A stretch of 64,000 nt of DNA from Octopus sinensis (taxonomy: Eukaryota), in contig NC_043021.1 in the NCBI RefSeq assembly GCF_006345805.1, positions 17,360,001-17,424,000 of the forward strand. The letters are read 5' to 3'. Made by a program: the position numbers and the translations under genes. The notes under the pieces were generated by a model that saw only the letters and a program-made list of their open reading frames with translations, had not been told where the DNA came from and made no database searches. This document shows, one piece after another, positions 1 to 64,000 of this stretch; the first letter of the stretch is position 1; each line of letters opens with the position of its first letter.

Positions 1-389
1 TTGACATGATAGGTTGCTAGCCACTACACATTCTTTATTTTCTCTCCTTGTTCCTTTCTGTTGAAGAGCGTAGGCTCGAAATGTTAAAGACTTTTTCCAC
101 TTCCCGAGCGTTATACTAATACATCTGTTTGTTGTCTACACCACCTGTCTTAATCTTTTGTTTTTTTAAGAATTCTCCCTATATATATATATATATATAT
201 GGTTCAAATTTGACATGATAGGTTGCTAGCCACTACACATTCTTTATTTTCTCTCCTTGTTCCTTTCTGTTGAAGGGCGTAGGTTCGAAACGTTAAAGAT
301 TTTTTCCCTTCCTGAGCATTATACTAATACATCTGTTTGTTGTCTACACCACCTGTCTTTGTCTTTTGGATATTTTGTGAATTCCCCCC
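1..389 (+). repeat. Two tandem copies (period ~209 bp) of a Penelope-pLTR-like repeat, each with a minimal hammerhead-like motif
   Basis: 1-180 and 210-389 are near identical. They contain cttt-CTGTTGA-AGAGC-GTAG-GCTC-GAAA-tgtt-aaag (54-89) and cttt-CTGTTGA-AGGGC-GTAG-GTTC-GAAA-cgtt-aaag (263-298). Confidence 0.6.
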
Positions 390-760
390 ATATATCTATA
401 GTGTTGTGAATTCCTAGAGAGATGCAAGGTTGCAGGTTTGTTAAAGAGCATAAATGCCATGCTGTGGCATCGATGTCTTTGTCAAGGGACTCCATAACAA
501 GAGAACAGCAGAGACATTTGAAGAGAAAGAGAAGGGAGATAACTGAGGTATGACAACCAGCCTTTGGTGAGTCCGGTTAATGTCTAAACGCGTCGAGATA
601 GATTTCTTCTCAAAAAAAGAGAAAAAAGCAAAAAGAATTTCGAATATATATATACAGACACACACACATATATATACATGCACACACATATATATGCGTT
701 ATATATATGTGTGTATGCATAAATAATATATATATATACGTATACACACACACACACACA

Positions 761-799
<39 letters not shown>

Positions 800-867
800 A
801 ACGTATATATATATATGTATATGTGTATGCATGAATATATGTGTATGTATATATGTGTATATGTATA

Positions 868-942
<75 letters not shown>

Positions 943-1306
943 TGTATATATATATATATATATATAATATATATATATATATAAATAGATCAGTGGCTGT
1001 GTGTCACTTTGAAATCAATGTATTTGAACCGTGAATCCAGCAAAGCCACCTAGCCAAGCAGCTACTCTGTGTTGGTCAAGGGCAATGACCCTGGAACTAG
1101 TCCACAAACGTTTTGTGATGAGCGGGGATGCTGAATTCCTGGTTTGAAAATATAAGGACACAGATAATGTGTTGTATACCCAGCTAGAAATTATGTTTCT
1201 TGAGGCTAATAAACAGTAACAACGACCCTTCCAGAACACCCATATTATGTGGGCAATCAAATTTTACATATGTATATATATATATATATGTGTAAGAATG
1301 TATGTA

Positions 1307-1337
<31 letters not shown>

Positions 1338-1730
1338 GTGTGTGTATGTAAGTATGTATGTACGTACGTAAGTATGTATGTAGGTATGTATGTGTGTATG
1401 TATGTACGTACGTATGTATGTATGTACGTATGTATGTATGTATGCATGTTTGTATGTATGTATATGTATGTATGTATATATGTATGTATACATGTACGTA
1501 TGTATATATGTATGCATGTATGTATTTATATATGTATGTATGTATGCTCTATTTTGTGTTTGTGCCTCTCACAGCTTGACAACCAGTGCTGGTTTGTTTA
1601 TGGCTCCATAACTTAGTGGTTCACCAAACAAAAGAAATTGATAAATAAAAAAAGGACCCAATGTATAATAAGTTGATGAGTTGATTTGATTTAACTAAAA
1701 ATAAAAAAAAATTTTTGATAGCACCCCAGC

Positions 1731-1764
<34 letters not shown>

Positions 1765-1804
1765 ATATATTCCATATGCATGTGACTATGTGTGTGTATG
1801 TATG

Positions 1805-1840
<36 letters not shown>

Positions 1841-2086
1841 TGCATTCATATATACATATAAATATATATATATATGTATATATACATATATATAAGATTA
1901 CATATACAAAAAAATACTATAAATAAAAAAATGATAAAATAAATAATAATAAAAAATATACTCATTATCTGAGGAATGACAGTTCTTACGTTTTCTTTCC
2001 CTTCTTACCGTTCTTCAATTCTCTGCTTTCCCTCTTACCATTATTATTATAATTATTATTGTTGTTGCTGTTGTTGTTGTTTGCTA

Positions 2087-3067
2087 TTATTCGGCATCTG
2101 AACCGAGTCTGTCCAGCATGTGGTAGTTGAAATGGACTCGGTTTTCGAGGAAGACTTCGTTGGTTTTCTCCAGACTGACCGGTAAGCAACAACATCGGTC
2201 AGTGAGCGCCAGTTTGTATGTGATGAGCCAGATGATGAAGATGACTATGAAATTGGCCATGCCATGGGCCGCAAAGTACGTGGACAGAATGCTGATGTTG
2301 TAGTCCGTGATGTCCCACTTGTACGGGGAGCAGATGATCGTGCCGTAGTGGCACAGCCACGTGCCCTGCACGAGTGTGACGAACGAGCGTACGAATGGGA
2401 AGACTACCTGGTTGCGATAGTGGAACTCCAGTATGGTCACCACGACGGTCATAATGGCACAGTAAGTGACCAAGTTCTCACCGATCGAAGCCAGGCTGTC
2501 GTCTCGTTCATCGTCCATGACGTAGTGACCGAACAGAATTGCCTCGACGCCGAACGCGAATATGAAGATGCAGTAGTCGAGGCCCTGCGGCAGGCTATAA
2601 GTGCACGTCTGTGACCCGATGTTCACCAAACACGAGAGTCCGAAAGCCACAAGGATTATACAAGACCGCAATTTCAACATACTATTTTTAGCGTCGTTCA
2701 GTTCGGCACCCGCTCCAGCGCCACCACCGACCCAGTTGATTCCAGGCACATGTCGGTAATTTGTGACGAGTAAAAGGCCACAGATGATGAGGCAGATCTC
2801 GATGAAACTCTGTATCAGCTGCTTCCAGCGTTGCTTGCTGCAGGGGTAGACGAGCGACGAATGAAACTCGACGTGTTTCCACCTCATGAAGAAGAAGATG
2901 CGGGTCGTTTGCACGGTCCACCATAACGAGTACAGGATGAACATGACTCCGAGGATGAGGAAGTCAATGTAAGCACAAGCGAGTTCGGTATTGCTGTTGT
3001 TGCTGCTGCCGCTGCCGCTGGCCGGTGCATCGCTGCCTCCTTGACTTACGTTTGCACTGTGCACCAT
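2087..3067 (-). CDS. TMEM45/DUF716-family multi-pass membrane protein, 326 aa, single coding exon
   Basis: Long non-repetitive, GC-elevated ORF with ~7 hydrophobic segments. Motifs LPQGLDY, VEAILF, LVQGTW, KWD and YFAAH match recalled TMEM45 motifs (VPLGVD, MEGFLF, LQGTWFWQIG, EWD, CFCWH). Confidence 0.85.
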   Translation of the reverse strand: MVHSANVSQGGSDAPASGSGSSNNSNTELACAYIDFLILGVMFILYSLWWTVQTTRIFFFMRWKHVEFHSSLVYPCSKQRWKQLIQSFIEICLIICGLLLVTNYRHVPGINWVGGGAGAGAELNDAKNSMLKLRSCIILVAFGLSCLVNIGSQTCTYSLPQGLDYCIFIFAFGVEAILFGHYVMDDERDDSLASIGENLVTYCAIMTVVVTILEFHYRNQVVFPFVRSFVTLVQGTWLCHYGTIICSPYKWDITDYNISILSTYFAAHGMANFIVIFIIWLITYKLALTDRCCCLPVSLEKTNEVFLENRVHFNYHMLDRLGSDAE

Positions 3068-3074
3068 CCTTTAA

Positions 3075-3095
3075 CTGAAATAAACAAACAGAAGA
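3075..3095 (-). promoter_or_regulatory. Splice acceptor of a 5'-UTR intron, 7 nt upstream of the TMEM45-like ATG
   Basis: The minus strand reads cttctgtttgtttatttcag|ttaaaggATG: a pyrimidine tract plus AG. Confidence 0.65.
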
Positions 3096-3130
3096 AAATT
3101 ATCCATCATCATCATCATCGTTAATATTAT

Positions 3131-3547
3131 CTATTTCTTTACTACCCACAAGGGGCTAAACACAGAGGGGACAAACAAGGACAGACAAAGGGATTAAGTC
3201 GATTACATCGACCCCAGTGCATAACTGGTACTTAATTTATCGACCCCGAAAGGAAGAAAGGCAAAGTCGACCTCGGCGGAATTTGAACTCAGAATGTAGC
3301 AGCAGCCGAAATACCTATTTCTTTACTACCCACAAGGGGCTAAACATAGAGGGGACAAACAAGGACAGACAAACGGATTAAGTCGATTACATCTACCCCA
3401 GTGCGTAACTGGTACTTATTTAATCGACCCCGAAAGGATGAAAGGCAAAGTCGACCTCGGCGGAATTTGAACTCAGAACGTAGCGGCAGACGAAATACCG
3501 CTTAGCATTTCGCCCGGTGTGCTAACGTTTCTGCCAGTTCGCCACCT
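3131..3547 (-). mobile_element. tRNA-derived SINE with Nin-like core and a tandemly duplicated 3' half. Other copies at ~4455-4635, 7845-8020, 20970-21120, 31474-31658(+), 47810-47950, 59960-60160(+)
   Basis: Head ggcgaactggcagaaacgttagc, gagttcaaattcc B-box, core ttgcctttcatcctttcggggtcga...aagtaccag; recurs throughout the window. Confidence 0.75.
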
Positions 3548-3984
3548 TAATATTATCATTATCACCACAACCGTCATTATGACTATGAATGCCACAACCA
3601 CCACAGATGCTGCCACCACAACAACAACCACCAACACTACCACTACTATCACTATCATCAATACTGCCATCACCACCAACACCACCGTCACCACCACCAC
3701 CACTGCCAGCATCAATAGCAGCACCAACACCAGTCACCACGACCACCACCACCAACATCACCAACACTGCCATTGTCATCTCCCCTAGCACCACCACCAC
3801 CACCACCACCGCCACTATCAGCGTTAATAGCAGCACTAACACCACTGTCACCACCACTATCACCACCACCACCACCACCACCAGCATCAATAGCAACACC
3901 AACACCACTACCATCACCACCACTGCTATAACCATTTTCTCTTCTACAGTCACAAGTTGGATTTCGTAGACATAAACTGAAACA

Positions 3985-4446
3985 AGCCCTTTGTATCTCT
4001 GCTCAATACTACAGATTTGCTTGTCAGTTGTTTGACCTTAACCAGTTGAGCATGTCCCTGAGTGGCTGAAGATATGTGCATCCCTGATCACGAGCAGAAG
4101 TAGTGGGGGAGCATCATAGCCATGTGTTGAGAGGGATTCTTTGGGATTTCAATAATTCACCTCTGGAAACATGGGTGTTTCGTTCAACATCCTTAAACAA
4201 CACTTATTCAGGGACCTTTTGAGCGGGATGGGCTACTCAACCTGAAGAAAATTCTAACTGGGCCCCACCTGCAAAGTCATGTGCTGTTTATCTTGATATG
4301 AGATCACCATTGTTGCGCACATATGATTGTGATGCACGTGCCTGGTGTACCCTTATCAGACAGGTAGTCATGTTGGGTATACTGGGCCTCGTATATTTTA
4401 CCCCAGTGTCACTTTGATGGCATACACTGCTCTCTCACTCAATAAT
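3985..4446 (+). mobile_element. Dispersed SINE-like repeat ending in an (AAT)n tail; copies at ~39838-40420(-) and ~59540-59930(-)
   Basis: Three ~400-500 bp homologous copies ending ...gctctctcactcaataat. Confidence 0.65.
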
Positions 4447-4639
4447 CCTTTCTACTATAGGTACAAGGCCTAAAATTTACATCAACCCCAGTGTGTACCT
4501 GGTACTTAATTTATCGACCTCGAAAAGATGAAAGGCAAAATGAACCTTGGTGGGATTTGAACCCAAAAAATAAAGATGGAAGAAATGCTACTAAGAATTT
4601 TTCCCCAGCATGCTAACGAATCTGCCAGCTCAAAGCCTT

Positions 4640-4990
4640 CATCATTATCATCATCATCATCATCGTTTAATGTCCGTTTTCCGCGCTAGCACAGCTTGGA
4701 TGGTTTGACCGGGGTCTGGGAAGCCAGGGGCTGCACCAGGCTCCAGTCTGATCTGGCAGTGTTTCTACAGCTGGATGCCCTTCCTAACGCCAATCACTCC
4801 GCGAGTGTAGTGGGTGCCAGGGGAGGCTGGCAGCAGCCACAATCGGTTGGTGCTTTTTACGTGCCACCAGCATGGAAGCCAGCCAAGGCGGCGCTGGCAT
4901 CGGCCACATTCTGATGGTGCTTTTTATGTGCCACCGGCACAGAAGCCAGTCGAGGCGGCGCTGGCATCGGCCATGTTCGGAGGGTGCTTT
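4640..4990 (-). mobile_element. Retroposon 3' segment with (GAT)n tail (RTE-type tail). Copies at ~6107-6440, 7561-7840, 13295-13480(+), 28285-28580, 35540-35740(+), 43540-43830, 48090-48420, 57101-57220
   Basis: Shared ggttggcgttaggaagggcatccagctgtagaaac ... ggaaagcggacgttaaacgatgatgat. Confidence 0.7.
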
Positions 4991-6544
4991 TAATATTGGA
5001 AACAAGAATTTAAGCAGAAAAAGAAAATTATGTTATTTACTGGTTTCGTTGGTTTCTAAGAAACATTTTTGGTTTTTGGTTGCTAAGGTATTTTTTTGCT
5101 GAATGGTCCTTCAACAAGATTCTTGTTTGAGTCTCAAGACAAAAGTCTCAAACATTTTGAAGAAAATGGATCTGGAATGGGAGAAGAAAAAAAATAAATA
5201 AATAAAATGCAAAAAAAAAAAAAAAGAAACATTTCAGTTAAAAATTAACGACCATGTTCTGGTGTGGACATGTATACACACAGACATACATGCATATGTA
5301 TACACATACATATACATACATACACAAACACATTCATACACACACACACACACCTATATGCACACATGCATACATACACACAAGCATACACACACATGCA
5401 TATATACACACAGAGATACACATGCATACACACACACATACATACAAACATACGTACACACACACATACACACACATGCATACATATACACACATACATA
5501 AACACATTCATACATACACACCCACACCCACATACACACAAACATACATACACGCATACATACACACACATACATAAACACATTCACACACACACACACC
5601 CATACGCACACATGCATACATACACACACATACATACATATAGAGATACACATGCATACACATACACATACAAACATACGTACACACATACATGCACACA
5701 CACACACCCATAAGCACACATGCATATGTACATGTACACACACACACAGATATACACACATATGTATACATACATACACATGCATACAAATACACAGATA
5801 CATACATACACACATATACATACATATATACATACATACACACACATGCAGACACCCAGACACAGACACACATACACACACACACACACACACACCCCCT
5901 GTGGAAAAGAATATAAAGAACAGTTGTCACATGACTGATTCTCTAGCAGTGGTTGTTGTTGTTGTTGCTGTTGTTGTTATTGCCAGGCTGAGGTCTTCCT
6001 TTATCAACAGAATGGTTTGATCTGACATCGATGAATGGGTGTGTGGTTAACGAGTTTTCTTCCCAAACCGAGTGGCTTTGGGGTTCACTCCCACAGCTTG
6101 GCCCAGCATCATCATCATCATCATCGTCGTTTAACGTCTGCTTTCCATGCTAGCATGGGTTGGATGATTTTGACTGAAGTCTGGCGAACCAGATGGCAGC
6201 ACCAGGCACCAATCTGATCTGGTAGAGTTTCTACAGCTGGATGCCCTTCCTAATGCCAACCACTCCGAGAGTGTAGTGGGTGCTTTTACGTGCCACCGGC
6301 ACGGGGGCCAGTCAGACGGTACTGGCAACGTCCTCGCTCGAATCTTTTTACACATTCCACTGGCACAAGTGCCAGTAAGGTGACGTTGGTAACGATCACG
6401 CTCGAATGGTGCCTTTTATGTGCCACTGACACGGAAGCCGGTTGCCCCACAGATAATAATACAGTCTGGGGTCAACGGATGCCTTGCAAGTAGATTTTAA
6501 AAAAAAAAAAAGGATCAAAGGTCCTTCGTGAATCATATAGATAG

Positions 6545-6766
6545 ACTCATAAGGCTGGTTTCCCTGATTTTGCGGTGCATATTATCCTCCTGGATGGAAA
6601 GCTGGTCTGTTGCAGGATGACTCACTTTTGCAGATGAGTGGATTGGAGCAACATGAAATGAAGAAGTGTTTTGTTCAAGAACACAACACACTACCCAGTG
6701 AAGGGACTGAACCCACACTCTTATGATCATGAGTCCAACACCCTAACCACTGAGCCATGTGCTTCC
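6545..6766 (-). mobile_element. Old tRNA-derived SINE with Meta/V-like core (diverged relative of 19640-19947)
   Basis: tggctcagtggttag A-box and ggttcagtcc B-box; cctgcaacagaccagctttccatccagg ... gggaaaccagccttatgag. Confidence 0.6.
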
Positions 6767-7022
6767 ACCTGAGTGGAATTTGGTAGACTGAAACTGAAAG
6801 AAGCACAACCCACATATATGTGTGTGTGTGTGTGTGTGTATGTGCGCGTGAGAGAGAGAATGTGCATGTGTGTATGTGTGTGTGCGTGAGAGAGAGAATG
6901 TGCATGTGTGTATGTGTGTGTGCATGAGAGAGAGAATGTGCATGTGTGTATGTGTGTGTGCGTGTGAGTGAGAGAGTGTGCATGTGTGTGTGCGAGTTTG
7001 TGAGAGGGAGAGAGATAGTGTA

Positions 7023-7054
<32 letters not shown>

Positions 7055-7299
7055 TGTGTGAGTGTGTGTGTGAGAAAGAGAGAGTGTGTATGTGTGTATG
7101 AGAGACAAACATATACACACATATAGAAACACAAACACACACACACACACAAACACACACTCCTATACCACATACACACACAGGAAGCCAATCAGCCAAA
7201 TTCCTTATCAACATCTCTCAGTTCTAAAGACTAAAGTATGAAACAATAACCTTTAAACTATTGAATAATAATAATAATAATAATATAATAATAATAATA

Positions 7300-7382
7300 T
7301 CACCACAAACCACAGCACATACCCAAGACACATGGACCTACACTCAGTGGTGCAGTGAAAGCACGTGATAAAAATAAGGCAA

Positions 7383-7425
<43 letters not shown>

Positions 7426-7560
7426 TAAAACACTTTCAATATAGCAACCATCAGAGCATCACAACAAACCACAGCACATACCCAAAGCACACAGGGCTGC
7501 GCTTGGTAGTGCGGTGAAAGCACGTGATAAAAATAATAATAATAATAATAATAATAATAA
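7300..7560 (+). mobile_element. Two short non-LTR retrotransposon 3' ends inserted in (TAA)n, Dong/R4-like
   Basis: Duplicated accacagcacataccca...gtgaaagcacgtgataaaaata flanked by (TAA)n. The second copy begins with KTLSI* codons. Dong-type elements are known to target TAA repeats. Confidence 0.45.
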
Positions 7561-8202
7561 TCATCATCATCATCGTTTAATGTCCGCTTTCCATGCTAGC
7601 ATGGGTTGGACGGTTCAAGTGGGGTCAGGGAAGCCCGAAGGTGCACCAGGCCAGTCAGATCTGGCAGAGTTTCTACAGCTGGATGCCCTTCCTAACGCCA
7701 ACCACTCCGTGAGTGTAGTGGGTGCTTTTTACGTGCCACCTGCACAGGTGCCAGACGAGGCTGGCAAACGGCCATGCTCGGATGGTGTTTTTTATGTGCC
7801 ACCGACACAGGTGCCAGACGAGGCTGGCGAACGGCCACGCTCGAGGCACAAGGCCTGGAATTTATGAGGAGGGAAATAGTTAATTACGTCAACACCAGTA
7901 GTTAACTGGTATGAAAGGATGAAAGGCAAAGTCGACCTCAGTGGAATTTGAACCCAGAACATGAAGACAGACAAGATGCCGTTAAGCATTTTGCTCAGCA
8001 TGCTAACAGCTCTGCCAGCTCATCACCTTACAATAGCCACAGCATGGCCAGGGAAACATGTATGGCAGTGGTTAAGAAGTTCGTTTTCTATCTACATGGT
8101 TTTGAGTTCAGAACAGTACCTTGGGCAAGTGTCTCCTTCTATAGCTCGAGGCTGACCAAAGCCTTGTGTGGATTTGCTTGGGGGAAACTGAAAGAATCCC
8201 AT

Positions 8203-8235
<33 letters not shown>

Positions 8236-8239
8236 TCTT

Positions 8240-8645
8240 AACTCTTTTACTTGCTTCAGTCATTTGACTGTGGCCATGCTGGAGCACTGCCTTTAGTCGA
8301 GCAAATCGACCCCAGGACTTATTCTTTGTAAGCCTAGTACTTATTCTATAGGTCTCTTTTGCCAAACTACTAAGTTACGGGGACGTAAACACACCAGCAT
8401 CGGTTGTCAAGCGATGCTGCAGGGACACAAACACTCAAACACATACACACACATACATATATATATATAATACATATATATGACGGGCTTCTTTCAATTT
8501 CCATCTACCAAATCCACTCACAAGACTTTGGTCGGCCTGAGGCTATAGTAGAAGACACTTGCCCAAGGTGCCACGCAGTGGGACTGAACCCAGAACAATG
8601 TAGTTGGTAAGCAAGCTACTTACCACACAGCCACTCCTGCACCTA
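8240..8645 (-). mobile_element. Most abundant tRNA-derived SINE (octopus OK-like) with internal (TA/TG)n. About 20 full or partial copies, e.g. 12895-13280, 14223-14640, 15633-16016, 17821-18230, 25545-25955, 31662-32018, 36390-36770, 48680-49050, 52322-52760, 52917-53235, 58000-58390, 62335-62620
   Basis: Head aggcgcaggagtggctgtgtggtaag...ggttcagtccc; tail ggcggtgctccagcatggccgcagtcaaatgactgaaacaagtaaaagag. Confidence 0.85.
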
Positions 8646-9235
8646 CATATATGTATATATATATATATATATATATAGTGGGGCCCGTGCCAGTGGCACG
8701 TAAAAATCCCCCACTACACTCTTGGAGTGGTTGGCGTTGGGAAGGGCATCCAGCTGTAGAAACATTGCCAGATCAGATTGGAGCTGATGATGATAATAAT
8801 GGTGAAGATGATGGTGATAATGATGATGATGATGATAATGATGATCACATACTTATCAACATTGAACTTTTTTTTTTTCAATGTTACACCACTTGATATC
8901 ATCTGCTTTTTCCTTTCTGATTATTATCGTTGTGAGAGGAGTGGTTTGGTGCACTAATTAATTATTGATATATCAATAATAACAAAAGGTGAAAGTTCAA
9001 GCCTGCTGTTATTGGGTCAAGCAGGTGAGGAAGGTCAGAACGAAATGTCATTCAAATAAAACATCAGAAATGTTGTCACACATTCTGCACTTATTTTTTC
9101 CCCAATATGCTGATCATACTGTCAATCTAACACCATGTAATGATGATGATGATGATGATGATAATAATAATAATAATAATAATCTTTTCCACTGTAGGCA
9201 CAAGGCCCAAAATTTTGGGGGAGGAGGCCAGTCGA

Positions 9236-10160
9236 TTAGAAGAAGCAGACCAAACTCAACTGCAGTCTGACCTATATGCTGTGAGTCAATGGGCAGACAG
9301 AAACAAAATGCAACTGAACGAGGGAAAATTTGAGCTGATGCATTTTGGAAGAAAGTCCACACTAAAACAGCCATACTCTCTTCCTTCAGGAGAACCGCTC
9401 ACAGCCTCTAACAATATCAGAAATCTGGGCGTAATTGTTGATAACAATCTCAGTTGGAGTGCCCACATCAACAATAAGGTCAATATAGCTCGTAGGATGA
9501 GTTCCTGGATCTTAAGAACCTTCTGGTCCAGAGAACAAGGTGTCATCATACCACTTTTCTCTTCCTTTGTATGGCCACACCTGAATACTGCTGCCCACTG
9601 TGGTCTCCCCATACAAGACAAAACATCTCGAGGATTGCATCACCCCAGAGGGCACTCACTAAACGAATTAAAGGCATGGCTGCTCTCGATTATTGGGACT
9701 GCCTTAATGCTTTGAAACTCTTCTCTCTCCAGCACCGCCACGAGCAGTACATCATTTGTATGATGTGGAGAATATACCACCAACTTTGCCCAAATGACCT
9801 GAACATTGATTTCAAGGTTCATCCACGGTGGGGACCACGGGCCATACGTCCCCTGCCCAATTCAGGATCACAGCATATAGGTACACTGCAACATAATTTA
9901 TTTTCCTCAATAGGCCCTGCTCTGTTTAACATTGTCTCGAAAGAGATCAAAGAGATCAACTATAAATGGAGTTTGGATAGATTTCTTCAAGGAATACCGA
10001 ATAAGCCACCCATACCTGGATACAACTCACTCAACAAGAACTCACTATTTGAATGGACCATAAACAAAACTTGACTTAAACAGGATTTAGATAATCCTAT
10101 CAGGTGGTGCTACTAAGTTAGACATGGCCTGGACCAATCTTTGGTCGAAACAAATCTAAG
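9236..10160 (+). mobile_element. 5'-truncated CR1/L2-group LINE, ORF2 C-terminus (frameshifted) plus 3' UTR
   Basis: LQSDL..VSQWA..NKMQLN..KFELMHFG; NLGVIVDNNLSW..HI; PHL/EYCCPLWSP; GPALFN. Confidence 0.9.
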
Positions 10161-10342
10161 TTCATTATACATATATATAACCTTACAGTAGTCTGGAACA
10201 ACCGAATCTTAGTCAGTCAGTTGATGGGCTCCACTACCTCAAATGTTCTTAAAATTTAAATCCACATCTTTGTCTATATATCTACCTTCTCTATAATGTT
10301 GCCACTTGATTTGAAAATTTTTGTATTAATGGAAAACCTCTA

Positions 10343-10435
10343 TAATTGGCAGATGAGTGCTCAGCATTTTAAAACTGTTGTAATACTTACAACATTTAAT
10401 AAAATGATGTAGTACGAAACGATCGTACCAAATTA
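10343..10435 (+). ncRNA. Type I hammerhead-like motif with long stem II (core variant CAGAUGA)
   Basis: taattgg-CAGATGA-gtgct...tgttgtaa tac ttacaaca...agtac-GAAA-cgatcg-TA-ccaaatta. Confidence 0.6.
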
Positions 10436-10625
10436 CCGGAGTCATTCTTGTTGCTTATTTTGATTATATATATATATATATATATGATGGGCTTCTTTCA
10501 GTTTCTGTCTACCAAATCCACTCACAAGACTTTGGTCAGCCTGAGGCTATAGTAGAAGACACTTGCCCAAGGTGTCACACTCGCATATACACCACACACA
10601 CACACACATATAAACATATATATAC

Positions 10626-10656
<31 letters not shown>

Positions 10657-13600
10657 AATATAATAACCATCATTATTTTAATGCCCAATTTTCCATGCTT
10701 GCACCAGTTATATGGTGCTTCCTTGAAGCAGGTTTTCTACAGTTAGACGCTCTTTCCATCACTAACCCTCACCCGTTTCCATATAAGGTACTATTCCCCC
10801 CCACCCCCCACCCATCCATCCTGCCCTATCAGTCCTTCACACACAAACAGCCCAATAGCCAGCTATGATTTCACAGAGGTCTGCAAATGAGTAACCCCAC
10901 TTGTATAATGGAGACATACACTCACAATTAGCACAGGATGTTGACATAATGAGGCACTCACGCTTACACACATACAGTTATTCATACGTCTCTTTCTGAT
11001 AATCTATGTCTGTCTATCTATCTGTCTGTCTGTTTGTCAATTTATCTGTCTATCTATCCATCTATCTGCCTGTCTATCTACCTACCTATCTATCTATCTA
11101 TCTATCTTTTTTTTTTCATTTCTCTTTTCTTTTGTTCCTTTTCCTTTTCTTCTTTCTTTTTTTTATTTGTTTTATTTATTTTTTAAAATTTTATTTTATT
11201 TTATTTTATTTTTTTTGTTTTTGTTTTTCCCTTGTATGATCCCTTTTGATAGAAAACCTACGCCACCTTTTTTTTTGTTTCTTTTGTTTTTTGTTTTTTT
11301 CATCCCCCAAAAGAAAAGCTCTACCTTGTAACTTGTCCCATCTGTGTGCAGCCCTGTGTGGCCAATAAAGAAACTTATCTATCTATCTACCTGTTTGTCA
11401 ATTTATCTGTGTCTATCTATCTATCCATCCATCAATCTGTCTATTTGTATGTCTGTTTGTCCATCTGTCTATCTATCTATTTGTTTGTCTATCTATCAGG
11501 CTATCCATCCATCCATCTATCTATCTATCTATCTATCCATCCTTCCATCCAGCAATCTGTCTATTTGTCTGTCTGTCTGTCTGTCCATCCATCCATCCGT
11601 CCGTCTGTCTAACAATCTATCTATCTATCTATCTATCTATTTGTCTATCTCTCTATCTACCTATTTGTTTTGTCTATCTATCAGTCTATCCATCCATCCA
11701 TCTACATATCTATCTATCTGCTTGTCTATCTATCTATTCATCCTTCCATCCAGCTACCTGTCTATTTGTCTGTCTGTCTGTCCCTCCATCCATCCATCTG
11801 TCTAGTAATCTATCTACCTGTATGTATGTACGTGTATGAGAATATGTGTTTGTCTTCACACCGTGTCTGTAAAGTCTTATAATCTTTCTATCTTTTACTT
11901 GTTTCAGTCATTTGACTGTGGCCATGCTGGGGCACCGCCTTAAAGGGTTTTAATCCAATGAATTGATCCCAGTAGTCTTGTTTCCTTTTTCAAAGTCTGG
12001 TACTTGTTCCACTAATCTATTTGGCTGAAGTGCTATATTACTGGGATGTAAACAAACCAACACCAGTTGTCAAGCATGGCAGGGTGAGAAAGACAGACAC
12101 AATGTGACACTCACATACACACACATATATATATACACGCACACACACACACACATATATACACACAAACACACATATATATATATACATACACACATAC
12201 ACACACACCAATGGCTCAGTGGTTAGGGCAGCAGACTTGGGGTTGTAGGATCGTGGTTTCGATTCCCAGACCGGGCGTTGTAAGTGTTTATTGAGCGAAA
12301 ACACCTAAAGCTCCACGAGGCTCCAGCAGGGGGTGGTGGTGATCCCTGCTGTACTCTTTCGCCAAATGGCAGTGCCCCAGCATGGCCACAGCTCATGAGC
12401 TGAAACTAGATAAAATAAAAAATATATTGCTGTTGTGTGGAAGGGCAGTTCTTATCAGTCTCTTCCACTTAGTGGTCACTGACACGGATATGTGCCTCTC
12501 GACCCTACAAGGATGATGTGTCCTTGATGTGCTACTGACATGTCCTTCTCCATAAAAACATTAAATCAATGGCAGTGCCCCAGCATGACCACAACTTTCA
12601 AGCTGGAACTAGTTAAAGAGTATAAATATATATGAGTGGCTGTGTGGTAAGTAGCTTGCTAACTAACTACATGGTTCCAGGTTCAGTCCCACTGCGTGGA
12701 ATCTTGGGCAAGTGTCTTCTGCTATAGCCCCGGGCTATAGTGGATTTGGTAGACGGAACCTGAAAGAAGCCTGTCGTATGTATATATATATATATATATA
12801 TGTATTTGATTTGTTTTATCCATCTTTGGAATATGTAGATGTCAGTTTCAATAAGATCTCAACTCTGGAAGGACTGAAGTTAAGTATATTTACTCTTTTA
12901 CTCGTTTCAGTCATTTAACTGTGGCCATGCTGTAGCACCGCCTTTAGTCGACCCCAGGACTTACTCTTTGTAAGCCTAGTACTTATTCTATTGGTCTCTT
13001 TTGCCGAACCGCTATATTACGGGGACGTAAACACACCAGTATCGGTTGTCAAGCGATGTTGAGGGGACAAACACAGACACACAAAAATATACACCCACAC
13101 ATACATATATATATATACGACAGGCTTCTTTCAGTTTCCATCTACCAAATCTACTCTCAAGGCTTTGGTTGGCCCGAGGCAATAGTAGAAGACACTTGAC
13201 CAAGGTGCCACGGAGTGGGACTGAACCCGGAACCATGTGGTTCGTAAGCAAGCTACTTACCACACAGCCACTCCTATGCCTATCAATATTGTCTGTGGCA
13301 CATAAAATCACCCACTACACTCTCGGAGTGGTTGGCGTTAGGAAGGGCATCCAGCTGTAGAAACACTGCCAGATCTGACTGGCCTGGTGCAGCCTTCCAG
13401 CTTGCCAGACCCCAGTTGAACCGTCCAACCCATGCTAGCATGGAAAGCGGACGTTAAGCGATGATGATGATGATGATGATGTATGTGTGTGTGTTTGTGT
13501 GTCTGTGTTTGTCCCCCTAGCATTGCTTGACAACCGATGCTGGTGTGTTTACGTCCCTGTCACTTAGCGGTTCGGCAAAAGAGACCGATAGAATAAGTAC

Positions 13601-14395
13601 TGGGCTTACAAAGAATAAGTCCTGGGGTCGATTTGCTCGACTAAAGGCAGTGCTCCAGCATGGCCGCAGTCAAATGACTGAAACAAGTAAAAGAGTATAT
13701 ATATATATTCTTTTATTTGTTTCAGTCATTTGACTGTGTCCATGCTGGAGCACCACTTTAGTTGAACAAATTGACCCCAGGTCTTATTCTTTTGTAAGCC
13801 AAGTACTGATCCTATCGATCTCTTTTGCCAAACTGCTAAGTTACAGGGGGCGTAAACACACCAGCATTGGTGGTCAAGCAATGGTGGGGGAGGGGACAAA
13901 CACAGACACACAAACAGGTCAGCCCAAGGCTATAGTTGAAGAGACACTTGCCCAAGGTGCCACGCAGTGGGACTGAACCTGGAATCATGTGGTTGGTAAG
14001 TAAGCTTCATACCACACAAGGAAAACTGCATTAAACACTAGAAAATGTACATGTAGAACAGACAAAGGAGGACCCTAATCCTTCTTCAGTTATCGAGGAT
14101 TTTAATGCCTTTTTTATTTATGGAATAATGGAAGGCCATGCATCCTGACTTTTGTTAACAGTAAGTTTGTGTCTGTGTATACATACTTATATATATATAA
14201 ATATATATCATATATATAAATATAGGCGCAGGAGTAGCTCTGTGGTAAGTAGCTTGCTTACCAGCCACATGGTTCCAGGTTCAGTCCCACTGCATGGCAC
14301 TTTGGGCAAGTGTCTTTTACTATAGCCTCGGGCCGACCAAAGCCTTGTGAGTGAATTTGGTAGACGGAAACTGAAAGAAGCCCGTCGTATATATG

Positions 14396-14439
<44 letters not shown>

Positions 14440-14876
14440 CATGTATGTTTATGTGTCTGTGTTTGTTCCTCTAGCATTGCTTGACAACCAATGCTGGTGT
14501 GTTTATATCCCCGTCACTCAAAAGAGACCCAATAGAATAAGTACTGGGCTTACAAAGAATAAGTCCCGGGGTCGAGTTGCTTGATTAAAGGCGGTGCTCC
14601 AGCATGGTCAAATGACTGAAACAAGTAAAAGAGAGTAAGAGAGTATATATATGCTTTCCAACCACATGGTTCTGGGTTCAGTTCCACTGCATGGTACCTT
14701 GGGCAAGTGACAAAAGCCTTGTGAGTGAACTTGGTAGATGGAAACTGGAAGAAACATGTCATATATATATATATATAAATTCAGTAAAATTTAGATTCAG
14801 TTGAATATGGTACTTAAGTTAAAGGTACCAGAATTTAGTATGGTATTATCCATATAATTCAAAATGGGTTGATTAC

Positions 14877-14964
14877 AATCAAAATAAGCAACAAGGATAT
14901 CCAGAGGTAATGCAGTACGATTGTAGTGCATTACCTCTGGATATCCTTGTGGCTTATTTTGATT
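14877..14964. repeat. Fold-back palindrome (~38-bp arms) centred on an HHR stem III-like tacgattgta
   Basis: aatcaaaataagcaacaaggatatccagaggtaatgca / tgcattacctctggatatccttgtggcttattttgatt. Confidence 0.85.
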
Positions 14965-14971
14965 ATAGATA

Positions 14972-15003
<32 letters not shown>

Positions 15004-16232
15004 CATATATATATACATATATATATACATATATATATATATATAGATATATATTATATATAATATATATACATAGTATATATACATATATATATACATA
15101 TATATTATATATAGATATATATATATATATATATATATAGATTATATATATATATATACATATATATAATATATCTATATATATATTATATATATACATA
15201 TATATACATATATATATATATATAATATATATCATATATATATAATATATATATATATATAATATATACTATATATACATATATACATTATAATACATAT
15301 ATACATATACATTATATATATATATATATAATTATAATATATATAGTATGTATATTTTGTGTGTATGGGTCTGTGTTTGTCGCTCCGCTATCACTTGACA
15401 ACCAATGTTGGTGTGTTTATGTCCTGGTAACTTAGCAGTTCGGCAAAAGAGACCAATAGAATAAGTATTAGGCTTAGAAAGAATAAGTGGTGGGGGTCGA
15501 TTTCTTCTACTAACACCCTTTCGGGCAGTACTTCAGCATGGCTGCAGTCAAAATGACAGAAAAAAAGTTAAAGAAAAAAGAATAGAAGAACACACACATA
15601 TATATATATATATATATAATCTTTTTTTTTTCTCTTTTTACTTGTTTCAGTCATTTGACCATGCTGGAGCATCGCCTTTAATCGAGCAACTCAACCCCGG
15701 GACTTATTCTTTGTAAGCCCAGTACTTATTCTATCGGTCTCTTTTGCTGAACCGCTAAGTGACGGCGACATAAACACACCAGTATCGATTGTCAAGCAAT
15801 GCTAGGGGGACAAACACAGACACACAAACATACACACACACATATATATATATATACATATATACGACAGGCATCTTTCAGTTTCCGTCTACCAAATCCA
15901 CTCACAAGGCATTGGTCGGCCCGGGGCTATAGCAGAAGACACTTGCCCGAGGTGCCACGCAGTGGGACTGAACCCGGAACCATGTGGTTGGTAAGCAAGC
16001 TACTTACCACACAGCCATATATATATATATATAACTTGAGAAACAAGTAGAGGTGTTAGTGACAGGAAGAGCATCCAGATGTAAAACAAGGCCTTCTATG
16101 AAGAAACAGATGTAAACACAAATAAGAACAAACTTGTGTATATATATTACATAATCTATTATAGATGATATATATACGTGCATATATATATGAATACATA
16201 CAGAGAGAGACAGAAAGACAGACAAGAAAAAT

Positions 16233-16274
<42 letters not shown>

Positions 16275-17295
16275 GAGTAGGTGTCTATACATATGTGTGT
16301 GAATATATATATATACGCTTATACATGCACCTATATTTATGTATGTTTATTTACATACATATAATTATATTTGTATGTATTTGTGACCATATATGTATAC
16401 GCTAACAAATATACACACATTTATATTAGCGTCTCTCTCTCTCTCTCTCTCGCTATATATATATATATATATATATACATATATACACACACACACACTC
16501 ACACGAACACACGGCCATAGAATGTGCGAATACACACACACATACACATATGGATAAATGTATATGACTGTTCCACCATCAACTTATTCGTCATCTCTGA
16601 ATAATACAAACACAAAAACTCATCATCATCACCATCATCATCTCTAGCAAGCCTGACCTAACGGTTCTTATATATACACATATATATTTATATATATATA
16701 CATGTGTGTGTATATGAACACGCTATGTTATATACATAGATCGCCATATATACAGTACATGTCAAACAATAATGAAATAACTTACGGAAAGTGGAGCAAT
16801 CTTGCCGAAGAGACATGAGAGAAGATAAAGAAAGAATCAGGATGATTGCTAGACACGAGAAATGAAGACAACCGGTGTTAGGCGAAAAATGGTCACCCTG
16901 TAAGAAATACCCGACCGACAGTTCACTGGTTTTTGTTTGAGAATATTAAATTGGTGTGTTTGTTGTTGCTGTTTAAGGTCTGTCTGATTAGTTTTCATCG
17001 AGCTGACCCACGATTGAAGATATGCCCTCCGTTTCTTATCGGAAGGCATATCTAGGAATTTATCATCCGATATCTCTCACTTTTTTCTTTTGTTTTTGAG
17101 GGAAATTTAGCTGCTGTTTCTGGCAAGTAAAGCGATCACGTAGATGTTCCTTGGTTCACTTGTGTTCTTAGAGGAGGTGGTGGCGCTGTATATGTGGTGG
17201 AGGTGAGGGAGAGGTTGATGTACATACACATACACACACACACATCCATAGACATGTGCATTCACGGGGTCTCTGGGATGTACTTCATCAGCACA

Positions 17296-17335
<40 letters not shown>

Positions 17336-17586
17336 GTGAATGTGTGTTGAGGGTATATTTTTTTCGCTTGCGTGTATGTGTGTGTGTGCGCGCGGGTGTG
17401 AATTTGTGTCCATCCATCTATCCATCAATCCATGTATTCATCTATCTTACTCTCTCTCCATCTGTCTATCTATCCACCTGTCTATCTATCTTCCTTTTTC
17501 CTTTTTCCATCTTCGAAAAGAAAAGCTCTACATTTGTATTTGTCTCCTCTGTGTTCAGCCCTGTGTGACCAATAAAGAAAGTTATC

Positions 17587-17823
17587 TGTGCCGGGCCGGA
17601 GCATCCATGACAACCTCCATCTGATGCGCTACATCATAGACAGAGTAGTTAAGGAACCAGGTATGGGTGGGGCCCTGATCAACTTGGATCAATCGAAAGC
17701 CGTCGATAGGGTAGACCATCGATACTTGGAGGCAGTTCTGAGAGCGGCTGGTTTCGGTCCCGTCTTCCGCGGCTGGATAGCTGTACAGAGGCATCCGTTC
17801 GGTAATTCGCGTAAATGGACATC
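17587..17823 (+). mobile_element. L1/Tx1-clade reverse transcriptase fragment
   Basis: VPGRSIHDNLHLMRYII...ALINLDQSKAVDRVDHRYL..VL...GFGP.F..WI. Confidence 0.85.
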
Positions 17824-18019
17824 ATTTTGACTGCGGCCATGCTGGAGCAGCGCCTTTAGTCGAGCATATCGACCCCGGGACTTATTCTTTGTAAGCCCAG
17901 TACTTATTCTATCGGTCTCTTTTGCCGAACCGCTATGTGACGGTGACGTAAACACACCAGCATCGGTTGTCAAGCAATGCCAGGGGAACAAACACAGACA
18001 CACAAACATACACACACAC

Positions 18020-18073
<54 letters not shown>

Positions 18074-18435
18074 CATATATACGACGGGCTTCTTTCAGTT
18101 TCCGTCTACCAAAACCACTCACAAGGCTTTGGTCGGTCCGAGGCTATAGTAGAAGACACTTGCTCAAGGTGCCACGCAGTGGGACTGAACCCGGAACCAT
18201 GTGGTTGGTAAGCAAGCTACTTACCACACATGTATGTATGTATGTATGTATGTATGTATGTATGTATGTACATAAAAAGTTTTTATCAGCCATTTCTTTC
18301 CCCGGTCTGTGTATCTTAATATTCAATAAACACATTTTTCTAAGAAAAACATTTTTCAATAAACATTTTTCTAACAAACAAAAGTATTCTCTGGAACCAA
18401 ATTCGACGCTCTCTCTCTCTCTATGTATATATATA

Positions 18436-18610
18436 TAGGAAAAAAGCAACAAGAATGGATTAAAATCTCGGTACGATCGTTTCGTACGAGGACATCTTTA
18501 ATAAGCTACAAAAAATGCAGTGAATACACTGCATTTTTGTAGCTTATTAAGATGTCCTCGTACGAAACGATCGTACCGAGATTTTAATCCATTCTTGTTG
18601 CTTTTTTCTA
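18436..18610. repeat. Near-perfect ~175-bp hairpin palindrome; each arm carries the 3' half of an HHR (GAAA-CGATCG-TA)
   Basis: Arms are reverse complements around the loop aata (18523-18526). Downstream 18610-18720 is homologous to the reverse complement of 14780-14880. Confidence 0.9.
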
Positions 18611-18727
18611 TTTGTAATCACCCCACTTGTCGTATGGTTAACACCATATAGATTTCCGGTGCATCCTAGTTAAGGACCATATTCATGTGAATTCTTTAGA
18701 ATTCACTTGAATCTCAATTACTTAACC

Positions 18728-18769
<42 letters not shown>

Positions 18770-18804
18770 TATATATATATAGATATATATATATATATAT
18801 ATAT

Positions 18805-19188
18805 ATTGTTGTCACTTAAAGCATGCAGAATCCATGCTCCATACATCTGAACCTTTCCCATCGAGTGAAGATGTTTTTCTATAGCAGTGTGGGAGCATTC
18901 CATTTTCTCTGCCAGTTCCTTTGTTGTTTGACGAGAATTTTCGTGTAAAAGTTGGTTTAATCGCTCTGCATCGAACTCAACTGGACGGCCAGAACGTGGT
19001 GCGACTTTAAGGTCAAAATTCTCATTTTTGAACTTGGCATACCAATCACGAGCAGTTCTTTCGGCTATGGCACTCTCTCCATACACAGCACAAATGTCCC
19101 GAGCAGGTTTTGCGACCTCAGAACCTTGATTAAAAGCAAAAAGAAGGAGGTGTCGAAAATGCTCGTTTTCCTTAACTTGACATTCCAT
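18805..19188 (-). mobile_element. Mariner transposase N-terminal (HTH) fragment, truncated
   Basis: HFRHLLLFAF...ARDICAVYGE.AI.ERTARDWYAKFK..NFDL...PRSGRP...WILHALS (WVPHEL-like). Confidence 0.9.
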
Positions 19189-19639
19189 TTTAATGACCTG
19201 AAAATAAACAGAAATTAACAAAAATTAACTAGAAAAATGCAAAAAAAAACCCAAAATATATTCCAAAATGATACAAAAATAGAATGTGATGTGCAAGTTG
19301 TGATTCTTCGATGCGGTTGGTGAAGCTGGTTGAAGGGAAGGCCGCAATTCGTTCACGGGGTCACCAAATGTAGAGGTTATGTGTGTGTATCAGGTGAAGA
19401 GATCCAAAAGGAATGTGTATGTCTTTCAAGTAAACAAATGAGTGAATAGATTCATAGATAAAAATAATTTATTCACTGGACTTAATTTGTCGTTGGTACA
19501 CAATTCTTCACTACATGCAAAATGTTGACAACTGCTACGAGTTGCTAGAAATAGAGAAATAGAGACAGGGTACATCTGTGGAAGTGAGGTGTCAGAAATC
19601 AATGTGTGTGTTGTGTGTGTGTATACATATGTACGTACA

Positions 19640-19947
19640 TTGTTGTTGTTTGTTCCTTCTCGAGCCATGCCTGGCTCATAAGGGCCGGTTTCCCGGTTTC
19701 TTGGCGTATAGGTTCCCCACCTGGACGGGACGCCGGTCCGTCGCAGGTGAGCTGCAAGATGCAGGAGGAAAGAGGGAGAGAAAGTGGTGGCGAAAGAGTC
19801 AGCAGACGTTTCGTCATTACCTTCTGCCGGAGCCGCGTGGAGGCTAGGTGTTTCGCTCATAAACACACACATCGCCCGATCTGAGATTCGAACCCACGAT
19901 CCCTCGACCGCGAGTCCGTTGCTCTAACCACTAGGCCATGTGCCCCC
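19640..19947 (-). mobile_element. Full-length tRNA-derived SINE with Meta/V-like core and (CAA)n tail
   Basis: tggcctagtggttagagc A-box and gggttcgaatc B-box; cctgcgacggaccggcgtcccgtccagg ... gaaaccgggaaaccggcccttatgagcc. Confidence 0.75.
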
Positions 19948-20289
19948 ACACACGTACGTACGTACGTACATACATACATACATACATACATACATACATA
20001 CATACATACATACATACATACATACATACATACGTACACATGTATATACCTTTGCATATTCCCTTCATCAGCTGTCGACTAAACATCATAACGATTTCGA
20101 CACCTTCTGATAGTACCGGTCCATCCAGTGGGGATAAGTAGCATTAAACCCTACCAGGAAATATTCGGTTTGTTTGGGTCCATACTGCAGCACATTACAC
20201 CTTTCTCGTTGCTTTTTCCTCCTCCCCATCCCCACTAGACTGGATGCAGCTGTGTCCACTCCAACCAGCCAGGCAACACCCACAACGTT

Positions 20290-20664
20290 TTGCTATCCAC
20301 AGATGAGTGTTTTTGCTCTTAACTTTGGCCGTCCTCTTACATAAGCTTATCATATTCAGGATGAAGCACCACGTACTTTCCTCAACAGTTTACGGATCGT
20401 CGCTTCCACAAAAGGAACCACTGTACACTGCCAGCTTCTTTCATTTACACGATACCCTAAAACCTTTATATTTACAGTTCCATTTTTTTAATGATCCGAC
20501 TCCAGGTAACCTTCCCAAAAAGGTAACACGGAGTCGGACCATTTCGTCAAATAACTTGCCATGCCATAAAGCCAGATCGCTGTGTTTTCTTTTTTTATTG
20601 AAATTATAACTTGGAACCGAAGCTCGTTCTTCAAATCTATTCGGATCTCCCAGTCATTAGCACC
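20290..20664 (-). mobile_element. Degenerate restriction-like-endonuclease domain of a HERO/NeSL-type non-LTR retrotransposon
   Basis: Frame-hopping translation ANDWEIRIDLKNELRF...SDLALW...PFWEGYLESDH...KY...SWQCTVVPFVE...HLWIAKR resembles the recalled DW..DL...RPD..LW...ELTVPWE...KY...GW...PIEVG...WLW.KR pattern. Confidence 0.5.
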
Positions 20665-20674
20665 GTATATATAT

Positions 20675-20734
<60 letters not shown>

Positions 20735-20853
20735 TGTTGTCACTTAAAGCATGCAGAATCCATGCTCCATACATCTGAACCTTTCCCATCGAGTGAAGAT
20801 GTTTTTCTATAGCAGTGTGGGAGCATTTTCTTGGGTCTAGGAATTCTTTAATT

Positions 20854-20904
<51 letters not shown>

Positions 20905-21211
20905 GTAGATTCTTATTAAATTATTGCGTTGTTTTCACCAGTGATATTGCAGACATTGATAATCCTTTTTATTATAAGTACAAGGCTTGACCTTTTGAGG
21001 GGCGGGGCTAGCCGATTACATCGACCGCGGTGCTTAAATAGAACCTTATTTTATCGACCCCAGGGGATGAAAAGCAAAGTTAACCTCGGAAGGATTCGAA
21101 CTTAGTCCGCAAAGAGTCAAAAGAAATACAGTTTATCCAACGTGCAAAGGTTCTGTTCGTAATCTGGTCGGAGACTTTACGCTTCCAGAAATATTCTTCA
21201 AGACATGCTTT

Positions 21212-21415
21212 AGCCGTCCAAGAATTTGGACCTGGAGATCTCCATTTCCAGCGACTTCGAGGGCAACCTTCCAGTGGTGTCGGGCGTCAACGGAGAGCCC
21301 TCGACTACAACAAGGCGACCAAAGTTTCTTTTTTTTTTTTTTCCTAGGTCTGGGGTCTCCCACCCCTAAGCCCTAGACCATCACCTAATCACTTTTACCC
21401 ATCTTGTTGCTTAAT

Positions 21416-21449
<34 letters not shown>

Positions 21450-21750
21450 GCAACGACAACAACAACTGCAGCAGCCACAACACCAACCACTACTACCATC
21501 ACCATCACCACCACCAACAACAGCAGCATCTGTTCAAGAATTTGGACCTGGAGATCTCCATTTCCAGCGACTTCGAGGGCCACCTCCCAGTGGTGCCGGG
21601 CGTCAACGAAGAGCCCTCAACTACAACAAGACGACCAAAGTTTCTTTTTTTTTTTTTTCCTAGGTCTGGGGTTTCCCGCCTCTAAGCCCTAGACCATCAC
21701 CTAATCATCCTTACCCGTCTTGTTGCTTAACAGCAACAACAACAACAACA
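21212..21750. repeat. Tandem duplication (~320 bp period) of an unclassified repeat separated by (CAA)n; a partial third copy lies at 59432-59520
   Basis: caagaatttggacctggagatctccatttccagcgacttcgaggg...gagccct repeated. Confidence 0.8.
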
Positions 21751-21967
21751 ACAAGACCTGCTTTACATGCTACAGGGACATTCTCTATGGATGCGCATAA
21801 CCTCCACACCTCTGACATTCAGCTGTGTGACTTCACCCCATCCTACTGTCTAACGTTGGCATCAAATTTAGACGCAAGGACAGTAATTTGCGGGGACGAG
21901 TTAAGTCGATTTCAACTGGTACTTTTTTTTATCAACTTCGAAAGGATGAAAAGCTAAGTCCACCTCA

Positions 21968-22513
21968 ATCGTCTGGAAGCCGTTCAGCGATGTGCAACTA
22001 AAAGAATACCCTCCATCAGGCATTTGCCATATTCTGAACGCCTTACTTCCCTGGGCATGGACACATTGAAACTCCGACGTCTGGCAGCTGACTTGGCAGA
22101 CACCTATAAAATTATTAACCACCTTACAAACAATAACTCTGAGCACCTTTTCAAACTCCACCCGTCTAACACCCGTGGACATATTTACAAAGTCAGGAAA
22201 CAGCACAGCTCCCATGGCTTTCGGATACATTTTTTTACGCTGAGAGTTGCTGAAGCATGGAACAAACTGCCGGCATCAGTTGTTACTTGTCGGAGCACTG
22301 CATCCTTCAAAACTTCCATGCTTCCTGAGATTCGCCAACACTACACCTGATTTTCTCCTCCCCTCCATACACACGCAAGCATGTATCTAACTAAAAAACT
22401 GTTCGCTTTCCAGGCATTTGTACATTACTACGTATACTTTATACGCACTTTCTGACAAGTTGTGGTGCACCTGAGCACTGTACACAATAATTTCATTATT
22501 ATTATTATTATTA
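21968..22513 (+). mobile_element. CR1 LINE 3' end with (ATT)n tail
   Basis: RLEAVQR.ATKRI...PYSERL..LG...L..RR...DL...YKI...TRGH.YK...FF..RV...WNKLP..VV. Confidence 0.9.
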
Positions 22514-23549
22514 TAAATGCTGCTGTGCATTTTGAGAGATATGCTAACTCGCCACTTCCCATTGCCTATTATTAACTGGCGAGTGGGGCATAGAGCACAT
22601 CTTACTCTATTCGCAGCAAGTATAGCAAGAACCCCACTGGTTCCATTTACCATAACAATATTCTACTGCAGTGGCATTGATTAGTTGAAATTGCCGAAAT
22701 ACGAGAAACTAAACAACAAATAGCTTACAAACTACAGAATTTTCTCAAGAACACAAAGAGAAAAAGATGTTTTATGTGACACATTCTACCAGTATTCGAA
22801 GTTTAAAGTGTTTAGTTACAAAGAAATTATTTTAAAAATCTGCCGGTCAAAGTGAAAAGATCCCCCATATAACCCTTGGGATCTATATAAGAAAAAAAAT
22901 TTTAACAATTTTATTGTGTCTGGGGAGAGTCATTATGTTTTAATACTTTACTACTTAACACACGCACTGGTTCGATTTCCACTCATTTCCTTATGTATTT
23001 TTTTCTAAAATTTCCGTTGCTTCTTGCATCCTCTTCAATAGACGTTGATTCTGTCCGTTATCAGAGCTGCGTTCTTTTTGTTTGTTTGTTTGTACGTATG
23101 TGTGTGCGTCAGCACTGAAAGTTTATGAGGGGTCCACCCGAATAAAACAGGAATCAAAAGGGTCCACCAAAAGGGTCCACAGACGAAAAATGGTTGGGAA
23201 ACCTCGTTTTGCAGTTTTTCTTTTACTCAGTTCTCTCCCCTGCTTCTTCCCAATTCTCCTGGTTTTGACGAACATTTCTCTTCTTCCATCAAGAGAATGA
23301 TTTCATTCGCCTCCTCTTGCCTGCCGATATTATTCAGCCAGAATATAATTTGTTCCATGTCTACCCAAGTCCCAAATAGACGTCGTTGATTGGTTGAAAT
23401 TGCCGAAATACGAGAAATTTAACAACAAATAGCTTACAAACTACAGAATTTTCTGAAGAACGCCAAGAGAAAAAGATGTTTTATAAACACATTCTACCAG
23501 TATACGAAGTTTAAAATTTTTTAGTTACAAAGAAATTATTTCTAAAATT

Positions 23550-23971
23550 ATTTCACTTTGACTGGCAGATTTTAGAAATAATTTCTTTGTAACTAAAAAT
23601 TTTTAAACTTCGTATACTGGTAGAACGTGTTTATAAAACATCTTTTTCTCTTGGCTTTATTGAGAAAATTCTATAGTTTGTAAGATATTTGTGGGGGTTT
23701 TTTTCTTCAATTTCTGCAATTTCAACCAATCAATGACGTGTATTGAGTTAAAAAACATTCTGTGCCGTATGAATATGTCCCTCGTTTAAGAAACAGATTG
23801 GGTTTATTTACATTTGTGAAGAAAAAAAGATACCCTTTCCCCCACCCCTAACCCTAACCCTAACCCTAAAATAGATTGAAATGCAATAGATCGATTCTAG
23901 GGTCATAATTATGAGTGACAATTTCATGTGACACCGTTAGAAAAAACTGCCGGTCAAACCGAAAAGATCCC
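23550..23971. mobile_element. MITE-like element with ~25-bp TIR (GGGATCTTTTC..TTTGACCGGCAG) and internal (CCCTAA)4; partial opposite-orientation copies at 22675-22864 and 23383-23548
   Basis: Ends tttcactttgactggcag / ctgccggtcaaaccgaaaagatccc; telomere-type repeat at 23846-23869. Confidence 0.6.
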
Positions 23972-24381
23972 AAAATTCTATCACGGAAAGGAACAATCAT
24001 TCACTTCTTTGCTCCTTTTCCATAAGTTAATGATCACTATTCTGAAAGCCCACAGATAAACTATTACACATAAAACTCAGGCAGGAATGATTCTGATCAT
24101 ATCTCTGTTCAATCAGTTCTAACCTTTAGCACAAGAACAATAGCAACTTTAAAAAACTAACCAAGATCCGTTTCTAAAGGTTAAACAATTTCAATTTACT
24201 CTAAGGGGGAAATAACTCAAAGAAAGAATCCTGTAGTTGTCTCCCTTGTAAAAATTTTTTTTAATTTCTTTTTTTTCTCTCCCCTTTTTACATTTTAACA
24301 AAGTTTCATTGTCTGGGGAGAGCCATTCTCTTTTGGTGCCTTATAATGTAACACACTCACCAGTAAATTTTTATTTAATAA

Positions 24382-24797
24382 AATGAACTTTTATTTTGTT
24401 TTTGGATTTGGTTTGCAGGATTCTTTATGTGAGTTCGTGTGTTGAAGCATATTCTGTTGTGTCTGAGGAGAGTCATTTTCTTTTCGTGCCTTATAATTTA
24501 ACACACTCACCGGTAAAATTTCCACTTATTTCTTCAAAAATTTTTTTTATCCTTCTAAAATTTTCGTTGCGTCTTGCAACCTTTTCGATCGTTTTGAGAG
24601 TCAAAACTATTGAAAGACGCAACGAATATTTTAGAAGAATAAAAAAGAAATAAGTAGAAATTTTACCGGTGAGTGTCTTAAATTATAAGGCACCAAAAGA
24701 AAATTACTCTTCCCAGACACAACAAAATATGTTTCAACACACGAACTCACATAAAGAATCCTGCAAACCAAATCCAAAAACGAAATAAAAGTTCATT
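24382..24797. mobile_element. ~415-bp imperfect palindrome (fold-back/MITE-like); related fragments at ~22915-23045 and 24310-24370
   Basis: aatgaacttttattttgtttttggatttggtttgcagg... / ...cctgcaaaccaaatccaaaaacgaaataaaagttcatt; centre gttttgagagtcaaaac. Confidence 0.8.
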
Positions 24798-24933
24798 GGA
24801 TTAAGAGATTCAGTTGAAAGCTGGATACAACGTTTTGCAGAATTTAATAGTGAATATCCGTATGCTATGTTCAAATCTCAGTGATGTCGACTTCAGCTTA
24901 CATTAGCTTGAAATCTATAATCTAATTCGGTTT

Positions 24934-25317
24934 GTGGAGGCGCAATGGCCCAGTGGTTAGGGCAGCGGACTCGCGGTCATAGGATCGCGGTTTCGATTCA
25001 CAGACCGGGCGTTATGAGTGTTTATTGAGCGAAAACACCTAAAAGCTCCACGAGGCTCCGGCAGGGGATGGTGGTGATCCCTGCTGTACTCTTTCACTAC
25101 AACTTTCTCTCACTCTTACTTCCTGTTTCTGTTGTACCTGTATTTCAAGGGGCCGGCCTTGTCACTCTCTGTGTCACGCTGAATATCCCCGAGAACTACG
25201 TTAAGGGTACACGTGTCTGTGGAGTGCTCAGCCACTTGCACGTTAATTTCACGAGCAGGCTGTTCCGTTGATTCGGATCAACCGGAACCCTCATCGTCGT
25301 AACCGACGGAGTGCTTC
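24934..25317 (+). mobile_element. Full-length tRNA-derived SINE (octopus OR-like) with 12-bp TSD
   Basis: Head ggaggcgcaatggcccagtggttagggcagcggactcgcgg; TSD ctaattcggttt at 24922-24933 and 25318-25329. Confidence 0.85.
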
Positions 25318-25711
25318 CTAATTCGGTTTAATATCAATCCAAATATACAAGTTAATATTATCGACAATTACCCCTTTCAGCCGGAGCTAACATCACTTAT
25401 CGAGTTAGAAATTAATAGTGGATTCATAGAATCGGTAGAGCACCGTATAACGTGCCTTGCGTGAATTAGCTACGAATCCTTACGTTCTAAGTTCAAAGCT
25501 CGACGATGTCAACTATTAAAATTTTTTTATTAATTACCAGTATATAGGCGCAGGAGTGGCTGTGTGGTAAGTAGCCTGTCTACCAACCACATGGTTCCGG
25601 GTTCAGTCCCACTGCGTGGCACCTTGGGCAAGTGTCTTCTGCTATAGCCCCGGGCCGACCAAAGCCTTGTGAGTGGATTTGGTAAACGGAAACTGAAAGA
25701 AGCCCGTCGTA

Positions 25712-25751
<40 letters not shown>

Positions 25752-26439
25752 CGTGTGTGTGTTTGTCCCTCTAGCATTGCTTGACAACCGATGCTGGTGT
25801 GTTTACGTCCCCGTTACTTAGCGGTTCAGCAAAAGAGACCGATAGAATAAGTACTGGGCTTACAAAGAATAAGTCCCAGGGTCGATTTGCTCGACTAAAG
25901 GCGGTGCTCCAGCATGGCCACAGTCAAATGACTGAAACAAGTAAAAGAGTAAAAGAGTGGATTCATAGAATCGGCAGAGCACCGTATAACGTGCCTTGCG
26001 TGAATTAGCTACGAATCCGTACGTTCTAAGTTCAAAGCTCGACGATGTCAACTATTAAAATTTTTTAAATTAATTACCAGTATACGAAGTTTCAAATTGT
26101 TTAGTTAACTAGAAATTCCGTCCATCAAAAGGAAAAGATCCATATTATTACTTCTTCCAGATTTGATAAGAATTAAATATCAATTAATGCACAGGGATGT
26201 GCGTCGATATATTATCGATTATTAATTGTGAGACATTGTGTTAACCCGAGAAATCGATATTTATCCGACTCATAAATTTCGGGAGGATTTATATGAAAAA
26301 TATTCTTAACACAATATCGATTACGGGACGACACACAGACAAAATAAAAAGTCATCTCACTTGAACATTACCTATAGGTTCGTATACAAACTGCGTGGAG
26401 TGAGAACACACACACACACACATAGATATACAAACATAC

Positions 26440-26482
<43 letters not shown>

Positions 26483-26706
26483 CACATAAATACATGTATG
26501 TATATATATATATACATACATATGTATGTGTGTGTGGGTATACACACATGCATCTATATATACATAGAATATATACACAAACATATATATATATATATAT
26601 ATCTAAAATTAAATAATAAGGGTAGAAATTGAATTAAAACCAGTGGCTTAGCATATTTAAAAAATCCGAAGATTAAAAATTGTGTGTATATATATATATA
26701 TGTATG

Positions 26707-26746
<40 letters not shown>

Positions 26747-26853
26747 TTATTTTATATATATATACATATACATATATATATGTATATATATTCGCCATGA
26801 TAGAACGTTATCTACTTCACACATTTTTTTCTCCTTGTTTTTTTTCTGTGTCC

Positions 26854-26890
26854 CTTTCTGTAGAAGAGCGTAAGGCTCGAAACATAAAAG
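26854..26890 (+). ncRNA. Minimal hammerhead-like motif (CUGUAGA core variant)
   Basis: cttt-CTGTAGA-AGAGC-GTAAG-GCTC-GAAA-cata-aaag, in the same repeat family as 1-389. Confidence 0.4.
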
Positions 26891-27407
26891 ACATTTTCTA
26901 TTCCTGAGCGTTATACTAATACATCTGTTTGTTTTATACACCACCTGTCTTCGTCTTTTTTTTTTCGTAAACTCTCCCTATGTATACAAGTATATATATA
27001 TATATATATATATATAAGATAAATGAAAAAGTGTATTGTAAATAAACAACAACGGTAGAAAACGTATAGCGTATAGTAAGTGTACAATTGGAATGGGGGA
27101 CAGACACAGAATGTCCCTAATTCTTCATCGGTTATCGGCCAGATGATATTACTCAGTTTCGCACCTTCGATGATAAGGACTTTCCTTGCTGATAAGGACT
27201 TCTCGAGGAAGTTGCGGAGAATATAGGGCCGAGAGCAACCAAAATAGTACAGAGTGGACACACGACAGTGAATAAATGTAATTTAAGACAATGGTCAAAG
27301 ACGAAACAATCAAGAAACGAGTAAACACACACACACACATATATATACCTGTGTGTGTGTATGTGTGTATATATATATATATACCTGTATATATATATAT
27401 ATGTACC

Positions 27408-27442
<35 letters not shown>

Positions 27443-27913
27443 ATATATATATATATATATACTTGTATATATAAATAGATGTGTGTATTTTTCCCTTGTT
27501 AACAATTAACCTGTACATACATACATACACACACACACATATATACATACACACACATAAACAAATGTCTGTATGGATGTTTTAAGTAAAGATTACGAAA
27601 GAAAAATAACTCAGAGTCTAGTGGCATCTATGTGATCAATATAAACAAGTATATATATATATATGTATATATATGTGTGTGTGTGTATGTTTCTTTATAT
27701 ATAATTTTTATACCTATATTATTGCGGCGTACGTAGACTCGTTCCCTTATGTATGCTTACATTCTATCCATTTGTACGACTTCTAAAAACTTTCTCTATA
27801 CTTCACTTTCTGTCTTTCTCTTTCTCGCCTTGATTCTTTGGTCCCCCTCTTCCCCCACGAATGAACAAAACCAACATACCAGGTTTTGTTCATTCATGAT
27901 ATATTTTGAATTC

Positions 27914-27977
27914 GTTTCACTGAAGAGCAAGAGACGTAGATAATACATTAATTGCGAAATCACAGGTGATCTGGAAC
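27914..27977 (+). ncRNA. Type I hammerhead ribozyme with canonical core, AUC cleavage triplet
   Basis: gtttca-CTGAAGA-gcaa...ttgc-GAAA-tcac-ag-gtga-TC-tggaac; all three stems pair. Confidence 0.8.
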
Positions 27978-29844
27978 TAAATTCTGTTTTTAAATGTCTT
28001 GCTTCGAGAGCTGCATTCGGTACGATTTGTTTATTTTTGGTAGTTATGACTTTAAAAGTCCGTCCTAGCGTGTGGCATTTATGTGTAATAATGCCCTCTA
28101 TATAATATAAATAAATATTTTCAAGTTAAAAAATTTACAGATTTTTTCTCTTATGAGGTTTTTCACGCTAACTACCTGATAATTTCTTATTAAGATTTTA
28201 TCCTATTTTAAATATATATATATATATTATATATTATATTATATAATATATATAATAGTTGAAATTTAGAGAAAAACATATATAATCATCATCACTTAAC
28301 GTCCGCTTTCCATGCTAGAATGGGTTGGACGATTTGACTGAGGGCTGGCGAACCAGATGGCTGCACCAGGCTCCAATCTTGATCTGGCAGAGTTTCTACA
28401 GCTGAATGCCCTTCCTAACGCCAACCACTCCGAGAGTGTAGTGGATGCTTTTACGTGCCACCAGCACGGGTGTCAGTCAGGCGGTACTGGCAACGACTTC
28501 GCTCGAATGTTTTTACCCGTACCAGTAAGGCGATGCTGGTAACGATCACGCTCGAATGGTGCCTTTTACATGCCACCGGACGTCACATATTTAACACCCC
28601 TCCTCCCTTAACACACACCATTTTCTGGTATTTTTCAAATGATTGGTCGCCTTGAGCTCTTGTCATTTTGGCCCGACACTCAACTAGTCTTGAAATGTGT
28701 TGTCATTCAGAAAACATGGGTTCAGCTTAAACGAAGGTTTGCTTCTTGGAGCAAAAAGACAAAGGAAACACTTTGAAGGTAATGGCAATAGAATTTAACG
28801 AGTTTTAGGCCAAATTTTATGCTGGTAATTTGTTAGGGTTCGTCAACCATCATAAAAAAATGCTTAGCTGTTGTAATACAACTTTACAGAACCCTATATT
28901 GTAATTGATCACAAGCGGATGCTATAATGTCTATTTGGGGACTGATTCAAGAAGATGGCTTCTAATGATCGTCTGCTTCACGCGCCTTTGCATTGAGCAG
29001 TACATTAACAACATGTGCGATCTTTGTGCTTCCTTAGAATCTTCTATGTTTGGCTGCCACTTTTCTTCCAATTGATTTCATATTTGGTGTATCGATGTAG
29101 TTTTGTATGGTAATCATTGACATGAAATTCATTTCTGCCATAAATCAATAAATAAAGAGTTAATAGCTTTTAAAATTTCCAAATTTGTGTACTTTTTAGC
29201 CAATCGAAAGCCACAGACATGTAGGTGCCTGTTTCCATAGTAACAATCCAAACTGTAAATAAGTTGCTTATTAAATGCTTAAAACATGATGTATGAGGTA
29301 GTCGGGAGATGTGCAAAAAATGATAGCTAAATAGGCCTTAAATTACGAACCCCAATTTTTTGTGCATAATCGTATAAATTCCAGCGTAAAATACAAATTC
29401 GCAAACATTTTTCTGAAAATTCAAAACATTTTTTAAAGTTACAAGTTTTTATATGATGTGCATATAGCAGAATCCCGTCAATATTTCACTTGTTTACAGT
29501 TGACAACACGTAATGACAGCTTCCAAATCCTATTTTCTGACTGGGTAAAAACGATCAAACTTTTAACTTTTTTTTAAAAAATGCTTCCGGAAAAAGTGAG
29601 ATTCAGCATGGAAAATTACCCCAATACACCAGATTTCAAAATTTTCACTAAACTTTGAAATTTCCACAGGTGCAACCAGACAGAAAAAAGTCCCTTATTG
29701 ACAACTTATGCATTGCATATGTATGTATGCAATGCATATATGTGTATATGCATGTAAGCTGCGTTCATATGCTTTGCGTCTATGTATGAGTTCATGCTTG
29801 AATCTGTTTATACGGATACATATATAATAGTATATCTGATTGTA

Positions 29845-31103
29845 CGAGGGGCGTTCAATAAGTAATGCCCCCTGACCCACTTGCAGTTGTTTGATCTATG
29901 TGAAATTTTGCATGTGCACTTATTTATACCTCTATAGATTAAGTGGCGAATTACAGCTCTGAACTAATTGTGGTTTCTGATTTACAGGTGTTTGAACTAA
30001 GTCAAGTGTGAAATGGAGCCTGTTGAGTGTCGAGCAGTGATCTGGTTTTTGTATTTGAAAGGACGCACACCACGGGAGACTTTTGATGAAATGAAAGTAA
30101 CTTATGGTGATGATACCCCATCATATGACCTTGTAAACGCTGGCATTGTGAATTCAAACATAGTCGGAACTCTGTGGAAACAGCTCCCAGATCTGGTCGC
30201 CCCCTTCTGCCGTTGATGAGACGTCTGTCCGTCAAGTTGAGGCTGCCATTTTGGAAGGTCAACGCATAACTATTCGCCAAATAGCCCATAAGGTCAAGAT
30301 TAGTACCGGGTCTTTGGAAACTATCATTCATGACCATTTGCATATGCAAAAGGTGTCTGCCAGATGGATTTCCAGGTTGCTCACACCTTTCCAGAAGCAA
30401 GAACGCGTTGAGTGCTCGAGGATGAATTTGGAGATGTGCCAAGAAGATGAGTCAAAATTTTTCAAAAGACTGATCACACAGGATAAAACCTGGGTCCATC
30501 ACTATGATCCATAGACCAAAGTCCAGTCAATGCAGTGAAAGCACCGCGACTCACCTCCTCCAAAGAAGGCAAGGGTGCAGCCCTCCGCTGACAAGGTTAT
30601 GCTCACAGTCTTCTGGGACCAGGACGGAGTAGTGATGACAGATTTCCTGGCAAAGGGTACCACAATTACAGGAGCCTATTATTATGCTTCACTTTTGAGG
30701 AAATTAAGAGAAGGAGGCGGGGCAAGATCAGCAAAGGCATCCTCCTCCTGCAGGACAACGCTCCGGTTCACCTCTCGCGTGTCGCCAGATCAGAAGTACA
30801 GGCGTGCAGCTATGAACTCCTCCCCTTGCACCCTCTGATTTTCACCTCTTCCCAGTCATGAGTTGATTTTGAAAGGAAAGCGTTTCCCAGATGATGCAGC
30901 GCCTTGATTCTGAAGTCACGTCGTGGTTGGAGGACCAAGCTGGGGTCTTCTACAAAAACGTCTCCAGAGCTGTATCAAACGATGGGAGAAATGCATAACT
31001 CTGGGTAGTTCCTATGTAGGAAAAGACTAATAACTGTGCCAAGTGTCGTTGCTCTACTGCTATGGGAAGTGGGTCAGGGGCATTACTTATTGAACGCCCC
31101 TCG
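29845..31103 (+). mobile_element. Full-length defective mariner transposon (~1.26 kb, irritans/Hsmar2-like) with TA TSD
   Basis: TIR cgaggggcgttcaataagtaatgcccc(c)tgacccactt at both ends, flanked by TA. Transposase from 30013 with RAVI.FL, WISRLL, ITQDKTWVHHYDP, KVMLTVFWD and QDNAPVH; stops and frameshifts present. Confidence 0.95.
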
Positions 31104-32471
31104 TACGTATATGAGCAAGCACGTATCTAACTTATGTGTACATGTGCACTAATAGGCTAAAAGCCTTATTCTAAAGAAAATAAACCAAACATGCCATCGA
31201 GTGAATGTGGGACAGGAAGCCGAATTCTTTGAAGTCGACAAATTCGTATTTGGGACTCTCTCTCTCTTTTACTTGTTTCAGTCATTTGATTGCGGCCATG
31301 CTGGAGCGCCGCCTTTAGTCGAGCAAATCGACCCCGGGACTTATTCTTTGTAAGCCCAGTACTTATTCTATCGGTCTCTTTTTTGCCGAACCGCTATGTG
31401 ACGGGGACGTAAACACACCAGCATCGGTTGTCAAGCAATGCTAAGTGGACAAACACAGACACACAAACACACACGGTATTTCGTCTGCCGTTACGTTCTG
31501 AGTTCAAATTCCGCCGAGGTCGACTTTGCCTTTCATCCTTTCGGGGTCGATAAATTAAGTACCAGTTACGCACTGTGGTCGATGTAATCGACTTAATCCC
31601 TTTGTCTGTCCTTGTTTGTTCCCTCTATGTTTAGCCCCTTGTGGGCAATAAAGAAATAATTACTCTTTACTCTCTTTTACTTGTTTCAGTCATTTGACTG
31701 CGGCCATGCTGGAGCACGGCCTTTAGTCGAGCAAATCGACCCCGGGACTTACCCTTTGTAAGCCCAGTACTTATTCTATCGGTCCTTGTGCCGAACCGCT
31801 AAGTGACGGGGACGTAAACACACCAGCATCGGTTCTCAAGGAATGCTAGGGGGACAAACACACACACATATATATATGTATATACATATATACGACAGGC
31901 TTCTTTCAGTTTCCGTCTACCAAATCCACTCACAAGGCATTCGTCGGCCCGGGGTTATAGCAGAAGAAACTTGCCCAAGATGCCACGCAGTGGGACTGAA
32001 CCCGGAACCATGTGGTTGCGGAATTTTATCCATCAATTTCCTAACTACGAGAGACTAAAAGAAATGGAAGTGATTTTGACGTTTAAAGCTGAAGCTTTTC
32101 TCCAAAAACAGGACAAAGGTGTATAGACAGAAGGAAGAGGTATAGAGGAAGGGTAAAATAGGGCCAGAGAAATATAAAACGATCTGCATCAAACTTATAT
32201 GAGTCTGAGACGTTTTAGCACAACTGATTCGATGCTGACTTCCTTGACAACAGACAGTCTAATGTTTCTCCCATTCTCTCTGTTTATGCATATGAGCATC
32301 TAGTTATGTTTGTATGTGTAATGTCTCTCTCTTTCTCTCTACTTATCTATCTCTGTATGTGTATGCTTATTTGCCTTCAGTGCCGAAGCAGTTTGATGTC
32401 CAATCAGTCCTCGTAGTATCCAAAGAGCCACACACATACGCATATATGTGTGTGTGTGTGTGTGGTGTATA

Positions 32472-32514
<43 letters not shown>

Positions 32515-32873
32515 ATATATGCCTTCTGGCATGTATATATATATATATAATGCCTTCTGGCATGTATGTATAATGCCCTCTATATATAAATTAATATGTT
32601 CAATAAGAAATAATTATTTTCGAAATTTTTTCTCTTATGAGGTTTTTACGCTATCTACCTGACAATTTCTTGTTAAGTTTTCCTTATAAGTAGTTGTCCT
32701 TAATTGCTAAATTTTTATTCCGAAAAAACTTTTCCTCTCCCGAAATGCAATTCGTAAAAGTTTGCCATTTACCCGGATGTGATATATGTAAACTCACCCA
32801 TGTGCTTCGTTGATGTTGATCAGTTAGCTGATCGGCTTAAGCGGGGCAGGGTCGTTGTTTATTTATAACATTC

Positions 32874-32921
32874 AGGCCTGCTGATGATTACGTAAGTATG
32901 AAATCACTGTGATACAGGTCT
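32874..32921 (+). ncRNA. Type I hammerhead ribozyme, array copy 1
   Basis: aggcctg-CTGATGA-t-tac-gtaa-gta-t-GAAA-tcac-t-gtga-TA-caggtct; predicted cut after 32914 (AUA). Confidence 0.8.
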
Positions 32922-33348
32922 ATATTTTTAAATGTCTTACTTTGAAAAATTGCATTCGGTGGGAGTAGTAATATTTTGGTAGAAATGACTGATTGTCCCT
33001 CTTAGCGTTTGGCATGTATGTATAATGCCTTCTGGCATGTATGTATAATGCCCTCTATATATAAATTATATGTTCAATAAGAAATAATTATTTTCGAAAT
33101 TTTTTCTCTTATGAGGTTTTTACGCTATCTACCTGACAATTTCTTGTTAAGTTTTCCTTATTAAGTAGTTGTCCTTAATTGCTAAATTTTTATTCCGAAA
33201 AAACTTTTCCTCTCCCGAAATGCAATTCGTAAAAAGTTTGCCATTTACCGGATGTGATATATGTAAACTCACCCATGTGCTTCGTGATGTTGATCAGTTA
33301 GCTGATCGGCTTAGCGGGGCAGGGTCGTTGTTTATTTATAATACATTC

Positions 33349-33395
33349 AGGCCTGCTGATGATTACGTAAATATGAAATCACTGTGATACAGTCT
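33349..33395 (+). ncRNA. Type I hammerhead ribozyme, array copy 2 (stem II G>A, 1-nt stem I deletion)
   Basis: aggcctg-CTGATGA-ttacgtaaatat-GAAA-tcactgtga-TA-cagtct. Confidence 0.65.
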
Positions 33396-33822
33396 ATATT
33401 TTTAAATGTCTTACTTTGAAAAATTGCATTCGGTGGGATTAGTAATATTTTGGTAGAAATGACTGATTGTCCCTCTTAGCGTTTGGCATGTATGTATAAT
33501 GCCTTCTGGCATGTATGTACAATGCCCTCTATATATAAATTAATATGTTCAATAAGAAATAATTATTTTCGAATTTTTTCTCTTATGAGGTTTTTACGCT
33601 ATCTACCTGACAATTTCTTGTTAATTTTTCTTATTAAGTAGTTGTCCTTAATTGCTAAATTTTTATTCCGAAAAAACTTTTCCTCTCCCGAAATGCAATT
33701 CGTAAAAGTTTGCCATTTACCCGGATGTGATATATGTAAACTCACCCCACCATGTGCTTGTATGTTGATCAGTTAGCTGATCGGCTTAAGCGGGGCAGGG
33801 TCGTTGTTTATTTATAACATTC

Positions 33823-33870
33823 AGGCCTGCTGATGATTACGTAAGTATGAAATCACTGTGATACAGGTCT
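33823..33870 (+). ncRNA. Type I hammerhead ribozyme, array copy 3
   Basis: Identical to copy 1. Confidence 0.8.
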
Positions 33871-34299
33871 ATATTTTTAAATGTCTTACTTTGAAAAATT
33901 GCATTCGGTGGGATTAGTAATATTTTGGTAGAAATGACTGATTGTCCCTCTTAGCGTTTGGCATGTATGTATAATGCCTTCTGGCATGTATGTATAATGC
34001 CCTCTATATATAAATTAATATGTTCAATAAGAAATAATTATTTTCGAAATTTTTTCTCTTATGAGGTTTTTACGCTATCTACCTGACAATTTCTTGTTAA
34101 GTTTTCCTTATTAAGTAGTTGTCCTTAATTGCTAAATTTTATTTCCGAAAAAACTTTTCCTCTCCCGAAATGCAATTCGTAAAAGTTTGCCATTTACCCG
34201 GATGTGATATATGTAAACTCACCCATTGCTTCGTTGATGTTGATCAGTTAGCTGATCGGCTTAAGCGGGGCAGGGTCGTTGTTTATTTATAATACATTC

Positions 34300-34347
34300 A
34301 GGCCTGCTGATGATTACGTAAGTATGAAATCACTGTGATACAGGTCT
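34300..34347 (+). ncRNA. Type I hammerhead ribozyme, array copy 4
   Basis: Identical to copy 1. Confidence 0.8.
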
Positions 34348-34799
34348 ATATTTTTAAATGTCTTACTTTGAAAAATTGCATTCGGTGGGATTAGTAATAT
34401 TTTGGTAGAAATGACTGATTGTCCCTCTTAGCGTTTGGCATGTATGTATAATGCCTTCTGGCATGTATGTATAATGCCTTCTGGCATGTATGTATAATGC
34501 CCTCTATATATAAATTAATATGTTCAATAAGAAATATTATTTTCGAAATTTTTTCTCTTATGAGGTTTTTACGCTATCTACCTGACAATTTCTTGTTAAG
34601 TTTTCCTTATTAAGTAGTTGTCCTTAATTGCTAAATTTTTATTATCCGAAAAAACTTTTCCTCTCCCGAAATGCAATTCGTAAAAGTTTGCCATTTACCC
34701 GGATGTGATAATGTAAACTCACCCATGTGCTTCGTTGATGTTGATCAGTTAGCTGATCGGCTTAAGCGGGGCAGGGTCGTTGTTTATTTATATACATTC

Positions 34800-34847
34800 A
34801 GGCCTGCTGATGATTACGTAAGTATGAAATCACTGTGATACAGGTCT
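34800..34847 (+). ncRNA. Type I hammerhead ribozyme, array copy 5
   Basis: Identical to copy 1. Confidence 0.8.
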
Positions 34848-34991
34848 ATATTTTTAAATGTCTTACTTTGAAAAATTGCATTCGGTGGGATTAGTAATAT
34901 TTTTGGTAGAAATGACTGATTGTCCCTCTTAGCGTTTGGCATGTATGTATAATGCCTTCTGGCATGTATGTATAATGCCCTCTATATATAA

Positions 34992-35031
<40 letters not shown>

Positions 35032-35039
35032 TATATAAA

Positions 35040-35320
35040 TATGGCCCAGTGGTTAGGGCAGCAGACTCGCGGTTTCGATTCCCAGACCGGGCGTTGTGAG
35101 TGTTTATTGAGCGAAAACACCTAAAGCTCCACGAGGCTTCGGCAGGGTGGTAGTGGCGATCCCTGCTGTACTCTTTCGCCACTCTTTTTCTCACTCTTTC
35201 TTCTGTTGGCCTGCTCGCTTAGCCAGCGGGGTGGCGTCATTTGAAGGCTAAAACAATGTGAAGCGCATTGTGACCGGTGATGTGTAGCAACATCTGATAG
35301 CCTGGTCGGTCACGGTGATA
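35040..35320 (+). mobile_element. tRNA-derived SINE sharing the OR-like head but with a different tail; a partial head also lies at 12209-12363
   Basis: Same head as 24934, with a deletion between two tcgcggt repeats; tail ...gatagcctggtcggtcacggtgata. Confidence 0.75.
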
Positions 35321-36013
35321 TATATTACACACACATATATAAATAAATAAATGAGTGTATGCGTCTCTCCCTCTGTATCTTAATCTCTAAGTCTCTCTTT
35401 TTCTCCTAGGGTATCCTTGTATCTTTCTTACAGCAAGACACCTATCTCTACTATTCTTTTTAACCTCTCATCAACTGGAGCAGGGCCACGTCCCTCAATA
35501 CTATTCCTTCCCAGTCGAGAGGTCTTTTATGTTACTTGGTGACCCTGATGGTGCTGGTGCCACGAAAAAAAAAAAGCACATAGTACACTCTTTAAAGAGG
35601 TTGGCGTTAGGAAGGTTATCCAGCCATAGAAACCCTGCCAAAACGAACAATGGAGCCCAGAACAGTTCCTTGGCTTGCCAGCCCCTATCAAACCATCCAA
35701 CCCATGCCAGAATGGAAAACGGGCGCTAAATGGTGATGTAACGGTGTGTGCATGTGTATAAATTTCCCCGTCTTCTCATCTGTAAATGAATACCACTTCA
35801 GTGCTCATGCAGTCCTCTCCACCCCCAGTTGCCATATCCTTGATGTTAAGCTGGACCCAGGGTGGGAAGGCGAAGAGGAGATTTATCTCTGCTCAGAATA
35901 ACAGACATCAGCATCATATACAAAAATCATCACAAGTCATGGCTGTGGTTACTGTTTATATTTGAGGACTTGCAAGTAGATGAGTGTGGGGGGGAGTTTA
36001 TTTATTTTTTTAA

Positions 36014-36299
36014 TTTATCTAGTTTCAGCTCATGAGCTGTGGCCATGCTGGGGCACCGCCATTTGGTGTTGCTGCATGATTTTACTTCATGTATGCTTTT
36101 TAGCAATTGCCATTTGGTGCATGAGAGAGTTTGATGCAGCTGCCCTCATCTGCCCCTCCTGCCGTGAAGTTGGTTCATCTGGGATACCTGACAGGAAGAG
36201 ATCCAGTTTTATTTTAAAGACATCAGCATCCACCCCATGCAGGTCTCTCAGGTTCTTCGGGAGGATATTGAAGAGCTGTGGGCCTCGGAAGCCCAGGCT
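36014..36299 (-). mobile_element. CR1/L2-group LINE 3' end
   Basis: SLGFRGPQLFNILPKNLRDL...FKIKLDLFLSGIPDEP...AASNSL; 3' UTR ggcggtgccccagcatggccacagctcatgagctgaaac. Confidence 0.85.
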
Positions 36300-37285
36300 C
36301 TGGTGGATTGCTTATGCTTGCACATGTAGGGGAACAAGGATTGGCAAATTTCACATATTTAAATAATATTCTTTTATCTTTTTATTCTTTTACTTCTTTC
36401 AGTCATTTGACTGCAGCCATGCTGGAGCACCACCTTGAAGGATTTTAGTAGAAGAAATGAACTCAAGGACTTATTCTTTGTCAGCCTAGTACTTACTTTA
36501 TCAATCCCTTCTGCCAAACTGCTAAGTTACAGGGATGTAAACATACGAACATTGGTTGCCAAGCGATGGTGGAGGGACAAATACAGACAAACATGCATAA
36601 ATACATACATACATATATATAACAAGCTTCTTTCAGTTTCCCCCAAATCCAGTCACAAGGCTTTGGTCAGCCTGAGGCTAGAGGAGAAGACACTTGCCTA
36701 ACATGCCATGCAGTGGGACTGAACCTGGAACCATGTTATTGGGAAGCAAGCTTCTTACCACACAGTTCACACCTGTGTCTATACATTTATTTTTGTCCCA
36801 TTCCTCCCCGTCCCCCAATTTTTTTTCCGGTCTCATCACCATAGTAAACAATACACACACACACAAAGAAAAAAAAAAATCAACAAATAAAATATTTATT
36901 ATTATTATTATTATTATTCTTAATATTATTACATATTCTCATACAAACCAGCAAAAAAAAAAAAGAATGAAAAATTAAAAAAAAAAACCAACAAAACAGA
37001 TCAATCATTATAATAACAATAACAACAATAATAATAATATTAGCATCATCATCATCATCATCATCATCATTATTATTATTATTATTCATTTTGAGTACCC
37101 ATTCATTAACAGGAGGTATTGATGGAGTCTTTTATAATGTTTTTTTACAGATTCTTTTTCAAGTGTTCCTTTTTTTTTTTTTTCCATTTTTTTTTTTTCA
37201 TAACTGTTTTCTTTTTTAATTACACAAATATTCTAGTGGTTGCACCAACTCTTTCTCCGAAAACAAATTAGAAAGAATATCATCA

Positions 37286-37319
<34 letters not shown>

Positions 37320-37629
37320 CATTATTACCATCATTATTATAATTATTATTAATATTATTATATACATATATATATATATATTATATTTATTATTATAATT
37401 ATTAACTTGAAATAATTAATTAAAAAAAAAAACAAAAAAAAAAACAACATGATAATGATAGTGACCACCATCATCATCATCATCATTATCAATCACCATC
37501 ATTATCATCATCATTAGTTTGATCATCAAAATGACCAACAGTTTTATTTATTTTTTTATTCATATACGGGCACTCTGGACAGAACTGCCCATGTTTATAG
37601 TTTTCTTTATATATATGGGTCTGTCTGTA

Positions 37630-37674
<45 letters not shown>

Positions 37675-38633
37675 TAGATATATATATATATATATTAGAT
37701 ATATATATATATGTGGATGTATATGTATACATATATATCAATATAATTATATATACATGTAACTTAAAATAATTAATTAAAAAAAAATAGTCATCCACCA
37801 TCATCATCATTTGCTCAATAAAAGTTCAATCCTCTACAGGTATATCTGTACAGACAAAGATCAGTTTTAAATTGTTTTTTTTTTCAAATAGTTTGTGTTG
37901 TGTTTTTTTGCTTCAAATTAAAATTTTTTTTTTTCTCTCTCTCCTTGTTTCCGCACTCCGTTTTTGTTTTGATTTTTTTTTTTTTTTTTGGTTTTATAGT
38001 AATAATAATTATTATTATTAAAATTATTATGCTAAGAGATCATGAATACAATTTATTTTTCTGTCCTCCCTGGATTTTTTACATCACCAACACCACCATC
38101 ATCATCATCATATTTGTTATTATCGTCATATTATCCAATTTTTTTTTTTTTTTTACATACATGTCTACTTCTTCTCTCTCTCTCTCTCTCTCTCTCTTTT
38201 TCTCAACATGTATACACACAGGCACACATCTACTGCAAAAACCACACTTTTCAAATCCGTGTGCAATCTTGCACAGTAAACCAATGCAATTTGAAAGTGA
38301 AGAAAGTCAGTCATCAAAGTAGGAGTCGAGGTTTCAATACTTCGTTTTGGCTATCGATTCCCCGACTCATGGGAAATATTTATGATATATGAGTGCATAT
38401 ATATATATATATACACACACACACACGTGTGTGTGTGTGTTTGCGTGTTACTTTTAGATTGCATTGTATTGCTCACAAATGCACACTGAAGAATATTGTT
38501 CAATATATATATAGAGAGAAACAAAGCTTATATATACATATATATACATGTATATATGCATATATATACCTGTATATATACATATATATACACACACACA
38601 AATGTATATATACACATATATATATATATATAC

Positions 38634-38676
<43 letters not shown>

Positions 38677-40706
38677 TATACACATGTATATGTGGGTGTG
38701 TTTGTATATACATATATAATGTATGTATATATATGGACGATTTTGGCACATTCTCATCCCACCATCTTGCTTATTTTACTTGTTTTTTTTTTATATACAC
38801 ACGCACACGTGTGCATGTGCATATATACACACACACACACGCACACATACATGTAAACTACAAATAGGAGTGTGCATGTGTGTGCGTGTGTGAGTTTATT
38901 ATATGTGAGCATGCCCCTTCAGGGATAATATTTGCCCTTAATAATCTTCCCTACCCCCCCAAAATAATCTTCTTTTAATACCACCCTCCCAACCACCACC
39001 ACCACCACTCTCCTTCCTTCTCTTCACCAACCCCCCCTCTCTCTCTCCCTCTTTCATACCTTCCCCTTCTTGCATACCCTGCCCCTTTTTCTTTCTTTCT
39101 TTCCCAATCTCCTACCTGTGTTCTGCCTCAAAATTCTTACCTGTTCCTCATTCAAAACTATTATTTTTATTACTGGTATAATCAATTAAATTAGGCCTCC
39201 ATAATCAAAAATACCAGTTAAATACCGGGGGGATAATTTCCAGCACTCAAACATCAGTGGCCTTGTGACAGTGTAATTATAATTATTATCATTAAAATTG
39301 TGAGCTGGCAGAATTAACTCACCAGACGAGATTCTGAGCAACAGCATTCCATATATTTTAATGTTCAACAGTTTATATATATATGGCCGAGATCGACTTT
39401 GCCTTCCTCCTTTTTGGGTCAATAAATTAAGTAGCAGTCAAGCAGAGCAGAGAAGCTTATTATTCTGAGTTCAAATCTCACAAAGGCTGACTTTACCTTT
39501 TAACTTACCCCCTGAGTTCAAGTTTTTGGGGTTCACCTAACCCTTACCACACAAACCTATGGCCTTTTATGCATGTTTAAATATAAATATCATTATTAAC
39601 TATGAGCATTATTATCATTTGAAATTTTAAGAATTTTCTAAGTAAACAACAAAATAAATAAATAAATAAATATGTTTATTCTAAGCATTTTACCTCTTAT
39701 TTTTTAATTTCAAACACAAACTTCTAATCCCACCAAATATTATGCAGAAATGATTATCTCCCTTACAATAACTGCCTGTTAGGAGGCACCATGTATTTTC
39801 CCCCTCATCCTTCGCCCTGGAGGCAAATAAAAGAAACCATTATTATCATTATTGAGTGAGAGAGCGGTGCTTGCCATCAAAGTGAAGTTGGGGTATAAAT
39901 ATACAAAGCCCAATATACCCCTCATGATTACCCGTCTGGTAAGGGTGCACTACGCACATGCATCACAATCATATGTATGCAACATGGTGACCTCATATCA
40001 ACACATGACCTTGCAGGTGGGGGCTCAGAATTTTCTTCAGGTCAGGTTAGCCCATCTCTCTTAAAAACAAATCCTTATTCAGGGACCTTAAAAGGTCCCT
40101 AAATAAGGGTTGTTTAAGGATGATGAACGAAACACCTATGCTTCCAGCGGTAAAATTATTCAAACCCCAAAGAATTCCTCTCAACGAGATTCTTAGCTAT
40201 GATGCTCCCCCACCATTTCTGCTCGTCATCAGAGATGCACATATCGGCTCCTAAGGGACATGCTCAACCAGTTACGGTCAAACAACTGACAAGCAAACCT
40301 GTGGCATTGAGCAGAATATTTGCTGTAGGCCATCTTTGACCCCGAGACAAAATATGCACACGTGAACACTTCCAGTCAGTTAAGATCAGAAGCCATGAGA
40401 GCCACAGCCTGGTTTTGCATTATTATTATCATTATTATTATTATTATTATTAATTATTATTATTATTATCATTATTATTATCATCATTATTATTATTATC
40501 ATTATTATTATTACTACTACTACTACTACTACAACTACTATTTTAGATCTTTCCTCCCACCCACTCTTAAAAAAAAAACAGAACCCCACCCCCACATCCC
40601 CTTTCTCTCTCTTTCCTTTAGTTCTGCCATCTTCAATGAAGCATCTTTCATTCTCTCACTTCTCCCATCCCCACTGCCCCTTGCGCATTCACTCCCTTTC
40701 TCTCTA

Positions 40707-40742
<36 letters not shown>

Positions 40743-40855
40743 AGTCTTGCCCAGCAGAACCCTTTCCACTCATCCCTCTCACTCCCTACCTCCCCCCTCC
40801 ACTTCACTCTCTCTCCTCCTCCTCCTCCCCCCCTCTATCTCTCTTTCTCTTTCTC

Positions 40856-42805
40856 TCAGCCTTGCACAGTGAAACTCTTTTCAATCTGGAGTTCAATCAA
40901 GTCCATGAAGCAGATCTTCGTCTCTCCACTGTCGAGAAGTTCACGGATTTTTCTGTTACATGGTTTATAAGGGACGTCCACATTCTGCACAAGGTACTTC
41001 GAGATAAGATAGTCGAGGGCGTTGATCTTCGTCACGCCGCTCTGGTGGTCTTTGCTGTTCTTCACCTGCTGAGCGGCCGACAAGCACTTCTCCACGAAGG
41101 CCGGATCCTTCGCCGACACCGGCGACACGTTCTCCTTGCTGCTGCTACTGCTGTGGCGCTTATGACCCGCTGTTGCTGCCGCCTCTTCGTCCTTGCCGTT
41201 TTTCGCGGCGCGCCCCACCTCTTCGCTCTCGTCGAGGCTCGGCTCCTTCTTCTTCCTCCGTTTGTTATTACAATCACTCTCCTCCGACTCCCCTTCATCA
41301 TCAGCATCATCATCACTGCTGCCTTCACCTTTACTCTTAGTCCCGCCTCCTCCTCCTGAGGCCCCTCTCTTTTTGCTGGTGACGTCTGTGGTGAGCACAC
41401 TTTCCGAGTGACTAGATTCCTCCCTGTTCGTTCTATTTTCACTAGCGTTATGGTTCCGACTCTGACTTGTATCTTCTTTATTTTCTACTTCATCGCTTTT
41501 GTTGTCTCCACTGTCACCATCATTGCTCTGGCTGTTATTACTACTGCTGTTAATACTACTACTATTATTATTATTATTAATATTATCATTATCATCATCA
41601 TCATCATCATTATTATATTATTATTATTATTACTATTACTATTACTACCACCACCGTTGCCAGTAGAAACGCTGTCACCATCACCGCATCCTTCACCAGA
41701 GCTATCCTCTCTCTCGCTATTTTGTCCTCTAGTTGTTGTGGTTGTTGTTGTTGTTGTCACTGGTGTTGTCGTCGTTAGTGAATTTGGTGTTGTTGATGCT
41801 GATGTTGTTGTTGTTGTTGTTGCTGCTGCTGCTGCTGCCTGGTTGCCATCATGTTGCTGCTGCTGCTGCTGGTGATGCAAACTTCTGCTCGACAGACTCA
41901 TTTCGCTCGTCGCCTGCGAACAGCCGTTCAGGAGATGATGCATAAGATTCAGATAATTCTCTGGGGCCCTGTTTACCGAGCTGGGCGGCTCCCACCGGTC
42001 GTTGAGGACATCCTTACTCGAGTCGTCGACATCGATGTCCACTTCCATGTCGGCCGCTTCGTCCTCAGTTCCACCCTTGTGGTCAATATCTGTGACGTCA
42101 ATATCTTTCCGCTTGGCCGCTGTTGCCGTGGACAACGATGATGATGATTCCATGGGCTCCTCCTCTTTGTTTTCTTCCTCCCCATCTTCCCCGTACCTTC
42201 GGCGCTGACGTTGTTGTTGTTGTTGTTGTTCGGAGATGGCAGACGAGCAGGTTGTCTTTGATGGGGTTTCCTCATCAATTGTGATACAGTTGCTAGCGTT
42301 GTAGCTGTTGATCATGTCTGGGGCTAATCTCGAGGAAGGGGCCACTCGCTTCCCGTAACAAGGACCATTCGAAGATGTGATGTTGTTACTGCTGTTGTTG
42401 TTGCTGTGGCTGCTTGTGAGGTCCGTAGTGTTACTTGGGCAGTTCATTACTCGGGGCCAGCTGGGGGTTGAAGACGCGATAGGGCATGACTGGGGCCGAC
42501 TCAGCAGTCTGATTTCATCAGAAGGGGGCACATCCCTTGTGCGACATGTCATGGCAATGTCTGGTTGTAGGCGGGCATATTTAAGTTGGTCGTCAAATCG
42601 CCACTGGTAGCAACCGTCGACAGCGACGATGGGTGGTGGTGGAGGGGGCAACGGCGGCACCACGGTCATCATTGTGGCCTGTCGCATCTGGTGCTTTTGT
42701 CTGAGGAGTTGGCGCAAATGTGACGGCGCTCTTTGGCACTCGCAGGACTTGATCAAGCATAAGGGCCGTTCTTGAAAGCCGCAGTTTTGTGGTTGCTGCT
42801 GCTGA

Positions 42806-42867
<62 letters not shown>

Positions 42868-42969
42868 TTCCTTGGGGTTGCGTTTTGTTGAGTGTACGCT
42901 GAGGTCCAGAGGTTCCATGGCTTCGTCTTCTTCAATCGGATTCATGTAATTTGTGATGTGAGATTCCAT
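40856..42969 (-). CDS. Uncharacterised ~704-aa low-complexity nuclear protein, putative co-repressor scaffold; one reading frame broken by a 1-bp deletion at ~41617
   Basis: The 494-aa and 180-aa ORFs join without stops if one A is restored in (AAT)n. Splice acceptor tttcag at 43041-43046 and an in-frame upstream stop at 43015-43017. Contains PLDLS, LRQLL, polyQ, the NLS-like KRRKKK and a non-repetitive helical C-terminus. Confidence 0.75.
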
Positions 42970-43836
42970 TTCACTGGTTCTCTGTGGCTTCTTGGTGCTG
43001 CCAGGTGGGTTTAATTAACAAATTCTTCACCCATTCAAAACTGAAAATATACAAAAAATAAAAAAAAAAGAGAAAAAATATTAGTCACAATTCCCAAAAA
43101 ATTCTTGAGATCAAAAAGTATAATTTTTTCACTTTTTATATATAAAAAAAACTAACAAAAAAAAAAGCAAAAAAGATTCAAAATATCTGTTTCATGTCCA
43201 TTTTTCTATGTCAGCATGAGTTCATTGGATATTTATTTGCAGTGATGGGATGCTTCTCCTGTCATCAACTCTTAATTCTTTTACAAATAAGAGGTTGTCT
43301 TATTCTTTTATCGTCATCATCATTTAACCCTTTCATGACCAACCAGGCTGAAACCGGCTCTGGCTCTGAGTACAAATGTCTTGTTTTCAAAAGTTCTGAA
43401 TTAAAATCTTCCACCAAACCTTAGTCACAATTTATGTTCCTAACACTAGCTCAATGATAACTAAGTTATCTTACTAAATTCTTTGTTATATTTAAAATTG
43501 GTTGGGGAACAAATACAGATACACAAACACACACACACCATCATCATCATCATCATCATCATCTTCGTTTAACGTCCGTTCTCCATGCTAGCATGGGTTG
43601 GACGGTTTGACCGAGGATCTGGGAAGCCAGAAGGCTGCACCAGGCTCCAGTCTGATCTGGCAGTGTTTCTACAGCTGGATGCCCTTCCTAACGCCAACCA
43701 CCCTGTGAGTGTAGTGGGTGCTTTTTACGTGCCACCGGCACAGGTACCAGGCGAGGCTGGCAACGGCCACGATCGGATTGGTGCTTTTTACGTGTGACCG
43801 GCACAGAAAACCAGTTGAGGCGGCGCTGGCATATAT

Positions 43837-43879
<43 letters not shown>

Positions 43880-43888
43880 ATATATATA

Positions 43889-43990
43889 TAGAAGGAGCTT
43901 CTACAGGACTAGAAACTGTTTCATTCAAGAGAAATCTTCTGAAGATTTCTCTTGAATGAAACAGTTCTAGTCCTGTAGAAGCTCCATCTA
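43889..43990. repeat. ~100-bp palindrome centred on an HHR-like CTGAAGA core
   Basis: ggagcttctacaggactagaaactgtttcattcaagagaaatcttc-t-gaagatttctcttgaatgaaacagttctagtcctgtagaagctcc. Confidence 0.9.
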
Positions 43991-44080
43991 TATAATAAAT
44001 TAATTTTACTCTGCTATGTATTGAGTACCTTATTTACTGTGGTTAACCCCGAATCAACCCGGGACCTACATATATATATA

Positions 44081-44121
<41 letters not shown>

Positions 44122-44869
44122 ATGGAGAATTCACAAAAAAAACGCAAGACGAAGACAGATGGTGTAACAGGCTTCTTTCAGTTTCCGTCTAGCAAATCCA
44201 CTCACAAGGCCTTGGTTGGCCCAAGGGATAAGTAGAAGACACTTACCCAAGATGCCATGCAGTGGGACCGAACCTAGATCCATGAGGCTGGGAAGCAAGA
44301 TTCTTACCACACAGCCATGCCCGCATCACTACATACATGCACCCCGGTACACCTTTCTTAAGAAAAGACTTTATGATTTGAGGGAGCTGTGGCTACTATT
44401 TTCATCTTTATGTGGCTGGTCCAGTGACTGTACAGGCTGGCAGTGGAAATGGTGGTGTTGGTGGTAGTGATTAAGACAAATTTTTAGTAAAAGACAAAAA
44501 AAAAAAACCCCAACAATACAGTCAGACAGGCAGACACATACACAAAGCCACACACACTTCTAATGGGGTATACATACATATACAAACATATAGATATAGA
44601 TATGCACACACAAATATATGTATACACAAAGCTAGGTTGGCCTAAATACTGAAAGAAAGAATTATACCAAGTTAATAAAAGAGGGCAATACACATACACA
44701 CATATATGTGTACGTGTGTGTGTGTGTGTGTGTGTGTGTGAATCTATCTATCTATATGTATATGTGTGTGTGTGTATGTATCTCTCTATCTATCTATCAT
44801 GTGTGTCTACCTATCTATATGTGTGTATATATATGTGTGTGTGTGTGTGTATCTATCTATCTATCTATC

Positions 44870-44903
<34 letters not shown>

Positions 44904-44908
44904 TGTGC

Positions 44909-44951
<43 letters not shown>

Positions 44952-45019
44952 CCAACCTTTTCTACCCCACTTACTGTATGTACATGTCTGTATATATATA
45001 TATGTGTGTGTGTGTGTAA

Positions 45020-45063
<44 letters not shown>

Positions 45064-45355
45064 ATGTATATAGAGGCCAATCTCTTCTATCTCTCCATGC
45101 TCCACTTATTGAATGTATGTGTGTGTGTGTGTGTATTTGTGTGTATGTAAACACAAATGTACCCCCAACCCCACACATTCATTCATACATACATACATAC
45201 ATACAGACAGACAGACATACATAGTAAAATTCTCTCACACACATGTACACAAACACACACACACACATCATCTCACACGTACACATTCTCTCTCTTACTC
45301 ACATGGACATACAGGGTCTATCTGTCTGTCCGGCTCTCTCTTTCTCTTTCTCTCA

Positions 45356-45392
<37 letters not shown>

Positions 45393-45700
45393 ACATACAA
45401 AGACACCTCTCTCTCTCCCACACTCTTGTTCCCTTTTTCTCTTCCTTTTCTTTATCTTGCCAGCACACACACATAAAATCCTTCTCTTTCTCCCCCACTT
45501 CTTCTTTCACTCTCTCTCTCTCTCTCTCATTCTGTCTTTGCCTCTCTCTTCCTCTCTTATAGTCTATCTGCACCCCACCACACACACACACAACAACCCT
45601 TCTCTCTGTTCCCCTCTCTTGTATATACACAATTTCTCCTCTTTATTCCCTCTCTCAGTCTATCTCTCCAACACACATATAATTTCTCTCCTTCTTTCTT

Positions 45701-45731
<31 letters not shown>

Positions 45732-46041
45732 GCTTCCCCCTCACCACCACCAACACCACCGCCACCACCACACAATCAGACCTACATAAGGAATGCTGTG
45801 TGCACAAATGTAGGCCTTCCTTGATTTCTTGAGTAAGAAGTAGAAGTAGAAGAAGAAGAAGAAGAAGAACAAGAAGAAGAAGAAGATGTCTAGGTCTATT
45901 ACAAGTGTAGAAGACAGGAGGAGGGGAAATGGACAGAGGGATGGGAAACAGGTAAGGAGCGGGTGGGTGGGTGGGTGGAATACAGAAATGTCCACCTCCC
46001 TCCATTCACACATACAGACAGAGAGGCGCCCATCAGGATAT

Positions 46042-46086
<45 letters not shown>

Positions 46087-46349
46087 GTGTGTGTGTAAAC
46101 TTATAGTCACATCAATATATATATACATATATAAATATGCTTATACATATTAGCACATATACACAACATACACACTTTTACACAATATAATGTATATAAT
46201 ATATATATATATATATATAGATGTGTGAGTGAGAGTATGTATGTGTATGTGTGTATATATATATATATATATACACACAGACACACACACATATATATGT
46301 ATACACATACACTAATACATGTATGTGTATGTTCTCTTTCTCTCTTTTA

Positions 46350-46720
46350 ATTTAGAATAAATATTGGCTGGCCACCACCTCCTTGGTTTACAAAGTTGCG
46401 AAGGAAAGCATCTTGTTCCGCTCACCATCCTTTAAACCCTAAGAAAGTCTTACAGATTTTTACATTCCCAGATATCCCGGTCATTTGTAGAGTGTGAATT
46501 AAGGATTTGCGTTCTCTCCCCCAAGATCCCAAGATCAACCCTACTTTGCTCCAGACTGGTCAGTATGTACCCTGTTGCTCCAATAATGATGGATATGAAG
46601 CTGAAAGCGTACCTTGGTGACTGGATTTGCAAACCCCTTATCAATGGGCCATAGATGGCCTCTTTCTCTGATATTTCGCTGACCACATCGGTGACCAAAG
46701 GATAGCTGATTTCTTCTACG
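46350..46720 (-). mobile_element. R4/Dong-like (restriction-like endonuclease) retrotransposon 3' fragment
   Basis: EISYP...SEKEAIYGPLIRGLQ...Y.FSFISIIIGATG...LQ..GISGNVKICKTFLGF. Confidence 0.65.
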
Positions 46721-46749
46721 CATGCATGCATGTATGTATGCAAATAAAA

Positions 46750-47015
46750 AGGGTAAAGACCCTGTTCGGTCATGAATGACCATGAGATTGCACCTAGAAA
46801 GTTCCTCTCTGAGGTACAAGTCCGAGCAAGTTTGTTTTGTACAAGACCAGCACTTGCCCATGCATACCAACCTCCCCTCTCCAGGCCACCAATGTTACCC
46901 AAGGGAAAGGCAAAGGGGCCGATACAGCTTGGCACCAGTGACATCACAACTCACTTCTAAAGCTGAGTGAACTGGAGCAATGTGAAATAAAGTGTCTTGC
47001 TCAAGAGAACGCAAC
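46750..47015 (-). mobile_element. SINE fragment
   Basis: cttgagcaagacactttatttcacattgctccagttcactcagc segment, similar to the post-head region of the 6545-6766 SINE. Confidence 0.5.
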
Positions 47016-47290
47016 ACACGTGTGAATAAAAGTTGTGCATTCTCTCCTTGGGAATCTAAGTTCCATCATATAGGACGACATGTATTCTGTTGCACCAATT
47101 GTAATAGGTATAAAGCTGAAAGTGTATTTTGCTGACTAGATTGGAAAATTCCTCATCAATGGTCTATTCTTTCTATTTCTCTTGTATTTTTCTAGTCATG
47201 CTTGGTGTATAGAGGACAGCTGATTCCCACTGCGTGTGTCTATAGTTCCTCAAATATCAGGTTCCTTGGGCAAGACAGTCCACCAATGGC

Positions 47291-47584
47291 CTCTTCACTC
47301 CTGCTCCTGAGCATCGGCTGCGGGGTCACTCCGAAAAGCTCCATCTGAGACGATTTCATCTCAATCGAAGGAGAGGGGCTTTCTCCATCTGGGTTGCGGA
47401 TCCGTGGAATAAGCTGCCGGACGAGATAGTGAAGTTGCCGACGACCGCTCGGTTCAAAGTCTCTCTTGACCAGAAATGGCCTGAACTTTTTGCATGAACA
47501 CCACCCTGTACATAACTCCATGTACCCCTACATGGCCTTGCTTTTGCTTTTTGAGCCAAAAAATTAACTTAACTTAACTTAACT
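47291..47584 (+). mobile_element. CR1 LINE 3' end with (TTAAC)n tail
   Basis: LRGHSEKL...RRGAFSIWVADPWNKLPDEIV......FKVSLD. Confidence 0.85.
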
Positions 47585-48439
47585 ATTTGATGATAGTTAA
47601 CTTACAATTAAGATGAGGACCAAAACAGCAGAGTACCCCACCACCCCACCCAGCTCTCTAACAAGTGCCAGTTTGTCTTTAGGTCAAGAATAGAACCAAC
47701 ACCATTTGCCCTTTCAATACCATTAAAGCTGAGACAACCACACTCTCATTTCTATAATAAAAATACCTTGTTTCAAATTGATCTAAAATATTTCTTTGAG
47801 GTATCAGCACAAAGCCTGAAATTTTGGGGGGAGTGGGCGGGTGGGGTAAGTCAATTACATTGATCCTCAGTGTTTAACTGGTATTTATTTCATCAACTCT
47901 AAAAGAATAAAAAGCAAAGTCAACCGTGGCAGAATTTGACCCCAGGATGTAGAGACAGAATGTACCAGACGGTGAGATTGAACCTAAAGGCCATTATTTG
48001 GCTGTGAAATGACTGTCTTAGTCGCAAAGCTATGTCCAAATTTATGGTCAATTCTGGCCATTACAGGTTGAAAAGTCAGAAGTTTAAAATCATCATCATT
48101 TAACATCTGTTTTCCCTGCTGGCATGGGTCAGACAGTTTGACAGGAGCAGGCAAGGTCAGGAGTTGTCCAGGTTCCATTGGTTTCTACAACTGGAATACC
48201 CTTCCTAATGCCAACCATTTTACAAAGCAGACTGGGTGTTTTTTATGTGGCACCATCACCATTGCTTTTATATGGCACCAGCACCAGGGCTCTTTGTGTG
48301 GAAACATCACCAGAGCTCTTTGTGTGGCACCATCACCATTGCTTTTATGTGGAACCAGCACTAGTGCTTTTTATGTGGCACCAGCACCAGGGCTCTTTGT
48401 GTGGCACCAGCACCATTGCTTTGGGAGCAAAATCTTGTT

Positions 48440-48657
48440 CTTTATGCAGGGTTTGTTGATCTCATGAAAGCACTCGATCCAGTCGGTTGCGAAGGACTTT
48501 GTTAATGCCTTTCAAAAACAGGATGTCTGTGAGGAAAGGTAGCCAATATTGATTCAATCATTTCACAATGGCATGAAGACACGTCTTGCAGGTCTTGAAG
48601 ACATGTCACATACATTCTTGGTCTCAAATGGAACCAAACAGAGACACATCATGACCT
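48440..48657 (+). mobile_element. Degenerate RTE/BovB-type RT fragment
   Basis: LYAGFVDLMKALD...GC...LIQSFHNGMKTRL...F.VSNGTKQ. Confidence 0.7.
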
Positions 48658-49491
48658 TTTAAAGAAATATTGGCAAGGATGTGTAGTAACAAGTTTGCTT
48701 CCCAACCACATGGTTCTGGGTTCAGTCCCACAGCATGGCACCTTAGGCAAGTGTCTCCTACTCTAGCCTCATGCTGACCAAAGCCTTGTGAGTGGATTTG
48801 GTAGGTGGAAACTGAAAGAAGCCAGTTGTGTGTGTGTATCTCTGTGTCCGTGTTTGTATCCCACCACCATTTGACAACCAATGTTGGTTTGTTTATGTCC
48901 CCTGTAATTTGGGGGGGGGGTTCAGCAAAAAAAGTGTACCAGACTTAAAAACAAAACAAAAAAAAATGCACCAGGGTCGATTCATTCAACTAAAAATTCC
49001 ACAAAGCAGTGCCCCAGCATGGCCACAGACTAATGACTGAAACAAGTAAAGGAATGATAAAAGATCACTAACCATTCAACACGTATTGGCCAAAAACTGA
49101 CCCAAGTTGGGCAAGATTTGGCTGCTATTTCTAGCAGGTTGATAGACCATGCATAGGCTCAGAAGAGCCAGAGTTGCCATTTCCTTTATTTAAGCCAGAG
49201 GTCAATCAAGAGGTCCGTACTGACCTCTTGAAATTGTACTTTGCTATCTTAAAAAGGAAAGAGGACCCGGCTTCAATAATGTACTCCTAGGTATACTATG
49301 TCGGGGGGGGGGGATATAAAAAGGGAAGAAGATGGGGATGTCACATCTGGAAAGCCTTTGATCACAAGCCAGCTTAACCTAGGCTGACCCGGGGCTAAAC
49401 ACCAACAATAACCATCATAACAGTTAATATCACTTCATCCAACACCACCACGACCACCATACCTTCTACTGCTACTACCACCACTACTGTA

Positions 49492-49535
<44 letters not shown>

Positions 49536-50341
49536 CACCACCACCACCTTCATTACAGGTTACACTCTTCTTGCACGGACGCATGCTCTTTCCAGAAACA
49601 GCAGCTAAATATCCCTCAGAAAGTCCCACATTACTCTACCGTATAAAAAAAAAACAAAACAAAGAAAGAAACGATACACTGGGCTCTGCCACGGTAAATC
49701 TAGTGCTCCCTGACAACACACACCACGCATACACACACTGGATGGTCACGGCTGGAATGCCGCCTTGCTCGATCAAGGAACATCTAACGGATGGGACCAA
49801 CCGCGACGACGACTACGACGACGACGGCGAGAGCTTCCACCATTCCTGTTTGTCTATTGATTCCAGCTCCCTACTACTACTATTACTACTACTACTACAT
49901 GGGGGCCCCTTTTATAACAAGCTCGCTCCCTTCCTATCAACTGAAACCCCAGCTCTATAACCCTCCCCTCCACGCACACACTCCATCGCTTGCTCCTATT
50001 TTTCTATCTTCTAAATATAGTACAGAAGAAGTTGGAAGGCGAGGCGAGCCCAGACAGACATAGACACACAGACAGAGAGAGAGAGAGGGAGAGAGAGAGA
50101 GACAAGGATCATACACACACACACACACAGAGGCATTTTTCCAGCCCCTACCATCTCCCCGGAGCGCAGACATCGTCGCCGCCGCCGTCGTACTGCCACC
50201 GCCGCCACCATAACACTTCCTCTCTTCACGCTTGCACACTTGTAACTTTCACCACCACCACCACCACCACCGCCGCCGCCGCCGCCGCCACCGTTCAAGG
50301 AAGAAGCCTCTCTGAGGCAGAGTCACTTGGAAACTCGTATA

Positions 50342-50790
50342 AGAAATAGCAGCTAAAATACCAATCAAATGATTCTCTACCGACCTGAAGGGAGAAGGCT
50401 TTGAACAACAATAACAACAACAACAACAAATGCATCCATTACACTTGTTACAACACCTTCAAAACCCAGAAATAGCAGCTAAATACCTCTCAAATGATTC
50501 TCTACCGACCTGAGGTAGGGAAGGCTCTAAACAACAATAACAACAACAACAAATAATAATAATAACAACAAATGCATCCATTACACTTGTTATAACACCT
50601 TCAAATCTAGAAATAGCAGCTAAATACCTCTCAAATAACCTATTAATCCTTAAAAAAATGTAAAATAGCAGGGATATTTTGACAGACGGGTGGTGGAGGT
50701 TTCAGGAACAATAACAACAATAACAAACACATAATCATAATAGGCTTGTTACAACACCTCTGCTAGAAATAGCAGCTAAATCTCCCTCAG
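50342..50790 (+). repeat. Degenerate tandem repeat, about 4 units of 125-155 bp starting agaaatagcagctaaa
   Basis: Unit starts at ~50342, 50468, 50609 and 50765, with internal (CAA)n. Confidence 0.75.
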
Positions 50791-51873
50791 ATCATAGAAT
50801 AGAATAAGAATAAACAAGGGGGGAAAGGAAAAACACACAGTAGACGATTTAGTTTTGGGGGTATAAGAAGTAAATAAATAAATAAATATGACTGGATGGT
50901 CGTGTGTGGAACGGTGAGTTGGTTCAGGTTTTATGACCTGGGTGGGGTTCAACAATAAAACTACCACCACAACTACTACAACTACTACTACCACAACTAC
51001 CACTACCACTACTACTACTACTACTACAACCATCACCACTACTACTACTACCACCATCACTACTACTACTACTACCACCATCACCACTACTACTACTACC
51101 ACCATCACCACTACTACTACTACCACCATCACCACTACTACTACTACCACCATCACCACTACTACCACCATCACTACTACTACTACTACTACCAATATTA
51201 CTACTACTACTACTACTACAACAATTACTACTAATGATCTCTACCACCACCATCACCACTACTACTACTAGCATGACCACTCTCACCACCACTACGGCTA
51301 CTACCACCGTCACCACTACTACTACTACTATTACTACTACCACCGTCACTACTACTACAACTACTACTACTACTACTAACCACCGTCACTACTACTACTA
51401 CTACTAGATTCAGTCTGATCCCTACTTGGGGCCCTGTTTCCTTTCCCCCCAAATCAAGTTTATGCAACATCAACCCCCACCCCACCCAACACCCCCATCC
51501 ATCACCACCAATTACAATAACAACAACTAGAACACCCACTGCTTACTTCCTCCCCTGTATTGGTGGTGGTGGTGGCGGTGGTAGTAGTACAGTAAGAGAG
51601 AGAGAGAGAGAGAGGGAGAGGAAAAGAGAAGGGGAGAGAGAAAGAAAGACAAAAAAAAACAGGGGGGGGTCTATGCCCACCAACCAACCAACCGGCCGGC
51701 CGGCCGGCCAACCAGGCACTCCCACCTTCACTTCCGCCACTACTACCACTACTACTACTACTACTACTACCACCGCCACCGCCGCCGCCATCATATTTAC
51801 ACATATCTGGAGTACAGCTGCACTGTAAGACAACAAACATCACCACCACCGCCAACACCACTGCTACTACTAT

Positions 51874-51911
<38 letters not shown>

Positions 51912-52275
51912 TTACTGCTACCACTACTACTACTACCACCATCACTGCGGCTGCTGTTGCTGGTAAACACACACACACCCCCGACCCAACCTAGCCCCCC
52001 CCCCGGCTTCCTCCCCCCCACCCCGCCTGCCTACTCCAACGCCGCCGACCTTCCCCCCTCCCTGCTTCTACAGTCAACAGTCACTATGACCACCACCACC
52101 ACTACTACAACCCCCTCCACAACACACAACACACACACACTATGTATGTGCATTGTTGCTTTAGTTACCACCACACATGCATGTCAATACACCATCAAAG
52201 CGAGGTGTGTGCGTGAGGTTGCACATATAAACATGCCTGTTTACGAGTATGCGAGCGCGTGTGTATATGTACAAA

Positions 52276-52325
<50 letters not shown>

Positions 52326-52492
52326 CGCAGGAGTGGCTGTATGGTAAGTAGCTTGCTAACCAACCACATGGTTCCGGGTTCAGTCCCACTGCGTGGCATC
52401 TTGGGCAAGTGTCTTCTGCTATAGCCCCGGGCCGACCAATGCCTTGTGAGTGGATTTGGTAGACGGAAACTGAAAGAAGCCTGTCGTATATA

Positions 52493-52523
<31 letters not shown>

Positions 52524-53258
52524 AGTGTGTGCGAATATGTTTGTGTGTCTGTGTTTGTTTCCCTAGCATTGCTTGACAACCGATGCTGGTGTGTTTACGT
52601 CCCTGTCACTTAGCGGTTCGGCAAAAGAGAGCGATAGAATAAGTACTGGGCTTACAAAGAATAAGTCCCGGGGTCGATTCGCTCGACTAAAGGCGGTGCT
52701 CCAGCATGGCCGCAGTCAAATGACTGAAACAAGTAAAAAGAGTAAAAAGAGAAAAAAGAGTATATATATATGTGTCGGTGCCCCAGCATGGCCACAGCTC
52801 ATAAGCTGAAACTAGAATCAATCAATCATATATGTAGAGAGAGAGAGGGGGAAGGAGAAAGAGAAATGTCCACAAGCATGGGTGATACAACATAACAGTT
52901 TATCCAAGCACATATTACTCTCTTTTACTCTTTTACTTGTTTCAGTCATTTGACTGCGGCCATGCTGGAGCACCGCCTTTAATCGAGCAACTCGACCCTG
53001 GGACTTATTCTTTTGTAAGCCCAGTACTTATGCTATCGGTCTCTTTTTTTGCCGAACCGCTAAGTAACGGGAGACATAAACACACCAGCATCGGTTGTCA
53101 AGCAATGCTACGGGGACAAACACAGACACGCATATATATACATATACATATACATGACGGGCTTCTTTTCAGTTTCCGTCTACCAAATCCACTCACAAGG
53201 CTTTGGTTGGCCCGAGGCTATAGTAGAAGACACTTATGGTAGGCTATTGTAGAAGACA

Positions 53259-53302
<44 letters not shown>

Positions 53303-53489
53303 TATATATATATATATATACACATACATATATACACACACACATATATAATATATATATATATACACATACATATACACATACATATATATATATGTAT
53401 ACACATACATATATACATACATATATATATATATACACATACATATATACATACATTATATATATATACATACATATATATATATACAT

Positions 53490-53962
53490 ATACTACAAAA
53501 TTAGAGAATGGAGAAATATACTTAAATCAGTAAAACATCAACTATCCGATGATACTCAATCCATACTTTAATACACCATTACATATGAGTAAAGGCAATA
53601 CATAAAATGAAATGAGATATACATTTTCACTATTATAACAAATTTAATTTAATTCTCTGAAGAGGCCGTGGGGCATCCTTGTTAATGCCTCATTTATACC
53701 TGCCTTTATAGCTTATAGGTTAAATGAGGTATGACTGTCCTCACTGCCGAAACAGCTGTCAGTTTTGATTTATTTGCATATTATATTTGAAAATTTTTTA
53801 CTTATATCTCTTTATCTTTTTACTATTACTGTATATCTCATTTCATTTTATGTATTGCCTTACTCATATGTAATGGTGTATTAAAGTATGGATTGAGTAT
53901 CATCGGATAGTTGATGTTTTACTGATTTAAGTATATTTCTCCATTCTCTAATTTTGTAGTAT
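53490..53962. repeat. ~133-bp inverted repeats (53490-53623 / 53830-53962) flanking the hammerhead
   Basis: tactacaaaattagagaatgg...gagatataca versus tgtatatctc...ccattctctaattttgtagta. Confidence 0.9.
53651..53766 (+). ncRNA. Type I hammerhead ribozyme with ~85-nt stem II hairpin, GUC triplet; stem I weak
   Basis: ct-CTGAAGA-ggc...gcctcattta...taaatgaggt...gcc-GAAA-cagctg-TC-ag. Confidence 0.7.
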
Positions 53963-55702
53963 TAATTTACGGTAATATTATTACCTTTACCCATATAATG
54001 CAATAGATGAACTGATTGTTTGACAATTTTTAACATCTATGTATTATTTTTGTTGGGTACCTATCTAGCAGTATATTGGATATATATTATCCCATGGTGG
54101 GTTGAATTTTCAACCCCTATCTCATTTTATAACCTATATATACATATATATATATATACACATACATATATACATACATATATATATGTATGTATATATA
54201 TATGTATATATACACATACATATATACATACATATATATATGTATGTATATATATGTATATATACACATACATATATACATACATATATATATATACATA
54301 TATACATACATATACATATATATATATATACATATACATATATATACATATACACATATACATATATACATATACATATATATATATACATATATATATG
54401 TACATGTGCGTGTATGTACATAAGCAGCCACGTTTCTATGTGCGACAAGCTCATGCATTCTTTATTTGAATTGTGGATAATCCTCCAGTCTTTGGAATAA
54501 GTGGCTCTTTTTAATCATACATAATAAATCTTTTATCTTTTACCGGTTTCACTAAGCGGACCACGCCCACGCTGGGGCACTGCCTCGAAAAGCTTAATGG
54601 AATACATTAACTCCCAGTACTAATGTTTGATTTTTATTTCGTTAACGTCTGACACCTATTCTATTACTCTCTGTTGCTGGACTGCTAAGTTATGGGAATG
54701 TAAACAGACCGACACCGGTTGCCGAGTGGTGAGGGAGGGAGAAACGCAAACGTACACATATACACAAACACTCACATTTATACTTAAGCAACAGGCTTCC
54801 ACACAGTTTCCATCAACCCAAATTCACCCACAAGATACTGGTTGGCCCAGGGTTATGGTATAAAATACTTGACCAGAGGAGGCAAGTGTGACTGAACCAC
54901 AAACCACATGGTTTGTAGGTATATATATACATATACACACACACACACATATATATATATCCTTGTGTGTGGATTTGGTAGATGGAAACTGAAAGAAGCC
55001 TGTCGTATATATGTATATATATATATGTGTGTGTGTATATATGTTGTGTATCTGTGTTTGTCCCCCCCAAAAATTTCTTTGACAACCGATGCTGGTGTGT
55101 TTAGGTCCCCGTAACTTAGCGGTTCGGCAAAAGAGACTCATAGAATAAGTACTAGGCTGACAAAGAATAAGTCCAGGGGTTGATTTGATTCGACTAAAGG
55201 CAGTGCTCCAGCATGGCCACAGTCAAATGACTGAAACAAATAAAAGAATATCTATTATATAAAATCCGTTCTGTCTGTCTGTGTGTGTGTCTTCTAGGAT
55301 CTCGGGCATCCTCCATCCAATTGCGCTCAAAGTTGATCTGTAGATACCGACGGTATCAGGGCGTGTATAAGTCTTGAAAAAGTTACAAAAATTTATTCCA
55401 GGTGAGAAAGTGATTGATAAAGCCGTGGGAACGTGCATTTGTAAAATCGTTTTTCTTGGAATAGAAAAAAGGCTATCTTTATTTCTTCTTTTGCTGGTGT
55501 CTCAAATTTAGGTTAAATCAGTGTTTCTGAAAGGGGAGGCCTATGGGACGGTCAGACAGGTTGTTTTGAGAAAATTTGGTTTAAATGTTTGACAACTTAG
55601 CACCATCCATTGGACGGGGGGGGGGGGCTTTTGCTCGTAAATATATATATATATATGGCAAATGAAAGACGGAAGATGGAATATATGAGAATTTATTATC
55701 TA

Positions 55703-55808
55703 ATCACGACAATTGTTTCGACACATTTAGCATCGATCCCTCATGCGTGGAACACTCCACAACTGGTTCAGGATCATCTGGTGGAGCAGGTGTGTCTCAT
55801 CAGGTGAT
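55703..55808 (-). ncRNA. Type I hammerhead ribozyme, canonical core, long stem II, GUC triplet
   Basis: atcac-CTGATGA-gacaca...gatcct...gggatc...tgtgtc-GAAA-caattg-TC-gtgat. Confidence 0.85.
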
Positions 55809-56189
55809 AGATAGACAGTACCACAATGTAACTTCTCATTAAGCTACCAGGTGTAAACCATTCATTTCATTATCCAATATACATATATATATATATTTGA
55901 TTTTTTGATTTTTCCAGTTTCAGCTAATGAGCTGTGGCCATGCTGGGGCACCGCCATATATATATATATATATATAAAAACTGTACTTGGAGAAGAAGAA
56001 ACGAAACGAAACGAATTGAATCGAATCGATGCGAGGGCGCTCAGTCATACAATAGTGTAATGAATAAAATATATGCATACATATATATATGTACGTAGCT
56101 TTATGAAAATAGACAAAAGACGAAGGCAGGTGGAAAACAAACGAACAATTGTATTAGTATGGCGCTCAGGAAATATAAATAAAACAAGT

Positions 56190-56225
56190 CTTTAACGTTT
56201 CGAGCCTACGCTCTTCAACAGAAAG
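56190..56225 (-). ncRNA. Minimal hammerhead-like motif (CUGUUGA variant)
   Basis: cttt-CTGTTGA-AGAGC-GTAG-GCTC-GAAA-CG-TT-aaag. Confidence 0.5.
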
Positions 56226-56462
56226 ATACACAGAGAGAGAAAAACACAGAAAGAAGGAGAGAAAAAAAATGCGTGCAGTAGCTAACGAATCAACATGGCG
56301 ATCTGATTTCGGCCAGAGGTCAAAGATCAAACATGAGACGCGAGAGCGAAATAAGGGGAGATAATAGGGTTGATAAAAGGGTTGAGGGACCAGCTAAAAG
56401 TGCGTGGGAGGGGTCTGGATGTGTGTATGTATAGGGTTGGTGTATGTATTAGTATGTATAAG

Positions 56463-56497
<35 letters not shown>

Positions 56498-56976
56498 GTA
56501 TGAGAGAGTATTAGTGCGTAAGATTGGTCTGGACATGCGTATGTATGGGGTTGGTGTATGTATTAGTATGTATTAGTACGTATTGGTATGTATAGGTATG
56601 TGTGTGTGTGTGTGAGAGAGTATAAGTGCGTATGCGGGGTCTGGACGTGTGTATGTATAGGGTTGGTGTAAGTATTAGTATGTACTAGTATGTATTAGTA
56701 CGTATTAGTATGCATATATAAATATATATATGTGAGTACAGGACACCACAAATAGACGTAGAACTCAACGAGAAACGAAAACGTAAAAACAAGCATGGAA
56801 CGGACCATTTTTTACAACGAAAAAACAGAGTACAAGACAAACTAAACAAGGAAAAAAAACCCTTCATCAGCTGTCCCTAGTTCAACTCCAAACAAGAAAG
56901 CACAAAAAATCACAACGCGAGGACATGGAACAAATATAGTATTATTGGACACTCAGGAAAGAAGGAAAGAACGAGG

Positions 56977-57011
56977 GTTTAACGTTTCGAGCAGAGCTCT
57001 TCGTCGGAAAC
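56977..57011 (-). ncRNA. Minimal hammerhead-like motif (CCGACGA variant)
   Basis: gttt-CCGACGA-AGAGC-TCT-GCTC-GAAA-CG-TT-aaac; stem I covaries with cttt/aaag of the sister family. Confidence 0.5.
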
Positions 57012-57220
57012 ATAGGAGAAGGAAAGATCCAGAGAAGGGAAGACAGAGGGAAAAAAATCACCAACGGTACACACGAGGTCACATATATATATATATATAT
57101 ATCATCATCGTTTAACATCTGCCTTCCATGCTGGCATGGGTTGGACGGTTTGACTGGAGCCAGCCAGGTAGAAGACTACACCAGGCTACTGTGCCTGTTT
57201 TAGCTGGTTGCACTTCCTAA

Positions 57221-57275
<55 letters not shown>

Positions 57276-57606
57276 CAATGCATGTGTCGGCTTGTATCTC
57301 CTTGCCTTGACATGATGTGACAGTTGTAAACAAGTGTCACTGTTATACAAGCAGTGTCTCTCGTTTCCGATATTCTGCAAGGACTGTGTGTTTCTGGCCA
57401 GGGGGGAAATACTGTCTTGCTTGGAAACAGGGGAGGATTAATGAGAGGAAAGGCATTGAGCCAAAGAAAATCTTACCACACTAAATGACTCCATCCAAAC
57501 CAGACAGGCATGGCAGACGGGGAAGTAAAACAATGATGACGGTCATGATGATGATGATGATGGTCATCATGATGATAATGTTGATGATGATGATGCCTAT
57601 GTTGAC

Positions 57607-57639
<33 letters not shown>

Positions 57640-58173
57640 AATGATGGTCATCATGATGATAATGTTGATGATGATGATGATGATGCCTATGATGATGATG
57701 ATGATGGTGATGATGTCTATGCTGACGATGATGATGATGATGATGATGATGATGATAATGATGGTCATCATGATGATAATGTTGATGATGATGATGATGA
57801 TGCCTATGCTGACGATGATGATGATGATGATGGTGATGATGCCTATGCTGACGATGATGATGATGATGATAATGATGATGCCTATGCTGACTATGATGAT
57901 GATGATGATGTACACACATGGATGCAACAGGTTTCAGCACACTTTCCTTCTACCAAATTCCATTCGTAATCCTGAGTTTACAGTAACAGACACTTGTCCG
58001 GTGTGGCCGTGTGGCAACAAGCTTGCTCCCCAGCCACGTGGCTCTGGGTTCAGTCCCACTGCATGGTACTTTGGCCAACTGTCGTCTACTAAAGCCTCGG
58101 GCCAACCAAAGCTTTGTGAGTGGATTTGGTAGAGGGAAACTGAAAGAAGCTTGTTGTATATATATATATAGAT

Positions 58174-58210
<37 letters not shown>

Positions 58211-60684
58211 CATTTATGTCTGTGTGTCTGTGTTTGTCCCCCCACCATCGCTTGACAACCGATGTTGGTGTGTTTACATCCCCGAAACTTAGCGGTTTAG
58301 CAAAAGAGACTGATAGAATAAGTACTAGCCTAGAGTTGATTAGTTTGACTAAAGTTGGTGCTCCAGCATGGCTACAGTCAAATGACAAACAAACAAAATA
58401 TGTGTGTGTGCATGTGTGTGTGTATGTATAAATATGGGCTTCTTTCAGTTTCCACCTACCAAATCCACTCACAAGGCTTTGGTCGGCTCAAGGCTATAGC
58501 AGAAGACACTTGCCCAAGGTGCCACGCAGTAGGACTGAACCTGGAACCACGTGGTTGGGAAGCAAGCTTCTTACCACACAGCCATAATCCTCATCTCTGC
58601 TGATGTGATGATGTGGTGTTTTTGGTATGTAGTGTGTGTGTGTGTGTGTAATTAGTTGAATGTTGTCATTTAAGGGTGTGTCACTAATTAACCAATCATT
58701 AATTTGTCTCTCCCACCTGCTTTCTCTAGCCTCCCCCCCCACCATCACTACCTTCACAATTTCATTTCTCTCTAATTATCTCCTGTACCAGCCTCTCTCT
58801 CTCTTTCTTTCTCTCTCTCTCTTTCTTTCTCTCTCTCTCTTTTTCTCTTTCCCTCTCTTTCTTTCTTTCTCTCTCTCTTTTTCTCTTTCCCTCTCTTTCT
58901 TTCTTTCTCTCTCTCTCCCCAGTGTCTCTACCTCTGATCTGACTCTCCCTTTGCATTTAACCTTTCACAATCCAACCTCTTTCTCATCCTCTCTCTCTAT
59001 CTCTCTCTCAAACACACACACACACACACACACGTACACACACACACACACATCAAATACACAGTTGCCTCTTTTCATTCTCATTGTCTTTCTCTCTTTC
59101 TCTCCCTCCTTCTTTCTCTCCTTCCTTCTCTTACATTACAAACCATCATAGCTATGACTACAATAAGCCTATTGTCCTATCAAACCACCACCACCACCAC
59201 CACAACCCTCACCACCACCACCACCACCACCATTACCACAACAACAATGGAACCAGAATGGTCTGAGATTTAGGTGACATGCCTCCCCCACTCCCCATCC
59301 ATCTTTTACATTCACACTTTCACCAAGCCAACCAGACAAATCTCTATGTAGTCACTTAGTCTGCTAGAAATAGTAGCCAAATTTCCCTAACAACTCATTA
59401 GATACACACAACATTCGCATACACACACACAGCCGTTCAAGAATTTGGACCTGGAGATCTCCATTTCCAGCGACTTCGAGGGCCTCCTCCCAGTGGTGTC
59501 GGGCGTCAACAAAGAGCCCTAAATTTGAAATCATTATTATTATTATTATTATCATTATTATTATTATTATTGAGTGAGAGAGCAATGCAGGCAATCAAAG
59601 TGACACTGGTGTAAAATATACGAAGCCCAATATACCCATCATGACTACCCGTCTGATAAGGGTACACCAGGCACATGCATCACAACCATATGTGCACGAC
59701 AAGGTGATCTCATGCAGCTGCGGCCCAGTTAGAATTTTCTTCTGGTCGAGTAACCCATCCCGCTTAAAAGGTTGTTTACGGATGTTGAACGAAACACCCA
59801 TGTTTTCCAGAGGTGAATTATTCAAATCCCAAAGAATCCCTCTCAACACATGGCTATGATGCTCCCCCACTACTTCTGCTCATGATCAGAGATGCACATA
59901 TCATCAGCCAGTAAGGGACTTGCTCAACTGGATTATTATTATTATTATTATTATATTTAGGGCAGCATCATTAGCACGGAGCAAAACACAGCATTTTGTC
60001 TGTCTGTATGTTTTGAACTCAAATTCTGCCAGGGTTGACTTTGCCTTTCATCATTTCAGGGTCGATAAATTAAGTAAGTACCAGTCAAACACTGAGGTCA
60101 ATGCAATCAACTAGTCCCCTCCTGCAAAAGTTCAGGCCTTGTCCTTATAGTAGAAAGGATTATTACCTTGCGCACATAAGTGAAAGCAGGGTACTCTAAT
60201 CACTCATCTTTGTCTATGTGTTTGCAAAATTACTGGAAAATGGCTGAATGGATTTTCATCAAATTTGGCAGAAAAACTCATTGGGTGAGTTGCTAGAAAT
60301 GATGAACGTTTGGTTTGCTTATCTTCAAAAAAATAGATCGATAGCAACATTTTTCTTTAATGGCAAAATATGTAACTAATTCAATAAAATATATATATGT
60401 ATATATATGTAATTAAGATTCAGTTGTATTAGGTACTTAAATTGAGGCACCTCGTTAGGTCAATCTAATTTGCATACCCAAACGCTATCAGGTGAATATC
60501 AAACTCTGTGCAGAAGTGTTTGCACTTGATATTCTTGCAGTGTATGCAGATAACACGTCTCCAACTTAGTGAAGAGATCTGCTCTTGGTTATTCAGACAT
60601 GTCCCCTATATAAAAATACAAAAATATTTTTTTTGATAAAATTTCCAAAGTGCAGATTCCAGGGGAGGTGAATAAAATATCAAT

Positions 60685-60980
60685 GAGTAACGAAGATGTA
60701 CAGGTGTCAATTCATTGCGGTTGTTTCAAGCGACTCCTTTGATTGGTTAAGGAAAACATTACATCGTTGCAAAGAAGCCGTATTCGCCAGGTGACAGCAT
60801 AGACTTTAAACACAAAGGACAAGGCAACTGCTTTAAGATATTCCTATCACCAACGGAGCTCAAAGATTTACTTTGATTCCACTGCTATATCTTTGGTAGA
60901 ATGATGTAATGTTTTCATTAATCAATTAAAGGAGTGACTTGAAACAGCCATAGTGAATTAACACCTCATCTTTGTTACTC
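60685..60980. repeat. ~80-bp diverged inverted repeats with a ~130-bp spacer
   Basis: gagtaacgaagatg...aaaacattacatc versus gatgtaatgtttt...catctttgttactc. Confidence 0.75.
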
Positions 60981-61194
60981 CTCTCTCTCTCTCTCTCTCT
61001 CAGAGAGGGACAAGCACCTACACACAGATATACACACATGGCAGTAGGTTCTGCCTACCAAATTCAATCACAAAGCTCTGGTCGGCCCGGGACTATAGCA
61101 GAAGACACTTGCCCAAAGTGACATGTGGTGGGACTGAACCTGAAACCATGTAGCTAGGAAGCAAGCTCCCTAACCACACAGCCATGCCCGCATT

Positions 61195-61242
<48 letters not shown>

Positions 61243-61520
61243 ACAAACTTACTTAGAAATGGATGCGTGCGTTCCGTCATATAATAACAAATTAATAAAT
61301 AAAACATATGCATATATACATACATATATGTACAGACCTACATCTACATGTATATATAATGCATATATGGGTACAGGACACAAAAAAACGTTGAACACAA
61401 TGAGAAACGAAAAACCTAAACACAAAACCAAGGGAATGGACATTGTTCTTAAACAACGAAAAAATAGAGTACAGGACATATATATATATATATACATACA
61501 CACCTGATTAACATAACACA

Positions 61521-61632
61521 TTCCTGATGATTTGGGTAAACGTAGTTTTTGAATCTAATTCAAATTTATTACATATCATAGTAATGCAATTATACATTTG
61601 CTGGTGTTTATCTTCACGAAACAGCTGTTGAG
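61521..61632 (+). ncRNA. Hammerhead-like motif with long stem II (degenerate)
   Basis: ttc-CTGATGA-..gggtaaac...gtttatct..-GAAA-cagctg-TT-gag. Confidence 0.5.
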
Positions 61633-61932
61633 CACAAAGTATGAACTATATGTCAAATTTATGTTTTTCTGCAAAATATATATCTGTTTGTATATATATC
61701 TACATTTTATTCTTATAAATGCTTATTTATATAGGGTTTCATCATATGCCTACCTGTATACCCACACATATATGCACAAAATTATCTAAATCTATATTTC
61801 TGGGACTGGTTTTTACCCTTTAAATACTAACTCCAGTTTTTACATACTTTTTAATGCTTTTTTTTTTTGTCATCGGTGATCTTTACCATATATATAAATG
61901 CTTTCCCAAATAAAATTTCACTGTATTTTTGA

Positions 61933-62013
61933 AGCTCTGATGAAGCTATAAGGCAATACACAAGCACCTAGCTATGAGCACATGGTGTCTTAAAGCAGAA
62001 ACAACTGTAGGCT
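61933..62013 (+). ncRNA. Type I hammerhead-like motif with long stem II, GUA triplet
   Basis: agct-CTGATGA-a-gct.taaggca...tgtctta.agc-a-GAAA-caactg-TA-ggct. Confidence 0.6.
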
Positions 62014-64000
62014 AATGGAGTTCCTTACATAATTTCTTGTTCCTCTGTTAATAACTTACATTCTTATCATCTTCTGTACATAATTAATGCTTTTTTTCTG
62101 AAGCATATGTATATTGTGTTCTAACACCATATTTATTAGTATCACTATACCGAAACAAAAGAAAAACTGTTTTACATCAAACTGAAGGAGTACTCAATAC
62201 ATCTGGTAGAGTACATAAATTTATTATTCTTTAACAGTATTGACAGTGACTTCGAAGTCTTAGCCAGCTAAGCCATCATTGGATTGCCAATACTATTCTT
62301 GTTAACAAATTATATACATATATATATATATATTCTTTTACTTGTTTCTGTCATTTGACTGCGGCCATGCTGGAGCACCACCCTGAAGGATTTTAGTCAA
62401 ACAAATCAACCCAAGGACTTACTTTTTTAAAAGCCTCGAACATATTCTATCGATCGCTTTTGCTGAACCGCTTCTTTCAGTTTACCAAATCCACTCACAA
62501 GGCTTTGGTCGACCCGAGGCTTTAGTAGAAGACACATGCCCAAGGTGCCATGCAGTGGGACTGAACCTGGAACGATGTGGGTGGAAAGCAAGCTTCTTAC
62601 CACACAGCCACGCTTGTGCCTACACACACACACACACACATATATATGTATATAAAATGGATCTTAGAATTTCTGATCAAGAGGTTGAAGAAGCCTGTAT
62701 ATGGTTGAGTACCCCACAGATTCGTGTCTTTAATATCATTCTCAGGGGAAATTTGTGAGACAGTGTGACAAAGTTGGACATTAGAATTAAACGACATAAT
62801 GCACGTGGCAGGCTTCCATACAGTTTCCTACAGCAAATCCTATCATGAAAGCTACCCCAAGATTAACAACTTCATCACATCAATAGATCCTCTAAGTGTT
62901 CGGTTGACTTGCTAAAAACAGTAGCCAAGTCTCTCCCCACCAAATTATACGCTACCTACTATATTGGGTCAAAACTTGAAAGAAGGACACACATTAGATA
63001 ATGTAATCCAGGTGCACTGTGCCTCGAAAAAAAGGACAGGGTGGTCGTAATTGGAGTGCTTTTTCTTTTTTTCAGAAGTGTGCTTAATCAGAGCCCAACA
63101 ACAACCAGCATTGTGTATCTTGGACTACGTTACTTAGTATAGCATCCCTAGAAGATGGATAGGGAATTATCTGAGGTGTTCTAGCTGTTATTTCAAGCTG
63201 ATCAAGCAATTATATAGAGGCTCCGACTGCCTTCTGCTGTTATTTAGCCCCAGCAAGACTTCGCGTACACAGGCGTTTCATCGGTGACCATCCCATCCGA
63301 TCTTTTATGCAAACTTAATACATCTACATATATATATTACCCCGCCGCCCATTTTTTTAATGACGGACGGTAAAGGGGGTTTTCGCCGATGGAGATTTGA
63401 CTGCTCTTTCTAGCGGTGAGTGAGTGGCTAGCAACAGCAACAATAGTCCCTCTCTATTACTGGACCATCCGACCAACCGTCCGACCGACCAGACGGTTAT
63501 TCGTCCCTCTCCGCGCCACCGTCCCTCCTCCCTTCATCACCAAACGGAAACCACACGCACCCACACACATATACATACATACATACATACATACATACAA
63601 TCACACACATACACCACGTAACGTGTATGGACATGCTATGAAAAGAGAGGAGGAGGGGAAAGGAACAGTGGTAGGAGGAAGGACAAGTATTTATAATATC
63701 AACACTCCTCCCCCACCCTCCCCCTACCCCAAACACCCCCTGTGAGAGAACCTCTACGTCGTGTCGAGGGACTCGCTAGAAATAGCAGTCCAACCTCCCT
63801 CAAAACCACACATACACAACTGTCTTGAATGAAGGCAGACACATTAGGTAATGTAGTAGGTACGTGGTTCTTAGAGACCCCGGGGGGGAAAAGCTGTTAT
63901 CCTCCCATGCTGGAATAGTTTTGATCATAGCTAAACAGCAGGCCCCTACATAGCTTTTTTGGCCAGCTAAAAACAACAGTCGCTTTTAAGACTGGCATAT

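Follow-up and report, generated by a model that had tools for sequence, protein, structure and literature searches.

A hammerhead ribozyme fold has been kept through repeated rewriting of its letters while a non-coding repeat of about 480 bp spread through the octopus genome, a family-wide result that grew out of an impression based on two sequences. The analysis starts from a 64,000-nucleotide stretch of Octopus sinensis DNA (henceforth termed the window), in which positions 27914-27977 form, judged by their letters, a type I hammerhead with predicted self-cleavage. We consider it highly probable that this locus is a 5'-truncated copy of the repeat, which is likely a non-LTR retrozyme: its RNA would be self-cleaving, and a reverse transcriptase borrowed from a Penelope-like element would copy it into (TA)n tracts. 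The parts of the hammerhead are:

27914-27977, forward strand: type I hammerhead with open stem I (motif scan and family covariation)
27914-27919 (gtttca) with 27972-27977 (tggaac), forward strand: stem I, 6 bp (read from the letters)
27920-27926, forward strand: hammerhead core CTGAAGA (CUGAAGA; read from the letters)
between the core and GAAA, forward strand: stem II, 4 bp gcaa/ttgc, plus a distal hairpin (read from the letters)
27933-27949, forward strand: distal hairpin of stem II (alignment and fold)
27956-27959, forward strand: GAAA of the hammerhead core (read from the letters)
after GAAA, forward strand: stem III tcac-ag-gtga (ucac-ag-guga), followed by TC (read from the letters)
after 27971, forward strand: predicted cut site (C17 position)

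The core CUGANGA, the GAAA and the UH at the three-way junction are all present. A sequence-only reading of this DNA had quoted these motifs by position, and every one was found there; its four stem II pairs were borne out, and it had overlooked the distal hairpin. A motif scan of the window returned six hammerhead-like sites, namely this locus, four in a downstream array and a weak one at 61937, against a chance level of 0.075 loose and 0 strong sites per shuffle (40 window shuffles). Rfam reported no hammerhead at the gathering score in the whole window and none at E<=5 in 27600-35100, a miss that likely reflects the limit of the library models. With our model R1, which was built including this copy, the motif scores 78.9 bits. 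Considered on its own, the hammerhead has no folding advantage over shuffles (z 0.38), and stem III is missing from its minimum-energy fold.

Genome-wide, a pattern of core plus stem III gave 3621 and 913 matches (at least 4,534) and none in the reversed control. Family units are mostly 460-497 bp long, non-coding and 33% GC, carry one type I hammerhead each, and are dispersed in many copies over many chromosomes. The window locus had been described as a diverged dispersed relative of the array unit; it is instead a 5'-truncated member of a high-copy sister subfamily of its own, subfamily A. A 301-base query from it found 2966 candidates, 40 of which were scored, and the 39 other best full-length places are 91-98% identical. 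The copy itself is a partial monomer and young, with 98% identity to its nearest relative among the best 40 of the 2966 candidates. Subfamily A also occurs in tandem, with a unit of 468-484 bp (junctions in L005, L009, L016 and L030). The array unit of subfamily B, used as a query, found 1155 candidates, and the best listed are 96-99% identical. Forty places were fetched for varied stem II to sample subfamilies, and the resulting series bridges A and B, running from a long stem II with distal hairpin through stepwise shorter forms to the array's 12-base form. The two family members in the window and their surroundings are:

27678-27858, forward strand: fragment of family X, another tandem non-coding repeat of ~800 bp, joined to the copy at its 5' junction (genome matches)
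27859-27883, reverse strand: 25-base inverted piece of the ~480-bp unit at the 5' junction, overlapping the direct part by 2 bases (unit alignment)
27882-28213, forward strand: subfamily A copy of the ~480-bp unit, truncated on its 5' side and continuing past end 1 and along the tail as far as end 2 (91-98% relatives and common ends)
28212-28254, no strand: (TA)n tract at the 3' end of the copy, likely the target (sequence)
32520-34995, forward strand: array of 5.1 units of 475 bp, sister subfamily B, stopping at end 1 (repeats and hammerheads)
32873, 33348 (stem I deletion), 33822, 34299 and 34799, forward strand: array hammerheads, four intact and one damaged

Homology between the two loci, which had been claimed from alignment by eye, holds: in 239 aligned columns, the DNA 3' of the 27914-27977 hammerhead agrees with the array at 72% (E 2.5e-32), and a whole subfamily A unit aligns end to end with the array unit, with 77% of ungapped columns identical. 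The claim that stems I and II were rewritten was likewise right, as six of the ten pairs changed on both sides and still pair; one changed on one side, two are identical, and the remaining pair, 10.1-11.1, is U-U in the array. Core and stem III had been called conserved. This is true of both window copies, although N7, H17 and loop III differ between them, and beyond the two copies it is weakened by 62 genomic matches to a U4C core (CCGANGA; 1 in the control) and by an invariance that the search pattern partly imposed.

To compare pairing across the family, we used 27 subfamily representatives, selected by eye for varied stem II and mostly found with the pattern requiring core and stem III. 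Across them, 95.4% of 521 cells are paired, compared with 21-41% for slid partners as a control. Two-sided change occurs in 13 of 21 pairs, including all six of stem I, and none of 500 shuffles scored as high in this count, which ignores ancestry. Stem III is identical in 27/27; because most representatives came from a pattern demanding both core and stem III, their invariance is not evidence.

Since the shuffle control ignores ancestry, we based a tree solely on downstream DNA and redistributed substitutions along it as a null for a G-test. The top three of 12,880 column pairs were hammerhead pairs: 10.2-11.2 reached E 0.027, and two stem I pairs 2.8 and 4.6, with no manual adjustment. The strict all-pairs test thus leaves one pair at E<0.05, or two if a bulged U is manually allowed in two sequences, and a manual rescaling that counts just the 15 proposed pairs brings five below 0.05. 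With 35 sequences and eight scored pairs, 16 double changes fell on a common branch versus 4.3 expected from matched unpaired columns; 10.4-11.4 was left out of this test, as compression of the alignment makes its two columns neighbors, and one side of 10.3-11.3 never varies. The earlier suggestion that the motif was selected as folded RNA therefore survives family-wide, tree-aware tests. A reading by which the covariation reflects common ancestry, or swaps of whole ribozyme blocks between subfamilies, with no selection on pairing, could appeal to the low number of independent events per pair (0-4), to the hand-picking of representatives for varied stem II, and to U4, whose six changes on the flank tree imply an imprecise tree or exchange. 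Yet the tree-aware nulls are exceeded, the top-scoring columns are base-paired partners rather than other columns of the block, and the signal is lost with slid partners, so we give that reading next to no weight.

Where selection acted is addressed by inserted copies of subfamily B, found through an anchor downstream of the ribozyme: 82 were found and 76 span the ribozyme, six being dropped as truncated; they represent 29 insertions. This anchor-picked set replaced earlier decay counts, which we rejected as biased by the picking of loci. The core is intact in 71 of the 76 copies. Singleton substitutions number 13/2812 in core and stems versus 40/9728 elsewhere (p 0.74); for the core alone the figure is 1/836 (p 0.37), a comparison with little power. 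Assembly errors may be among the substitutions counted throughout this test. Within this limited power, inserted subfamily B copies are without measurable constraint. As individual insertions show no such constraint, the most likely target of selection was the RNA that replicates and not the 27914 locus, and the compensatory changes would mark master lineages, i.e., the RNA that gets copied. The covariation is thus evidence of selection between subfamilies; among inserted copies it is not, and so lends no support to a function at 27914.

Co-option of this hammerhead, which would then act on a host transcript, might be read from its intact core and complete stems (six pairs in stem I, four in proximal stem II). 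The copy is young, however (98% to its nearest relative), and intactness is therefore expected. At 27947 it also has A in place of the G found in 21 of 25 subfamily A copies, a change that breaks one distal-hairpin pair and is common to the window copy and three other copies, and it has a change at 28062 private to it. Inserted copies of the sister subfamily show no measurable constraint, and no host gene was tied to the 27914-27977 site. We regard co-option as very improbable, and no host function is indicated at this locus.

The manner of insertion is recorded in the ends of the copies:

28096-28118, forward strand: end 1 (CCTCTATA merging into TA), past which the window copy continues (family ends)
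28103-28213, forward strand: tail of ~100 bases, from end 1 to end 2 (family ends)
28039-28176, forward strand: predicted 3' structured module around end 1, with 28039-44/28171-76, 28066-72/28164-70 and a hairpin 28074-78/28091-95 (RNAalifold)

Family copies stop in (TA)n at two fixed sites, either right after GCCCTCTATA (end 1) or ~100 bases further on (end 2), and are truncated or inverted on their 5' side. Among 72 two-armed, diverging loci, 52 combine end 1 with end 2, end 1 occurs on both arms of one locus and end 2 on both arms of none, three pair another end with end 2, and 16 are unreadable, so that 52 of 56 readable loci follow a one-of-each rule. The rule also holds in 36 of 38 readable loci once those picked with a tail-bearing query are excluded. 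This anatomy, i.e., an inverted 5'-truncated arm, a one-ended tail and a (TA)n target, is a Penelope-like footprint. It resembles the inverted 5'-truncated arm, one-ended tail and AT-rich or (TA)n targets described by Frangieh et al. (2024, PMC11167929) and Craig et al. (10.1101/2021.04.23.441226), and differs from those insertions in a tail of ~100 rather than 30-40 bases and in having no reading frame. According to PMC11167929, the pattern arises from two internal reverse transcription start sites, with both target strands cut and extended.

The predicted 3' module is a candidate binding and start signal. Its cells are 98.2% paired; two-sided change, found in 4/25 pairs, was matched by 55/500 shuffles, and the module fails the all-pairs tree-null test, its best pair reaching E 3.9 among 14,365 pairs (one of 27 sequences dropped). 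In a smaller test set, 2/15 proposed pairs fell below 0.01, but the structure was derived from the same alignment. We tentatively suggest, as a joint reading less probable than not, that the 3' fold is the binding and start signal of the Penelope-type enzyme, that two subunits use one start site each per nicked strand, and that the enzyme may switch RNA in one event. Starts by two subunits on separate nicked strands would then yield the strict one-of-each-end rule, and switching between unrelated RNAs would yield chimeras such as the window locus (family X plus subfamily A) and L211 (subfamily A plus a young coding element). How animal retrozymes borrow Penelope-like enzymes could be tested through predictions drawn from the two-end rule and the 3' fold. 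For the junction between family X and subfamily A at the window locus, template switching and a subsequent deletion are each an adequate explanation. The family X fragment has 226 genomic candidates (40 scored), and its repeat has a TA-anchored 3' end, near which lies a hammerhead-like but non-canonical motif.

A search for a helper element found no Penelope-type open reading frame (reverse transcriptase plus GIY-YIG) in the unit or in the window. The genome is rich in young Penelope-like elements whose open frames are long, and two families examined, with 22,813 candidates (128 scored) and 16,092 candidates (110 scored), have TA-anchored ends in common with the ~480-bp unit. The 3' sequence of the unit was not found in either family (30 loci each, most family 2 loci ending before the far 3' end). 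At L211:2462-5990 (G000:C2:106040000-106049500), end 1 of a subfamily A insertion with two arms abuts a 5'-truncated copy, 99% identical, of a young Penelope-like element (family 2), with no TA in between. This one fusion (L014/L211) is a weak lead to a candidate helper, and a later or nested insertion into a TA tract explains it equally. The 3' end of family 2 (L227, L211) has a minimal hammerhead-like motif, CUGUUGA, which amounts to A6U in the core.

These comparisons bear on an alternative in which an autonomous Penelope-like element, so far unseen, sheds the units as solo or tandem pseudo-LTRs. Unequal crossover would multiply them locally, the units would form no RNA circle, and the covariation would reflect selection on the RNA of that element. 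The end anatomy is the same as in Penelope-like elements, such an origin with local amplification has been proposed by Li, Clavereau and Pollet (10.64898/2026.07.22.740005), and we compared two of many Penelope-like families. On the other hand, the tail in tandem copies leads into the same ~170-base non-coding spacer and then to the hammerhead again; tandem units occur in both arms of inverted insertions, on many chromosomes and at 96-99% identity; and among Penelope-type frames in 13 screened loci, the L014/L211 case alone is joined directly to a unit. We judge the alternative unlikely and favor a non-LTR retrozyme.

For such a retrozyme, tandem units would be transcribed, the ribozyme would cut after C17, either alone or as a dimer via the palindromic stem III, and the monomers would circularise; these three steps rest on PMC7229834 and are carried over to the ~480-bp unit. 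A Penelope-like protein would then nick both strands of a TA tract and prime at two internal RNA sites, and tandem arrays would arise when copying went on past one turn of a circular template or into further units of a multimer. A template would need a working fold to be recopied, so that compensatory changes would build up between master lineages while inserted copies decay. Treated as circles, young units fold strongly, with z -7.7 (B) and -5.1 (C), and three subfamily A units fold weakly (z -1.1 to -2.6; 25 shuffles each in all cases). From the kept fold, we argue that the ribozyme matters to the life cycle of the element, though PMC11167929 reports that cleavage is dispensable for Penelope insertion in vitro.

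The ~480-bp family likely joins a known class, the animal non-LTR retrozymes, which are non-autonomous Penelope-like elements. According to Cervera and de la Pena (2020, PMC7229834), these have a canonical type I hammerhead and AT-rich non-coding tandem repeats in thousands of copies, both as here, a GC content under 45-50%, and a predicted highly self-paired unit, which the B and C units here resemble more than the three A units do; mussel retrozymes likewise reach ~5000 copies, spread over related families, and the U-U that the window array has at the base of stem II also occurs in one axolotl family. They differ in size, with RNAs of 170-400 nt and units of 150-450 bp versus ~480 bp here, whereas the present family is split into many subfamilies, of which several carry a distal hairpin on stem II, and has (TA)n insertion and two fixed ends. 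The study 10.64898/2026.07.22.740005 likewise describes type I hammerhead monomers, dimers and multimers in a genome rich in Penelope-like elements, with a 51-972 bp unit range that covers ~480 bp. There, the vertebrate link is pseudo-LTR homology plus co-occurrence; here it is insertion anatomy, with no homologous pseudo-LTR in the two families checked. The same source reports that 8/9 predicted Xenopus retrozymes were uncut in vitro. The hammerhead of Penelope-like elements is minimal (PMC4209133), in contrast to the canonical one here. No paper on this repeat family was among the literature matches listed; supplements may list cephalopod hammerheads, and the words 'ribozyme' and 'retrozyme' are absent from the main text of an octopus repeat annotation (PMC13282606).

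The family also provides a natural panel for cleavage assays, in which stem II varies in length and stem I in sequence and some cores are U4C. By hand count of the match list, 27 and 19 of the U4C matches lie in two subfamilies and three in the large B group. These two subfamilies amplified while carrying the core CCGAUGA with stems intact (e.g., L247, L248, L252, L253 and L256; L208, L254 and L257-L260). According to PMC3088659, U4C lowers in vitro activity, and viroid infectivity is still possible. More distant families have the same palindromic stem III (L094, L096, L103, L104, L109, L243, L251, L255, L261 and L262) and score 21-43 bits with the family model; most have a similar 3' hairpin, and their flanks gave no BLAST match to the ~480-bp unit where tested.

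Several minor observations concern the window itself. Each array unit of subfamily B has a 23-base duplication (33010-33056 in one unit) that doubles the conserved hairpin before end 1. Contigs from 4 of 18 runs were compared with subfamily B, and one run, X3, which we guess to be RNA and whose organism may differ, has 14 A>G changes, clustered, among 23 places of difference from window positions 32700-33170; at seven checked sites, G occurs in 0/82 genomic subfamily B copies. The cluster could be A-to-I editing of inverted copies, and as the nature of the run is a guess, we do not count it as evidence. A non-simple stretch of ~300 bases between TA tracts at 27020-27320 may be another mobile fragment. 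Two long frames lie on the reverse strand: 40859-43014 is polyQ-rich and without a Pfam family, and 2090-3070 encodes DUF716.

What the first reader, a model, noticed from the sequence alone, without database searches (positions are those of the whole stretch)
32520..34995. Ribozyme-punctuated tandem array: 5 x ~475 bp, one hammerhead per unit (candidate cephalopod retrozyme / circular RNA locus)
Seen: each unit contains aggcctg-CUGAUGA-[u-uac-guaa-gua-u]-GAAA-[ucac-u-guga]-UA-caggucu, which is a type I hammerhead with a 7-bp stem I, a tetraloop stem II and an AUA cleavage site. Units differ mostly by 1-nt indels that look like read error, so the array may be very young, and it has no intact ORF. 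Established: tandem non-coding repeats with type I HHRs define metazoan non-LTR retrozymes and Penelope-like-element pseudo-LTRs; their transcripts self-cleave to unit-length RNAs that can circularise and are mobilised in trans. Inference: a plus-strand transcript would give ~475-nt monomers or circles, and head-to-tail copies fit rolling-circle reverse transcription. I do not know of this being described in octopus but cannot verify novelty.
Basis: partly seen in the sequence, partly recalled or inferred. Interest (0 to 1): 0.92.

Follow-up and report, generated by a model that had tools for sequence, protein, structure and literature searches.

The report
Octopus hammerhead retrozyme with Penelope-type insertions
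This is one young copy of a common non-coding jumping element that carries a self-cutting RNA motif; the class is known, but these copies preserve clear footprints of how Penelope-type machinery copies such elements into new sites.

Summary
Observation confirmed: 5.1 x ~475 bp units, one type I hammerhead per unit, four intact, unit 2 damaged, no ORF over 57 aa. It is one insertion of a dispersed young family: 1,333 exact hammerhead cores, 4,547 for the wider clade, whose stem I pairs are rewritten yet kept. Insertions sit in (TA)n, are 5'-truncated and often have two inverted arms. Two fixed 3' ends ~120 nt apart (A, B) pair as A+B in 56 of 61 two-arm insertions, never AA or BB: the Penelope 'tail on one arm'. 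Both arms share a haplotype. One allele occurs exactly five times in the genome, once in each unit here, pointing to copying from a single unit. Best reading: a non-LTR retrozyme mobilised by a Penelope-like RT/endonuclease, probably from a circular monomer. Cleavage, circles, transcription and the partner element were not shown. Known class (mussel, coral, axolotl); no cephalopod report in my searches. The scan noted a ribozyme-free tandem element with Penelope-type ends in another genome (e1-7881736).

The parts
32520..34994 (+). One-arm tandem insertion of ~5.1 retrozyme units (family F1), 5' end inside a 23-mer repeat next to (TA)n, 3' end of type A
32874..32921 (+). Type I hammerhead, unit 1, intact; predicted cut after 32914
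33349..33395 (+). Hammerhead, unit 2, damaged (1-nt loss in stem I, broken pair in stem II; may be read error); cut site 33389
33823..33870 (+). Hammerhead, unit 3, intact; cut after 33863
34300..34347 (+). Hammerhead, unit 4, intact; cut after 34340
34800..34847 (+). Hammerhead, unit 5, intact; cut after 34840
33864..34340 (+). Predicted unit-length RNA (cut to cut, 477 nt); rod-like fold, z -7.4 linear, -9.6 circular
32900..32914 (+). Palindromic stem III (1-nt centre), favours a double hammerhead
   Evidence: dimer rule from PMC4209133 passages
34961..34994 (+). Conserved hairpin followed by fixed 3' end A, the end used by this insertion; hairpin pairs show compensatory changes in sister families
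32592..32712 (+). ~120-nt 'tail' between fixed end A (~32581-32591) and fixed end B (~32707-32713), unit 1 shown; limits approximate because of AT microhomology
33003..33127 (+). Predicted helix (33003-33008 with 33122-33127) enclosing the hairpin and site A; kept in 9 divergent copies but without both-side changes
32781..32781 (+). Array-private allele, present in all five units and nowhere else in the assembly
32468..32519 (.). (TA)n target remnant, left flank
34995..35017 (.). (TA)n target remnant, right flank
27882..28215 (+). Separate insertion of sister family F2 (~70% identical), hammerhead 27914-27977, ends at site B in (TA)n

Best explanation
The array is one insertion of a young non-autonomous retroelement, a metazoan non-LTR retrozyme, moved in trans by a Penelope-like RT/GIY-YIG protein. 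Shown from DNA: a dispersed non-coding ~475-nt family; a conserved hammerhead and a self-paired plus strand; (TA)n targets; variable 5' truncation; two fixed 3' ends ~120 nt apart; inverted two-arm insertions with one end of each type; one haplotype per insertion. Inferred: (1) arrays are transcribed on the plus strand; (2) neighbouring hammerheads pair through the palindromic stem III and cut the multimer into monomers, which a host ligase closes; a lone circle cleaves poorly and so persists; (3) the PLE protein cuts both strands of (TA)n and primes at site A on one strand and site B on the other, helped by AT microhomology; (4) RT runs round the circle through the hammerhead, giving arms of up to 13 units; (5) the two cDNAs join head to head, or one cDNA joins the target directly, as here (one arm, end A).
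For: Dispersal: 146 matches among 38 of 959 candidates scored, full-length ones 94-100% identical; 1,333 exact cores, control 0. Ends: 21 of 21 two-arm insertions among the 29 clusters of the first 100 rows on C1 are A+B, and 9 of 9 best-hit loci with both ends visible (binomial p 1e-6 for 21/21); sister families 14 of 17 and 12 of 13, none AA or BB. [quoted passage not shown] Arms differ at 1.9% of informative sites within a locus and 34% between loci (24 loci). Private alleles: window 5 of 5 genome hits in this array; L033 4 of 6 and L028 6 of 8 hits in one locus, on both inverted arms. Arms cross the cut site: 18 of 20 A arms and 16 of 20 B arms exceed what a linear monomer allows, and both arms exceed one unit in 10 of 20; only 6 of 79 truncation points lie within 15 nt of the cut. 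Hammerhead selection: stem I has unrelated sequences yet 6-7 pairs across families; stem II variants keep pairing. Fold z -7.8 and -9.6 against -2.5, -1.2 and +0.8 for flanks. Young intact PLE ORFs exist in the genome.
Against: No autonomous partner with a matching terminal repeat among the ~60 PLE and neighbouring loci held. No RNA evidence of cleavage or circles. L056 mixes two haplotypes in blocks within one 13-unit arm and L058 is mixed at one site, which a single circle does not give without template switching. The fourth allele tested (L055) was a subfamily marker in 18 loci, not private. The U.U at the base of stem II departs from the conserved G10.1-C11.1 pair; 8 of 9 Xenopus retrozyme dimers did not cleave in vitro (10.64898/2026.07.22.740005). 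In vitro, a PLE preferred uncleaved RNA and did not need its hammerhead. Fold z is weaker in other copies (L037 -3.1, F2 -1.6, F3 -4.2). L021 has one B end and one end of neither type.
Confidence: 0.7

Rival explanations
1. Same element and same PLE machinery, but the template is an uncleaved multimeric transcript of a parent array; the hammerhead is weak or acts at another step, and no circle is needed.
For: Unprocessed RNA was the dominant substrate for a PLE in vitro. Block-mixed haplotypes in L056. Weak stem II base. An earlier, unchecked note describes tandem Penelope-type insertions without any ribozyme (e1-7881736).
Against: The window allele has no parent array in the assembly: 5 of 5 hits are here; L033 and L028 alleles have only two single hits each elsewhere. 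Pure multimer copying can only shorten arrays and gives no route to fix a new allele in every unit (inference). A parent could be missing from a haploid assembly.
Confidence: 0.2
2. Monomers insert, then expand in place as a satellite by unequal crossover or gene conversion, the model discussed in 10.64898/2026.07.22.740005.
For: It explains an allele fixed in all five units here and 23-mer copy changes.
Against: Arrays end in a truncated 5' unit and a fixed A or B end. Both inverted arms are multi-unit in 10 of 20 and share private alleles across the inversion. Unit-to-unit divergence is 0-2%.
Confidence: 0.06
3. A DNA rolling-circle (Helitron-like) non-autonomous element that happens to carry a hammerhead.
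For: Tandem arrays, a 3' hairpin and AT targets are Helitron traits (recalled, no call).
Against: Variable 5' truncation, head-to-head arms with 2-15-nt microhomology in 14 of 30 junctions, two alternative 3' ends, and compensatory change in an RNA catalyst.
Confidence: 0.03
4. Assembly artefact.
For: Many 1-nt indels between units.
Against: Similar arrays on many contigs, locus-specific haplotypes, an array-private allele, the unit present in other public runs. The unit count at this locus is untested.
Confidence: 0.01

Closest known systems
Metazoan non-LTR retrozymes (coral, mussel, axolotl; PMC7229834)
   Same: Tandem non-coding repeats, one type I hammerhead per unit, GC under 45% (0.34 here), self-paired monomer, co-occurring PLEs. 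U.U at the base of helix II as in axolotl HHR_Amex2, which cleaves better as a dimer.
   Different: Unit 470-500 nt, above the 150-450 bp quoted. Fixed A/B ends, inverted arms and (TA)n targeting did not appear in the parts I read. Expression and circles are untested here.
Vertebrate retrozymes as non-autonomous PLE derivatives (bioRxiv 10.64898/2026.07.22.740005)
   Same: Tandem hammerhead units, proposed PLE dependence; 475 nt lies within the 51-972 bp range.
   Different: That study links them to PLEs by co-occurrence and pLTR homology, samples no mollusc, and discusses local amplification. Here the link is by insertion footprints, no homologous pLTR was found, and arrays look ready-made.
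EN+ Penelope-like elements: pLTR, tail, inverted arm (PMC3846280, PMC8557442, PMC11167929)
   Same: 5' truncation, inverted 5' arm, optional tail on one arm, two internal RT start sites, microsatellite targeting, hammerhead in the repeat.
   Different: No ORF. The tail is ~120 nt instead of 30-40. Arms are multi-unit. The hammerhead has a full stem I and palindromic stem III, not the minimal PLE form.
Newt satellite 2 / dimer-dependent type I hammerheads (as summarised in PMC7229834 and PMC4209133)
   Same: Palindromic helix III predicted to need two hammerheads.
   Different: The palindrome is longer (5+5 bp around one mismatch). No Rfam hammerhead model matches.

Membership tests
Type I hammerhead ribozyme | Core CUGANGA, GAAA, UH with three helices, open end in stem I | tested here: met
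   4 of 5 units; 0 of 20,000 shuffles
Type I hammerhead ribozyme | Helices kept by compensatory change | tested here: met
   Stem I rewritten with 6-7 pairs in several families; stem II variants pair; counted by descriptor, not by a covariation statistic
Type I hammerhead ribozyme | Paired base of stem II (G10.1-C11.1) | tested here: not met
   U.U here; A-U, G.U and G-C in relatives; U.U is tolerated in axolotl HHR_Amex2
Type I hammerhead ribozyme | Match to an Rfam hammerhead model | tested here: not met
   not a defining biological feature
Type I hammerhead ribozyme | Self-cleavage 3' of the UH | not testable with these tools
   needs in vitro assay
Non-LTR retrozyme | Tandem non-coding units of a few hundred bp, one type I hammerhead each, at least two consecutive intact | tested here: met
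   units 3-5 consecutive and intact
Non-LTR retrozyme | Dispersed multi-copy family, GC under 45-50% | tested here: met
Non-LTR retrozyme | Highly self-paired monomer | tested here: met
   z -7.4, -7.8 and -9.6; weaker in other copies
Non-LTR retrozyme | Expressed as linear and circular monomer RNA | tested here: inconclusive
   Only contigs of runs guessed to be RNA; they cannot show ends, strand or circles
Non-LTR retrozyme | Target-site duplication | tested here: inconclusive
   Hidden by (TA)n flanks
Non-autonomous PLE-mobilised element | 5' truncation and inverted 5' arm | tested here: met
   21 of 29 C1 clusters are two-arm
Non-autonomous PLE-mobilised element | Two fixed 3' ends, tail on one arm | tested here: met
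   56 of 61 A+B, none AA or BB
Non-autonomous PLE-mobilised element | Homology to the pLTR of an autonomous PLE | tested here: inconclusive
   None among held PLE loci; only a small part of 5,029 GIY-YIG candidates was examined
Autonomous Penelope-like element | RT + GIY-YIG ORF | tested here: not met
   Longest frame 57 aa; no PLE ORF continuous with the unit in held loci

The most novel reading that the evidence does not exclude
Each insertion is made by one ribonucleoprotein that primes the two target strands at two different fixed sites (A and B) of the same circular RNA, or of two circles held together by the palindromic stem III. The PLE 'optional tail' would then be an obligatory asymmetry of every two-ended integration, and stem III would tune array length by deciding how long a circle survives: 12 of 30 clusters with a 1-nt palindrome centre have three or more hammerheads against 0 of 17 with a 2-nt centre (hand tally, Fisher p 0.002; confounded by age and by few independent lineages).
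Probability: 0.35. Interest if true: 0.75.

Novelty: new member of a known kind. Interest (0 to 1): 0.55.

Why it matters
How animal retrozymes get into new loci is a published hypothesis (PLE machinery, circular template), not a result, and how PLEs make inverted repeats with a tail on one arm is an open question. This family gives hundreds of young natural insertions with scorable ends. They show PLE footprints on a retrozyme, a strict A+B pairing that the published in vitro assay did not examine because it scored the strands separately, and alleles that trace whole arrays to one unit. That argues against slow satellite growth and gives a direct prediction for a reconstituted PLE reaction. 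It also extends retrozymes to a cephalopod-type genome and shows that Rfam misses them. No host function is implied.

Tried and rejected
Rfam: no hit at gathering threshold; five chance-level hits in one unit, none a hammerhead. RNA: no RNA holder listed on record; four runs laid were contigs only and three were guessed to be RNA, so they show presence and contigs bridging the cut site, nothing on circles. Partner search: top 30 of 150 GIY-YIG matches and 20 wider regions showed no similarity to the unit; a PLE piece at the 5' end of L017 is the inverted arm of an older PLE; the PLE joined to an F2 A end in L139 is simply read as a later insertion into the (TA)n flank; its young, abundant family has a minimal hammerhead and no similarity to this clade; the 781-aa family appears to have a ~40-nt tail; an nhmmer profile hit only known clade copies; L179 carries a similar stem III but is an unrelated old repeat. 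Fold-back (self-priming) as the sole origin of inverted arms: impossible by length in 6 of 30 loci, possible in 24. An apparent phase relation between the two 5' breakpoints was not significant (permutation p 0.32). Truncation at the cut site: not enriched (6 of 79). MAFFT misaligned the hammerheads across families, so I used a descriptor count. Short-window hammerhead folds gave no significant z. One of four 'private' alleles was a subfamily marker. Rows dropped before the end count: L001, L010 (the window), L005, L012, L014, L024, L025, L026 (duplicates), L160, L161 (duplicates), and five loci with an end cut by the fetch limit (L002, L016, L020, L028, L030); L021 was left out and is counted by hand as 'other'. 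F2 and F3 queries fixed one end type, so only the other end is informative there. Loci were not scored for ends.

Full report
Observation. The array is real: 32542-35000, period 475, 5.1 copies, between (TA)n tracts. Each unit has CUGAUGA...GAAA...UA with a 7-bp stem I; four units are intact and unit 2 is damaged. A strict descriptor hit none of 20,000 shuffled units. Units differ by 0-4 substitutions and 6-12 indel events per pair. The longest frame is 57 aa and GC is 0.34. Rfam finds no hammerhead. Two details matter: stem II opens with U.U, and stem III is a palindrome that is unstable as a hairpin (-0.2 kcal/mol) but stable between two copies (-12.1). Such hammerheads are described as cleaving in multimers and not in monomer circles (PMC4209133, passages).

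The family. A DNA search gave 146 matches among 38 of 959 candidates scored; the exact 33-nt core occurs 1,333 times, control 0. The first 100 rows on contig C1 form 29 clusters, which I fetched as an unselected sample (plus L004); this suggests about 390 insertions (estimate). A looser pattern gives 4,547 cores. They belong to a clade of 470-500-nt non-coding families 68-98% identical to this one; one sister copy lies in the window at 27882-28215. Stem I has unrelated sequences in these families and still makes 6-7 pairs in most copies, and stem II variants keep pairing, so the hammerhead is under selection. The cut-to-cut monomer folds as a rod (z -7.4; circular -7.8 and -9.6 against -2.5, -1.2 and +0.8 for flanks; other copies -1.6 to -4.2). 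A hairpin just before end A shows both-side changes, and a helix enclosing it is kept in nine divergent copies without such changes.

Insertion anatomy. Insertions sit in (TA)n, have variable 5' ends and often consist of two head-to-head arms. There are two fixed 3' ends: A at unit position ~40-56 and B at ~166-177, counting from 32542. In the C1 sample 21 of 29 insertions have two arms and all 21 are A+B; so are 9 of 9 best-hit loci with both ends visible; L021 has B and an end of neither type. Sister families give 14 of 17 and 12 of 13, where the query fixed one end. In all, 56 of 61 are A+B and none is AA or BB. One-arm insertions end at A in 12, including this window, and at B in 3. [quoted passage not shown] The tail here is ~120 nt instead of 30-40.

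Template. Several subfamilies coexist, yet the two arms of an insertion differ at 1.9% of informative sites against 34% between loci (24 loci); variants fixed in only one sampled locus lie on both arms in 10 of 11 cases. I tested four such alleles genome-wide. The window's allele at 32781 occurs five times, once in each unit. The L033 and L028 alleles have 4 of 6 and 6 of 8 hits in one locus, on both arms. The L055 allele is a subfamily marker in 18 loci. Arms run through the cut site: 18 of 20 A arms and 16 of 20 B arms are longer than a linear monomer allows, both arms exceed one unit in 10 of 20, and breakpoints do not pile up at the cut (6 of 79). Fold-back copying cannot explain 6 of 30 loci. 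A circular monomer read by two RT events fits all of this. Against it, L056 alternates two haplotypes in blocks, a PLE preferred uncleaved RNA in vitro, and a parent array may be absent from the assembly.

Partner and expression. The genome has young intact RT + GIY-YIG ORFs and a very abundant young family with a minimal hammerhead and (TA)n ends, but none of the loci held shares sequence with the unit. The partner is unidentified. Expression is untested: no holder is on record as RNA and the laid contigs cannot show ends or circles.

Comparison and novelty. It works like, and meets the DNA-level definition of, a metazoan non-LTR retrozyme (PMC7229834: passages and parts 2-4 of 6; its supplement could not be read, and may list further species). 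A 2026 preprint ties vertebrate retrozymes to PLEs by co-occurrence and pLTR homology (10.64898/2026.07.22.740005, parts 1-3 of 5; supplements closed). Searches listed no cephalopod retrozyme. An Octopus vulgaris repeat paper has no occurrence of ribozyme, hammerhead or retrozyme (PMC13282606, passages); the giant squid genome paper lists 235 Rfam hammerhead hits without analysis (PMC6962438, passages); PMC5680766 (passages) and the one searched supplement file of PMC4209133 do not name Octopus. Subscription papers and repeat libraries were not searchable. The family labels F1-F3 and ends A and B are mine.

Verdict. New member of a known kind. The extra value is mechanistic: PLE footprints on a retrozyme, a strict A+B rule, and alleles that trace arrays to one unit. 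Interest 0.55.

Noticed in passing
window 27882-28215 (+): Copy of sister retrozyme family F2 with a G-C-based long stem II, ending at site B; a short inverted piece lies at its 5' junction (about 27860-27881).
   Followed up: yes
G000:C1:38173721-38180694 and L189: A second long-array family (about 73% identical to this one, 15 hammerheads in one cluster) also has U.U at the stem II base and a 1-nt palindrome centre.
   Followed up: partly
L056 (G000:C1:143650500-143660499): 13-unit arm with two haplotypes alternating in blocks of 4, 2, 3 and 4: template switching, a mixed parent, or a polishing artefact.
   Followed up: partly
L191:1-5300; fragment at window 56081-56715 (-): Full-length young PLE (pLTR-ORF-pLTR, Neptune-like cysteine linker by recall, minimal hammerhead, (TA)n end); 19,264 candidates.
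   Followed up: partly
L091, L089, L095: Intact two-ORF PLE families with RT + GIY-YIG (775-883 aa frames); L091 type seems to have a degenerate hammerhead core and a ~40-nt tail (by eye).
   Followed up: partly
window 26850-26985 (+): Short AT-flanked element with a minimal-hammerhead-like motif resembling the 3' end of the L191-type PLE (by eye).
   Followed up: no
L179:2760-3260 (-): Older repeat (about 80% between copies, 1,231 candidates) with a hammerhead of similar stem III but unrelated flanks, also showing inverted and tandem pieces.
   Followed up: partly
window 2087-3070 (-): Single-frame 327-aa DUF716 membrane protein gene.
   Followed up: partly
window 40856-43014 (-): Two overlapping low-complexity frames (509 and 253 aa), no Pfam hit, with a PLDLS motif (CtBP-binding, recalled); perhaps one gene split by a repeat indel. 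Its relation to the array, 6 kb away, is unknown.
   Followed up: partly
window 18718-19224 (-), 30164-30838 (+), 9131-10074 (+), 21958-22350 (+): Mariner transposase fragments and LINE-like fragments (by eye).
   Followed up: no
window 32888: A variant giving G.U at the stem II base is the only form in run X3 and about 4% of depth in X15.
   Followed up: no

Follow-up and report, generated by a model that had tools for sequence, protein, structure and literature searches.

The window analyzed here, a 64,000-nt stretch of Octopus sinensis DNA taken as a whole, contains a tandem array of hammerhead-bearing repeats, which we tentatively interpret as a new non-LTR retrozyme derived from a Penelope-like element (PLE), resembling axolotl HHR_Amex2 in cutting slowly as a monomer and faster when in tandem; we place this reading a little short of probable. 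Pairing between copies probably helps the array hammerheads to cut, and this effect is more likely to be a graded enhancement than an on/off copy-number switch.

Every unit of the array carried a type I hammerhead (5/5), with C3-to-C3 spacings of 475, 474, 477 and 500 between units, and the array lacked any ORF of at least 100 aa, so that the unit is non-coding. Short non-coding tandem units with a hammerhead each and a GC content of 0.33 (below 50%) are what is expected of non-LTR retrozymes, and the metazoan elements described in PMC7229834 share with the array both this organization and a self-paired predicted circle. The unit length lies inside the 51–972 bp range of a 2026 preprint (bioRxiv 10.64898/2026.07.22.740005) and just over the 150–450 bp given in PMC7229834. 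The predicted circular monomer folded at −128.2 kcal/mol compared with −89.7 ± 5.2 kcal/mol for 60 shuffles (z −7.4), internal 23-mer hairpins supplying part of this signal. With regard to 12 family variants placed on the predicted circle, eight were unpaired, one kept its pair and three broke it.

The array family was abundant in the contigs of three public runs (3443, 1014 and 612 pieces), with two pieces in a fourth; all of these counts are of contigs. All 12 frequent substitutions (at least 4%, contigs of the four runs) were located outside 32874–32921 and none was listed inside, which is weakly informative, as ~1.3 of the 12 listed sites would be expected there. A metagenome scan with the family-flank pattern gave 0 matches, and the 120 metagenome matches to the hammerhead pattern were rejected as chance, with stems in 1/120 and a BLAST match to the array unit in none. 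No Rfam match reached the gathering score, and the 150 matches listed out of 372 comprised microsatellite-driven miRNA only and no hammerhead. Literature searches for such repeats in cephalopods turned up no paper.

Table 1. Positions of the array, its hammerheads and related motifs within the window.
Feature	Position	Strand	Details
Tandem array	32542..35000	+	5.1 units of ~475 bp; (TA)n flanking both sides; GC 33%
Hammerhead copy 1, type I	32874..32921	+	stem I 7 bp; CUGAUGA 32881-32887; GAA 32900-32902
UGAU (core UGA + preceding U)	32884..32887	+	complementary to AUCA (5' arm of stem III); pairing predicted to give an inactive 'core trap'
Stem III AUCAC-U-GUGAU	32903..32913	+	ATCAC-T-GTGAT in DNA
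Hammerhead copy 2	33349..33395	+	stem I 3' strand one G short; stem II G>A (decay or sequencing error)
Hammerhead copy 3, intact	33823..33870	+	
Hammerhead copy 4, intact	34300..34347	+	
Hammerhead copy 5, intact	34800..34847	+	
Truncated solo relative of array unit	27905..28207	+	75-79% identity; complete hammerhead 27914-27977 (C3 at 27920)
Minimal-type motif	262..299	+	ACGU stem III; core CUGUUGA (A6 lost)
Minimal-type motif	56189..56226	-	ACGU stem III; core CUGUUGA (A6 lost)
Minimal-type motif	56977..57011	-	ACGU stem III; core CCGACGA (U4C)
Solo hammerhead-like motif	10346..10431	+	core CAGAUGA at 10350 (U4A); 59-nt stem II; stem III ACGAUCGU
Near-perfect foldback, ~170 nt	18439..18608	.	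two mirror 3' halves (GAA-ACGAUCGU-A)
Solo hammerhead	53650..53770	+	CUGAAGA at 53657; 85-nt stem II; stem III ACAGCUGU; C17; stem I eroded
Solo hammerhead	55697..55813	-	core intact (C3 at 55803); 77-nt stem II; stem III ACAAUUGU; GUC site
Eroded solo hammerhead	61521..61632	+	CUGAUGA at 61524; 87-nt stem II region; stem III ACAGCUGU; U17; stem I 3 bp

In copy 1, stem II consists of a U.U, three base pairs and GUAA, and cleavage is predicted after A17 at 32914, within an AUA triplet. The segment 32900–32914, i.e., GAA, stem III and A17, is common to all five array copies. The full set of core elements (CUGANGA, GAAA and UH) was present in 5/5 array copies and in the motifs at 27920, 53657, 55803(-) and 61524, and was incomplete at 18567, at 10350 (U4A) and in the CUGUWGA minimal copies. 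The solo relative at 27920 combines CUGAAGA with a 29-nt stem II, a stem III of AUCAC-AG-GUGAU and C17; like the array, it lies between (TA)n runs, with different end points within the unit. Comparison of stem I between the array and this one relative, on which the covariation rests, showed 6/7 positions paired in both, with four two-sided changes and one one-sided change, counted in the structural register because MAFFT misaligned the solo hammerhead.

Stem III of the array is self-complementary and has a tandem partner. Since short-loop hairpins are always self-complementary, the real question is whether the stem forms in the monomer. Folded alone, the array stem III gave 4 bp closed by a CUG loop at +0.8 kcal/mol; between two copies, 5+5 bp formed around a U.U at −10.1 kcal/mol. 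Palindromes were also present as the 8-mers ACGATCGT at 10419 and 18567, ACAGCTGT at 53752 and 61621 and ACAATTGT at 55709–55716 on the minus strand, each with 2 bp and a tetraloop when alone (+2.4 kcal/mol), and as ACGT at 290, 56198(-) and 56985(-). In the energy calculation, the ACGU stem could not form a hairpin alone, placing it within the 0–2 bp helix III class, with the 8-mers at the border of this class and the array stem outside it. Thus, the palindromes reported in the original prediction were found at all of the positions it named, and its description of them as near-loopless applies to the minimal ACGU type only, not to the array or the 8-mers. Its extension of palindromy to other hammerhead families is borne out by the 8-mers themselves, with the qualification that 18567 lacks CUGANGA, 10350 carries U4A and four minimal copies have lost A6. 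Palindromy is not universal: the AG center at 27920, seen too in loose ends at 32909 in runs X1 and X4, is non-palindromic, as is the stem III ACAACUGU of a weak candidate at 61937; the original prediction had overlooked both motifs.

The palindromes were far more frequent than expected. All six CGAAAC-N4-GT sites in the window were palindromic, compared to 6/12 for the looser GAAAC-N4-GT and 20/199 for background AC-N4-GT sites, and 100 dinucleotide shuffles gave a mean of 0.08 palindromic sites with a maximum of one. Two of the six sites are mirror images in one foldback and related to 10419; therefore, the six represent ~4 lineages. Viral hammerheads served as a folding control: a set of 126 loci with 133 core boxes yielded 75 distinct type I-like motifs, which are of the GUC type, GC-rich and of predicted cleavage; none of the 75 had a palindromic stem III, and stem III energy was negative in 74. 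The penalty for the active single fold was 3.4 kcal/mol in the array against a viral median of 0.56 kcal/mol, with only 1/75 viral motifs at or above 3.4. Separately, six of the viral loci (L131, L166, L171 and L185–L187) held two to three type I-like hammerheads each, spaced by a few hundred bases.

The four motifs at 10350, 53657, 55803(-) and 61524 have a stem II of 59–87 nt. No same-strand partner of their own family was found within the window for the 8-mer motifs, and 53752 and 61621 shared no BLAST similarity. The motif at 53650–53770 is enclosed by 103-nt perfect inverted arms (53490–53592/53860–53962). A complete hammerhead at 18567 was rejected, as no CUGANGA box within one substitution occurred on either strand; the site is one arm of a foldback. 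The inverted flanks at 53657 and 18567 are similar to structures described for PLE insertions. With its intact core and GUC site, 55803(-) is the best solo candidate ribozyme in the window; its stem I comprises 5 bp, a bulge and 5 bp. A weak hammerhead candidate was noted at 61937–62020, 300 nt from the 61524 motif. Further, a ~95-nt foldback at 43893–43988 is centered on CUGAAGA (43939), its right half being a hammerhead that lacks the stem I 5' strand, with a stem II of U.U, 3 bp and a tetraloop, a 4-bp stem III whose 8-nt loop holds CUAG, and a GUA site. In a hammerhead scan that gave 21 rows, about 10 were dropped by eye as likely chance (4066, 9025, 23321, 28150, 31961, 43030, 23038 and others).

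The minimal family showed CUGUUGA or CUGUAGA in 4/4 copies (60–100, 267, 26850 and 56221(-)), i.e., a family-wide loss of A6, and two of these four copies have also lost the ACGU palindrome. For this type, a strict need for a dimer is likely, if it is active at all.

Folding was modeled with ViennaRNA, which includes neither tertiary nor magnesium terms. The single active fold of the array accounted for ~0.4% of the ensemble and was never the MFE structure, while the core trap, UGAU:AUCA, was predicted in 72–97% of the structures sampled, three-unit windows included. Sampling of the monomer circle gave 0/300 active structures, and in multi-copy MFE folds 0/18 copy instances adopted the single active fold and nine were in the trap. 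PMC1636495 describes traps in which the cleavage triplet sequesters core bases; the partner strand differs in the array trap. A perfect double hammerhead was predicted, unconstrained, in 3/5 multi-copy MFE folds and in 3/6 two-copy cofolds (array, 27920 and 10350). In the exact ensemble, the double exceeded the single fold in 2/8 windows (~2-fold) and was 50–1500-fold less likely in 6/8; folding of the whole array at 20 °C gave no double hammerhead. Scoring two singles against one double as a tie (within 1.8 kcal/mol in 8/12 settings, the double ahead by 2.3–6.5 kcal/mol in 4/12) was abandoned, because per site the single wins most windows. Core stabilization outside the model would count twice for the double, which could shift the balance in its favor in three-unit contexts. 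Hence the idea that stem III is weak alone and pairs between copies is supported by a penalty above 74/75 viral motifs and by the double folds, and tempered by the ensemble; the modeling allows dimer enhancement and does not establish a need for two copies.

The rarity of the single fold, its absence from the circle samples, the excess of palindromes over chance and their absence from the viral hammerheads would all be in line with a strict dimer switch, in which a lone copy is unable to cut, leaving monomer circles and solo insertions inactive. The minimal Schistosoma mansoni motif behaves comparably, with no activity as a monomer and low activity as a dimer (PMC4209133). However, a 4-bp hairpin with a triloop is available to the array stem III, the related subfamily has its non-palindromic AG center, and the double form was disfavored in 6/8 ensemble windows. 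Further, the Amex1 monomer is 6% cleaved in one hour, its dimer much more, and coral and mussel retrozyme monomers, with a helix III that as described is shorter than that of the array, cleave well at ~0.8 and 0.1 per min (PMC7229834). We regard strict switching as unlikely for the array, and the claim in the original prediction that cleavage needs two copies was not supported. Nor can silence of solo copies be credited to the palindrome, as had been proposed, because most of them are truncated or altered in the core; tandem copies are in any case required to excise a monomer, even where each site is self-sufficient (10.64898/2026.07.22.740005). The dimer model with a regulatory reading is already in print (PMC4209133), the switch also in PMC6765202, and it is the on/off form of the proposed copy-number switch that is less likely here.

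A second possibility, which we also doubt, is that a dead or near-dead ribozyme resides in a satellite now spread by DNA-level amplification, the palindromes being relics of a PLE ancestor. In the array, U.U replaces G10.1-C11.1 at the base of a stem II of only 3 bp, the site is AUA, and a relative found as a loose end in the run contigs retains C11.1; yet the core is intact in 5/5 copies, with no frequent variant in the family, and the unit folds strongly as a circle. A basal U.U in helix II is likewise present in Amex2, which is active (PMC7229834), apparently in the Hydra PLE motif, and at 43939. Most solo motifs in the window are eroded, and 8/9 predicted Xenopus retrozyme dimers were uncleaved (bioRxiv 10.64898/2026.07.22.740005), a result that weighs for a dead satellite and against our preferred reading alike.

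Least probable is efficient monomer cleavage as in coral and mussel, with loop 1–loop 2 contacts and magnesium stabilizing the single fold and the palindrome adding little: efficient monomer cleavage is described for most invertebrate type I motifs (PMC7761336), the mussel motif showing it even without typical tertiary nucleotides (PMC7229834), AUA motifs show good co-transcriptional cleavage (PMC1636495) and the local stem I would be the first to form during transcription, but the predicted single-fold penalty of the array is an outlier, transcription would produce the trap strand ahead of the 3' arm of stem III, and palindromy is kept across ~4 lineages.

A facultative retrozyme hammerhead, the preferred reading, itself has to accommodate the double being favored in only 2/8 windows, the prevalence of the predicted trap, the lack of a double fold at 20 °C, and the fact that no PLE frame (RT/GIY-YIG) was found in the Pfam matches of the 35 ORFs scanned (127 listed in the 64-kb window). 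The only Pfam match among those 35 was a 327-aa open frame at 2087–3070 (-), to DUF716 (E 1.4e-07). The broken frames at 9131–10074 (+) resemble the end of a LINE-type reverse transcriptase, judging by a sequence motif, and were rejected as PLE; the broken frame at 30164–30861 (+) resembles a mariner-type transposase. The scanned pieces of both gave no Pfam match. Long inverted repeats at 23425–23692 and 24375–24804, with 124- and 160-nt arms that are 93–94% complementary, are MITE-like or foldback.

The closest parallel is axolotl HHR_Amex2, 22% cleaved as a monomer in 1 h and much more as a dimer (PMC7229834). Both have U.U at the helix II base and a short helix III, which in Amex2 is 2 bp plus a tetraloop; with this shared base and a longer helix III, we place the array motif among the facultative dimers. 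It differs from the retrozymes described in PMC7229834 in a helix III that exceeds theirs by one to two pairs and carries a triloop, in the AUA site, and in the predicted core trap. Dimer cleavage is on record for hammerheads of the newt/axolotl and minimal PLE types (PMC4209133, PMC7229834), in line with what the original prediction states of newt-type and minimal PLE motifs. In the double hammerheads of newt satellite 2 and ASBVd (Forster et al. 1988, as cited), the stems III of two copies pair; those of newt, ASBVd and PLE have 1–2 bp, whereas the array stem III is longer, so that a need for a partner is not directly implied.

A further close parallel is provided by the PLE pseudo-LTR hammerheads in PMC4209133, which have in common with the window the minimal ACGU type and a palindromic consensus ('GAAAN Palind NU H'); Fig. 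S3 there includes palindromes of 8 nt and of odd length. The Drosophila willistoni PLE motif there has an 8-nt palindrome around AGCU, in a family of up to 85 tandem 450-bp units, and the Hydra motif, as read here, has U.U with a short helix II, an odd near-palindrome with a central U, and A17, its GAAA column being inferred. In contrast, no PLE frame was found beside the window motifs, and the 59–87-nt helix II far exceeds that in the rows of Fig. S3 compared. The 2026 preprint ties non-LTR retrozymes to Penelope-like pseudo-LTRs (10.64898/2026.07.22.740005). A palindromic helix III also appears in PMC3088659 (Fig. S8), PMC6765202, PMC6466107 and PMC6155905; in the work of Perreault et al. 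2011 (PMC3088659), the repeat-type hammerheads are from other taxa, and two such candidates are described as inactive as monomers.

We infer the following course for the array, a tandem non-coding hammerhead repeat whose probable source is a Penelope-like pseudo-LTR. Read-through transcripts would be cut after A17 of every unit, giving ~475-nt monomers that, to judge from the retrozyme family, may be circularizable. Each ribozyme would cut alone, slowly, because of its weak stem III, its 3-bp stem II with a basal U.U, the AUA triplet and the competing UGAU:AUCA fold. In multimers, two copies would swap stem I strands while their stems III pair into 10 bp, which would open the core and raise the rate, a dimer effect that would be graded rather than on/off. 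It is a doubtful further step that the AUCA arm locks the UGAU core in monomers and circles by design, only a second copy freeing the arm, and that, jointly, the genome holds type I families with a 59–87-nt helix II and an 8-nt palindrome. Short-helix descriptors may miss hammerhead families of the latter kind.

A palindromic helix III, dimer cleavage and the regulatory reading are all already published; the array element itself is new. Lunse et al. in 2017 reportedly observed dimer cleavage of PLE hammerheads. As the proposed mechanism is known, the gain from confirming it would be a further family of animal retrozymes. The natural variants (U center with CUGAUGA; AG center with CUGAAGA) offer a ready test of the determinants of single versus double cleavage. 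PMC7229834 raises the question of how animal retrozyme circles escape re-cutting; the monomer lock, if true, would be a sequence-encoded answer to it and would explain stable circles.
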